The notes beneath the pieces were generated by a model. It had not been told where the DNA came from. It searched no databases and was given only the letters and a program-made list of their open reading frames with translations. A stretch of DNA of 64,000 nt, taken from contig OZ231126.1 of NCBI GenBank assembly GCA_965153355.1, forward strand, positions 30,938,001 through 31,002,000, given 5' to 3'. Position numbers and translations under genes: made by a program. Positions 1 through 64,000 of this stretch are shown here, piece by piece. Position 1 is the stretch's first letter. Every line of letters begins with the position of its first letter. The DNA comes from Flaccisagitta enflata. Taxonomy: Eukaryota.

Positions 1-54
1 GGATTTCAACACAAACTTTGTCAAGAACGATCAGAATGAGCAATAGTGAAAGGG

Positions 55-263
55 TTTTTAGTTGCGGACACACAACTCTATAAGAGGCTTTGTCCATCCG
101 TTGGTCCATTCGTTGATCCATCCGTCCGTGAGCACAAGTTGAAAAGTAGGCAAGTGAACGCTTTTGACGCTTGTGTGCGGTTGGGGGGTGCGTTGGGTCC
201 AAATGGGGGTTGGATGCCCCTGCCTACCCATCCGCAACGATATTGTGACCCCGCGTCACTTGT
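55..263 (+). mobile_element. Helentron/DINE-1-like non-autonomous element (HINE), TTTTAGTYGCG family
   Basis: Starts TTTTTAGTTGCGGACAC, has a (GTCC)-type microsatellite and ends GTCACTTGTT. The same architecture recurs many times in the window. Confidence 0.6.
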
Positions 264-1516
264 TTGCGTTCTATTCTATATGACTCATACAACACATTTA
301 TTAACAGGAAACTAATGATTTTTTTGACAATCGACTCCTAGTTATCTTCAGTGGCATATGTAGCGATGGATACATATGACTTTCATTATTTCAGAGTAAA
401 CCAAATAAAACTGATCAAGGCATTTTTGTCGCTGTCCATTAAAAGAAACTTTAATTACTAAACGTTTCAATTCCCCAATACCTAACCCCTATGCCCTAAG
501 TTTCCAGTTTAAGTCTCTAAGAAATAAATGGGATAACAATGGTTAACAAATGATATTCTCTAAAGCCCTATCTTCTCTTCCGCCTATAAATAGACAAGTA
601 ATGGTATGTTTATTGATTTTGTCATGACCTTATTACATATGTTGCCCAACTTTCATATCTTTTCTTGATTTTATTCAAATGCATGTAGTTCAGGATTGAC
701 CATCCTATGGGACAAAAACTGCGCACTTCCAGAGTCAGTTTACTTTTTGATACTCTACCCTACAAATATCTGACAAATTTGCTATTCTTTTTCCTCGCAG
801 GGTGCTATAAATGCCTTCTAATGATGAGCAACTTTTGGAAGCATAAACATGGGAAAAATCGGCAACATTTTGACATCGCAATTATGACATAAGGGTTGAA
901 TTAGGCATTATTTGAATCGAATTGAAATCAAATTTTCTTACTACCCAAAAATACCACCAAATAGCTATCTTCAGTCCAAATTTCATGTTACTGGAGCTAT
1001 TTTTACTATGGAAACTACATCTTTACATTTTCCGCATAATTTTTGCACATGTGTTAGCCTCTAAGGTTAATATTTTTACAACATTGCCCCAGGTAATTAG
1101 CTTATCTTTTGATAACCAATTCATCCTCAGATGATTTGTCATTTTTAACAATTGGAATGAAACAGGCATGTATAAAGTTGAGCATTTTCCCCCCCCCGGC
1201 GGGGGGGGGGGGAATAAAATCAAAGGGTTTGGAGATAGGGAAAAAAAATCAAAAGCTAAAAAAGAAGAAAAAAGAAATTTTTTGAAGATTTAATACTTTT
1301 GATAGTTCCAAATGGTAGTCTCTGATTACTACAAAACATTTTAACACTATTCAAACCTATCATATACTATTTTATTGCTACTTTTCATATCATTTTTCAT
1401 TGCATATTTTTCATTGATCCCTATTTTTGGCCTTATGTAACAATATGGAATTATAAAGATGTTACGCAAATTGACTCCAAGTTTTATGATGCTAGCTTTT
1501 GCATTTTACTCTGTCT

Positions 1517-1838
<322 letters not shown>

Positions 1839-2262
1839 GACAGAGGACAGAGAAAAAAGAGACACAGGGAGACAGAGATTGAATTACAAAATTAGACAAC
1901 CAATCAACCTAACATCATGAGATGCACACACAGAAAAACATACACTTGAAAAAGAGACCCATCTACAACTGTTCTCTGGTCGGCGATTAACCGCCTTTAT
2001 TGGTCGCCTTTATTTGCCTTAATTGGCCAATAAAGGGCCGAAGGCCTCTCTCTCTGTTGAGAGAAATCACTGAAGAGAGAAATAAAAAGAGCGAAAGAAA
2101 AAGAGAAAGAGAGAGAGAGACACACACACAGACACACACACATATTTACACGCACATAAACACGCATTAAACACACACTCACACATACAAACACACAAAA
2201 ACACACACACACTCAAAGACAGAGGAATCTGAGAGAAAAAGTAGACACCAGTAAATTGAATA

Positions 2263-2431
2263 ACAACAAGGCCGGATACACGGCCAATACCAGTTGCGGA
2301 CGGGTGGGCAGGGGTGGAAATGCGCGTTTTCACACAATCCAACTCAATCACCACGGACCAACGGACCGACGGACGGACCAACAGATGGACGGACAAAGCC
2401 TCTTATAGAGTTGCGTGTCCGCAACTAAAAA
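2263..2431 (-). mobile_element. HINE copy
   Basis: AACAAGGCCGGATACACGGC ... (GGAC)n ... GCGTGTCCGCAACTAAAA. Confidence 0.65.
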
Positions 2432-3123
2432 CAGACAGCATGAGATGCATTCAAAGAAGAACATGTTCTGAAAAAAAGAAACTTTTTTCCAGTTGGCGAT
2501 TAGCCGCCTTTATTGTATACTATTTTATTGCTTTGTGGGGAAGAAAATCATAGATTTTGTAACGCAACGCGTCGCGTCGCGGGGAAGAAAATCAAAGGCA
2601 GGGGGGGAATAAAATCAAAAGCCGCTCAATTATATACACCCCTGGAATGAAATACTATGTACAGAAAATTTAAATATATGAGATTTTGGGGTTGACATGA
2701 GATTTTTCGAGAGGGTTGTTTCAGGAAGAGGAGAGTTACAGTTTCTTGCTATTTTTGGTATATGAGGAATAGATTGATATGGTCTCCTTCGCACCACCAT
2801 ATCTATCAAGTGTTTTCTTGTATTCTCATGTATAGACAGAAATTGATGACCCTTTTCTAATAGTCCGAGGAAAGTCCAGACGGGGGTACAGAAGGGTGAG
2901 AATGATTTATGGAAGGAGAAGCTGAGTCACTATGTAATGCAAGGTGATTATCTGGCGTTGATCATGGAAGAGGGGTCATGTATTTGTTGGAGGAGTTATA
3001 TGTGGGATGTTCCTCAGGGTATTCTCAAGTTTGCCACAAACGCCGGCATAAACACATTGCCATCTTTTGACAACCTAAAAAGATGGGGCAAGCGAGTCAG
3101 TGATCGTTGTCCATTTTGTAGTA

Positions 3124-3189
3124 TTCACAAGGCCCTCTTCCATTTATTTCAGTTTGGGTATAGTGAGGGATATTGTTCCACTTTTCATA
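3124..3189 (+). mobile_element. 5'-truncated copy of the twister-ribozyme repeat at 58279-58707
   Basis: Near-identical to 58642-58707 and ends at the same CTTTTCATA. It interrupts the CCHC finger of the host retroelement. Confidence 0.85.
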
Positions 3190-3320
3190 CAAACTCTTGC
3201 CCATATTCTATCTAATTGTAGCACGTCACTTGATCAAGGCCGATACACATGGCGTAACAATTCCGTCTTATCGTCTTTCATTGATGTTATCCGCCCTCGT
3301 CTCTTAGACGACTTTGTACT

Positions 3321-3880
3321 TTTTGGGCAGCGGCCCCAAAGGGCCGATGTCCTGTAGGACACAGGGGGTAATTTCCATACGTCCGTCCGTCCGTCCTTCC
3401 GCCCCCCCCCTGGTTGGCCATTGAGGCCTAAAATCCTCACTCTCAGGCCTGATTTAGGCCCTCTAGGCCCTCAAATCAGCCCTGCAGGCCTCAAATCAGC
3501 CCTACAGACCTCAAATCAGCTCTCCAGGCCTCAAATCAGCTCTAAAATCAGTTATCCAGGCCACAAATCTGCTCTCCAGCCCAAAAATCAGCACTCCAGG
3601 TCTCAAATCAGCCCTCCAGGCCTCCATTCTGCCCCTAATGCCTTAAGCCTACCCCTGGATCTCATATCTAATCTTCAGGCCTAAAATCTTCCCCCTAAAC
3701 CTCAAATCCCTCTTAGGCCTGATATATTCCCCCTCAGGACGTCTGGAAATTACCCCCTGTGTCCTACAGGACATCGGCCCTTTGGGGCCGCTGCCCTGCT
3801 CTAAGTCCACTACTTCACTTGATCACTCCAAGCAGGGCATCGGGTACCGCTGACCATGTGCGATCCTTGGATGACTAGTT
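3321..3880 (+). mobile_element. HINE, GGGCAGCGGCCCC family, with a central ~21-bp tandem array
   Basis: The 5' IR GGGCAGCGGCCCCAAAGGGCCGATGTCCTGTAGGACACAGGGG recurs inverted subterminally at about 3753-3797. It is followed by a 3' tail ending GATGACTAGTT. Inserted in a T-run. Confidence 0.75.
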
Positions 3881-4117
3881 TCTGATATGCCTGGTCATAC
3901 AGCGCCACATGGTGGGACAATTCCTCCCCACATTCTGGTCACATCTGTCAAGCCTGATGTTTTCATTGTCAATGAGTCCTCGCGTACGGCAATCATTTTC
4001 GAATTAACATGTCCTTGGGACAAAACCATTGAACGTAGTCATGCTTACAAAGAAGAGAAATACGCATCTCTCTCGGCTGATTTATCAAACACGTTTAAAG
4101 TTTTTACCTTTTCTATC

Positions 4118-4549
4118 AAGATCCGTCGGTTACGCTCAAATGAAAAATCGCTAAAAATGTTTGAAGTAGATTGAAAACTCATTTTGTTCATCATTGATGA
4201 TACTCGTCATTTCATTCACTAAACTATAAAGCTACGGTTAGGTCTGATAAAGCTGGGGATAGGTCAGATAGGTCTGGTGATAGGTCGGATAGGTCTGGAG
4301 ATAGGTCTGATAGTGCTGGGGATAGGTCTGATAGAGATGGTGAAATGTCTGATAGAGCTCGGGATAGGTCTTATAGAGTTCGGGATAGGTCTGATAGAGC
4401 TCGGGATAGGCCTGATAGAGCTCAGGACAGGTCTGATAGAGCTAGGGATAGGTCGGACAGAGCTAGGGATAGGTCTGATGGAGCTAGAGATAGGTCTAAG
4501 AATTAATAACGCCTGGCGCACCATCTTGGCCCGTGTATCCGGCCTTGTT
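4118..4549 (+). mobile_element. HINE with a 21-bp GATAGAGCTAGGGATAGGTCT array (5' truncated)
   Basis: 3' end GTGTATCCGGCCTTGTT. An inverted homolog lies at about 27027-27430. Confidence 0.7.
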
Positions 4550-4604
4550 TTCTTTCTTACTCTCTTTTTATTTTCTTCTAATCTGCTGGGTATGACACAT
4601 TATA

Positions 4605-5741
4605 CTGAATAAGATTGCTCACTTATTGACGAGTGATCACCTACAATATGGATATAAGGCGAGACACTCAACAGCACATGCATTGTATGTTTTAAGATCT
4701 TGCATCGACTATTTCACGGAACATGGATCTAATGTTTTTGTTGCATTCTTAGATTGTTCTAAAGGGTTTGACAAAGTAGATCACAGTGGTATTTTTATGA
4801 AACTTTTACAAAGAGGAGTACCTCTCTGCTTGCTTAATGTGATAATCTATTGGTATCGAAATTTATCGAGTGTGGTGAAATGGAATAATGTCTTAAGCAG
4901 AAGCTTTGCCGTTACCTCTGGTGTGCGTCAAGGTGGTGTTTTAAGTCCACGATTGTTTCTTCTTTATGTAGATGATTTAATTGGTGCTTTAAGAAAATCA
5001 GGTGTTGGTTGTCACATAGTTGATATGTTTATAGCAGCTATTATGTATGCAGATGACTTAGCATTACTGGCCCCCACACGATCATCCCTTCAGAAACTTT
5101 TGAATATTTGTTATGCATACGGACTTCAATGGTGTATTTCATACAATCCTGCTAAAACAAATGTTATGGTTTTTGGTAAAAGCGTTGAACATTCTCCATT
5201 GCTTCTTAACGAAACGCCGATAGTAAAAGTTGATGAGTGCAAATATCTTGGCGTAAATGTTGTGGCCGGAAAAGACTTTTCATGCTCTAGCAGAAAACCT
5301 CTCTCAAACTTTCATTGTAGCGCGAACACGATTCTTAATGTATTACACGGTCCTAGTGAACTTGTACAAATGCAGCTTCTGTACACAAATTGCGTCCCTT
5401 TGATGACTTATTGTTGTGAAATTAAGAGATTTTCTGGTCGTGAGATGACACGGATGGATGTAGCCTTAAATGATTGTATTCGAAAGATTTTCTCGTTTAA
5501 CAGATGGGAAAGCACACGTTACTTACGACAATCACTTGGTTATAAGTCGATCACTGAAATTTTTTCTGAACGCCAAAAATCTTTTCTTCGCAGTTTAGCT
5601 AAAACACGCAACCCTGTCCTTATCAACCTAGCTGCACTGTAACCTATTTTTTTTTTCCCTCTCTCTCTCTCTTTCTCTCTACGTGTGAAATGTTGTCTGC
5701 GCTGTTACATTAATTTGTTAACGAATAAATGACATATATTA
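4605..5741 (+). mobile_element. 5'-truncated LINE (CR1/L2-group-like) reverse transcriptase, ORF 4626-5642
   Basis: RT motifs QYGYK..HST, FLDCSKGFDKVDH, GVRQGGVLSP, YADD and KYLG. A short 3' UTR contains AATAAA near 5724. Confidence 0.92.
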
Positions 5742-6175
5742 TAAACCTTCTCATGTTTATCTACTGTAACAATGAAAACAGAATTATTGTTAAAGAATCT
5801 TACTGTTGTTTCGCACGCAAACTGTTTGGATGTCTACAGTCTGCCTCTTTTTCATTATCATTATCTATTTGTTACTCTCCTTTACTTGTCTCTGTCTCCT
5901 AAAAGTTCCATTCAAAAATAGTCAACTTCAACCATCAATTTTTTTTTAATTCAATAATTCAGAAGGTGGAAATGCGCGACAAATATTGAAGATTCTAAAG
6001 AATTTCTCACATTGTGGTGATGCGCAAAATTTGAATCACGTGACTGATGGTCAAATAGACCGAGCAACAGACTAATGAATGGACATGCGAGGACACATCT
6101 CAGAAAATGCAAAATTGTATCAGCAATAAATTAAACTTTAACTATGTAAAAGGAAAACACAAAGCAAATTTCACA

Positions 6176-6394
6176 TCATGGTTGTTGAGTATCTTCCGCA
6201 GGCTTTCTGTTCATGGCTTTTTTGGCGAAAGCCAAGAGATCATCGATGTCATTTTCCACTTTGGAAATCGACGCCATTTGTTTTTGTTTCAATTCCATTT
6301 GTTCTTTTGTTTCGGCCTCGGATTCGTTAAGCGCCTCTTGTTTCTGTTTCATCGCCTCGGACAAAGTCGCTTTGGTTGCGCCACCTTCAGCCAT
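6176..6394 (-). CDS. putative 72-aa coiled-coil protein (MAEGGATK...EDTQQP)
   Basis: ATG in AAGATGG context with an in-frame stop upstream. Non-repetitive, E/K/Q-rich helical composition. No recognised family. Confidence 0.4.
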   Translation of the reverse strand: MAEGGATKATLSEAMKQKQEALNESEAETKEQMELKQKQMASISKVENDIDDLLAFAKKAMNRKPAEDTQQP

Positions 6395-7040
6395 CTTTAT
6401 CAATTTTTTTCGTTACTTTGGCTTTTGTTATGTTTTGGTTCTTTGATATGAATTGTTCTTTTTTCTAGTTTTTTTCCCGCAGTTTCCTTTTTCTTGTCAA
6501 CAACGCACCAAACAATTTCTAAATCAACCAACCCCTTTTATTCTGAAGCCAAGTAAACAGTTCAACAGTTCAATTGAGACCAAGAAAAATTTAAATCGAA
6601 AAATTTTAAATGATAATCTCTTAAATTAGGTAAATGATAATTTCATCAAGTCGGCAAAACGAAGAAAAAGGCTTGCAAATTAGATATTTTCTCGCGAAGA
6701 TGATGAATGAATGTAATAAATAGGTCATGATAGATGGTAAATAAATAATTGGATTTTTTGTTTGTTGGATAACGACGCGAGATGACTCGAGATGACGTGA
6801 GTGGTATTTTCATTCGTTTGTTTTTTTTTCTTCAAAAATCCGACATGATGAATTTATATATATGATTAAAGATATAAACAAAAGGTCAAATGAAATTGCA
6901 CTCCAAGGTAATAAAGGCAAGTTGGGCAGAAACAAGACAGAGGAAGAAAGAGAGAGAGAAAATGATAGGCACAAGTCGTTGTTAGACTTGGCCTAAAAAC
7001 AAAATGTCTTTTCTCAAACTTCTTCAAAAACAGTTTTATC

Positions 7041-7234
7041 TTAATCCTCTTTAATTTCCTCTACAACTTCCCCGGGTTTGGTGTTGCGCGTGTAGATGAT
7101 TTGCGCGTGATGTGTGACCACGCGTTTGATCAGTCCTTGAGACTCCAACTCCTTCAAAGCGAAACGCGCCAAACTTCCGCGGATCTTCAATCTCTCAGAG
7201 ACGACGGAAGGAGTGATCAACTTGTACGAGGGAA
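7041..7234 (-). CDS. RPS25: 40S ribosomal protein S25 (eS25), last coding exon
   Basis: Translates (V)[63 protein letters not shown], preceded by a polypyrimidine tract and CAG acceptor (phase 1). Not in the ORF track. Confidence 0.93.
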
Positions 7235-7299
7235 CTGTTCAAGGGTTTGGTAAAAAAGTAAAAAAAGGTACATGGCAGATTGAGGGATCAAGAAATACA

Positions 7300-7636
<337 letters not shown>

Positions 7637-8025
7637 GAAGAGAGACAGAAAAACAGGCAGACGGTCAATTTGTAAGTTTGATGAAATCTGCGCAGGTGAT
7701 CTATACGACCTGTAATCAGTGAATCTTTTCCTCATTTGCATAATGCAGTTTTCGATTTCATGCAAACCAACGAACATTCTTTTACAAATAAAAGTGTTTT
7801 CCCATCGTCGGGTCATAACTTAAACTAATGACAGTAAAAAGCCTCATGACAACGAAAATAAGCGAGTATGAATGATTCTATTCTAGAATCTGTTTTCTTT
7901 CAAATATCTAGCAGTTTTGTTTGAAGGGTTCATTAAAAAGAAAAAATGACGACATGAGGTGGAATTATATCGGCGGTTTTTAGTCAACACTACATGATGG
8001 CCCTGCCTTACGCGTGACTCTGGGG

Positions 8026-10106
8026 CTATGCCCTCGGTCGCCACACTAGATACTTAGTATCCAGATCTGGATACTTTTTGGGAGTGTTTAGATACTAGAA
8101 AAGCTATTTAGATGGTGGATATTAATCTAGATACTTTTGAGAAAAAAATCTGGATACTTCAGTTCAAATCTAGATACTTAAAATAGTGGCATCAAGTCGT
8201 TCATTGAAACATTTTAACAACTTTCTTTAGCTTATATGAAACAAAAAATCTTAGCAAGAAAATGAATTTTTTACCTCAACTATGTATTTACCTTATTTAA
8301 AGGAGTTTTTAGGAGTTTTTAGTAAAATATGATAAAAATAGTGATATTTTGTAATTTCTGCCATTTTTCAGCAATTTAACTGGGAAATGCAACCTTTACC
8401 CAAATCCAAATCAATTTCACTGTATTTGCAGTTTATATTGGTGGGTCTACCTATGGAATGGCTCCTTTTTCTTCAATAGCTAGAGAGATATTTCGCAATT
8501 CTCACCTCATCCTATTTTTAGTTGCATGCTCTGCAACCCTACACTCAAATTTGTTGGTCCATCCATCGGCCTATCCGTTGGTCTCTCTGTTAGTCCATCC
8601 ATCACTTTCAGTCCGTCTATCACACTTTATTATTTGATGTTTTTGTGGTCACAATTTCTCTACCACACTCACCCTCATTGTGACAAATCAAGTACTGCCT
8701 ATAGGGACCGGCTTTGTAAATCACGATATGCTAATTTTTATGGCTGTGTGGTCCATTTTAAATCTGGTCGCCATCTACCTCATTTTAAGATATTAGGTGC
8801 TGGAGGCCAAAATACTTCCTGCATATTTTTTTTTTTTGGGGGGGGGGATATGAGGGTAGTGGCTACGAGCAAAATAGCAATGAGACTATAAACCTTAACA
8901 AATCTGTTGTTTATCCCTGCTGTAACAAGCCAGTCTGATTCAATAAGTATTAAATGTCTTTGCTCAAACCCTCTCAGCAATGTTCAGCTATGAGCTTCGG
9001 AGCTAGGTTATAGATTATAGATAAAAAGCGTCATACCCCTTTCGCCCAATGACTCATTGCAACTCCTCTACATTAGTCAATCTTATATGGGACATCGCCT
9101 GGTTGTCTTTCTTTTTTACCAGATAACAGTATAAACATTGAATTCTTTAATAAAACATTATCTGGATACTTATCTAGATACTAGCGAAAAAAATCTAGAT
9201 ACTTTCTGGATACTTTCAGGGGCTCTTTCAGATACTTGGCCTCCACTTCATGTGGCGACCGAGGCTATGCCGAATAACTAGCGATTTTATTGCTATTTTT
9301 AGCGAATTTTAGGGCCTCTTAGAGACAACTTTTTGCCATCTAGCGACTGGCGAATTATCTAGTGATTTTCTATGAGATACCTAGCGAACCTAGCTAATTC
9401 TAGCGATTTTTTTAAAAATCTAGCTAATCTAGCTATTTCTTTTTAATTTCATCTATTTTCTAGAAAATAATTGCTTTCCTAGCAAATTTTTACTGATTTC
9501 CATATCTTTTCATCTTGAACTTCAATTGAAAGTAAGCTATATGATATCTAGACTTGTTATGTTTTTAACCTGATTCTTATCATTTCTTAGCATTTTGGTG
9601 TTTTCCTGCTCATTTTTTACTATCTTTTTTGAGGGTCACAAGCTATTCAATGACATCAGTGGTTACAACAGGCTAAATTTCTTCAGTAACATGTATGATA
9701 CTCCATATATATGCACCTTTCTTTGTTTCAGACTTTAGAGTAAACTAATTGTGAATTATGACATTTTCGTCAGTTTTCTTTAAAGGGACTCCTTTTACCA
9801 ATTGTTTCAAATCCCCACAAGTATCTCTATGCCCCAAACCCCTTTTAGTTTCAGTTCCCAGTTGAAGTCTCTTAGAAATAAAGATAATAGCGGTGGTAAA
9901 TACATATTATTTTCAAAAGTCTCATCTTCTCTTTGACTAATATTTAGACCAGTGTTGGTTCATTTATTGGTTTTAAATTATATTATTACATATTTAAAAA
10001 AACATATAGCTAATATCATAACTATTCAAAAAAATCATCTAGCGAATTCTAGCGATTTTTGGAAGCCTTAATAGCGAATTTTTGAAAGCCGGAGTTCCCA
10101 CCAGAG
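8026..10106. mobile_element. non-autonomous DNA transposon with 8-bp TSD and TAGCGA subterminal repeats
   Basis: TSD CTCTGGGG at 8018-8025 and 10107-10114. Ends are CTATG...CAGAG. Confidence 0.65.
8033..9263. mobile_element. nested MITE with 8-bp TSD and TAGATACT subterminal repeats
   Basis: TIR CTCGGTCGCCACA / TGTGGCGACCGAG, TSD GCTATGCC. Confidence 0.85.
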
Positions 10107-10444
10107 CTCTGGGGGCTAGAGTGGTCACTATTTGACCTTTTCATCTTGGTCGTTACGGCATGAACATGGGCCATCCACTACATCCAAGTAGCATTTGTCT
10201 CAAAGGTTTTCCCTTTTTAAGCATCTGAAAACCCTGCGGAGTAAGATATGCAGATGAAGGTGGAGGTTGTTTTTTGTTTTGTTTATTTATTTTTTTTTTT
10301 TGCAAGCTTGTAGGTTATAGAGTTGGGAGAGCTTATGTCGTGAATGTCGAAATCGACAGTCACATCCCATGGTGTCGGTCACCCGACATCATGGTCAAAA
10401 ACCGTCACGACCTACTGACTGACAGACAGACAATCCTGGATTAC

Positions 10445-10507
10445 CTGTGATTCTTTTTCTTGCTCACTGACAAGATTCTCTCCTTGCCCGTTTGTTTCTG
10501 TTTTTGT
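10445..10507 (-). CDS. candidate 63-nt internal exon (TKTETNGQGENLVSEQEKESQ)
   Basis: TTTTAG acceptor and CAG|GTAA donor, open reading frame. Gene unknown. Confidence 0.3.
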
Positions 10508-11152
10508 CTAAAACGAGTCAAAACAATTTTTTTTCCGCACGCAAAAGCACGTCTTTAAGAGGTTGTGTCCGTCAGTTGGTTGGTTGGTCAGTCGGAAATG
10601 CTTTCAGTCTACAATCTGAAAGGCGCCTATGATAGCCTACTTGACCTTATTTTCCTTTGTTGATAATGATCCTTTCACGCGGCTTTGAAAAGAAGGCCGG
10701 ATACATGGCGAATAAGTGGGCAGGGGCAGTTATGAGGGTAGACAGGAACAGTTCATGGAAGGGCGGGGGCTGTGATGTGGCTAGGCAGGGGCAGTGATGC
10801 ATAGAAATAGTGCAACCAAAAAGTTCACCAGTTCACCAGTTCTTACTAACTTGTTTCTTACAAAAAGGAAAAATGTATTCATTAATTCATTTATTCATTT
10901 ATTCATTAGTTTATTTATTCATTAATTAATTCATTCATTCATTCATTCATTCATTCATTCATTACGCGAGGCATATATAAGTGACATATGTTGACTGTGA
11001 CTGAGAGGGAACCAGCTTTCAAAGAGCACGTCATACAGTCTTCTGCAGAAACAAAACGGAAATGGCATGACGGCAACGCCATTTAGCAAAGACGCTGTCA
11101 AAACTTTTGAGAAGACATTTGAGGGAAACGAAACTTGTGATAACCAATTGGT

Positions 11153-11790
11153 TTTTGGGCAGCGGTCCCGAAGGGGACAAAGTCCTGTAAAACACTCCGT
11201 CCATCCATCCGTTCGTCCGTTTGTCCCCCCAGATCCTCTCAGGCCTGATATTTGCCCTCTCAGGCCTGAAATCTGCCCTCTCAGGCCTGAAATCTGCCCT
11301 GTCAGGCCTGAAATCTGCCCTGTCAGGCCTAAAATCTACCCTCTCAGGCCTGAAATCCGCTCTCTTAGGCCTTGAATCTGACCCCTCAGGCCTGAAAACT
11401 GCCCTCTCAGGCCTGAAATCTACCCTCTCAGACCTGAAATCTGCCCTGTCAGGCCTGAAATCTGCCCTCTCAGGCCTGAAATCTACCCTCTCAGGCCTGA
11501 AATCCGCCTTCTCGGGCCTTGAATGTGCCCTCTCAGGCCTGAAATCTGTCTTCTCAAGCCTGAAATCTGCCCTCTCAGGCCTGAAATCTGCCCTCACAGA
11601 TTCAAGGCCTGAGAGGGCAGATTTCAGGCCTGTGAGGGCCCGGGGGAATGGACGGATGGACGGACGGAACGACGAACGAAAGTCCCCCTGTGTTCTACAG
11701 AACTTCGTCCCCTTCGGGGCCGCTGCCCTGCTTCCTCTCACTCCATATCACAATCATGCAAAGTAAAGGAGTATCGCTGACCACAGCATT
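11153..11790 (+). mobile_element. HINE, GGGCAGCGG family, with a 21-bp AGGCCTGAAATCTGCCCTCTC array
   Basis: Same termini as 3321-3880, with about 17 tandem units. A close homolog lies at 51560-52090. Confidence 0.75.
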
Positions 11791-12013
11791 GCCCGAAGGA
11801 CGCAGCAATGGAAACATGACCTGGACAGGTTATGCCTATCCATTTGTTTGCCTGTAAAACGCCCAGCAAGGAACCACAAGAATGCACTCAAGTAACAGGA
11901 TTATAAGGAGGCTAAAATCATATAATCTGCCACTTCACCCTAAAAAGTCTAAAACAAAAGTGAATATGGAAGATGGTAACTTTATTTGTACTGTTTTTTT
12001 TCAAATGATGATC

Positions 12014-12915
<902 letters not shown>

Positions 12916-12971
12916 GGGGGGGTTGTATGCCCAAAACACCCTCAATTTCCTCCGTGTTGAGGGTGTCCGTC

Positions 12972-13130
12972 TTTTTAGTCGCGGACACGCGACTCTACAC
13001 CTTGCCGTGTCGGTAGGTCGGACGGTAGGTCGGTCCGTTTGTCCGTAACATTTCTGAATTCCGAGCGGTTTTTGCATTATTGCTCCTGCCCAACTGTCCG
13101 CGACTGGATTGCCGTGTATCCGGCCTTGTT
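12972..13130 (+). mobile_element. HINE copy
   Basis: TTTTTAGTCGCGGACACGCGACTCT ... GTGTATCCGGCCTTGTT. Confidence 0.7.
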
Positions 13131-15223
13131 TCCATTGAATAAAACTGCGCAAGTTGATGGAACTGGCGCACCCGCTGACGTTTCTTTGAGTAGTGAAGCT
13201 TTAATTTTCCAAGCACTTTGTCCGGATTTTGAGCCAAGTTGATGCCGTCGGCTCTGTGAGTCGCAACCAGCAACTCTTCAAGAGGCTTTGTCCGTCTGTC
13301 TATCGGTCTGTCAGTCTGTCTATCCACAATAATTGAGTTGAAAAATGCAAAATGCAAAATAACGCCCCTGCCCACCCATCCCCGAAGATATTGAGACTTC
13401 GCATTACTTTTTAAAATGAGCATGAGTTGAGGTCTGTAGCTCAATTCGTTTAGGAGATATAACCTCGCTAAGATGTAAGAGTTTTCGCCATTTTCTGGGA
13501 ATAATCAACTTTGGAAGACTGTTGCTCCTAAACGAATTGAGCTACATATCTCGACTTAAGCTCATTTTAAAGAGCTGTTTCTGCTCTTTAAAATGAGCCC
13601 AAGCAGAGCTCTGTGGCTCAATTCGTTGAGAAGATATGAGCTGTTGAAGTAACCTCTTGATAATGGAAGAAAATAGGCATCTACCACTTTTCCCACTCTC
13701 CCTTATCCTACTCCGCATCATTTGAATCGGATAGAAGAGTCGTCAAACTTGGGAAATATACTCAGTAATAGTGTTGTGATACCCCGTTAAATGCCGTAAA
13801 GAGTAAGGTATTTGAGTCATGTAAGACCACTCTACTGGGGGCCTCCTAGCCCCCTGATGTTTGGGCTTTTTGAGTGTGGGTGGTCCTGCCTTTGGGGGTC
13901 CCTGCGGCTGTCGGGGGTTGGTGCGATCGCCACTGTGGCTTCCTTCTTCAGTTTTACACGTATCAAGTCCCACCTCTGTCTACCGACACAGATACGGAGA
14001 TGCTCATGATTTCTCCACTTATTGTTACTATTTAAGCATAACTTCTCTCTTGTGTTGTTTCTTCCAGATTTTACTCTTACCAGATGTTTGCTTTCCAGTT
14101 TCGGGGGCTTATCCCATAATGGTTCATTCCTTCAGTGGACAAATATAGACAAGTTACTTATCATCGTTTCGTTGTTTATTCAGATGACTAACTGACAAAT
14201 GACTGACCTGACTATTCATTCCCGCGTTCTTCTGTTGTTCATTTAAATGACTCACTGACAACTGACTGACTTAACTATTTATTCCCGCGTTCTTTTTCTG
14301 TTTCAAGGGCCTGGACCCATGATGGTTGATTCCTTTAATGGATGATTTTAGAATGGCTATTAATCCTCGTTTTGCTAATCATTTAAATGACTCAATATTA
14401 CCTGAGTGGCTGTACTATTCATTTCCGTGCGGGTTTTAGATTCCTGGTCGTTTTGATTGTCGCCTCCAGCTGAATTTAGAATAGCTATTTATTCTCGTTT
14501 TGGAGATTATCTAAATGCCTCACTAGTGACTGAGTATACTATTTATTTCCGTGTCTGTTTTAATTTCTAGTCATTTCGTTTGTTGCATCCAACTTGGGCC
14601 TAACACACTGTTTTTCAGGGGGGTCATAAAAGTTGTGATTCTCAAATTTTCAAACACTGTCTAGCAATGAGCGGTTTTTTTCTAGGGAAAGTAGACATAA
14701 ATTGAGCCTGGAAAACAGTTTTATTTTTTCACCATTACTAATAAATTCATAGCTAATGATAGCTAAGTATAAAAATGGTAATTTTTGACCTTTTCACAAA
14801 GAAGTTGAAAAAAAAAAATATAAAATCATAGAAAAACTAGGAGTTATACATATGAATGAACTCAAAATTCATCGACGATTTTGAAAATGATGAAAGAAAT
14901 CTGAGAAAATGTGATATAGTATCATTTTTTATTAATTCAATAATGTGGATAGCGGAATTTGAGAGTAATATTTTTACTAAATTGCAGCTGGATAAATTTG
15001 GCGGGGTTTGGCGAGTTTTTTTTCATTTGATACATAAAGAAGTTGGTCTTGGCTACATGACCAAGTATGTCACATAGTGGTCAACCTTAGTCGTACCAAG
15101 AAAAAGAGTAAATAAATGACGTTGGTATGGCGGAATTTTGGCACAATACTAGCTGTGTTGCCAACTTTATGTCATGTGAGATACCTAGGTTCCTTCGACA
15201 TTCCGTCTTGCTTCGCCCTTCAG

Positions 15224-15901
15224 AGGCGCGTCCTTGTTGATCCTGCCAAAAGCCCTTCCTCCTCCTCTTCCTCTAACGTAGATGACGACAAATCATCTCC
15301 TCCTCCTTCTCATCCTCTTTCTATCGCTCCTCCTTTCTCCCAGCCGCTCGCTCTTCCTCCACCTCCTCCTCCACCTGCCGCTCATCTAGATTCACCCTCG
15401 CAGTCACCCGTAACCGTCGACGAGAGCGCGGAAGATGCTGCGGCAGATTCATCAGCTGCCAACACCGCAGCCGCTGCCGCCGCCGCCGCCGTCTCAGGTT
15501 CCTTCACGCTGTCATCCTCGATGAACACGCCATCAGTCGCCTCCTCCGTCGCCTCCTCCACCATCACCTCGGAGGCTTCGGCAACAGCTCTTCAACAGCA
15601 AGTTTACCTACAGCAGCAGCATCAGCTGTCGCTTTTTGCCAGCGGCGCTGCCGCGGCTGGAATCGGGACGCCAGTTTCCACCTTAACCGCTTCCATTCCT
15701 CCTCCTCCTTCCCTCACGTCTCCAATGTCGGTCAGTGGTCGTATTCCTCATCCTCATGCTCCTCCTCCTCCTGTCAAGTGTCAGTTAAGCTCAACGGAAG
15801 TGTTGGCGGTGCGTCAGCTGATCGCCGGTTACAGAGAATCGGCTGCTTTTCTCTACAGATCTGCCGACGAGTTGGAGGCTCTACTCCTTACGCAGGCCTA
15901 A
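15224..15901 (+). CDS. NOL4: NOL4/NOL4L-family protein, terminal coding exon
   Basis: The C-terminus [35 protein letters not shown] matches the conserved NOL4-family end. A pyrimidine-rich CAG acceptor is at 15221-15223, and a GC-rich low-complexity P/S/A linker precedes the motif. Confidence 0.85.
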
Positions 15902-16957
15902 ATGTAATTGGGGCAAGGATATGGTTAAACCGTGTATTTCTAGGCTCTCATTGATAGACCTGGTCGTGAAGAGTGGGCCCGCATACATGTCTCATACAGT
16001 TCATTGAAAAGTACGAAATCTCACACAGACATTCACTGAACTAAATGTTTTTTTTTCCTTTTTTCCTTGGTTATGAAATCAAAGATTTTTTTTCCCAAGT
16101 GAAGCGGAAAATTCTCATATTGCTCATTACATGTCGTTAAGTCTTTCTCATTCTCCAATGAAAAAAAGAAAATGTGAAGTGTGATTTTGTTTGTTGCGCC
16201 AATTGAGAAAATGATTATCACTGATGTGATCAGTGATCATAAACGATAATTAACAACTTACATAACCACCTAATCACGATATGGGGTAGGCGAATAGTCA
16301 ACCTGGCTTTTTGCATTTTGTTTTTCATTCGTCTATAAATATTTATGATTCTGAAAATTTTCACTTCAACGATCGTCTTGATTTTTCAAAATATGGGGTC
16401 AAAGAAACATTTCTTAGTTGTTCTGTGCCATCCAATTCAATTATATTCATATACGATTCTCAAGTAATTTATTTTGAATTAAGTACCTGTTACGCAAAAT
16501 ATTCAGCACAAACTGCTTTTTGCGTGATTGTTCTGTATTTATACTATTTATATACCTCAAATTTTGTCAGATTTTCTTTGTCTTTTGTTTATCTTTTTGT
16601 CTTTTTGTTTTCCTATTTGATTGTTTTGATACGTTTATTTCCTGTTAATTTATCCAGATATTCCGAGAATGATTAAAACATGTGAGAGGATGTTCGAGGA
16701 TTTTGAGAAGTAATTTAAATTGGTTTTTACATACATAAAAATAAATGTTGGAGCTCCGAAAAAGTGTAAATTTATAAGGCTGTGTGCGGTCAAGAACGCT
16801 AATGCTTGGTAAACGACAATTGTAAAATATGAGATAACAGAGTTGAGATTCCTTTTTCTACAGTTTTCTCTCTAAGTTTGACCACCGGCTACCACGCAAG
16901 ATATATTCACGATTAGCACACAACATCAATCGGTAAACCCTTGATTGTTTCAGAAAT

Positions 16958-16996
<39 letters not shown>

Positions 16997-18120
16997 TCTC
17001 TCTCTCTCTCTCTCTTTTTTATTTTTATCTTTCATTCATACCACTATTAAAACTTTTTTAAGCTCAATTTCAGATTCAAATCTTTCTGTCGCCCTTCCCT
17101 AATCCAGAATGATCAGTTTCATTCTCCCACAGAAAGGTTTGGGGATTTTCACCTGGGAAATTGTTATAAACCATGGCTTTTTATTCCGTTGCTTTTTGTT
17201 GTTATTAAACGACATGTTTTTCAGTTAATCATACACTACAGCTTTCTCTTCGACTCTTTGAATCATTAACTCTCCTTTAATTGTTATTTATTGTCATTAT
17301 CGGCACTCTTTTTGCACGTACATGCAAAAAAGTCAGGATTAAAAGAATGTGAAAATTCACGGTCTTTTTCTCCAGTGCCTCAAGGCCTTAATGTGCAATA
17401 TGTATTAACGTCTCCCTTTTTGGAAGATGCGGTAGCGCTAGAATATTGCCCCGTGCCATATTTCATATCATTGTTGTGTAAACAATTTCTGTTTATAGAG
17501 TCTTTTTTGATAGTGTAATGGAAGTGTTTTAGGGCATATTATTTATACAGATTCATATCAGAGAAAATTAGTTTATACCTATCTATTCAGCTAGTATTTA
17601 AAAGCCAATTGTATTTTCCAAGCATTTTTAAAACAATCCGTTTATAACCCAATTTGTTTTTATCTGTTAACTATACGATAAAGAAGAAAAAAATGTTGTT
17701 CCTTGTACATTGATAATAATTTTTTCTTCGTAACTGACAAATGATAGTCATCCGTCTTTCGCCTTACTCGTGCTCCCTTCAAATTGTTTTCCCACATCCA
17801 AATTTGGATATTTTCATACGCGTAATTTTGCCGTGTTTACCTGTTTTGAAATGGTATCATTTCCTTCTCGTCTTTCTCCTATCTTTCAATCCTTCTCTCT
17901 CTCTTTCTATCCCTATCTCTCATTTGTGCAGGGACGGAGCCAGTCTCTCCTACCAGTTACCAAAAGACCAAACCCACCTTTCATGTGATTTCAATCAAAA
18001 ACAAACTTGTTCATTGTTTGCATACAAAGATCGTATTATTGACTGAGCGTATTATTGATTAGGCGTATTTAGTATGTTGCTTCGTGCTCTTTTGTTTTTA
18101 AGTCTTACACGACAGTGAGA

Positions 18121-18584
18121 AAAACAAGGCCAACACCTATAAGTCGCGTGCGAGACTTACAGACAAAGAGTGACTTAGAATGACTTAGGGCGTGTCCGCA
18201 TTCGTTCTGAAAATCATGAAAAAAACATGATAATCATGTTTTTCCAATGTTTTTCAGGATGAATGCGGACGCGCCCTTAGAATGACTCTCAATGACTTAG
18301 AATGACCTAAAATGACCAAAATTGACTTAAAATGACTAAAAAAACAAAAAACCAAAAATAACGTAAAATAACTTAAAATGACTTGAAATGACTTAAAATG
18401 ACTTAGACTGACTCAAATGACTAAGAATAACTATAATGACTTAAAATGACTTAAAAATAACTTAGGATGACTTAGAATGAATTTAAAGTATAGTACAAAA
18501 GTAAAGTGTGACGGATTTGACGGACCGGACTTGGATCGGGACGGACAAAGCGGGTTGTAGAGTCGCGTGCACGCGACTAAAAAA
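18121..18584 (-). mobile_element. HINE with a 10-bp AAATGACTTA array
   Basis: AAAACAAGGCC ... GTCGCGTGCACGCGACTAAAA termini. Confidence 0.7.
18188..18276. mobile_element. PIF/Harbinger-like MITE nested in the HINE array
   Basis: TIR GGGCGTGTCCGCATTC / GAATGCGGACGCGCCC, TTA TSD. Confidence 0.8.
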
Positions 18585-20275
18585 TCATTCGACGAAAAGA
18601 CATGAAATAAGATCTTTTTAGACCAAAATATACTCACACATCTGTTCTCGTTTTGGATTGCCATTTTTAGGGTTGTTCATCCTGTACGAAATAAAAATTG
18701 GATTCGAAGAATTCCAAATTTTTTGCGATTATCTCCTCTCGTGTGAATAGTAGTGTAGTTTGCTTGCTTTTTCTCAACACAATTGCATATACATGCAAGC
18801 ACACATCATTACAAACATAAACTAACAAGCAAACAAACAAACACAAACAAATAAACAAATGCAATCACACAGACAAACACTCACAAATGATACTCGTAAA
18901 ACAAGGAATCAATTTTCCATTGTTATCGTTGTTAATGTTGTTTACATACAATTGAGATTATGATTTGATAAAACTTCATGAAACTATTTTCCTCTATTTC
19001 AATCGCTGCGACACCCCTCTTTTATCCCCTACATGTTTTCTATATGTTCTTTCTTCTTTTTATGCATAAATGTGTTTACTGGAGTTATGTGTCAAAAAGA
19101 GGGTGTGAAAAAAAAGTTTGTCGTCGATCGTGTTTATTTATGTGCTCCTTTCCCCTTTCACCCTAAACGTCATTCAATGACACTTTTTTGAAAATAAATA
19201 GAAGTTTCTTTATAAGATATACCCAAACAAAATTAAATACCGGTATTCAAAAAGCCTGAGTGTGATTTTTTAGCTTGTTGATAACTTTTTTCCCCATCGC
19301 AATCAAAAACTTTTTCGTAGTTTTTCCAAAGTTCATGTCCAGCATTTCTAAATAAATATTTGTAGATACTGAAAGTGGTAAAAAGTTTAAGGAGAAATGA
19401 GAAATCACATTCGTTTCACGAACATCATGCTGTTTAATGAAAGTTAAGACGAAGCATTTATTGTTATATCATAACATTACAGACTCTGGACATGAGCTTT
19501 AGAATATTATGTTTTTTTTACAAACTGAATGTTGTCCGTGCATAGGATTGTGTAATTGTTTATTCATGGTTCCTCTCTTGTCATATCGCGTATGAGCGTT
19601 ACGTATGACCCTTAATCTCCTTTGTACTTTCTCTCACCCCCTCAAAAAATGTCTCAAAAGTGGGCCTCTCAAAACTCAGCGATGTAAGGACAAATTTTAA
19701 GCAGTGGCCTTTTCATATCGTGTTCAGTAGTCCTTATTGGTCATATCATTTGAAAATAAATGCCTTGTGCAACCAAAAAAAAAACACTCGATGCATTTAA
19801 GTCAAAATAATGATAGTTCAAAAAAAGGTGAACTATAGAAGTAGAGAACTGTATTAGATAAAGAGAACGTTTTTAGGTAGACAGCTAAAACGCTAAGACT
19901 GAAAGATACAGGGTCATCAATCGCATTCGAGAAATGGTATTAAGTTTTTACTCTCAAATACTATATGCATCTTCTCACCAATCCAAAAAAAAAATTTATG
20001 TTATAGTGATACATTGGACATCTTATGTGTCAAAATCTCATTGATCTTGGTCCATAGCATTTTGAAGAAAAATAGGAAATATTCTATCATGATTGGTTCT
20101 GTTTCGGCTTTTGCCTAACACAACTTGCTACAACTAATTGAAAAAGAATCGAAAAATGTTTTTTGATATTTGAGTTTTGTCTGAGAACCAATTTTTCCCA
20201 TTTTTGCTTGCGGCATTGTAAGCAAATTAGGTTATGACTAGGCTTGCCTATGGCTGAGGTTAGAATTGATGTATA

Positions 20276-20914
20276 CTGAGCCGGACTTAGCTACCGCTGG
20301 GGCCCTAGGCTTGACAGCCACTGCGGGGCCCCCTAGCCCCCCCTTTACCACCCACCTCCTCTTTTACAATCAGTCAAGCTAAACTAGGTTTTGAAGTCAG
20401 GGAACCTACAGTTAAACCTTCACCACAGTTCTGTTTAAGCTCAATATATACTAAGAAATAAGAGAAAATCTAAGCAAAAAAAGACTAAATGAGCATCTGC
20501 AATGAGCAGTTCGTTGGAGCGGGGTTCCCATAAACTAAAGATTTTAGTCGCGTACACGCGATCACACCCCGCCATGTTGTTGGTCGGTCGTTGGTCGGTC
20601 GGTCGGTCAGTTGGGTGGTCGGTCGGTCGGTCCCCTTTTTACTTTTTTTGGCGTTTTTGAGCTTTTTGAGCATACGGCTCCTGCCCAGATGCCCTGGTGA
20701 CCTTCTCCAGCACTGCTCCTGCCCACCCGCACGCGACTGGGGTAGCCGTGTATCCGGCCTTGTTAAAAAAGATCATGTTTTGAACAAAAGTGTTTTGATA
20801 CAAAATCAAAACAAAAGCAATGGCAAAGAAAAACATTTGTTTTTGCAAACATCCAGGGAGGGCAAACACAAAGAACTTTTTTTTTCTTTTCTTTCTTTCT
20901 TTTTTCTTTTTTTT

Positions 20915-20961
<47 letters not shown>

Positions 20962-21610
20962 ACTTTTCTTCCTACTTTTATCTTTTCTTCTTGGGCAGCG
21001 GCCCTTAAAGTGGCCGATGTCCTGTAGGACACAGGGGTGACTTACATTCATCCACAGACGTCCGTCCGTATGTCCCCCTCCAAAGCTTCTCAAGCCTCTC
21101 AGGCCTCAAATCCGCCTCTCAGCCCTCTAATCTGGCCTCTCAGGCCTCAAATCCAGCCCCTCAGGCCTGAAATCCAGTTCTCGGGCCTCAAATCCAGCCT
21201 CGCAGGCCTCAAATCCAGCCTCTTGGGCCCTAAATCCTTTCTCTCAGGCCTCAAATTCCCATGGAATAACATGGCAAATTGACAAAAAATCGATAAAAAT
21301 TCAAAATTCCCAATGAATATCACAGAAAATTACCCCAAATATGCCCTCTCAGGACGTATGGAATTCACCCCTGTGTCCTACAGGACATCGGCCCTTTAGT
21401 CAGCACCCTGCTCTCACTCCACTTTCAGCTAATCACCCAAGCAGGGGCATCGGGTACCGCTGACCATGTGCAATCCTTGGATGACTTGTTATTTATTCTT
21501 CTTCCTCCCTTTCCCTCCTCTTTTTCCCCGGGGGGGGCTGTACCGCGGGCCCCCCTTCCCGCGGGGCCCTAGGCTTAAGCCTATAAAGCCTGTTGGGAAG
21601 TCCGGCTTAG
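20276..21610. mobile_element. hAT-like MITE (GGGCCC subterminal motifs) containing two nested HINEs (20542-20764, 20991-21490)
   Basis: TIR CTGAGCCGGACTT / AAGTCCGGCTTAG. TSD GATGTATA/GATATATA has 1 mismatch. Confidence 0.7.
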
Positions 21611-23544
21611 GATATATATATGTTCTTTTAATTCATCAGCATGAATAGCGACAGATACAAACAGACTCAAAGACTCATCTAAGCTAAGCAATTAAGTCAA
21701 GAAAAAGAAGAAAAAAAAGTGAACATTAAGGTTACTCAGAATCAAACTTAACGTTACGAGCAAGATGGGAGATCGCCGGGTTTCTATGAGACACGGAGAA
21801 TTTTCAAATTTTCATTTTGATGAATTAAAAAGTTCGCCTAATGATCTGTAGCCAAAGGACTCACGTAGTGATCTATATAGGGTGAAAGAGGGAACTTTCT
21901 TACATTTTCTGGAACATAAAAGAGTGCTGTTTTTAAAAATGAATCTATCAATTTTTTTTTACTTCCATGGATATGCAAACAGAATCTTAATCAGAATTAT
22001 CTTAATCAGAATTAAGAAAACAAGCATAAGATGAGAAATTATTTATTTGCACAAAACTTTGTATGGAGTCACAAGATGAAGGGACTCTCATATCTTATGG
22101 ATAGCCCCCCCCCAGAAAAAAAAAAACATGTTTTTGGAGACCCAAAAAACTATCATCTAGGATGTCTCAGCTACCCAAAAGAACATCTAAATCTAAATCA
22201 ATTGAAAGCAAAATTTTGACAAATAGTCACTTTTTTTGCAAAAATCAAGCATTTTTTTGCATATTTGGCATTATTTTTGTTCGTATAGCTTCCAAAACTT
22301 CTGAGGTGTATAGGCATACCTTATATATAACTGCTTTTACCATTTCAAGATAGTTTAGATCAATATTCTAGAGATTAAAACAAAAAAATACCAAATTAAG
22401 CCTTTTTTTAACTGAAATTGTTCAAGCTACTTCAAGAAGGCGGTAAACTATAACAAGTCATCCAAGGATCGCACATGGTCGGCAGTATGGTATGCCCTGC
22501 TTGGAGTGATGATCAGAAGCAGTGGAGTGGGAGCAGGGCAGCCGCCTCTAAGGGCCGATGTCCTGTGGGACACAGGTGAATTTCCATTTGTCCTGAGATG
22601 GCTTCTGCTTCCGCTTCCTCCATTTTAGAAGGCACAGCTTCCGCTTCCGCTTTCCCTTCCGCTTCTGCTTCCGCTTATTCATTATTTAGATATTGGTATT
22701 GAAAAAATCCACCTACATTATTTAGATATTGATATTGAAAAAATCCATAATTTTATCCAGATTAATCCAAATGGATTTCTAAAAAAATGGATTTTTTAAC
22801 AGCCCTGTGTTTAACCCCTTCTCAGTCTCAGACCCAATCAGTTGACTTTCCTACGACTCTAAGAAACGTAGGAATCTGGGTTAGAAAGCTTAGGATTCAA
22901 GGTTTCCTAACCAACTATACAATGGGAAATTGAGTTTTTCTCAGTTTAATCCAGAAAGCGCCACTTTAATTTTTCCAATTTTTTTGGTGATCACATCCTG
23001 ATGCCATAGTATAATAGCGATGCCACTCTACTCTAAGTTGGTTAAAAAAAGTGAACGAAAAATTTCTACCTAGGTTTTTCACATTTCTAGGTTTTCTAAG
23101 AAGATTTTGCATAGGTTTAGGCTACTAAACTGCAGCAATCGTGAGAGAAAGGGAGGGGAAAAAAAGATGGCGGAAAATTCATAATCGCTCATCAGATGGA
23201 ACATATGACAGAAATCAATTAAAATATGATTTGATTATTATTTAGGGCTGTCATACTTGGTCAAATTGATCAACTAGTGTGTTTTTTTTTCGCTGAAAAT
23301 CATTACATTTTGTAGAAAACTGATAAGCTGTCGGAATACCATCCCCTGAGCTCATACTAAGGCCCATTCCCTTAACTACGCATAATCACCGTGTAGAACT
23401 CACAATTCTGAATCCAAATCTATTTTCAAAAAATATTTTTGGCGATACTGACGATAGCTAGCAGCGTTTCCATAGGCATTGGTCTGAAGTAGAAAAAGGC
23501 AAAGATCTGACGCGAATGATTTTTGCGTTGATACAGAAGCTGAT

Positions 23545-23940
23545 TTTTAGTCGCATGTTAGGCGTTTCTACACCCCACTTTGTCGGTCCGTCCATCAGTC
23601 TGTCTGTCAGTCTGTCCATCCGTCAGTCTATCCGTCCATCTGCGCGTCCATTCGTCCATGTGTCCGTCCATCCGTCCATCTGTCCATGCATCCTTCCGTC
23701 TGTGCGTCTGTGCGTCCATGCGTCTGTCCGTGCGTCCGTCCGTCCGTCTGTCCGTCCATCCATCCGTACGTCCGTCCATCCGTCTCTCCGTACGTCCATT
23801 GGTCAATCCGTTGGTCCGTCCGTCTGTCATGCTTTACTCTTTTGGGGAGTTTGCGGTTTTTAACCTCACTGCTCCTTCCCAAATGATCTTTTGAACTCAA
23901 TTACAGCCCCTGCTCACCCGCACGCGAATGGGGTTGCCGA
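23545..23940 (+). mobile_element. HINE with an expanded (GTCC)n tract
   Basis: TTTTTAGTCGC start, long GTCC/GTCT microsatellite, 3' GCCCCTGCTCACCCGCACGCGA. Confidence 0.65.
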
Positions 23941-24992
23941 TGTCCTCAGTCATTGAGAGAAAGTGTCCTTGCAGGTGGGAATTTCAAATCAAGATTCAAT
24001 CATATAGCTGTATACACAGCTTTAAAAATAGCTGGAGACATGATATAATTGATTTAACATAGAGATTAAGACGGCGTTCTTCCAAAGGCAACATTTGTGT
24101 TTCAACGGGAGCCAAAGTCAAAAATAAGAAATGATTGAAGCTGAATGATTAAACTAAATTTTTTTTTTTTTTTGCATAACTTGCATTCAAGCATAAAATA
24201 GAACCAAATATAGCTAAAATTAATAAAGCACGCATAATGCAAATTATTGAAAATTTTATTTTTTATAATCGAAAAGGGTTCTGTTGAAATTCTAAGATTG
24301 CATAAAAAATGAAAAAATGAGAAAAGAAATGACAAAGTTCTCTTCCAAAACCGATTACATAGAGAATTTTTTTGAAAATGCAGAATTTCACTTCATTTAA
24401 GAGTTAAAGAATTCTAACAACACAAACAAGAAAATGTAAGAAAAATTCTATATAAAACTTTGATTCACTGGCTTTTCTTATATGAATTGCATGGTTAAAA
24501 TTACTTTTTAGAATATGATAGAAATGTATATAAGTGGGAATTGATCCTTCAAACTTGAAATCTTGCGTGTAGTCACGTTATCGCTAACTCAGCAATCTCT
24601 GCAACTGAGGCTCCGATTCTGCAAAGCCGCCACGTAGCATGAAAGTATCAGCTAAAACTAACGCACTTTTCATACGTTCACAGGCTATGGGTCGAATGCA
24701 GCCCAACCTCTCTTTTCTGCCACCACCCCACTCCCCCCCCCCCATGACCCCAGTTTGTCCTCTTGTTCACATCAAGGAGCCACATTTCCAAAACCAATCC
24801 GTTTTCCATCAGGCTGGTAACCTGAGTCTCTGACTGTCCAGCGCGTGTTTTTTTTTTCATTTTTTTCATTTTTTTTTTGTCCAGCGCGTGTAGGTTGGCA
24901 GCCTCAGTGCTGGAGGCTTTACGATCACTCTCAAGCAAGCGGTGTAAATAGAGTAAGTTTGAAAAGGTCTCCTCGAGTACTCGATTAAATGA

Positions 24993-25040
24993 CATTGTAG
25001 CCCGACCAGGCGCCTGGTCGGGCTACAATGCAGGCCCTAG
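24993..25040 (+). mobile_element. canonical Helitron 3' end (38-bp perfect palindrome followed by CTAG|T)
   Basis: CATTGTAGCCCGACCAGGCGCCTGGTCGGGCTACAATG, then CAGGCC, then CTAG followed by T. Confidence 0.55.
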
Positions 25041-25554
25041 TCCCAGCAAGAATAGATACTCGACAATTTTATTTTTAATATATTCAACCCCTCAAAGAGA
25101 TCGCAATTGTGTTGGGCAGTTAAACGGTTAAATAAAAAAAGACTTATTCACACTTATTCATTTGCAAAGTCATTGGGCCCTTTTTTCGTCAGCAAAAAAA
25201 AAAGAGAGATTTGACGCCAAGAATGACTTTTTTTTCGCTTAAAGAACTCCTTATGGCGAGTTTGAAGCGTATGACTGCAATATGCAAATGAGGGTTTTAT
25301 CCACCTACCTCACAGGTGAAGCGCTTTTAGGTTTAAGTTAAAAGATGTTGCAGACGAAGTCAAAAATAGGGCATTTTGCTCTGGACTTTTAGGACCTTCA
25401 CCTCTTTCTGTCTTGGGTTCCTTTCACTCATGAAAGTTCTCTCTCACTCTATTTTCCAACCAACTTAATTCATCCCCTTTCCCGGCTACACAGAATCGGT
25501 CCATCTGCAATACCATATTCAATTGGCACTCAACATGCATCGTTTCCTTACTGT

Positions 25555-25775
25555 TAGAGGACGGTTATAACAAAATCTACCCTAACAAAAATGCAATACA
25601 GAGTTTTTTTGTGTTTTTGCACTGTACATGGGTTGTGCTAAGCTAAGAAAACAAGGCCAACGCGTTACAAGTTGCGTGCGGTCTTGAAGACTAAAAGACT
25701 AAAAGACCTAAAGACCAAAAGATAAAACTTAGCCTTGTTAAATGGCTAAAAAAAGCAAAGTTTGACGGACCAACC

Positions 25776-25833
<58 letters not shown>

Positions 25834-26840
25834 ACGGGTCATAGAGTCGCGTGCACGCGACTAAAAAGTCTAGCCAAATATTACCTCTGTAAGGTGGCTG
25901 GTTGGGCTGTTTGTAAACGCATAAAAAATATGGCAAAAATGATGCAAATTCATGTAAAGAAAATTTTGAAAAATGTAAAAAGTAATATAAAATTGTGTAA
26001 AATCCAAAAATATCATGTTTGTACTCATCCATGATATCTTTTTCGGGAATTACATAAAAAAAATGTTTTTAAGTAGCCTGAAACAGCCTATCAACCGCTT
26101 GATTTAGTATAATGTTCAAATTTAAACAACAAGGCCAGACACACGGCTACCCATTGTGTGCAGGTGGACCAGGACAGTGATAAAAAAGGCTAAAAAATCA
26201 CAATGGCGATCTTTCCATCGATTTGAAGAAAGACTGGCAGCAGCAGAGGTGCGAGGCAAAACTTTAGGGTCCACTCGTGTCAAGCGTGAGGCAATTTTGT
26301 CACAACACTTTTTGTATAGCAGGCCATCCAAGATATCTGATTTTTCCCCATTGACATCGTATATTACAACAAATGCAGCTTCACCAGCATGATTGATCAC
26401 TTTTCACTAAGCTTTTATTCTCAGTCACGGCAATTTTTTTTATCTATTAGATTGAATAAAGAGCTATTGTACAAATTGATTGCACTGAAAATCAGAGAAA
26501 AATAGATCTGAGCCAAATGAGCTAGATGAGCTGAAATACTCAATATCACTAAACCAGACAAACAGCTACTCTCACTGATATGCTTTTTTGTATTTGATTG
26601 CTCAGACACGTGTCAAAAGATTTAATTTTCCTAATTGAAATCGGTAAAAAAGATTGAGCTAAATATGCTGGAATACTAAAAAACACTCACAGCAGCTATG
26701 CTCATGAATATGTTTTCTAGTATTTGCATGCTCGCACATGTATCAAAACATTAATCGACCTATCCCATTGCAATTCAGTTAAAAAGATTGAGCTAAATGA
26801 GGTAAAGCAGCTAGAATACTCAAAAACACTCACAGATGAG
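25555..26840 (-). mobile_element. internally deleted AcademX copy, right part
   Basis: Reverse-complement homology to 54610-54780 (HAGEAAFVV..VDPKVLP) and to 55450-55810. TIR begins TAGAGG. Confidence 0.8.
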
Positions 26841-26963
26841 CAGGCCTCTTGACTCTGGAGCAGCGAGCAGCGCCGCTTCTCGGCAAGGAAGGAAGATATC
26901 GGCAGGTCCCAGAAGACGAAGACGAAGAAGAAGAAGAAGAAGAAGAAGAAGGAGAAGAAGAAG

Positions 26964-26995
<32 letters not shown>

Positions 26996-27026
26996 GAAGA
27001 AGGTAAAAAGAGGAAGAAGAAGAAAA

Positions 27027-27430
27027 GAAGGCCGGATACACGGGCCAAGACGGTGCGCCGGGCGTTATTAATTCTCAGACCTATCCCTAGCTCCATCAGA
27101 CCTATCCCTAGCTCTATCAGACCTATCCCTAGCTCTATCAGGCCTTTCCCGAGCTCTGTCAGACCTATCCCGAGCTCTACCAGCCCTATCCCGAGCTTTA
27201 TCAGACCTATCCCCACACCTTTCCGACCTATCACCAGACCTATCCGACCTATCCCCAGACCTATCCGACCTATCCCCAGCTGATTATCTTTGTGAATGAA
27301 ATGACGAGAATCATCAATGATGAGATGAGTTTTCAATTGATTTCTAACATTTTCAGCGATTTTCCATTGGAGCGTGACCGACAGATGGACGGACCGACAG
27401 AGCCTCTTATAGAGGTGCTATGGCGCATCT
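27027..27430 (-). mobile_element. HINE with a 21-bp array (homolog of 4118-4549)
   Basis: Inverted homology, including the AGACCTATCCCTAGCTCTATC units. Confidence 0.75.
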
Positions 27431-28426
27431 GCACTTTGAAATGTTAACTCTCCATATACTTTGAGTAGGTGAAAAGAAAAAAGTTAACATAGAGGATCGC
27501 GGTTTTTTTTCAAGAAAACTAGACCATTGACCGCATTGGTTGGCAGTCTTTTTTTGCCTTATTATCGTCACATTACTCCAAAGTAAAAATTAATAAGCAA
27601 AATCTCAGTTTCTCTGATATGTGGTCGTAGACCTGATCTCACCTCTCAGTGGGGCACTTAATATTGGCGTTCTTTACCATTTTTGAAAGTAGAAACGCAG
27701 ATAAACGCAGTGGTGCAATCAGAATTTCAAAAAGTTATCATTTAGTATGTTTTTTAGCCAATTTAAAAAAAAAAATTCTCCTTTTTTCACTCAATTTCGA
27801 TTCCCCTTTTTTTGAACAACAACTTCCAGAGAGAGAACAGTTTGGTTGGCAAAGCTGGAAATCTCTCCAAATAAGGTTGAGGATAAGGGCTTTCCAATCG
27901 TGTATAAATGAAAGAAAAGTATGCTTCGGCATATTAGTAGTACTATGCCAAAGTTAAGCTATCGAATTTCTAGCATTGCTCTCTCTTTTTGAGTTCCCCT
28001 CATAGTTGACTCTCATTGGTTCGATCTCAACTGTTCCGATCTCGGATTGGCCGAGCGACTCTCATCATCATGAGAGCAAAACCTCGCTTCGAAGCTACAG
28101 ATAATCAATTCAACTTATTGAGTTCCACTCATGTAACACTTTTCTATAGCAAAATCCGTTACGGCTTGCCAGACTCTGGTGTCCTACAAATTATTTGAAG
28201 TTTTAGAGAAAGCTCTAGAGAGGAAACAGAAGGCCATGCGCGATTAGAAGGAAAAACAATGTTTTTTAACTACAATTTTTACACACTTGCATCACGTCTA
28301 TTGACTTGCAAAGTGTATGGTATCTTATTTTGGCTATTAGCTTTCATTTAAAAAAAAAATTGTGTGAATACTCGCCTCCATTCAAATTCTAGCAAATGTA
28401 GAAGAAAACTAAGACTAACATTACAG

Positions 28427-28486
28427 AGTGATCTGGGAATCATTCACCGTCTGAGGAATAAGGTTCTAGAGGGGTTCATCAAAAAG
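28427..28486 (+). CDS. candidate 60-nt exon (SDLGIIHRLRNKVLEGFIKK)
   Basis: CTAAC branch-like site, TTACAG acceptor and AAG|GTGAGT donor. Only one frame is open. Confidence 0.3.
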
Positions 28487-28758
28487 GTGAGTCCGGTGGC
28501 ACCTATCAAGTTGGGTCTTGAAATGTGCGCATTACCTTGGGGAATACTAATCCGGGCTTGTTAGACCCAATATCAGGTGCGTGTTCGAATGTCTCAAAAG
28601 AAAATTGCCCAAAATGGCCGTTTTTGGCGTTTTTGGCCTAAAACCCATCTTAAACTTGGGAATAAGCCTTGAAATTTCACATGCAAATGTATTGGAGCCT
28701 AATTAAGCTGTATGTAAAAAATTATGAGTCTGTGAAAATCTTAAGGTACCTACAGTAC

Positions 28759-29361
28759 CAGCGCCGTATGGGAGGCTATGAATTTGGGGGGTCCACCCCC
28801 AATTTGTGTCACGACAACATCTTAGTGTCCCAACTAACTATGATCTTTTGTCTCTATATGTATAGAGAACATTAATTTTTCGTGCATATCAGTAAAAGAA
28901 AGCCTTGTTTTAAATGTAAGAACAGTAGAAGATTTTTTTAAAAAATAAAGACACTTGGTTGTGAGCTCTCTTTTACTATTGTCATGGGTGGCGTTTTTCC
29001 TGCACTTAATGTAGGGTGAACATTGCGCTTTACGACATTTAGGAGTAAACCGAAATCATTGTCCAGCAGACATCTTTGGAAGAAAAGATTTAGATAATAC
29101 CAGTTTTTCATGATGGAGTAAATGGGTACAACGAAAAAAGGTTCAGAAATGAAGAAACACGCAAAATGATCGGTTTGAGTATTGCCACCTAAACAATGAG
29201 AGCCCGTATTTGTGAATGGCACAGTGGTGGCAGTCAATTCCATTAATCCCCTTTGTATCGGATTCAAAACAATCCTTCTATCTCCCCCCTCTCGGTCTTT
29301 CTCTCTTCCTCTCCTTTTCCGCTTGGTCTTTCTCTCTCTCTCTCCTCTACCGCTTGGTCTT

Positions 29362-29422
<61 letters not shown>

Positions 29423-29485
29423 GGGTGTGTGTCCCGACAAGGTGCCGCCATGGCGGCCCTGGCGGCCCCTTGCCATACGGCCCTG
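28759..29485. mobile_element. hAT-like MITE nested in the Tc1-like MITE terminus
   Basis: CAGCGCCGTATGG ... CCATACGGCCCTG, 8-bp TSD TACAGTAC. Confidence 0.85.
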
Positions 29486-29655
29486 TACAGTACCATAGGA
29501 GCAATGAGAACCTCAGATGGAGGGTCATTTCCTGCTTCACTATTCTAATGAAGTAGCTTCAATTATGGTTTTTCTGAAAGCTGATGAGCAAGAGCTTTGA
29601 GTGAATATAGTTTTATTCCTCTAGCTCTAACTGTTGACCAAAAAGAAAAAAAGTG

Positions 29656-29745
29656 CAGCACCACTCGGGATTTGAACCTGTGACACTGAAGAGGGAGAAA
29701 TTATCTTTCTCAAGTTCATCACTCTATCAATAGAGCTATCACGCC
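29656..29745 (-). pseudogene. tRNA-derived sequence inside the MITE
   Basis: A-box-like TAGCTCTATTG and B-box GGTTCAAATCCC. The acceptor stem does not pair. Confidence 0.5.
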
Positions 29746-31718
29746 ACATGCAATTTGAAGACATCAATTGGCGGTTTTGTTATGAATCACTTGGTTTGGA
29801 ATTTTGTGTTCACTCAATACCTTGGACCATCAGCTTTCAGAAAAACCAAAGCTTTAGGTTCTTCCTTTAAACAGTGAGAATATAGAGGGCCCTCTTTCTA
29901 CTGCTCTTATTGCTCCCATCGTACTGTAAATTTTGAAAAAACAGTTTTTTTGTGATTTTTTTTTAAATGTCGTTACCCCCCCCCAAAAGTTGACCGATTT
30001 GGACAAAATTTTTACTGAAGGTACTTCACATTATGGACTACCTCCATGTAGAATTTCATCAAAATCGGAGCACTTTAGGCACCAAAAATTGTGTTCGAAA
30101 ATCCAAAATTCTGGGAAAAAAAAACCAAAAATCGTCTTTGAGCCTGAGACATTGCCATAATATGGCAGGCACCTATGAACCAATGGCCAAAATTCCTTTA
30201 GGGGACTCTTGGTGATGCCCAAAAAAATTTGGTATCCCTGAGAGCCTTTTTTGGGTGTCAAATAACAATTTAGTGAAGACCGTAAAACCAAAAATCGCGA
30301 AAATGGCCTATTTTTGGCTTTTTTTCAACCTGTAACCTAAAAAGAAGGTGAAATATGGCCCTGAAATTTGAAATGCACATGTATTAGACCCTGAATCTTT
30401 TTTGTCAAAGAAATTTTGTTTTTGAAAATTTTAAGGTACCTTAATTTTGAAAAAACGGCTATTTTGCAATTTTTTTAAAGAAAAAAAATGTTGTTACCCC
30501 CCCCTAAAAATTGACCGATTTGGACAAAATTTTTACCGGAGGTACTTCACATTATGAACTACCTCCATGTAAAATTTCATCAAAATCGGAGCACTTTAAG
30601 TACCAAAAATTGCGTTCGAAAATCCAAAATTCTGGAAAAAAAAAAAACAAAAATCGTCTTTGAGCCTGAGACATTGCCATAATATGGCAGGCACCTATGA
30701 ACCATGGGCCAAAATTCCTTTAGAAGACTCTTGGTGATGCCCAGAAAAAATTTGGTGGCCCTGAGAGCCTTTTTTGGGTGTCAAATAACAATTTAGGGAA
30801 GACCGTAAAACCAAAGATTGCAAAAATGGCCAATACGCTTAGAAGCCATGGACCAAAGTCAAAGAACCGCTCATCACAGTATGCTAGAATGTGTATATAC
30901 GTGGCAGAGGCCCAGGAAAAAAGTTTCATAAGCATCAGAGACCTTGAACCATCGGCAGCGAGCATATTTATGATAAAAATGAAATTAAATACTAACTTAT
31001 TTACATTCAATTAACTTTTTTTGCATTTTTTATCTAACATTTATTCTTCACGTTTCAGCTAAGCGTTTTTAGACATGTGTTACTCGACTCTTCACCCCGC
31101 TTTGTCCATCTGTTGGTCGGTTGGTCGGTCGGTTGGTACCTTTTTTACTTTTTCGGCGTTTTTTAGCATTTTGAGCTAACTGCTCCTGCCCAAATGCCCC
31201 AGTAACCTTATCTATCAATGCCCCTGCCCACCCGCACGCGACTAGGGTAGCCGTATATCTGGCCTGGTTATGTCTTTAACTGCAACAACATAAGAGGCTC
31301 TGTCAGTGCATCCGTCCGTTTGACCTTTGGTTTGTTAAGCTCCAGTGAAAAAATCAATGAAATCCACCAGAATCACTTGAAATTCTCATGCGGGAAATTC
31401 AAATCATTCTTCATCTCATCTCACTCATTCATTCATTCATTCATTCTTTTATTCATTTGACAACATTCATCATTCATTGCCTTCATACATTCATCATGGT
31501 AATTGATTCATAACATTCCAACTATCCACACTTATTCATTCTTAATTCATTATTCATAAATTCTCATTCATTGTTAATTGATTCATGCATTCATTACACG
31601 TGTACTTCATCAATGCAGTTGTCCACTGACCTGAGATACACTGTTTGATCGAAAAACTTAACTTACTTTCCCAATCTTCCTTCAATCATTTTATTCCTCT
31701 TCCCTGTTTTGGATGGTG

Positions 31719-32075
31719 GTATGCCAAAACCACCCATAGTGTTGGTGATTTAGGTGTTTGAGTGGTTTTTTGGGTGTCGGTGATGGTGGTTTGGGGGTTT
31801 TGGGTGGTGGTTGGGTATATAATGCCTCTAGTATGCCAAAACCACCCATAGTGTTGGTGATTCAGGTGTTTGGGTGATCTAAGGGGTGTCGTTGATGGTG
31901 ATTTGGGGGTTTTGGGTTGTGGTTAAGTATATAACGCCGCTAGTATGCCAAAACCACCCATAGTGTTGGTGATTTAGGTGTTTGGGTGGTTTTAAGGGTG
32001 TCGGTGATGGTGATTTGGGGGTTTTGGGTGGTGGTTGGGTATGTAATGTCTCTAGTATGCCAAACTCACCCATAG
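31719..32075. repeat. ~112-bp tandem repeat, about 3 units
   Basis: GTATGCCAAAACCACCCATAGTG recurs at about 31720, 31831, 31944 and 32056. Confidence 0.9.
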
Positions 32076-34846
32076 TGCGAATCGACCGACAGACATAGCA
32101 GGCTTTAGAGTCGCGTGCACGCGACTAAAGAGTAACAACTATATTTGGCAGTTCACAGATCATTTTTTCTTTGCTTGACCCAGATACACGTTAATCTATG
32201 CACCTTTGAGGATTAAACCTCATTTTTAGTCGCATGCATGCGACCTAATAACCCGCTATGTCGGTTGTTCCTTTTCTCAGTTTCTCCATCTGCCCGTTCT
32301 GTCCATCCGTTTGGCCGGCCGGCCGCTCATCCCTCCATCTGTCCGTCCATCTGTCAGTCCATCTGTCCTTCCTTCCGTCCATCACCAGCAGCTTTTTCGG
32401 CGTTTAGGAGCGGTTTTTGCATTACTACTCCTGCCCAATAGCTTGGGTTAGCCTTTTCATCACTGCCCCTGCCCCACCCACACGCCACTTCGATAGCTGT
32501 GACGGCCTTGTTAGTTGCGGACATGCAATTGTATACGAGACTTCATACGTCCAATGGCCTGTCAGTCCGTAACGCACAAGTCAAAAAGTCGGGAAATGAA
32601 TGTTTCATAGGTTTTTTTATTGGTGTGTATAAGTTAAAGGAAGTAGGCGCGGGGTGTTGATTGGGGTCAGGTGCCCCTGCACACCTACCTGTAACAATAA
32701 TGTAATCCCACGTCACTTGTTTACTGTTTTGAAGAACTTTATGATTGTAATTAGAAAAAAATGACCAGGGAAAAAGTTGTTCTGCATGTTTTTGACCTTG
32801 ATAAGCCCGCTGCCGATGGCTTTTGGTCACTGAGGGTCATGAAACTTTGCATTTTGTTTTAATTCGCACATATCAACATGCGCTCATACTGCGATTGGGG
32901 GTCTGACAACTTTGGTCAATTCCTGCTACGCGTAATGGCCAATTTTAGGCCTTTTTTCAACCTGTAACCTAAAAAAAAGTTGAAATATGGCCCTGAAATT
33001 TCAAAAAGCACATGTATTAGACCCTACTGATGCTTTTTTGTAAAAAAAATTAAGTTTTTGAAAATTTTAAGGTACCTTAATTTTGAAAAAAACGGCTATT
33101 TCGCGATTTCTTAAAAGAAAAAAAATGTTGTTACCCCCCTAAAAGTTGACCAATTTGGACCTGAGAGTCTTTTTTGGGTGTCAGATAACAATCTAGCGAA
33201 GACTGTAATACAAAAAATCGGGAAAACGGTCAATTTTAGGCCTTTTTCAACCTGTAACCTAGATAAAAGTTGAAATATAGCCAAAAAATTTCAAATGCAC
33301 ATGTATTAGACCCTACCGAATTTTATTTTTTAAATTTTGATTTTGAAAATTTTAAGGTACCTTACTTTTTAAAAAAACAGCTTTTTCGCATTTTTTAAAA
33401 GAAAAAAAATGTTGACTGACTTTGTCAAAATTTTTACTGAGGTACTTCACAGTATGGACTACCTCCATGTAGGATTTCATCAAAATTGGAGCACTGTAAG
33501 TACTGAAAATTGTGTTCAAAAATCCAAAATTTGAGGAAAAAAAATCAAGAATCGTCTTTGACCCTGAGACATTGCCATAATGTGGCAGGCACTTATGAAC
33601 CATGGGCCAAAATTCCTTTTGGAGACTCTTGGTAATACCCAAGAAAAAAAAAGACCATTTTAGACCATTTTTCAACTTTTTTAAAGGTTACAGGTTGATA
33701 AAAAGCCTAATCGATTTTTGGTTTTATGGTCTTCACTAAATTGTCATTTGACACCAAAAAAAAAGGCTCTCAGGGCCACCAAATTTTTTTTGGGTATCAT
33801 CAAGATTCCCCTAAAGGAATTTTGGGCCATGGTTTATTTGCGTGCTTCGCATAGCAAAATTTTCGCCCTCTTTACCTAATGTGGAGTGACCAATTTTAGG
33901 ACCCTTACCAATTTTGTTTTATCAAAAATCGTTCATCTTTGGTTTTTTAGAAAATTGCTTTTGAGGACCTAATTTGCATAATACAGTGGGATAAAACAAT
34001 ATGCTGACATTGTTTGAATCAGCTTTCATAATTCTTTACTCTTCATAGAATTGCAATACTGCCTTTTCATTTGCTCTTTCATAATTTATGTTTTGATATT
34101 TTAGTTTATTTTTATATATATCATGATTTTTTAAAACAAATAATTATCCTTTTTGTAACAAAACTACACAGGATTCTGCTGAATTCTGGGAAATCAGTGG
34201 AAACTTTAAGGCCAAAACAAAAACGGAAGATGAAGGAATTTTGAAAAAAGGAAAATGGTCATCTTCATGATTTTTGCTCCTCCATGTTACCTAAGTAGGG
34301 TGTAGGGGGAAGGTGAAGCACCCAAATGGTTTATAGGTGCCTGCCATATTATGGCAATGTCTCAGGCTCAAAGACGATTTTTGGTTTTTTTTTTCACAAA
34401 TTATGGATTTTTGAACATATTTTTTGGTACTTAAAGTGCTCTGATTTAGATGAAATTTTACATGGAGGTAGTCCATAATGTAGAGTACCTCCAGTACAGA
34501 TTTTGTCCAAATCGGTCCAAATCGGTCAACTATTAGGAAGGTAACAACATTTTTTTTTTAAAAATCGCAAAAAAAAAATGTTTTTTTTTTCAATATTTAG
34601 GCAGATGATGAAGGCAAAGGGAGATGTGTGAAAGAGATTTTCACTGTACAAGGGTTTTGAAAGATGCATTTTGACCCTCTTATTTGTGTTTTTATTTGTA
34701 TCTTATTTGTTCAATTATTTGTATAATTTCAATTCATATATACATTTATTTTCATTTGTAATGCTAATTTAAACATACATTTTAAGTTTCATCATCTTTA
34801 ATGATTCCTTGATGTGAATTTCACTCTCAAAAATTTCTTTCAAATT

Positions 34847-34917
34847 GAGCTTCAGCGGGATTCGGACCTCAAGTCTTGCGTCCAAAGTCTGCCACTCTAC
34901 CACTACACTACCGGGAC
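34847..34917 (-). pseudogene. tRNA-derived (Gln-like) degenerate sequence
   Basis: TAGTGTAGTGGT A-box, CTTTGGA loop, GGTCCGAATCCC B-box-like. Stems are degenerate. Confidence 0.45.
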
Positions 34918-35208
34918 AGCCGATGGCAATGGGAGTGAAAATGTTCATATTCTAAAATCATGACCAGAGGACCAGAAAAAAAAGTTGAGGCACAATGCGC
35001 AAAGCGCACTGCGCCTCAATCAGTTGGAAATCTTTTATGTACTGTTGCGTTGCACTGTCTATCCTTCAATTTGTCCGTCTAGCCTTCCTATGCTGAAAAA
35101 ATCATCAATTTTGATGATAGGATGCGTTACTCTGTTCTGTTCCAATGGGCTTGGACTGGTCTCTATGAAAAGCTAAACTTGCTGGGAATATGACGGCCTA
35201 AACACAAG

Positions 35209-35376
<168 letters not shown>

Positions 35377-35869
35377 CAGTGAAAGAGGTGATCTGGCAAA
35401 TCTTTAAGAAATACGAAATCCTTTGGAATGTCTATCTTAACATTTATTCATTTCACATGTTAATGGTCAGAATAACAAAATTCCAATTATATCGATATGA
35501 AGCTTTAAGAAATGCTTTTATGGTTTGTTGAGTGACAGTTCCACAGCACAAGAAATCGCCGGTAAACTTGTAAACTTGTACTTGTTTTAGGGTGTAGAAA
35601 TGGTTTGCAATCGCAGCGTTTCAATCTTTCCTCTGTTCGTACATCCAGTGCCTGATTGAAAAAAAGAGAATGACAAAAAAGTGTGAAAGGCAGTGATTGA
35701 TTATGATCAAGGTCGGAAACATGTTATTAACCCTTATCTCATACAGGTGGTCAGTGGCGCGGTGATGTTAACAGGATGTGCAGAGAAATCTGCACTGGTT
35801 CATAATTCTGAGTCAACTTACTCACTGATCTTAAACAAATTAGGCTATGAACCCCAGATAAGACGCATT

Positions 35870-38800
35870 GTAATTTTAGGCCTGAGGGGGGGGACGAACG
35901 GACGAACGAACGAACGAACGGACTAACGAAAGTCCCCTGTATTCTACAGGACTTCATCCCCTTCAGGGCCGCTGCCCAAAAAGGCAAATTGGAGGTCTTG
36001 AAGAGCTGATTTGAGGCTTGAGAGGGCTGATTTTAGGCCTGAGAAGGTTGATTGGAGGTTTAGAAGAGCTAATTCGAGGCCTGAAAGGGCTGATTTCAGG
36101 CTCAAAGGGGAGGGGGGACAGGAATAAACGGAGAAATTGACCTGTGTGGAATAATAGGTCATCAACCCCTCCAGGGCCGCTGCCCAAAAAGAGAACACAG
36201 GGGGACTTTCGTTCGTTTGTTCGTTCATTCGTCCCTCTGTCCGTCTATACATTTGTCCGTACGTCCGTACGTCCCCCCTGAAGCTTCTCAATTCTCAAAT
36301 TCCCATTGAATAACATAGGAAAATGACAAAATGCAAACTTCCCATTGAATAACATGGAAAATTTACAAAAAAAAATTTGAAAAATGCAAATTTCCCATCG
36401 ACAACATTGACAAACAGGTCGCCTGAGGGCAATGTGTGGTCAGCGATACCCGTTGCCCTGCTTAGTGTGTTTGTGACTATAGGTGATGGTTAGCAGGGCA
36501 GCGGCCCTGAAGGGGACAATGTCCTGTTGAACACAGGGGGACTTTCATGCGTTCGTTTGTTTGTTGAAGCTGGGATTTAAGCCTCAAGGCTGAGATTTAA
36601 GCATTAAGGCAGGGATTAAAGCCTTGAGGATAGGACTCCAGCCTCAACGCTGAGATTTGAGCCTCGAGGCTGGGATTTAAGCCTCAACGCTGAGATTTGA
36701 GACTCGAGGCTGGAATTGAGCCTCGAGGCTGGGATTTAGGCCTCAAGGCTGGGATTTAGGCCTCAAGGCTGGGATTTAGGCCTCAAGGCTGGGATTTTAG
36801 CCTCAAGGCTGGGATTTTAGCCTCAAGTCTGGAATCTGAGCCTCAAGGCTGGAATTTGAGCCTCAAGGCTGGGATTTAAGCCTTGAGAATGGGATTTGAG
36901 CGGAGAGGCTATGATTTGAGCCAAGAGGCAGGGATTTGAGCCTCGAGGCTGGGGGGGGGGACGAACAAAAGGAGAAACAAACGAACGAAGAAAAGTCCCC
37001 CTGTGTTCTACAGGACATCGTCCCCTTCCGGGCCGCTGCCCAATAATGCAAAATTCCAATTGAATAACATGAAAATTGATAAAAAAAAAATTTTAAACAT
37101 GAAATTCTCATTAAATAACATGGAAAATTGACAAGAAATTGTAAAAAAATATATGACTCCCATTGAATATTAAGGAAAAATGCCTCAAAGGCCTGAAATA
37201 TGCCCTCAGGACGTAAGGAAACTCACCCCTGTGTCCTACAGGACATCAGCCCTTTGGGGCCGCTGCCCTGCTCTCACTCCACTTCTTCAGCTGATCACTA
37301 AGCAGGGCATCGGGTACCACTGACCATGTGCAATCCTTGGATGACTCGTTCCTTTTTGGGCAGCGGCCCCAAAGGGCCAATGTCCTGTAGGACACAGGGG
37401 TAAATTTCCACATGTCCGTACGTCCATACACCCCCCCCTGCCCAAACATTCTCAAGCCTTAAATTACCATTGAATAACATGGGAAATTGACAAAATGCTA
37501 ATTTCCCATTAAATAACATTGATTTTTACAAGAAAGCAAAAAATGCACCTTATCTATTGAATAACATGGAAAATTGATGAAAAATTGAAAAATGCAAAAT
37601 TCTCATTCAATATCATGGAAAATTGCTACCAAGGCCTCAAATATGCCCTCTCAGGACGTATGGAACTTCACCCCTGTGTCCTACTCTCACTGCTCTCACT
37701 CCTTTTGGGCAGCGGTCCCAAAGGGGTCGATGACCTATGCTTTCACACATATGGGAATTTTCTCCTCCTCCTCCTCCTCCTCCTCCTCTTTCTCCTTCTC
37801 CTTCTCTGCCCCCTGCCCCAACCCAAATCCTACTATGAGGCCCAAATCCCAGTCTCGAAGCCTAATTCCCAGCCTCAAGGTCCAAATCCTATACTTAAAG
37901 TCCAATTCCCATTCTTGAGGCCAAAATCCCATCCTTGAGGCCCAAATCCCAGCCTTAAGACCCAAATCCCACTTTGAGGCCCAAATCCTAGCCTCGAGGC
38001 CTAAACCCCATCCTCAAGACCTATACTCAGGGCCCAAATCCTAGCCTGAAGGCCAAAATCATAGCCCCAAGGCCAAAATCCCAGTCTTAAGGCCCAAATC
38101 CCCACCCTAAATGCCAGCCCCAAGCCCTAAATCCAAGCCCTAAGGCCCCAATCCCAATTGCTGGGAGGAGAAAATTCCTCATATGTATGAAAGCATAGGT
38201 CATCGACCCCTTCAGGCCGCTGCCCTGCTCCCTCCCTCAACCTTAATCACAACCTACTTGGGCAGGGCACGGGTACCGCTGATCATCTGACGCTTTTGCG
38301 ACTTTAACTAATCACTCCAAGCAGGGCATCAGGTTCCGCTGACCATGTTCGATCCTTGGATGACTTGTGCTCCTTAAATTTTATCTTATTTTTAGTCGCG
38401 TGCTACGCAACTCTACACCTCTATGTTGGTCGGTCAGTCGGTTAGTCGGTTGGTTGGTTGGTCAGTTTGCCAGTCCCCTTTTTGGGCAGCGGCCCTGAAG
38501 GGGTGGATGACCTATGCTTTCACACATATGGGGGATTTTTTCCTCCTCCTTCTCCTTCTACGTCCCCCCCCCCCTCAAGGCCCAAATTCCAGTCTTGAGG
38601 CCCAAATCCCAGTCTTGAGGCCCAAATCCCAGCCTCAAGGCTCAAATCCTAGCCTCAAGGCCTAAATCCTAGCCTGGAGGCCCAGATTTCAGTCTTGAAG
38701 CCCAAATCTCAGCCTCTTGTTCAAGGTCTCAGCCAAGAGGTCCAGATCCTAGCGTTGAGGCCCAAATCTCAGCCTCAAGGCTAGGATTTTGGCCTTGAGG

Positions 38801-39182
38801 CTAGGATTTGGGCTATGAGGCTGGAATTTGGGCCTCAAGACTGGGATTTGAGTTTCAAGACTGGAATTTGGGCCTCGCGACTGGAATTTGGGCCTCAAGA
38901 CTGGGATGTGAGGGGGGACGTAGAAGAAGGAGAAAATCCTCCTTATGTGTGGAAGCATAGGTCATCGACCCTTTTGGGGCCGCTGCCCTGCTCTTCCCTC
39001 AACTTTAACCACAACCTACTTAAGCAGGGCACGGGTACCATCTAACGCTTTTGCAACTTACTTTTTTGGCGTTTTTGAGCTTTTTGAGCTTACTGCTCTT
39101 GCCCAAATGCTCTAGTGATCTTCTCCAGCACTGCACCTGCCCACCTGCACGCGACTGGGGTAGCCGTGTATCGGGCCTTGTT
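35870..39182. mobile_element. cluster of mutually nested GGGCAGCGG-family HINEs with 20-21-bp arrays
   Basis: At least 6 GGGCAGCGG/CCGCTGCCC termini. Arrays include GGCTGGGATTTAGGCCTCAA (36570-36950). Confidence 0.75.
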
Positions 39183-39247
39183 TTTTTCCATTTTGTCTTC
39201 CACCATGAAATATGACACATCAATTAGTGTCGAAAATTTGTGACTTA

Positions 39248-39964
39248 CATTTTTTTTTCTTATAAGCACGCTCTTTTTTTGGCTGAGGCTGAGCGTGCTT
39301 AGCAAAATATCATTTTCAAGGCTGAAAGGTGCTTAAAAGCGTGCTTATCATTTATCAGTAAGTAATCGGTAAGTAATCGGTAAGTATAGAAGGAAGTACA
39401 CAGTAGGTTATAGAAAACTGTATAGCATAGAGTATTGTGTAGTAAAGAATAAAGTATAGTATAAAGTGTAGTACAAGATATAGTAAGAAATGTATATTGC
39501 TTGAAAAAAAAATACAATATCTTTCGTTGACATTGTCCTTCTTTAATACACCATGGAATGAGATTAATATCTTGATTAAATATTTTTTTCAATGTTTTCA
39601 ATGTTGTGTGGAATTATGATATATTGTTATTTTTGGTGGTCCTTGCTACAGCAATAAATTCTTATTAACAATAGTATCTAAGCAAAACTATTTTTAAATA
39701 TTATTAGAAATCCAATTATTTCTATTAGTATCAAAATCCTGAATGTATTGACAGATTAGTATTGAAGATAATTTCAATTTCTATCAAAGTTTCCATTGGT
39801 TTTTGTGAAATTCTAAACAAAAATGTCTAAGAATAGCATATTTTGGGAAATTAAAATTTTGAATTGGAAATCTCAGCCTGGAGCGTGCTTAGCAATGTGC
39901 TTAAATTTTCCAAATATCTGAGGCTGGGCGTGCTTATAAACGAGGTGCTTATAAAAAAAAAGTG
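39248..39964. mobile_element. Tc1/pogo-like MITE, TA TSD
   Basis: CATTTTTTTTTCTTATAAGCAC ... GTGCTTATAAAAAAAAAGTG, flanked by TA. Confidence 0.75.
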
Positions 39965-41078
39965 TACTTGTCAATTCATAAATTATTCCTCACAACTAAT
40001 TAATTTTCACTGTAAGTCGCCACTTTTCGGTCAGTTGATCAGTCACTATTGTTAAGTAAGCATATTTTGTGCCGTGCTGCCCCTGCAAAAGTACTTGACT
40101 AGACCCTTACATCTCTGCCACTGCAAAACAGTCGCTGACATTTGGGCTGTAATACAAACAAGGGCGGTTACATGGCAATCCATTTGCGGACAGTTGGGCA
40201 GGAGCAGTAATGCAAAAACCACTTGCGATTCAAAATTATTTTGGACGGATGGATCGACAGACCAACCAACAAGGCGAAGTGTAAAGTTGCGTGTCCGCGA
40301 CTAAAATTTGAAATTCAAAGATATTTGTTACAGACCGACCCACTGACCGACACGGCAAGGAGTAGAGTCGCGTGTCCGCGACTAAAAATGGTCGGTACAT
40401 GCGGGTTTCCTTTAAACTTGGGTTCGTTATTGCAAAGTTAAAACTGTTTTTATTTACTCTGATAGGATTGTGGATGCCAAGCACATTGATAGCAAAATAT
40501 TGTGGCGCAACATAAAGCAGAGAGATTCGTGCTGAACCCTTGTTAGTTTCAATGCTCGGTTCAGACGCATGAAACTCAACCATGAGTCCTTTGCGTGCGT
40601 GCGTGCGTGCGTGCGTGCATGCGTGTGTCCGTGTGCGTGTTGGTGTGTATGTGTGCGTTGGTGTGTATGTGTGTGCGTGTGTGTTGGTGTGTGTGTGTGT
40701 GTGTGTGTGTGTTTGTGTTTTCGTGTGTTGGTGTGTGTGTGTGTGTTGGTGTGTGTGTGTGTATTGGTGTGTGTGTGCGTTGGTATGTGTGTTGGTGTGT
40801 GTGTGTGTGTGTGCATCTTCTTCCATGAGCTGTAAAGGTTTTTTTATCAGCTTAAGGTTTTTTTATCAGCTTAAGGTTTTTACTCGCAGACTTGCTCTTC
40901 TATAAGAGGCTTTGTCCATCCGTTGATCCCGTCCTTAAAACACTCATGCATGATCATGTTGAAGTTGAAAACGCGAATTTAAGATGCTGCAATTATGATT
41001 GTATACACATGCAGGTGTAATGGGTGGGCAGTACTACCTTGCCCTCCACTCCCCCCCTCACGGCAATATCGTTGTTAC

Positions 41079-41169
41079 CTGCTCATTGCACAGCATTCTT
41101 TTTTTTGTTCATTGTTGCTGCAGCGCTTCCAACTTTGGCCAATTCTTGCTCATGTTCAATCGCAGCCTG
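41079..41169 (-). CDS. candidate exon (QAAIEHEQELAKVGSAAATMNKKRMLCNEQ)
   Basis: Open frame ending CAG|GTAAC. The acceptor position is uncertain. Confidence 0.25.
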
Positions 41170-43805
41170 CTGTATACAAACCAAAGCTTTATCCCACTCC
41201 ACGAAAGCAGAAAATTCAGAACAAATGCAATCAATATATCAGTTGCTTTGTCTAAAACTTTTCAAAGATTTTGAGAAAAAATGACATTCTTTAAAAGAAT
41301 TAGGTTCATTTGTTGCAGATAGAGATGATGATTTGATGTAAAGAGGTAACTTACTTTTGTTCATTGGTCTATCCATGTCGATTAGAAAAAATGACAAGAA
41401 AAAAAAATGAAAGATACATAAAATGAAAAAAAAGAAAACAAGAGGTAAAGCAAATCCTTCGACTTAAGAGAGAAAGCATCAAATGTAAAACTCAGTTCTT
41501 CCTCTCCTTTGACAGATTGTTTCGCAACTTATTGAATGTCACTTTGCGGGCTAAATTTTCAGCTTCTACTGAAGTATTACTTTTTGCACCGCTTCGACTC
41601 GTAGTTCAAATAGTGAACAAATACTCATATTTCTACTGTACAAAGGGCACTCTTTGATCGGTGCAGAACCCAGCCCCAAGCTTAGTGCGAGCTCTAGTTT
41701 GGGCGCAAATGCTCAAATAAGAGGAAAAATGGAGTAGCCAACTTTGATCAATTTTTAAAAATGCTTCTATGGCCGAAAGAATTGTTTCAACAGTGGATTC
41801 GTCTTAGTTAGACATGAATTGACTAAGAAAAGTGGTCATATCGATTCTTTCGGCAGATTGGGTAGCTTGCCTTCATTGTCTGATATTTAGGTGCGCTGAA
41901 ATTTTCTAAACCCAAATTTTTTTTACAAAAAAGCTTCAGTAGGGTCTATTACAAGTGCATTTGAAATTTTGTGGCCATTTTTCAACTATTATCTAGGTTA
42001 CCGGTTGAAAAAGGCCTAAAATTTGCCATTTTGCAATTTTTGGTTTTAAAGTCCTCACTTAATCATTATTTGAGACCCAAAAAAGGCTCTCAGGGCCACC
42101 AAATTTTTGTGGGGCATCACCAAGAGTCCCCTAGGGAATTTTGGCCCATTGTTCATAGGTGCCTGCCATAATATGGCAATGTTTCAGGCTCAAAGACGAT
42201 TTTTAGTTTTCTTTTCCCAAATTTTGGATTTTCAAACACAATTTTTGGTACTGAAAGTGCTCCGATTTTGATGAAATTTTACATGGAGGTAGTCCATAAT
42301 GTGAAGTACCTCCAGTAAAAATTTTGTTCAAATCGGTCACTTTTAAGGGGGGCAACGGTATTTTTTTTCTTTTAAAAAATCGCGAAATAGCCGTTTTTTC
42401 AAAATTAAGGTACCTTAAAATTTTCAAAAACTTAAATTTTTTACAAAAAAACATCAGTAGGGTCTAATACATGTGCTTTTTGAAATTACAGGGCCATATT
42501 TCAACTTTTTTTTAGGTTACAGGTTGAAAAAAGGCCAAAAATTGGCCATTTTCGCCATCATTGGTTTTATGGTCTTCGCTAAATTGTTATTTGACACCCA
42601 AAAAAGGCTCTCAAGACCACCAAATTTTTTTTGGGCATCACCAAGAGTCTTCTAAAGGAATTTGGCCCATGGTTCATAGGTGCCTGCCATATTATGGCAA
42701 TGTCTCAGGCTTAAAGACGATTTTTAGTTGTTTTTTTCCTGAATTTTGGATTTTTGAATGCAATTTTTGGTACTTAAAGTGCTCCGATTTTGATGAAATT
42801 TTACGTGAAGTACCTACAGTAAAAATTTTGTCCAAATCAGTCATTTTTTAGGGGGGTAACAACATTTTTTTCTTTACAAAAATCGCAAAAAAACTGTTTT
42901 TTTTCAAAATTTAGGTACCTTAAAATTTTCACAGCCTCATAATTTTTTGCATACACCCTTATTAGGCTCCAATACATGGGCATGTGAAATTTCAAGGCTT
43001 ATTTCCAAGGTTAAGATGGGTTTTAGACCAAAAAACGCCAAAAACGGCCATTTTGCAGCCATTTTTGCTTGTTTTCAAGATTTTCAACTCAAGCGTGACG
43101 TGACCGACCAACCGACCAACCAACCAACCAACAGACAGAGCAAGTTATAGAGGTGCTATGGAGCGCCTAAAAACAAGCCCGACCAGGCAACGATGCGTCC
43201 GGGCTGTGTCTCTGCGTGTATTGATCATTTGACAGATGGACAAACAGACGGGTGAAGATGTAAAGGAGGCTCTCAAAACATGTTGATTGATCATTTGTTT
43301 CAGTATAGAATCTCACCATGGCCAAAAACAGGCAAGAAACGCGTTTTTTTGCACAGGCGTTACGGAAGGACGGACGGACTGACAGATCGACAGACCGACA
43401 GACCGACAGACCGACGGACGGACCAAAAAACCCTCTTATAGAGATGCGAGGGCGCATCTAAAAAGAAGGAAGAGAAGAAGGAAAAGGACAAGAAGGGTCA
43501 AATGGTTTTGATGTCAGCATTGATATCATTTGCATATTGCAGTTTTACAATGACTGCTCTGTTGTAATTACCTTGATTTGACATAAAGTCAATTTGAGTT
43601 AATAATGTAACTTGATCTTGATCTTTCTTATTGTAAAGTCAAGGAAAGAAAACATTAATATACGTGAAAGTTAGTGACATCGTCATGTGTTTCATGTAGC
43701 GTTATGAAAACGAAATTCGTAATGGTGATACAAATACTGAAAAGAGAGCTGAATTTTATGTGATAAATTGACGTGTTGGTCCTAGCGTAGCCTAGGCCCT
43801 GGGGC

Positions 43806-44013
43806 CTCTGATACCAACTTAGCTACTAAACTTCCAGATCTAGCTACTAAACGGGGTTCCTTAGCTACTAGATTAGGCATCTGGAATCTAGCTACTTTCT
43901 TAGTTACTTTTTTAGCTACTTTTAGGATAAAGATTTAGCTACTTTTAGCTACTAATGTTCCAACAATTTTTTTCCATCTGGAATTTTGAGCCAAGGCCAG
44001 GTTGGCATCAGAG
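43806..44013. mobile_element. MITE with 8-bp TSD and TAGCTACT subterminal repeats
   Basis: TIR CTCTGATACCAAC / GTTGGCATCAGAG, TSD CCTGGGGC. Confidence 0.85.
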
Positions 44014-44689
44014 CCTGGGGCTAGAATGGTCTCGGCTGAAGGCCTTGAGTGACGATCATATCTCAGACTCTCTGAGTCAACCCGTCTACAACTATTGGAA
44101 CAATTTTCCAAAAGTCGAAACTTTCAGTGTTTAATTTCTTGTTATTCAGACATCTCTTCGCAATGATCAGTGAGAATCATGTTAACTAATTTAAAACTTT
44201 TTTCTCTTCTTTTTTTAGGTGCGACAAAGTACATCTATGACTGGCTGTGTCGGTCAGTTGGTTGGTAACGCATTCGTTCGACGATCCACACGTCGCACCT
44301 TATTGGCCCATTTGGCCTTGTTCTTTATCAAAACTGATTAATTGAGGATGGAAGAAAGAAAAGGATAAAAGAATCTGCTCATTTTTCCCCAAATCACATT
44401 TTTTTTCTCAAATCTAAATAGCATCGTGTTGAAATTTTTTCTTCTTAATCCACAGGTAGGCCTTGATCTACAACTTGGAATTTCTAAGGCTGAAAGCGGA
44501 ACTCGCTTTGAAAAAAACTCGCCCCCTGAAGTGTTGACTGTTGTTACAGGCTCTATATGCCACCGATCTAGGCGTTCTTGGTCTTGTTCGACGGAGATTT
44601 GATTTCTCTCGCCGTCGGCTTTAACTAAACATTATTATTTTCCTCTTAGGGGCCCTTAAGGGCCCCCAAAAAAGCCCTTATTGAGAATT

Positions 44690-45260
44690 TTTTTTTGAAA
44701 AAAAAAAGTGGGGTGCAATCAATAGGAAATTGTTTGATTTGCCTAGATCCAAAATCTTGTATTTTCACTTTTTTCAAAAAACTTAGAAAATTTTTATGTC
44801 GCGCGTCAGGGACTTAGAAAAAAAATCACAAAATATTTTTTGAAAAATGGTTTTCAAAAGTGGGGTGCAGTTAATAGGAAATTGTTTGATTTGCCTAGAT
44901 CCAAAATCCTGCATTTTCATTTTTTTTCAGAAAACTTAGAAAAAAAAAAGAAAATTTTTATGTCGCGCGTCAGGGACTTAAAAAAAAAATAACAAAATAT
45001 TTTTTTGAAAAATGGTTTTCAAAAGTGGGGTGCTATCAATAAGAAATTGTTTGATTTGCCTAGATCCAAAATCTGGTATTTTCATTTTTTTTTTCTTCAA
45101 AAAATTGAAATTTTTTTGTATTGCACGTCAAGGACTTAAAAAAAATCACAAAATATTTTTTTTAAAAATGGTTTTCAAAAGTGGGGTGCAATTGATAGGA
45201 AATTGTTCTATTTGCCTAGGTCCAAAACCTGTAAAATTACTTTTTTCAAAAAATTTAAAG
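44690..45260. repeat. ~155-bp tandem repeat, about 3.5 units
   Basis: AAAGTGGGGTGC...TTTGCCTAGATCCAAAA recurs four times. Confidence 0.9.
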
Positions 45261-46236
45261 ATTTGATTGGGGGCGAATTCAAAGAAAAATCGGAAAAAAA
45301 GAACGTCGGTTTTCTCTTATACTTTTTAAGTATGAAAAAGGCCGTAACTTCTAAACTATTGATGCGATTGTCCTGAAATTTGAAATAATAGCTGACGTTA
45401 TGCTTCTCGACGTACGAGTCAAAAATCTTGATTGTGAACCGTCGTAAAGTTGGACGCACTTCTTTGCCTACCACAGGATAAGACAGCAAGCATTTGATGG
45501 CAACACACAGCGTTTCACCCCATTTTTTCAACTATAGTTGAATAATAATGATGCCACAAATATTGTCATGAGACAAATTACCTCCAGAAATATTTTTTGT
45601 GTATGTCTTTGTCATGTGCTGACCTCAGAAGAACCTTTAAGTTGGCAATTCAAATAGAAAAAGCAAAGAAAATAAGGAGTTTTAATAAAATTTTGCTAAC
45701 ACTTTTTTTCTTTTTGCTGCTGTTAAAATTATAAGACCCTCAAATGCAGAGAAATTTTGCATTTTCAAAGACATAGCCGCCTTCATAATCAATTTTGGAA
45801 GGCGGCTATGTTCTTCATTTTTGTGTTTTTTCATTTTCTATGCAAAGTTATAATTTTAACAAGCCTCCTATCAGTGAACAAAAATTGAATTTTGAATATT
45901 TTCTAGTGAATACATTTAGTTATTGATAGCTCTACTAGCTCTTTTTCCCTATTTGAATGCAAATTTTGTAATAAAATAGCCATTATGATATACTTCAATG
46001 ATTGTTTTCATGTTTTTCTTTATTTTCATTTTCAAAAAAATTTCTATTTTGACCCCTGTTGACACACTAAATCTTGCCGTCAGATGCTCGCCGTCATAAC
46101 TGGCCCACTGAAGTGCGCAATTCGCATAACAAAAGTTACTCCTGTACCTTTTCCCTAATCCCCACACTCAAGTCGAGTCGGCAGCATTCAGGGAAAATTT
46201 GTGCTTCTCGGCAGAAAAGAAAAATCAAGAGACCTG

Positions 46237-46722
46237 CAGATGAGCAACTATGCTCATAAACATGTTTTCTTGTATTTGCATGCTCAAACAAGCATGAATA
46301 CACTCCCTTATTGATCCTTCTTAAAATCATAAAAAAAAATTGATTACAATTTTCGTAGATAAATCTTTAAAAGATCATATAAAGCTAAAAATATTTGTGG
46401 TAGAGCATTCTGCTTGGCGCCAAATAAAAGAGAATTATCAAATTTACTTACTCTATCAATTTCATTGAAAAACCCAATCTGTCAATAAAGAGCCTCAACT
46501 TTCGCATGAGAAAAAGAAAACCGCGTTTCTTTCAAATATGTCAAAAAGACGAAGACTGACTTCAACTTTTTTCCTGACTGTAAAAAAATCGTTTTAGCCA
46601 ATATGTTGCTAGACTTTGTTTCACCTGATAAAGCAAGCCTTGAGGAACTAGGAACCACCAAAAAACTTTGTAATTCATTTTTGTTAAGGTCGGGTTTGAT
46701 ATTTTGCTTTAATCCTCCTCTA
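46237..46722 (-). mobile_element. AcademX copy, left part (continuation of 25555-26840)
   Basis: Reverse complement of 52091-52560, ending CCTCCTCTA. Confidence 0.8.
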
Positions 46723-47900
46723 AATCTAGAGAGAGAATTGATGTCATAAAAAGGCGCAAAAAGGTGCATAAGGGAATTCTTATCACTGACAATGACAGAC
46801 AGTAGTCCACTTTTTGATGTGGAAATTATTGTATAGAATTGAGAGTATTTCACAACCCCAAGCAATTTTTCTAGTCATTTTACATCACATTTTACTAGAA
46901 TATACATTTAGTTAATGATTTTTGGCCTTCAAATGTGTTCTTGATGAATGTTTAAGGAAAGGTCTGGTTATGAAATATATTAAATATATGAAAGATCTAA
47001 TCATGATCCCTCATCTGTCACAGCCCTGTTAATGTATGTGTTATACAATTATTCTCATGGGATTAGTCGTTTTTTTAAAAATTTCCAAATTATCTCTTAG
47101 GAAATGGTTGTACCCCAAAAAAATCGCTGTTTACTCATTACACCGTCATTTTGAGACAATCCAATGCCCTGCACACAAAAAAATCAATTGAGTCCTTTAT
47201 TTCAAATTAGCTCAGAATTTATTGCCCGTGAATACAATAACAAGAATGCAAAAAGGAAAACTTATCGCGATTGCGGCCGGAAACTGGGAGCAGTAATAAA
47301 ATAAGGAACGTGGAAGCGTTTTTGGCCATAAAAGAAACAAATCAAAATTCGTCTGGCGGCTGGCGCATGTGTTAATGAGAGATAAAGGCAGATTAAAGCC
47401 AACAGTGTACAACATAGAAAAACAATACAACTGAAGCAAATGCAGCCATTTATAAAAATGTATCGGTAAAGGTGGAAGAAGCTGAAGTTTTGGCTACATC
47501 CCATTGCAGTCATGGATCGGGCTGCATCCATTGCATGGAAGAAAACCGATGTCTTTAAGATTTATATGTACGCATCTCATATTTTCAGCATTCCCAAGAA
47601 GCCTGAATATAGCAATAATGTAAGTCTGTGGATATCTTCAAGTCATGCTTCAGTATCTATATACAAAATAATATACAAAACCCCGCCATTTTACGAAATT
47701 ACTTTTGATTTTACATGACGATTTTCCATTACGTTATAGGAGCGCTCGACTACTTATCCCTCACTTAATAAGCCGAATAAAGAAAAGCTATTCCTAAGCC
47801 ATGATAGGCATCAAACAGCTTTACCATCGTCAAAAGGTTTACCCCACCAAAACGCGCAAGTGTAATACTCAAAATGAACATTTTCTCAAGAACCTTTGCT

Positions 47901-48057
47901 TTAGCTAATCGCGCGAAAAACCAGCAAATTGAAAATAAAGGAAAGCAGAATTGAGAGTTGAGTTGTTTGCAGAGGCTTTGCTTTGTTACACGGTTCGGTT
48001 TGATCTTCGCGGTGGTTTGGACAGTAGCATCTCACAACATCGACTTTGTACACCGGC
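47901..48057 (-). CDS. terminal exon A of a Cys-rich, probably GPI-anchored (Ly6/three-finger-like) protein
   Basis: TTCCAG acceptor (phase 2); reads PVYKVDVVRCYCPNHREDQTEPCNKAKPLQTTQLSILLSFIFNLLVFRAIS*. Paralogous to exon B. Confidence 0.75.
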
Positions 48058-49705
48058 CTGGAATAAAAAGAAACTTAAAATAAGAAAAAAAAAAGCAAGT
48101 TAGATCCATCAAGTCTGCTTTGGAATAAAAACCAAACCTTTATCAGTATAAATTAAAAAGTTCCAGCTTAACATGTGCTATCGATTATTTTCGGCAACTA
48201 CAGGATAAATTTCTACAATTTTCCGGTATGAATTTAGCGTGGCAACCGCTTGATGTGTAAATTCTGTAAGCAACGACTCTGTATAGCACCTTGCCTATAA
48301 ATTACTAATTCCAAGATAAGCTTTCTTGGCGAAAAATCGGCACAAGCGTGAAAGCTTTTGTAAAATGATAATTTATGAACGACTACATTCTTTATCTGAC
48401 TTGGTGAGTTCAGGAGGATTTCAAATTTAAGCCAAAACTACGGTGTGGTCTTGTAAAGTAAAGACAGTGAATAACTAATTCAAAGCATACCCTTTATTGA
48501 GGGGCACTGGATGGATTGATACAAGAACGGTTTGTACCAACAATTTTGTAACGGCATGAAATAATCATTTTCATTTTCAAACTCTCTTATTCAATTAGAA
48601 ATCCAAATGAAGCTCCATAAGTCAGATAAACAATTGGCTAAATGAGTAGCAGAATTAGCTTTCAGTGAACCCTTACATCTTGTTTCAGCTTGGCTGGTTG
48701 TTAATGCGACTCAGCGATTGCCAAAAAAAGCAGCACATTCAGATGATCCAGTTTTGTAACCACGCTTGGACGCACTCAGTCACACAAAATCCTACCCAAT
48801 ATTATGCGTACGCTCAGTCACAGTGCATCAGAAGCATCTTTTTCATTCATACTATAAAACCATGTGTTGTGCACATGAGAACTTTTTGCATGCAAATTAT
48901 TCTGTCAAGATCTGTTCCCATGCAATCGCGCCCACATTGTACGTTGTACAAAGAAGCCGGCCGTAAAAGATTGGTGGCAAAGCGGTTGTCTGTAAATTAT
49001 CATTCAATCGCGTGAAAGAGAGAGAACGATATCGTGAGAAAAACTCATGAATTAAGTAAAAAAAATAACCAAAAAGATCTTCACTAGGGTGGTCACGACA
49101 AGGGGAAAGATTTTGAATCTTGATATTCAATAAACAAGTGATGCGGGGGTCACAATATCGTTGCGAAACGGGTGGGCAGGTGCATACAACCCCCATCCAC
49201 ACCCTCGCCCACCCCATACACACTCACAAACACAGGGCAGTTCAGCTGCAGCATCGAAAATGCCCGTTTTCGCACTTTTCAACTCGATCATCACGGACCA
49301 ACGGACGGATGGACCAATGGACCTACAGACCAACAGACGGACAAAGCCTCTTATAGCGTCGCGTTTCTGCAACTAAAAAGCGGAAAAACAGATAGAGGTC
49401 TTTTTGATAGTTTAAGATCCTCTTGGGGAAGATTCGGTGGTTTGTTTCAGGTTTGATTCCTGTATTCTGCCATTCTGTTTTCTTTTCGGGAAAACATCAT
49501 TGTCGAATAATTGATTCTTCACCCAATACTTTATTTCTTTGTTTATCTGCATTACAAACATTGCCTCTAAACGTGACCACCCTAGGGATTGACATTTTTT
49601 CTCAAAAATTTATCATGTAAATATACTTTTTTTTTTGCGATGTAGATTTGACTTCATCATGCAAATAAAGCATCGGTATCAGATCGGTTGTTTTGTTGAT
49701 CTCAT

Positions 49706-49877
49706 TCAAGCCAGTGGATTATTTTTTAGGAGAAATAATGTTAATGCAAGGAGGAGAAGTTGTCTATAGCTTCCGTATCCGAAGATCATCAGAGGAGCGG
49801 CATGGTTGCAAGGATCTCGTTCGTCCTCTCTATGGTTAGGACAGTGACAACGATAATGAGTCACTTCATATTGAGGA
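49706..49877 (-). CDS. terminal exon B, paralog of exon A
   Basis: CAG acceptor (phase 2); reads PQYEVTHYRCHCPNHREDERDPCNHAAPLMIFGYGSYRQLLLLALTLFLLKNNPLA*. Confidence 0.75.
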
Positions 49878-50262
49878 CTGATTGATCAATGGGATCAATC
49901 ATTTAGACGAGACAGAGAAATTTAATAGTGAAAAAAAATGGAGGAGGATGCATAAAAATGAAAATGAATGATATTTCTTACATTCTATGTGTTAAAATTT
50001 TTCAATAATGACAGATAGATAGACGTAAATAAGATGCAGATTTATAATGGAAAAATCTTCTTTATTTTTTTTTAAAAAACAAGGCCAAGTAGGCCAATAA
50101 GGTGAGATGTGTGGATCGTCGAACGAATGCGTCACCGACAGACCAACCAACCAACCGACGGACACAGCCAGTTATAGAGGTGCTTTTTCGCACCTAAAAA
50201 CCATTAACCAGGACTTGGACTAAGTCACGTCACGAGTAAGTCTGGTTGATGAAGATGATAAT

Positions 50263-50636
50263 CAGAGATGCAGATTCATGGTAGCAAAGTAGCAATGCTA
50301 CGCGGCAGGCAAGGCCAAAAGTGCGGCAGATGTGGCAGGAGAGGAAAGGAAAGGCAGTGAAAGGAGTAAAGAAGAAAGGAAAGAAGAATGAAAGTACAAC
50401 ATGAAGGGAAAGATTAACTTGTGGAAACAAGAGAAAGTAAGAGAAAGAACGAAAGAAAGAAAGAGACAGATAGACAGACAGACAGACAGACACAGACAGA
50501 CAGACAGACAGACAGAAAGAACATACTAAATTGAGAGACAGGAGACAGAATGATAGAATGAATAGTGAGTAAAAGCTGCGGCAGCTCTTGAGAGACCAGT
50601 TCTGCTACGCGGCAGTTTGCGGAATCTGCATCTCTG
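50263..50636. mobile_element. hAT-like MITE
   Basis: TIR CAGAGATGCAGATTC / GAATCTGCATCTCTG, TSD ATGATAAT. Confidence 0.88.
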
Positions 50637-50880
50637 ATGATAATATTCAATTATTTATAATCAAAACATTGAAACAAATGTTTACTAGTTTTCCGAATGT
50701 CGGCCTACATGGCGCAATCGTGATTCAGTTATTTACACAGAAAATGGACTTGAGATTAATCAATTCGTCAATCACAGTTGAATCCCGCTTCAACAAACTG
50801 AGAAAAAAAAGTCAATGACATGAAAAATAACTGTAAAATTTTGAAAATAATATGTAAAATGTAAAATATCAATGACATGA

Positions 50881-51492
50881 CACTGTGCTTTTAAAACAAT
50901 TCTGAGTGAAAAGTCATATAACTGTGGGTTTTTCTGCATTTTTGAGCAGTATTGGGGTGTAAGAGTATGTAACTAGCAAAAACAAAATCATTCCCTGAGC
51001 GTTTTATAACCTTCAAAATCAGAAAAAAATAGACCTAATTTCAATGCAGATTCCTCTGGGATGTGTTGACTAAATTTCTGATTCTATATTGTTAATCTAT
51101 GCAAAATTCCCTTTCATTTGATAGGTCGCACTCTATACTTTTGCAAAGAATTAAAATTTTCATTTTTTGAGTCACCGTTACAAAAAAGTAAAGGTGGCTT
51201 AAAATATGAAAACCTAATTTCTATAGAAAACCATATAGTGTGACCTATCAAATGAAAGGAAATTTTGTATAGAATAACAATATGGAATCAAAAAATGAGC
51301 CAATACAACTTATTAGAATCTGCATCATAAATAGGTTTAATTTTTTTCTATTTTGAAGATTACTCAAAAAGTGCTCGGGGAATTATTTTATTTTTGCTAG
51401 TTACATGCTCTTACATCCCAATACTGCTCAAAAATGCAGAAAAACCCACAGTTATATGACTTTCCACTGAGAATCTTTTTAAAAGCACAGTG
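50881..51492. mobile_element. palindromic MITE with CAC termini and 4-bp TSD (Chapaev-like)
   Basis: CACTGTGCTTTTAAAA ... TTTTAAAAGCACAGTG with long inverted arms and ATGA on both flanks. Confidence 0.75.
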
Positions 51493-51559
51493 ATGACTTA
51501 ACATGACTTGAAAAAAAGATCAAGTTTCATCTATGTTAAAAATTGTAGATCCAATTTGC

Positions 51560-52090
51560 CTTTTTTTGGGCAGCGGCCTCAAAGGGGCCGATGCACTGTA
51601 GAACACAGGGGACTTTTGTTTGTTCATTCATTTATCCGTTCATTCCCCCAAGCCCTCTCAGGCCTGAAATCTGCCCTCTTAGGCCTGAAGTCTGCCCTCT
51701 CAGGCCTGAAATCTGCTTTCTCAGGCCTTGAATATGCCCTCTTAGGCCTGAAATCTGCTCTCTCAGGCCAATAATCTGCCCTCTCAGGCTTTGATTCTAC
51801 CCCCTCAGGCCTGCAATCTGCTCTCTCAGGCCTTAAATGTGCCCTCTCAGATTCAAAGCCTGGGAGGGCAGATTTCAGTCCTGAGAGGGTAGATTTCAGG
51901 CCTGCGAGGCCACACTTCGGGCCTGAGAGGGCCTAGGGGGATGGATGGATGGATAGACGAATGAACAAAAGTCCCCCATATTTTACAGGACATTGTCTCC
52001 TTTGAGGCCGCTGCTTCCTCTTGTTCCAATTCACAACTATGCAAAGCTGGGCAACGGGTATCACTGACCACATATTGCCCTTGGACGACT
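51560..52090 (+). mobile_element. GGGCAGCGG-family HINE whose 3' end is interrupted by the Academ element
   Basis: 21-bp array. The tail TTGGACGACT|GGTT is completed at 55811-55817. Confidence 0.75.
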
Positions 52091-55000
52091 TAGAGGAGGG
52101 ATTTAATCAAAATAGTAAACCTTAACAAAAATGTAATACAAAGTTTTTTGGTGGTTCCTAGTTCCTCAAGGCTTACTTTATCAGGTAAAACAAAATCTAG
52201 CAACATATCGGCTAAAAAGATTTTTTTACAGTTGGGAAAAAAGTCGAAGTCAGTCCTCGTCTTTTTGACATTTTCAAAAGAAAAACGGCTTTTATTTTCT
52301 TATGCAAAAGTTGAGGCTCTCAATTGACAGATTGGGAATTCCAATAAAATTGATAGACTAAGTAAATTTGATAATTCTCTTTCATTTGGCGCCATCCAGA
52401 ATGCTCTACCACAAATATTTTTTGCGTTATGATTTTTTAAAGATTTACTTACAAAAAAAAAAGAATTATTATCTTTTTGAGAAGGATCATTAAAGGAGTG
52501 AATTCAGGCTTGTTTGAGCATGCAAATACAAGAAAACATGTTTATGAGCATAGCTGCTCAAATGTGAGGGTGTTTTTGAGTATTCTAGCTCATTTAGCTC
52601 TTTATTTAATCTAATAAATTACGACTCTTTTCCTCAAGGCGACAACCACCACTAATGGTATCATTATCACTGTAATATGCCTATTTCCCCATTTCACCCA
52701 TTTCTAAATAGTCTACTTCTATCAAAAGTTTTCCATGACCCCATTGCAACTATAGAGAATGGCAACAAATTAGATCAAAACAATGAATTGCATGTGCTCT
52801 ACAGTAAACTTGAGGTGTCACAAAAGGCCATGATGGATGGTAAAACCATGGAAGAAATTCCTAGAGAACCCTTGGATGAACTTGAAAAGCATCTTACAGC
52901 TCAGAAGGAAACGCTACAATCAAGTAGAATGGCACGGTTTTGGCTTCAGTATATGTCTATGATTGACATATTAAAAAAATACATAAAGGCAGAAAGGTTT
53001 GGAAACTATCCTATGCATCTATTTAGCTTTGCTGAATTGGTAAAATATTTGGCTGCTGCTGGGCACAACAACTGTACCAAGTCAGGCAACATCTATTTGC
53101 AGCAAATGCAAGAACTAGAGATGACTCACCCAGATGTTCATCACCACTTTTCAAATGGGCTTTTTGTAGTTCGAAGGAGTGACAGATTATGGGCAGGAAT
53201 CCCCAGTGATCAAGTGATCAAACAATGCCTGATGCGCAATTTGAAGACCAGCGGAGGATTGACACATGGGAGTGGCATGAGTGAGGAACAGCAAAATGTA
53301 TGAGCTGGCTCCATGTCATTTTGTGCATCTGCACATCAAGGCATACAGGAAATGACAAGTACCACAAGAAAAAGTGGAGAGCAGCATACTGAGATGGGAC
53401 CATCTAGGATAAGTCGTGATTAGAAAGATACATGTCTTGTAGCTGAATTCTTGCATGAAAGAAATCCATTCGATTATGGAGATGTTTTTTGCAATATTGC
53501 CAATGGTGTTCATGCAAGCTCATCAGTCAATTGCGATAATGCTAAAGCCATTGGTGAAAGCATTTTAGAAAAGATGGTTGGAGAGAAAGTAAGTGATTTT
53601 TCTTTTAAGAGGAAAGATCAGGCCATAACCATGGGTGCCAAAAACGGTGTAAAAGTTGATGGAGAAATTGTACAGTTTGAGCCACATATCTTGTTTCAAA
53701 AACTTGCTGTTGCTGCTGAAAGGACTGACAATATTGATCCTGAAACTATTTTCAAGCATGAATTGACCACCATACCTAAGGCTCTTGCTGAAACACTAGA
53801 ATTGCTTCATGAGGCCCAAAAGTCTACTCTTGCAGATATATTATGGACAGCAGCTAATCTTAATGCTGCTTCCATCCCTGACAATGTCAGGTATGTACTT
53901 GATGGAGTTGCTCTGCTGCACAGGATTCCTTGGTCACGAGGTGCTTCTTATGAAAGCATCTTAGAAACCTACAGCAAGTACGTTGCTACCAACTATGGTA
54001 AAGCTGTCATAGTTTTTGATGGATATAAAGAATTTACGACCAAAGATATGATTCATAAGCGGCGATTGAAGGAAAAAAAAGGAGTTAGCATTACATTCAG
54101 TCTGGATATGAATCTAACGGTCACAAAAGAGGCATTTCTCAATGACCCAAAAACAAACAACAATTCATTGACTATCTTGGCGCCAAACTCACAAATCAGG
54201 GCTGCCAGGTTTTTTATGACCAAGCAGATGCAGACCTTCTCATTGTCCAAAAGACAATTGAGTCAGCATCCTCAATGGATACAGTTTTGATTGGAGATGA
54301 CACAGATTTACTTGTCCTCCTGTTACATCATTTGCCTCAACATGGCAAAGAGATTTCTTTTGCTTCAGATCGTAAGAAAAATACAAAAGGACGATTGTGG
54401 AACATTAAAGAGGTCAAAGCAAAACTAGGCAAAGCAAAACTAGGCCTTTTTGTATGCAAACACATGCCATTTTTGCATGCATTTTTAGGGTGTGACACAA
54501 CATCTTGTTTATTTGGTATTGGAAAAGGGTCCATTTCCAAAAAATTCAAAGAGAATAAATCTCTCCAGCAAGCAGCAATAGTCTTTGACAATCCAAATGC
54601 CACTCAGGTCTAGATCGATCATGCTGGTAAAACTGCATTTGTTGTAATGTATAATGGGAAAAAATCAGATACCTTAGACGGCCTACGATACAAAAAGTAT
54701 TGCGACAAAGTTGCCACAAGCTTGACACAAGTGGACCCTAAAGTTTTGCCTCTCACCTCTGCAGCTACCAAGTTTCATATCAGGCGAGATACTCAATGTG
54801 ATTTGCTTGCTGAGGAGTGAGGATGCGTCCGCAAAGATACTTGATTGCATCCTGTACTGATGGATATGCCACCAGCCCCTGCTGAACTTTTAAAGATCAT
54901 TCGATGCAATTGTACCACTGATTGTGCAACTGCTAGATGCACTTGCAAGAAACATGGAATGAAATGCTCAATGGCTTGTGGGCATTGTGGAGGCTCCTCA

Positions 55001-55810
55001 TGTTCAAATGCCAACACATTTGTTGAAGATGAAGACAATAGTGATTCTGAAGAAGACTAGATCTCAACTGTAATCACTGTTATGACCATTGTTGTACAGT
55101 TTTATTACATTTTTGTATTACATTTTTCTCTTTTCAAATGTGGAATTTTCCATTGTTTGAAACATTATTAAAATCCTGAAGCTTTAGGTGATCATTACAT
55201 AAGCTAGTTATCCTAAACCAGCATTTTCATAGACCCAAAGATCAAATCTTTTTAGTCGCAAGTGTTCAACTTAATTACCCGCAATGTTGGTCGCTCTGGT
55301 GGTTGGATGGTCCATCTGAAATGCTTAGCCTTTAAAGCATTTTTGGGCAGTTTTCTCATTGCTGCTCCTGCCCTAATATAAGGTTAGCCTTTTTTATCAC
55401 TGCCCCTGTCCACATGCACAAAAGTAGCTGTGTATCTGACCTTGTGGTTTAAATTTGAACAATATACTATGAAAATCAAGCGGTTGATAAGCTGTTTCAG
55501 GATACTTAAAAACATTTTTTTATGTAATTCCTCAAAAAGATATCATGGATGAGTACAAACATGATATTCAAAGATTTTATACAAAGTTTTAGATTACTTC
55601 TTACATTCTTAAAAATTTTCTTTTTATGAATTTGCATCAATTTCTCCTTATTTTTTATGCGTTTACAAACAGCCCAACCAGCCACCTTACAGAGGTCATA
55701 TTTGGCTAGATTTTTTTCTTAGCTTAGCACAACCCATGTACAGTGCAAAAACACAAAAAAACTCTGTATTACAATTTTGTTAAGGTGGATTTTGTTATAT
55801 CCCTCCACTA
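52091..55810 (+). mobile_element. AcademX DNA transposon, degenerate and internally deleted
   Basis: About 60-bp TIRs with TAG...CTA ends and a 3-bp TSD ACT. Encodes an XPG-like nuclease and a C-terminal Cys-rich finger. Confidence 0.85.
52720..55060 (+). pseudogene. Academ protein C-terminal half, with stops and frameshifts
   Basis: DQVIKQ..K..GG motif; FEN1/XPG-type acidic motifs VLDG, VFDGY, QADAD (frameshifted), GDDTD and HAFLGCDTTS..GIGK; CNC..C...CTC....KCSMACGHC....C finger. Confidence 0.88.
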
Positions 55811-56493
55811 ACTGGTTTACTTCTGTATCGGATGTTTGAAAAAAAAACTGTAGTGGTAATCTGTACAGCTGAAAATGCAATGTTTTTTTTTTTTTATGAT
55901 CTATATCCATGAACTAAGATTTCATATACCAGTTTCCAGTAAGGATACAAGGCATCTCTGACCAGGAATGCAAGCATTTTGCCCCAGGCGCTATTTGAAT
56001 ACATTATAAAGAATGTTGATTTAATCAGATTTTATTAATGATTCTATCAAAATCATTTTACCAAGTTGTGTGGTACTAAATATGTCATCCAGCCATATTC
56101 ATCATTTATTCAAAACGCTATTTTGTTGGCCATTCCTAAGTAAAAACTATCTACAGTTTTTACTCGAACACCCGTTGTAATAGCAAATTTGGTGCCTATT
56201 GTCACAAGTCGGGTTTCAACTGTAACAGAACGATACTGTCTCCCATTACTGTTACCATTTCCATTACGAAGCGTGGCCTAACGAAGGCCGCGTGCCAGGA
56301 ACTCACTGAATTTTCATATTAATTCTATTTCAGTACACACACAAAAAAAAGCCCCTACCTCATGTGATTGATGAGTAGATTTTCGCAATATTCATCCCAA
56401 AGTTTTCCGGCCATTCCATATTCGTTCTTTTCGTCCATATCTGGCACTTCAGCGGGAGGTTTGTCACAGCCCTCCAAAACAATCTAAAAAGTA

Positions 56494-56749
56494 GAAGGGC
56501 GTGTTTCCAGTGAGCGCCAAAAACGTGTTTGTTCCCGTGAAACGCGATTACAGCGTGAACACATTTTCAAGAATTTCAACTGTCCCACAAGGGAGTGAGC
56601 GAAGTGAGTGAGCAAGCCCGTGAACGGAGCAAAGCGAGCGTAGCGAAGCGGAGCGCTGCGGAGGAGGTGAGCGGTGCAAGCGAACGAACGTAGTGAACGA
56701 CCGAGTGGTAGATTCAAAACGTGATTGTCTGTGACTAGAAACGCCCCCT
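56494..56749. mobile_element. small MITE with GAGCGAAG/GCGAAC motifs
   Basis: Imperfect TIR AGGGCGTGTTTCCAGT / ACTAGAAACGCCCCCT. Confidence 0.55.
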
Positions 56750-57382
56750 TTATGGCAGAGTACGAAAACAGAGTGGGCCAGGCCTGCTGAAAAGCTGACA
56801 AGGTTGCCTTGTCTAGAGACTATTCCTAGGCGATTCATTGTGTCGCAATGAGGCATTCAAGCGTGTCCATGATAGATTGCCTACCAGAGACCACGAAATC
56901 GTAGGCAGTTGTGCCGAAAGTTTCCGTTCCTCACCATCTGATCTGACTGGTCTGACCATTATTTGCTTTCAAAGAATTCATTTTTGAATGTCAAATATGA
57001 TTATGTTAGCGCGATATATCTTTAGCTTTTTAGGTGCGACAAAGCACCTCTATAACTGGCTGTGTCCGTCGGTCTGTCGGTTGGTAACGCATTCGTTCGA
57101 CGATCCACACGTCGCACCTTATTGGCCTACTTGGCCTTGTTCTTTTATTTTCAAATTACAAAACTTAATCCTTGAAGGATGCAAACACCTTTGAGACAAT
57201 CATAGGCTATGCAATCGGTTCACTTTATTTCTAGTTTAAAATAAAAAAAATCTTTAACCAACTGTGTCATGCATTTCAGTAAAGACGTTTAATTGTTCAT
57301 GTATGGAAGTTGTACCGTTGAGGTTGAGGTTGAGGTTCTCCATATGTCTATGTCTTTCTTCTTGTCATTCCCTTATTTCTTT

Positions 57383-57422
57383 CCGACTGATGAAGAACAG
57401 AGTACTGTTCGAAAATTTTCGG
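57383..57422 (+). ncRNA. minimal type I hammerhead ribozyme (Penelope-type)
   Basis: CCGA-CTGATGA-A-GAACAG(AGTA)CTGTTC-GAAA-AT-TT-TCGG, with AATAAA at 57425-57430. Confidence 0.7.
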
Positions 57423-57494
57423 TAAATAAATTTTCATGTGTTGATCTCATCATGTCTAATTCATCTATATAATTGTTCATGATTCTTTTTCTCA

Positions 57495-58102
57495 TTTTTG
57501 GGCAGCGGCCCCAAAGGGGCCGATGACCTATGCTTTCACACATAGGGGAAATTTTTCCTACTCCTCCTCCTTCTCCGTCCACCCCCTCAAGCCTCAAATC
57601 CAGCCTTGAAGCCCAAAATCTAGCCCTCAAAGCTCAAAATCCAGCTTCCAAGCTTAAATTCCAGCATCAAAGGCAAAAATTTAGCCTTGAGGCTCAAATA
57701 CCAGCCTTGATTCTCAAATCTTAGGCCTGAGACTCAAATTCCAGCCTTGAGGCTCAAATCCCAGCCTTGAGGCTCTAATCCCAGCCTTGAGGCTCAAATC
57801 CCAGCCTTGATGCTCAATCCCACTCTCAAGACTCAAATCCCAGCCTTGAGGCTCAAATCTCAGATTCCAACCTTGAGGCTCAAATCCTAGCTTTGAGGTT
57901 CAAATCTCAACCTTGCGGCTCAAATCCCACCTTTAAGGCTCAAATCCTTGCATCAAGGCTCAAATTCGAGCCTCAAGCTTCAAAACTTGCTGAGCATAGG
58001 TCATCGGCCCCTTTGGGGCTGCTGCCCCTCTTATCATCACACTCCCATACACAAACACAGGGGCAACGGGTACCGCTGACCATCTAACTATTTTGCGACT
58101 AT
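57495..58102 (+). mobile_element. GGGCAGCGG-family HINE with a 20-bp array
   Basis: Family termini and GAGGCTCAAATCCCAGCCTT units. Confidence 0.75.
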
Positions 58103-58283
58103 TAGATGTGCCATTGCATTGCTTTTAAAAGTGTCTTGTGGCGAACACTCTCACAGTCACAGATAGCGCAACAAAGCCGAATGGGACATTTGAACCCCGC
58201 CATAACGAACCCAGAAAATCAGAAAAACCAGACACGAGATGTTTTTTTTTTCCAAGTAGCATTAACAAATAACAGTTATTTTT

Positions 58284-58347
58284 ATGGGAAACTAGGAGTG
58301 GTGCGCGTATTAAGTAGTCAGTGAGGGTTCACAAGACCCTCTTCCAT
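58284..58347 (+). ncRNA. twister ribozyme, type P5, copy 1 (one P2 mismatch)
   Basis: Same as copy 2 except TAAGTAG instead of TAACTAG and a G in P5. Confidence 0.65.
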
Positions 58348-58597
58348 TTGATTCAGTTTGGGTATAGTGAGGGATATTGTTCCACTTTTCATACTACTCA
58401 GTACCTTGGATTAGAATGTCCGGCGGTCGCATTAAGCTTGACCGATTCTATCTCATGGTAAAAGGTTTCTTAACAATGTTACCCTTGGGTGATTGTTGAA
58501 CTTCTGTTGTATAGGCAACAATTATGTTTAGTCTACTTTTGGTAAGCAGTTTGCTTTTGGGTTAGACTGAGAAGGAATGTTTTTCAGATTCTTTTTT

Positions 58598-58661
58598 ATG
58601 GAAAACTAGGAGTGGTGCGCGTATTAACTAGTCAGTGAGGGTTCACAAGACCCTCTTCCAT
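58598..58661 (+). ncRNA. twister ribozyme, type P5, copy 2
   Basis: P5 ATGGAA/TTCCAT; P2 CTAG/CTAG; L1 GAGTG; P1 GTGCGCGTAT; TAA cleavage motif; T2 TC/GA; P4 GAGGG/CCCTC; L4 TTCACAAGA, whose CAC pairs with GTG (T1). Confidence 0.75.
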
Positions 58662-59255
58662 TTGATTCAGTTTGGGTATAGTGAGGGATATTGTTCCACT
58701 TTTCATAAAACAATTTGTTAATCCTTAGACATCCTGTTTTGCTAGGGGAAACTGTATGTATAGACTACCTGTTTTAGTTACACTGAAATTTCGATATTTT
58801 CAGTACCGGACTCACCACTCTATATGTTGCTTTGTCGGTTCATCCATCTCTCCGTTGGTCAGTCAGTCTGTTGGTAACATTTTTCAATGGCATGAAAGTC
58901 CCACATAACTGTCCCAATCCAACCGTCCGCAACTGGGGGACCGTGTTTACCATGTATGTTTGGTTTTTCTCTTGCTGTTTTCTGTTTCTGACGCAGGTCG
59001 TTTGCTCCTCCGTACAGTTTTCCTGTTAACATCAAAAAGATCAAAATCGGCATGAAATGATTGCCATTCCCACCAAAAAGAACTAATGGCTGAGACTTGA
59101 TGATTACTAGCAATGTAAAAATAGAAACCCATCTATGTTCGTTAAAAAAACATTATAACAACATTAAAATCATATCAAAATTCATGTACATGCATTTTAA
59201 TGAGAATTTTAATGTAACTAGACGCAGGTCCCCGTTGAATAGAGAAACATCTTAC

Positions 59256-59350
59256 CAGGACACAGTCATTTTCGATGTCAATGGCTTGATCACTGGCTCC
59301 GGCCCCGGGACCAATCAGCATGGAACACTTCTTCTTATAGTTGGGATTAG
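59256..59350 (-). CDS. candidate internal exon (NPNYKKKCSMLIGPGAGASDQAIDIENDCVL)
   Basis: CTTGCTTCTCTACAG acceptor and CTG|GTAAG donor. Only one frame is open. Confidence 0.5.
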
Positions 59351-59729
59351 CTGTAGAGAAGCAAGAGTCGCGGAGTCACAATATTGTTGGACTTGGGGAA
59401 GGGTGGACAGGGGGTTCAACCTCCATCCACACCACTCCCACACACTAACGAGGCTAGATACTTGGCTACCCAAGTCGCGTGCGGTTGGGCAGGGACCATA
59501 TTTGAGATCACTCGATCATTTGAGGAGGAGCAGCGAGGTAAAAGAAAAATATCATAAAAAAGAGCAAAATGTGACCATCAGAAGGACGGAAGGAAGGACG
59601 TACAAAGCGGGGTGTAGCACGTGACTAAAAAGTATCTAAAACGCTCATACTTCCACTTTTTGACTGGAACTGGAAAATGGAAACATCGCGAATTCGTAGT
59701 TTCGAGAATAGGCCCTATCTTTGCGCCTC

Positions 59730-60245
59730 ACGTCAGACGAGGTTGATGAATGAATAAATGAATGAATAAATGAATGAATGAATGATTTGGAAAGCCAAGG
59801 AGCACCCATGAAGATTCATATCTCACGACAGACGAGGTTGATGAATGAATGAATGAGTGAATGAATGAATGAATGATATGGAAAGCCAAAGAGCACCCAT
59901 GAAGATTCATATCTCACGACAGACGAGGTTGATGAATGAATGAATGAATGAATGAATGATGAATAAATGAATGAATGATATGGAAAGCAAAGGAGCACCC
60001 ATGAAGATTCAAATCTCACGACAGAGGAGGTTGATGAAAGAATGAATGAATGTTTGAATGAATGAATGATGCATAAATGAATGAATGATATGGAAAGCCA
60101 AGGAGCACCCATGAAGATTCAAATCTCACGACAGAGGAGGTTGATGAAAGAATGAATGAATGTTTGAATGAATGAATGAATGTTTGAATGAATGAATGAA
60201 TGAATGAATGAATGAATGAATGAATGAATGAATGAATGAGTGATT
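59730..60245. repeat. minisatellite: ~57-bp core alternating with variable (TGAA)n
   Basis: TGGAAAGCCAAGGAGCACCCATGAAGATTCA...GAGGTTGA occurs four times. Confidence 0.92.
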
Positions 60246-60375
60246 GAATCATTTTCTTCGTTGCTTTAGGATTAAGAATTGTAAACAAAAAATAGAGAAA
60301 CGATGTAAAAGAAAAGAAAAATGCCATATACACAAGTCGCGTTCGGGTGGGCAGGGGCGGTGATAATAAAGAATC

Positions 60376-60440
60376 ATGATGATGGTGATAAAATGATGAT
60401 GATGACGATGATGATGACGATGATGATGACGATGATGATA

Positions 60441-60514
<74 letters not shown>

Positions 60515-60756
60515 AATGATGATGGTTTTTCCTCTGTCCAGGGATCTAATCGCAAATTGCGAATGTTTTGCATTGGAGAAGCGAAATAACGGAGACACTT
60601 ACTTTTTGGAATGGTCCGACACTGCCCACGTTGCAATAGGCCCCTGCTAACATTGCAAAAGCGTAGTCGAACAACTCAGTAACAACACCTTTAGACCTTC
60701 AACATGACCACAACCAGAGAAACTGTAACAACACTAATAACAACAACAACAACACT

Positions 60757-60842
<86 letters not shown>

Positions 60843-60868
60843 CTATATCAATAAAACCAACAAAGAAT

Positions 60869-60952
<84 letters not shown>

Positions 60953-60965
60953 CCCTTAACAACAA

Positions 60966-60996
<31 letters not shown>

Positions 60997-61015
60997 AACA
61001 ACATGGACAACAACA
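60376..61015. repeat. (GAT)n and (ACA)n microsatellites
   Basis: Directly visible at 60376-60523 and 60736-61015. Confidence 0.97.
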
Positions 61016-61427
61016 ACGCTTATTCCTTATTCTTTATTCATTGGAGTTACAATTCATCTTAGTTTTTTTTTCTTCTTAGTTCTGTTAATTATTTCATACT
61101 TACCCCGTAACATTAATGGCCTTCCCTCTGAGTCGCTATGATCATAAGAAAGATCCTTTTTCTCCCCTCTCCATCCGTTCATGTTCGACTAACTGATTGG
61201 TCATTATTCAAATTCATTTTCATTCTTGATGTTTTCCATCTTGATTAAATGAAATGTTTATCAAATTGCATTGCAACGTTGACAGAATGATGAATCAAAA
61301 TGTTTTCTTTACAATCTTATTAGCGTCAGTCAGAGCAAAACTTTCTAGCTCCGTATGCCACTTTGCGTAGACAGTGGTGACAGTGGTGACAGTAGTGACA
61401 GTGGCGACAGTTGTGACAGTGGTGATA

Positions 61428-61922
61428 CACTTTTTTTTTTATAAGAATGTCATTTTTTGAGCAAGCCTTCAATGTTCTTAAATTTTCAGCAGTTTTAAGG
61501 TTTAAACGTTCTTAAATTATTCTTAATTCAAACGCACTTTTTAGCCTTCAATTAAGAACGTTCTTAAATAGTTTTAAGTTGGTCATTAGGGAGAAAATAA
61601 AGGAAAATGTCAATGAAACAATAAAGTAGCAGATTTAAACATTTTAAATAAATTGAGATCAATGAGAGTTGAAAAATATATGCTATATAAAGTGAGACAT
61701 GATTTGCTGAACAGAATAGGTATGGAGTGTGTCCATTTACAAAGAACAATTGATTAAAAAAAGCCCAGAAAAAAAATGTTCTTAGATTTTTAGGATTTTA
61801 CGCCTCATGTTCTTAATTTTTTAAAGAAATGGAGCCTTCCAATGTTCTTACCATGTTCTTAAATTTTTGACGATTTGAAGCCTAACGTTCTTATAAACTT
61901 GGTTCTTATAAAAAAAAAAGTG
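61428..61922. mobile_element. Tc1/pogo-like MITE, TA TSD
   Basis: CACTTTTTTTTTTATAAGAA ... TTCTTATAAAAAAAAAAGTG. Confidence 0.78.
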
Positions 61923-62449
61923 TATTACTCTAACCGGCCAGAGTTTTAACAAGGCCGGATACACGGCTACCCCAGTTGCGTGCGGGTGGGTAGGGGCCGT
62001 AATTGAGGTCACCAGATCATTTGGGCAGGAGCAGTGAAGCCAAAAATCCCAAAAACCCAAAAAAAGTAAAGTGTGACGGACGGACCGACAAAGCGGGGTG
62101 TAGAGTCGCGTAGCACGCGACTAAAAAACACGACTCAGCAGCTCTCTTGTTCTACTCGGAGATGTTCATTTGTTAGAGACTACAGCTGGGCCGTGACTCA
62201 TAACAACGAAGACCCGCACTAAATTTAGTTCGAAGTAATAATCAGCGATCGTTATGTCTTCAACACAACAGTATCACTACTTCGCACCTTCACTGCCATT
62301 AAGGGCTAGCAGAAAAGAAAATCCAGGACAGCTGAACACTTACGTTCACTGACTGCAAATATAACTAGAGATCCTCTTTTATCAATATGCATGCTCCCGA
62401 TCATAATACGTACAAGGTACTTTTCGCACCCTGGGCTATAAGTACCATA

Positions 62450-63552
62450 CACCTATTTTATTTTATAAGAGACAACATTTTTGAATTCAGCCGGGGTTCT
62501 CTTAAATTTTCTGCTGTTTCAAAGCTCAAATTCTCTTAAAATGTTTTTATATATTTCAATTTATAAAAAATCAAAAAAAGTAGATAGATACTTTATTTTA
62601 TTATTCCTTCTGTATTTTTAGTAAAAGTGTTATAAATCACTTACTCAATTATATAACTTACTTAATGTAACAGGCAAAATTATAAGAGAGGTTTTTTCCA
62701 AAAAAAGGTTAATTTTTAAAAAAATTAGAAAAATAGTTTTTTGATTTATCAAAGAACAAAGAAAAATTTCCACAAAATTTCCCAAAGTGAATCTCAGCCT
62801 GGGGAGTCTCTTATTTTGTTAAAATTTTGTTAGAATTCTAACAAATCTCAGGCTTGGATGCTTCATGTAGGAAAAATAGGGAGTATCCCTTTGTCCCGCT
62901 TACACAATATGGAGGAACAAAAATCATGATGATGGACGTTTTTCTTTTTTTAAAATTCCACCATCTTCTGTTTTTGTTTTGACCTTGGAGTTTCCCATAA
63001 CAAGGCCGTATACACGAGCCGAAGTCGCGTGCGGGTGGGCAGGAGCAGCGAAATAGCTAAGTGAAGCTAAGTATTACCGACAAACGGACAGACAGACAGA
63101 GTGGGTTGTAGAGTCGCGTGCACGCGAGTAAAAATCATTGGGAATTGAAAATTCCTTTCATAGTTTTGTTACCGATAGGGCAGTTATTTGTATTTGAAAA
63201 TCATGATATTTGTAAGGATAGAATTCACTATAATAGAAAAAACTACGTAAGAGCTTACTTGAAAAGCTGATGAACAATTTTATGAAAAAAAGAATTAGTA
63301 AAAATCGTTTCATAGAATATTACCACAACAATTTATCCCACTGCATTATGCAAATTAAGTACTACGAAAAGCTCGCCAAAAAGATGGAAGATGAATGATT
63401 TTGATGAAAAAAAATGGTAAGGGTTCTAAAATTAACCATTCCACTTATGGTAAGCGGGATAAAGAGAAATTCACAACTTTTTCTATGTGAAGCACCCAAA
63501 TCTCAGGCTCATGTCTCTCGTCAAGTAGTTTCTTATAAAATAAAAAAAAGTG
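62450..63552. mobile_element. related TA-flanked MITE with nested insertions
   Basis: CACCTATTTTATTTTATAAGA ... TCTTATAAAATAAAAAAAAGTG. Confidence 0.6.
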
Positions 63553-63604
63553 TAGTCAAATGATGCAAAAGGAAACTAAGTGTTAATCTGGTGGTAGACG
63601 AAAG

Positions 63605-63854
63605 ATGGCATCAACAAAAGACATTTGGACGACTTTGGTGTTGGGGACGAAAGATGAGGATAGCGTGTTGTCTTGTTTACGCGGAGTTCCACACATTCTA
63701 AGACTCATTTACCAATTAGTCGTCAATGACAGAAGATGGAAAAAGTGCATTCAGCTTCCAGATGTTCATTTGGAAGGGGAAAAGCGGGCGACTTTCAACT
63801 CGTCAACGAAAAAGACTGGAAAAGACTCGTTTCTATTCCTCACGCAAGTTCTTG
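63605..63854 (+). CDS. first coding exon of an uncharacterised protein (MASTKDIWTTLVLGTKDEDSVLSCLRG...)
   Basis: AAGATGG start, 83 protein-like codons, G|GTAGGT donor. The frame stays open to the window end, so it is absent from the ORF track. Confidence 0.6.
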
Positions 63855-64000
63855 GTAGGTTTCAATTTGAATCATCTCGTTTATCCATTCAATCCACTAC
63901 TTTTTCCAGTTATTCAACCAATAAATCAACCTATCTACTTACCAACCAATTTCTCAATCAAACAATCATCAATCGTTCTGCCAATCTGTTAATAATTCAG

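Follow-up and report, generated by a model that had tools for sequence, protein, structure and literature searches.

A very abundant non-coding mobile element with a twister-like core in a planktonic marine eukaryote

In the 64,000-nt stretch of Flaccisagitta enflata DNA analysed here (contig OZ231126.1 of assembly GCA_965153355.1; hereafter the window, to which all positions refer), a short sequence recurs at a spacing of 314 nt and resembles the circularly permuted, type P5 form of the twister ribozyme. The question raised by this locus is whether such a ribozyme drives the spread of the element, as the first-pass annotation proposed by analogy with animal retrozymes, or whether the layout can be explained by retroposition alone. 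The non-LTR retrozymes of animals are tandem repeats with type I hammerheads, described as derivatives of the pLTRs of Penelope-like elements (excerpts of PMC7229834 and of bioRxiv 10.64898/2026.07.22.740005); their units measure 150-450 bp, have a GC content below 50% and lack LTR, PBS and PPT, and their monomers occur as linear and circular RNA with a stable, highly self-paired fold (excerpts of PMC7229834).

Layout of the locus and abundance of its family

The 115-nt direct repeat reported by the first-pass annotation was borne out: positions 58279-58393 and 58593-58707 lie 314 nt apart, are 98% identical, far beyond chance, and differ only at 58287 G / 58601 A and 58314 G / 58628 C. The locus has an A-B-A layout and amounts to 1.37 units arranged head-to-tail, one full and a third (see the table). 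The unit is 314 nt long with 39% GC and has no long open reading frame, as had also been claimed, the longest stop-to-stop frame inside the element being 47 aa. At 58336/58650 both arms have A, against G in 91-99% of the family, and at 58351/58665 they have A again, against T in 98%; these shared variants, rare in the family, mark the arms as sisters. The arm ends and the flanks of the element yielded no target-site duplication, the only match between the flanks being a 5-mer. A simple tandem duplication of 314 nt was rejected, since the periodic sequence would then span 628 nt instead of 429. The element's sequence strings have no match in published paper text. A neighbouring reverse transcriptase in the window has 527 relatives at E<=1e-10.

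Table. Coordinates of the element, its copies and the segments of the twister-like core
Feature	Positions	Strand	Description
Upstream partial copy	58279..58393	+	3'-terminal 115-nt module, 5'-truncated; first arm of the repeat
Full 314-nt unit	58394..58707	+	Body 58394-58592 and 3' module 58593-58707; ends ...CACTTTTCATA
Third window copy	3124..3190	+	Last 64-67 nt of the 3' module, same 3' end, within a decayed non-LTR retrotransposon ORF
Twister-like core, copy 1	58284..58347	+	One P2 mismatch (G58314), G at 58287 in P5; predicted bond U58311^A58312 (U^AA at 58311-13)
Twister-like core, copy 2	58598..58661	+	Sole descriptor match; predicted scissile bond U58625^A58626
P5, copy 2	58598-601 / 58658-61	+	ATGG / CCAT, extendable to 6 bp
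AAAA, copy 2	58602-05	+	
P2, copy 2	58606-09 / 58628-31	+	CTAG / CTAG
L1, copy 2	58610-14	+	GAGTG
Weak P1 loop, copy 2	58615-24	+	
Predicted cleavage site, copy 2	U58625^A58626 A58627	+	
L2, copy 2	58632-33	+	TC
P4, copy 2	58637-41 / 58651-55	+	GAGGG / CCCTC
L4, copy 2	58642-50	+	TTCACAAGA, 9 nt
GAGGG-N9-CCCTC hairpin	58637..58655	+	Conserved, G+C-rich; P4/L4 of the twister reading

The locus is one member of a very high-copy, dispersed, non-coding mobile family of a marine eukaryote. In DNA contigs of the source organism the summed word depth of the element is 10^3 to 10^4 times that of its flanks, with values of 10^5 to 10^6 on the element (up to 2.85 million) and of 107-111 on both flanks; 11,232 contigs from DNA run X1 and 3,571 from metagenome run X3 were placed on it, and marine metagenomes also contain the family. 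More than ten thousand copies appear to be present in this planktonic eukaryote. Family contigs are continuous across 58533 to 58649 and leave the element exactly after 58394 / 58707 (65 + 36 contigs in X1, 37 + 29 in X3), passing into unlike, AT-rich sequence with an agreement of 0.38-0.41, while a single X1 contig that joins 58663 to 58404 hints at another A-to-B junction.

The 3' end is equally fixed in the window, where all three copies finish at ...TTTTCATA and begin at different points of the unit. The shortest of them, at 3124-3190, consists of 67 nt that are 95.5% identical to 58328-58394. The open reading frame that it interrupts runs through the insertion site in intact relatives (...CPFCGNIQTLAHILSNC...), the reading frames on its two sides are offset by 1, the shift that an insert of 64 or 67 nt must produce, and its 5' junction shows TTCA/CA microhomology. 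A constant 3' end, variable 5' truncation and insertions into unrelated sequence, the general marks of target-primed non-LTR retroposons, are all found here. No further copy of the core was detected in the window at up to 3 mismatches; a 20-nt anchor retrieved 2 loci from metagenome contigs, whose likeness was limited to those 20 nt and which are chance matches, and viral contigs and genome contigs, each searched with two anchors, yielded 0 family copies.

The twister-like core

Twisters require stems P1, P2 (4 bp) and P4 (excerpts of PMC5408937), at least 10 nucleotides of L1 and L4 are more than 97% conserved (PMC5113685; excerpts of PMC5408937 and PMC8501958), and two pseudoknots are formed, T1 by 3 Watson-Crick pairs and T2 by a conserved GC of L2 with L4 (excerpts of PMC5408937 and PMC8501958). 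A purpose-written descriptor of this architecture, run over both strands of the 64,000-nt window, gave a single match, the core of copy 2. The chance expectation per window is 1.3e-4 with Watson-Crick T1 and T2 and 8.5e-4 with G.U allowed, and falls to 2.2e-5 and 1.3e-4, respectively, with a 4-bp P5.

All segments named by the first-pass annotation (P5, AAAA, P2, L1, U^AA, L2, P4 and L4) were recovered in copy 2, L4 having 9 nt, one above the usual number, and T1 (GTG/CAC) and T2 (TC/GA) are complementary in both window copies, each of which also has U^AA and hence the adenine that twisters carry on the 3' side of the scissile bond. The further statement that each copy maps onto the twister fold held for copy 2 but not for copy 1, which has the P2 mismatch and fails the descriptor. 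P2 is complete in copy 2 (4 of 4 pairs) and lacks one pair in copy 1 (3 of 4), P4 has 5-7 bp in both, and P1 consists only of G.U, U-A and G.U around a 4-nt loop. Copy 2 departs from conserved twister nucleotides at four positions, which form two compensated pairs. Compared with seven real twisters (Table 1 of PMC8501958, in excerpt), GAGGG has become GAGTG, GC has become TC and (G)UCCCAAGC has become (G)UUCACAAGA, in total 4 substitutions and 1 insertion, so that the conserved nucleotides of L1 and L4 are not all kept; which of the changed positions belong to the ten conserved ones we infer ourselves.

The Rfam search for a twister gave 0 matches at the gathering threshold on the whole window, and no twister was among the matches at E<=10 to stretches of 701 nt (5 matches), 141 nt (4) and 72 nt (1). 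Hammerheads were likewise absent, both at the gathering threshold (window) and at E<=10 (701 nt). The description of the monomer as structured did not hold up: its linear form has a minimum free energy (MFE) of -79.9 kcal/mol (z -0.46; 27 of 100 shuffles as good), and as a circle it reaches -75.9 kcal/mol (z -0.79; 42 of 200 shuffles as good) with 60% of its bases paired. The core of copy 2 has an MFE of -18.5 kcal/mol (z -2.05; 6 of 200 shuffles as good) and one of -17.6 kcal/mol, within 0.9 kcal/mol, when the twister pairs are enforced; for copy 1 the values are -15.0 (z -0.32) and -14.9 kcal/mol, within 0.1 kcal/mol. The hairpin at 58637-58655 occurs in every fold and its sole Rfam match is a chance hairpin hit of 11.8 bits; alternatively to P4/L4 it can be read as a protein-recognition stem-loop of the 3' module.

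Variation within the family is confined to a few positions of the core. Only 4 of 64 vary at >=10% in the DNA runs (58615, 58624, 58642 and 58650), and they fall in the P1 loop, on the extra L4 base and on a T2 base that pairs with U58632 as either A or G. At this last position, 58650, the family consensus is G and not A (94-99%), which turns T2 into U.G plus C-G, the conserved GC not being kept. As the P2, T1 and P4 positions never vary at >=10% in the family, covariation cannot be shown; the closing pair of P1 is also without it, run X14 having A at 58615 in 91% and G at 58624 in 76%. We rejected the idea that an additional hairpin pair, 58642-58650, covaries, the expressed relatives having mostly C58642 (105 of 120 reads) together with A58650 (112 of 115).

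All 165 polyA RNA reads on the element are partial matches from diverged relatives, and in the only RNA run for which raw reads are available their ends do not pile up at the predicted site. Reads of the family proper were absent from about 6% of one polyA run, a selection that would miss such RNA. In the diverged expressed relatives the core (58601-58660) is kept at 90-95% identity and the flanks drift, a sign that some function may depend on the entire core; the hairpin at 58637-58655 is its best conserved part, and reads of run X23 span only 58601-58660 and 58315-58346. The same relatives carry a P2-breaking change, 58628 C>A, in 43 of 110 reads and a changed first L1 guanine (loose-end consensus, 33 reads). 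In one of them homology begins only at 58314/58315, within 2-3 nt of the predicted cut. One expressed relative has hammerhead-like strings in its core, which were dropped for want of a helix II.

Retroposition with or without a ribozyme

The fixed 3' end together with the 5'-truncated copies points to reverse transcription from a defined 3' site, and both can be explained without any ribozyme. On balance we lean towards an abundant non-coding, non-autonomous retroposon whose twister-like core is non-catalytic. Reverse transcription, probably target-primed, would always start from the same 3' site, ...CACTTTTCATA, and would often halt early, leaving 5'-truncated copies. The 3' end common to all three copies and the 64-67-nt fragment suggest that the locus is a 5'-truncated copy joined head-to-tail to a full unit. 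At 58279-58707 the enzyme may have copied a full unit and then 115 nt of a second template, or of the same RNA again, either through a template jump or because the RNA was multimeric or circular; the extra 115 nt would account for the 1.37 head-to-tail units, hence for a 115-nt direct repeat at 314-nt spacing. SINE/LINE-type retroposons share a 3' stem-loop that is recognised by a partner reverse transcriptase, and the conserved 60-nt core with its G+C hairpin may similarly be the part of the RNA recognised by a reverse transcriptase or another protein. In the window, no partner reverse transcriptase with the same 3' module and no partner element with the same tail was found. The lack of an Rfam ribozyme match, of unusual monomer structure and of coding capacity speaks for a retroposon with a non-catalytic core; against it stand the complete twister architecture, expected by chance at about 1e-4 per window and with its departures compensated pair by pair, the conservation of the core in expressed relatives, the missing partner and the missing target-site duplication.

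A real twister retrozyme is possible, though we hold it to be doubtful. It would rest on a candidate non-canonical type-P5 twister without P3 and with a minimal P1, in which the middle pair of T1 has become A-U and T2 has become U-A/C-G. Transcripts with two cores would be cut at 58311/58312 and 58625/58626 to release a 314-nt RNA with 5'-OH and 2',3'-cyclic phosphate ends, which tRNA ligase would circularise, and fixed-site reverse transcription of the circle or a multimer would then produce 1.x-mers, as in animal non-LTR retrozymes. It is rather unlikely that the core belongs to an active, undescribed twister subclass driving such a retrozyme-like cycle, with a loop in place of P1 and with both pseudoknots re-paired by A-U/U-A pairs to which covariance models are blind. 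What argues for a working twister is that the descriptor match is unique in the window, with a chance expectation between 2.2e-5 and 8.5e-4, and that the unpaired conserved segments are mostly retained, namely UAA, the GA of GAGGG and the U..AAG of L4 (excerpts of PMC8501958), with xUAAA reading AAAA, three of four by our own count. The departures are compensated, and deep mutational scanning of a rice twister found the T2 pair C14-G30 and most of the T1 pairs to be exchangeable for other Watson-Crick pairs, wobble changes from C to U to be tolerated and P1 to be dispensable (PMC5113685). Enforcing the twister helices costs little in either copy, the variable core positions fall in the P1 loop, on the extra L4 base and on a T2 base that pairs either way, one expressed relative begins close to the predicted cut, and unit length, GC, copy number and partial tandem arrangement are compatible with non-LTR retrozymes (excerpts of PMC7229834), twisters having already been linked to retroelements (excerpts of PMC8501958 and PMC7761336). 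Yet even the 72-nt query found no Rfam twister at E<=10, at least 4 nucleotides depart from segments reported as more than 97% conserved (excerpts of PMC5408937 and PMC8501958), L4 has its extra base, P1 is at best G.U/U-A/G.U with a closing pair that does not covary, the family consensus of T2 is U.G plus C-G, and P2 is mismatched in copy 1. The P2 and L1-guanine changes of the expressed relatives, the invariance of paired positions in the DNA runs, which leaves no covariation, a predicted circle that is not strongly self-paired as known retrozyme circles are (excerpts of PMC7229834), and the lack of read ends at the site and of family-proper reads (in about 6% of one polyA run, where polyA selection would miss such RNA) weigh in the same direction. 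Of the first-pass proposal, a compatible architecture and a rare twister pattern remain; an Rfam match, covariation and unusual structure do not.

Two other origins are far less probable. An RNA polymerase III SINE, with a tRNA-derived head (from 58394 onward, or with the core as A and B boxes) and a LINE-derived tail, is improbable in spite of its fitting size, copy number, 5' truncations and fixed 3' end. Weak A-box-like (58396-58406) and B-box-like (58441-58450) strings about 44 nt apart and a hairpin resembling an enlarged T-arm, all by our own reading of the sequence against the consensus boxes, are set against 0 tRNA-like genes found by ARAGORN in the window, no tRNA, 5S or 7SL match in Rfam at E<=10 (701, 141 and 72 nt), and internal runs of T4 to T6 at 58537, 58555, 58580 and 58592 that would terminate polymerase III; with ARAGORN and Rfam both blank, the tRNA-like head was rejected. 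Still more remote is a miniature LTR-type element whose LTRs would measure 115 nt (a TRIM or a plant-type retrozyme), or else a simple local DNA duplication that has nothing to do with mobility. The A-B-A layout with its 98% identical arms would suit these readings, but the arm ends show no target-site duplication, no PBS-like string follows the first arm, a 64-67-nt fragment with the same 3' end is inserted alone elsewhere, and family contigs stop at the 3' end of the arm beside unrelated sequence. The LTR/TRIM reading was rejected on the missing target-site duplication and PBS and on the lone tail fragment.

Relation to known elements and significance

The element shares with animal non-LTR retrozymes a short non-coding unit (314 nt), a GC content below 50%, the lack of LTR, PBS and PPT, thousands of copies, units joined head-to-tail and a repeated terminal part that contains a structured motif, whereas it has no hammerhead, comprises only 1.37 units and would form a circle that is not strongly self-paired; any ribozyme here would be a twister, unlike in hammerhead retrozymes. 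With twisters, including type P5, it has in common a 4-bp P2, P4 with L4, U^AA, the AAA and GA..G loop nucleotides, two pairable pseudoknots and the association with a retroelement, and it differs from them in the replacement (compensated) of the L2 GC with its partner and of the middle G-C of T1, in the additional L4 base, in an almost absent P1 and in the missing covariance-model match. In Schistosoma mansoni, Perere-3 (RTE) retrotransposons bear twister T-variants at their 5' end (excerpts of PMC8501958), whereas the core lies near the 3' end of the unit here. Like SINE/LINE retroposons, the element has a fixed 3' end, 5' truncation, microhomology at a 5' junction, a high copy number and a 3' hairpin; unlike them, it has no tRNA-, 5S- or 7SL-like head, contains internal T-runs and has no partner with the same tail in the window. 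Among the papers listed for twister ribozymes together with retrozymes, none reports a twister-based retrozyme in its title or in the opening of its abstract.

If the core cleaves, the retrozyme strategy would extend to a second ribozyme class, and this would be the first retrozyme with a twister instead of a hammerhead. Natural twisters would then tolerate re-paired pseudoknots, so that covariance-model and descriptor searches that fix those nucleotides would miss a subclass, and marine plankton would have in this family a highly abundant source of small circular RNA. Without cleavage, the element would be an ordinary, very successful short retroposon, and would usefully caution that the tail of a retroposon can come to show a complete twister-like pattern.

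The mobile unit and its junctions

The 115-nt direct repeat reported by the first-pass annotation was recovered as described (98% identity, start-to-start spacing 314 nt), with only two mismatches between its arms (58287 G/58601 A and 58314 G/58628 C), and the claim that the spacer holds no long ORF was confirmed, the longest stop-to-stop frame anywhere in the element being 47 aa, so that the repeat is both genuine and without coding capacity. Comparison of window positions 58100-58900 with four public sequencing runs reveals an abundant family in DNA of the source organism (run X1; 11,232 matching contigs), where summed word depth (not to be taken as a copy number) rises from 107-111 on either side of the element to as much as 2.85 million within 58316-58720, a contrast of three to four orders of magnitude. 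Marine metagenome X3 contributes a further 3,571 contigs of the family, and metatranscriptome X14 another 59. Its right-hand boundary is sharp, with 65 and 36 X1 contigs, and 37 and 29 X3 contigs, diverging immediately past 58394 and 58707, respectively, into AT-rich sequence whose consensus agreement of just 0.38-0.41 indicates that the flanks are unrelated among copies. Family contigs cross without a break between spacer and second arm (e.g., an X14 contig covering 58536-58649 with 2 differences), which defines the family unit as "spacer plus arm". The element is real and mobile.

The sole X1 contig in the right flank (record 8; 58707-58900) has 8 differences in 194 nt and extends 85 nt past 58707 in sequence unlike the window; judging from this sequence, it may represent an allele or paralogue lacking the insertion.

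Coordinates of the element, its copies and other repeats in the window
Feature	Position	Description
Upstream arm	58279-58393	
Complete unit	58394-58707	body/spacer 58394-58592; 3' module 58593-58707
Twister-like core, copy 1	58284-58347	predicted cut U58311^A58312
Twister-like core, copy 2	58598-58661	predicted cut U58625^A58626
Third element copy	3124-3190	67 nt, 95.5% identity to 58328-58394; 3' end ...TTTTCATA, as in the other copies
Non-LTR retrotransposon remnant(s)	2850-5642	
zf-RVT-type C-terminal region	2850-4174	interrupted by the 64-67-nt copy and by a foldback-type repeat
RVT_1 reverse-transcriptase frame	4596-5642	E 4.9e-29; best 120 of 527 relatives all metagenome proteins
Foldback-like repeat	57500-58027	about 19 tandem copies of a 20-nt unit, flanked by a pair of 35-nt inverted arms (GGGCAGCGGCCCCAAAGGGGCCGATG...; 97% complementary)
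Foldback terminal motif, recurring	about 3326-3600 (region 3326-3700)	followed by similar 20-nt repeats, within the decayed retrotransposon
Dinucleotide microsatellites	1326-1920	long; translated as (RE)n and (HT)n
Tandem repeat	59727-60249	91/110-nt units, (ATGA)n-rich
(ATG) repeat	60376-60524	about 50 copies
(AAC) repeat	from 60727	at least 91 copies

The locus is a 1.37-mer, with one complete 314-nt unit preceded head-to-tail by a 5'-truncated version of the unit's 3' module; mere tandem duplication of a 314-nt stretch was rejected, as it predicts 628 periodic bases versus the 429 present. Both arms carry A at 58336 and 58650, against G in 91-99% of the family depth, and A at 58351 and 58665, against T in 98%, and these shared rare bases mark them as sisters rather than independent insertions. 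The locus likely originated in a single retroposition event, in which synthesis, having reached the first template's 5' end, would have carried on along a second RNA molecule or a multimeric or circular one.

The third copy splits the ORF of a decayed non-LTR retrotransposon whose intact relatives (zf-RVT, PF13966) read ...CPFCGNIQTLAHILSNC... unbroken over the insertion site. The frames on either side are offset by one, in agreement with a 64- or 67-nt insert, the 5' junction being made imprecise by a TTCA/CA overlap. All three window copies share a common 3' end and all differ in their 5' ends, the signature of reverse transcription from a fixed 3' site, often stopping early. No target-site duplication was found (the best flank-to-flank match is one 5-mer), ARAGORN returned 0 tRNA-like heads, and Rfam gave no tRNA, 5S or 7SL match at E≤10 on 701, 141 or 72 nt. 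Internal T4-T6 runs, at 58537, 58555, 58580 and 58592, speak against read-through by pol III.

The twister-like core

Each arm contains a core that had been mapped onto a type-P5 twister, and we compared it with segments of seven real twisters tabulated in PMC8501958 (Table 1) and with features listed in PMC5408937. In copy 2, the core of the second arm, the segments follow each other precisely as they would in a twister that lacks P3 and is opened in P5: P5 (ATGG/CCAT, up to 6 bp if extended), AAAA, the P2 5' strand CTAG, L1 GAGTG (canonical GAGGG), a 10-nt stretch replacing P1, the predicted scissile site U^AA, the P2 3' strand CTAG, L2 TC (canonical GC), a 3-nt linker, the P4 5' strand GAGGG, L4 UUCACAAGA (canonical UCCCAAGC following the closing G) and the P4 3' strand CCCTC. 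The mapping stands for copy 2 and falls short in copy 1, where P2 contains a mismatch. The four substitutions relative to the canonical twister fall into two pairs, each compensated (A-U now in the middle of pseudoknot T1 and U-A at one position of T2), in line with the original claim that the window copies have complementary, non-GC/GC pseudoknots, and L4 is, as also noted then, one base longer than in the tabulated twisters. A deep mutational scan of a rice twister (PMC5113685) found that any Watson-Crick pair can replace T2 C14-G30 and that most T1 pairs are likewise replaceable (the exact pairs changed in copy 2 are not stated there), that C-to-U wobbles are tolerated and that P1 is non-essential.

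A descriptor fixing all helices and all canonical unpaired nucleotides, with any pairs in T1 and T2, P1 free and one extra L4 base, matches the copy 2 site alone on both strands of the entire window, and a 48-Mb random sequence matched to the window in dinucleotide content yielded 2,957 of its 5' halves and 0 complete sites. A two-stage estimate (35.6 million trials) predicts 1.3e-4 chance sites per window without P5 and 2.2e-5 with a 4-bp P5 when T1 and T2 are Watson-Crick only, or 8.5e-4 and 1.3e-4 when G.U is also allowed, figures that are optimistic because the descriptor was designed after the candidate was known. Even so, the twister-like pattern is more than a loose resemblance.

About 6% of a polyA RNA run of the source organism (X23) contained 165 matching reads, which, being without exception partial and 90-99% identical, derive from diverged relatives; none of the 165 covers the spacer, and no read-end pile-up was reported among them, polyA selection being in any case bound to miss small circles. 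These relatives match just 58601-58660 (58315-58346 in the first arm), at 90-95% identity, and have other sequence on either side, so that the core emerges as the part conserved across related families while the flanks drifted, which fits any core function, catalytic or otherwise. In one relative, homology begins only at 58314/58315, 2-3 nt off the predicted twister cut.

Catalysis or recognition

The first-pass annotation, largely right in its observation, took the core to be a working twister driving a retrozyme. We consider this doubtful, and keep it as a live rival, given a structural fit far beyond chance in which the departures compensate one another; moreover, the 64-nt core with twister helices enforced lies within 0.9 (copy 2) and 0.1 (copy 1) kcal/mol of the MFE, and the four of 64 core positions variable at ≥10% in the DNA runs (58615, 58624, 58642 and 58650) all lie where change would be tolerable in a twister, which is mildly favourable. 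However, Rfam identified no ribozyme of any class, twister and hammerhead included, in the whole window at gathering threshold, and none at E≤10 on 701, 141 and 72 nt, the 72-nt search reaching matches of about 7-12 bits. As covariance models ignore pseudoknots and would penalise the re-paired changes of copy 2, this result lowers the twister claim and no more. Also against catalysis, P1 is at best G.U/U-A/G.U, with no covariation between its variable closing positions (in X14, 91% A at 58615 and 76% G at 58624), copy 1 has its P2 mismatch, and the family consensus G at 58650 (94-99%) leaves T2 as U.G plus C-G in most copies. Evidence from covariation among copies is nil, since no paired core position varies at the 10% level in the DNA runs. 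In the relatives' RNA, 58628 C>A (43/110 reads) and a C replacing the first L1 guanine (33-read loose-end consensus) would both be harmful to a twister.

Nor was the monomer "structured" as proposed: the linear form (58312-58625, 314 nt) has an MFE of -79.9 kcal/mol (z -0.46; 27/100 shuffles equally stable), and the circular form -75.9 kcal/mol (z -0.79; 42/200 shuffles; 60% of bases paired). The element resembles animal non-LTR retrozymes, as outlined in PMC7229834, in unit size (314 nt versus tandem units of 150-450 bp), in GC below 50% and in having no LTR, PBS or PPT, but differs from them in the absence of a hammerhead (Rfam), in a predicted circle without strong self-pairing and in just 1.37 units at this locus; so far as tested, it lacks their defining features. 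A 2026 preprint (bioRxiv 10.64898/2026.07.22.740005) places the origin of animal retrozymes in the Penelope-like element pLTR and touches on rolling-circle mobilisation. Known retroelement twisters occupy the 5' terminus of RTE-type LINEs, as the T-variants of Perere-3 do (PMC8501958), a passage of PMC7761336 gives the twister-retroelement link as work "in preparation", and titles and abstract openings pairing "twister ribozyme" with "retrozyme" present no retrozyme built on a twister.

We favour, with modest confidence, the best-supported reading, in which the locus is a 1.37-mer of a retroposon and the conserved hairpin core would serve recognition, not catalysis, the element behaving as a short non-autonomous retroposon.
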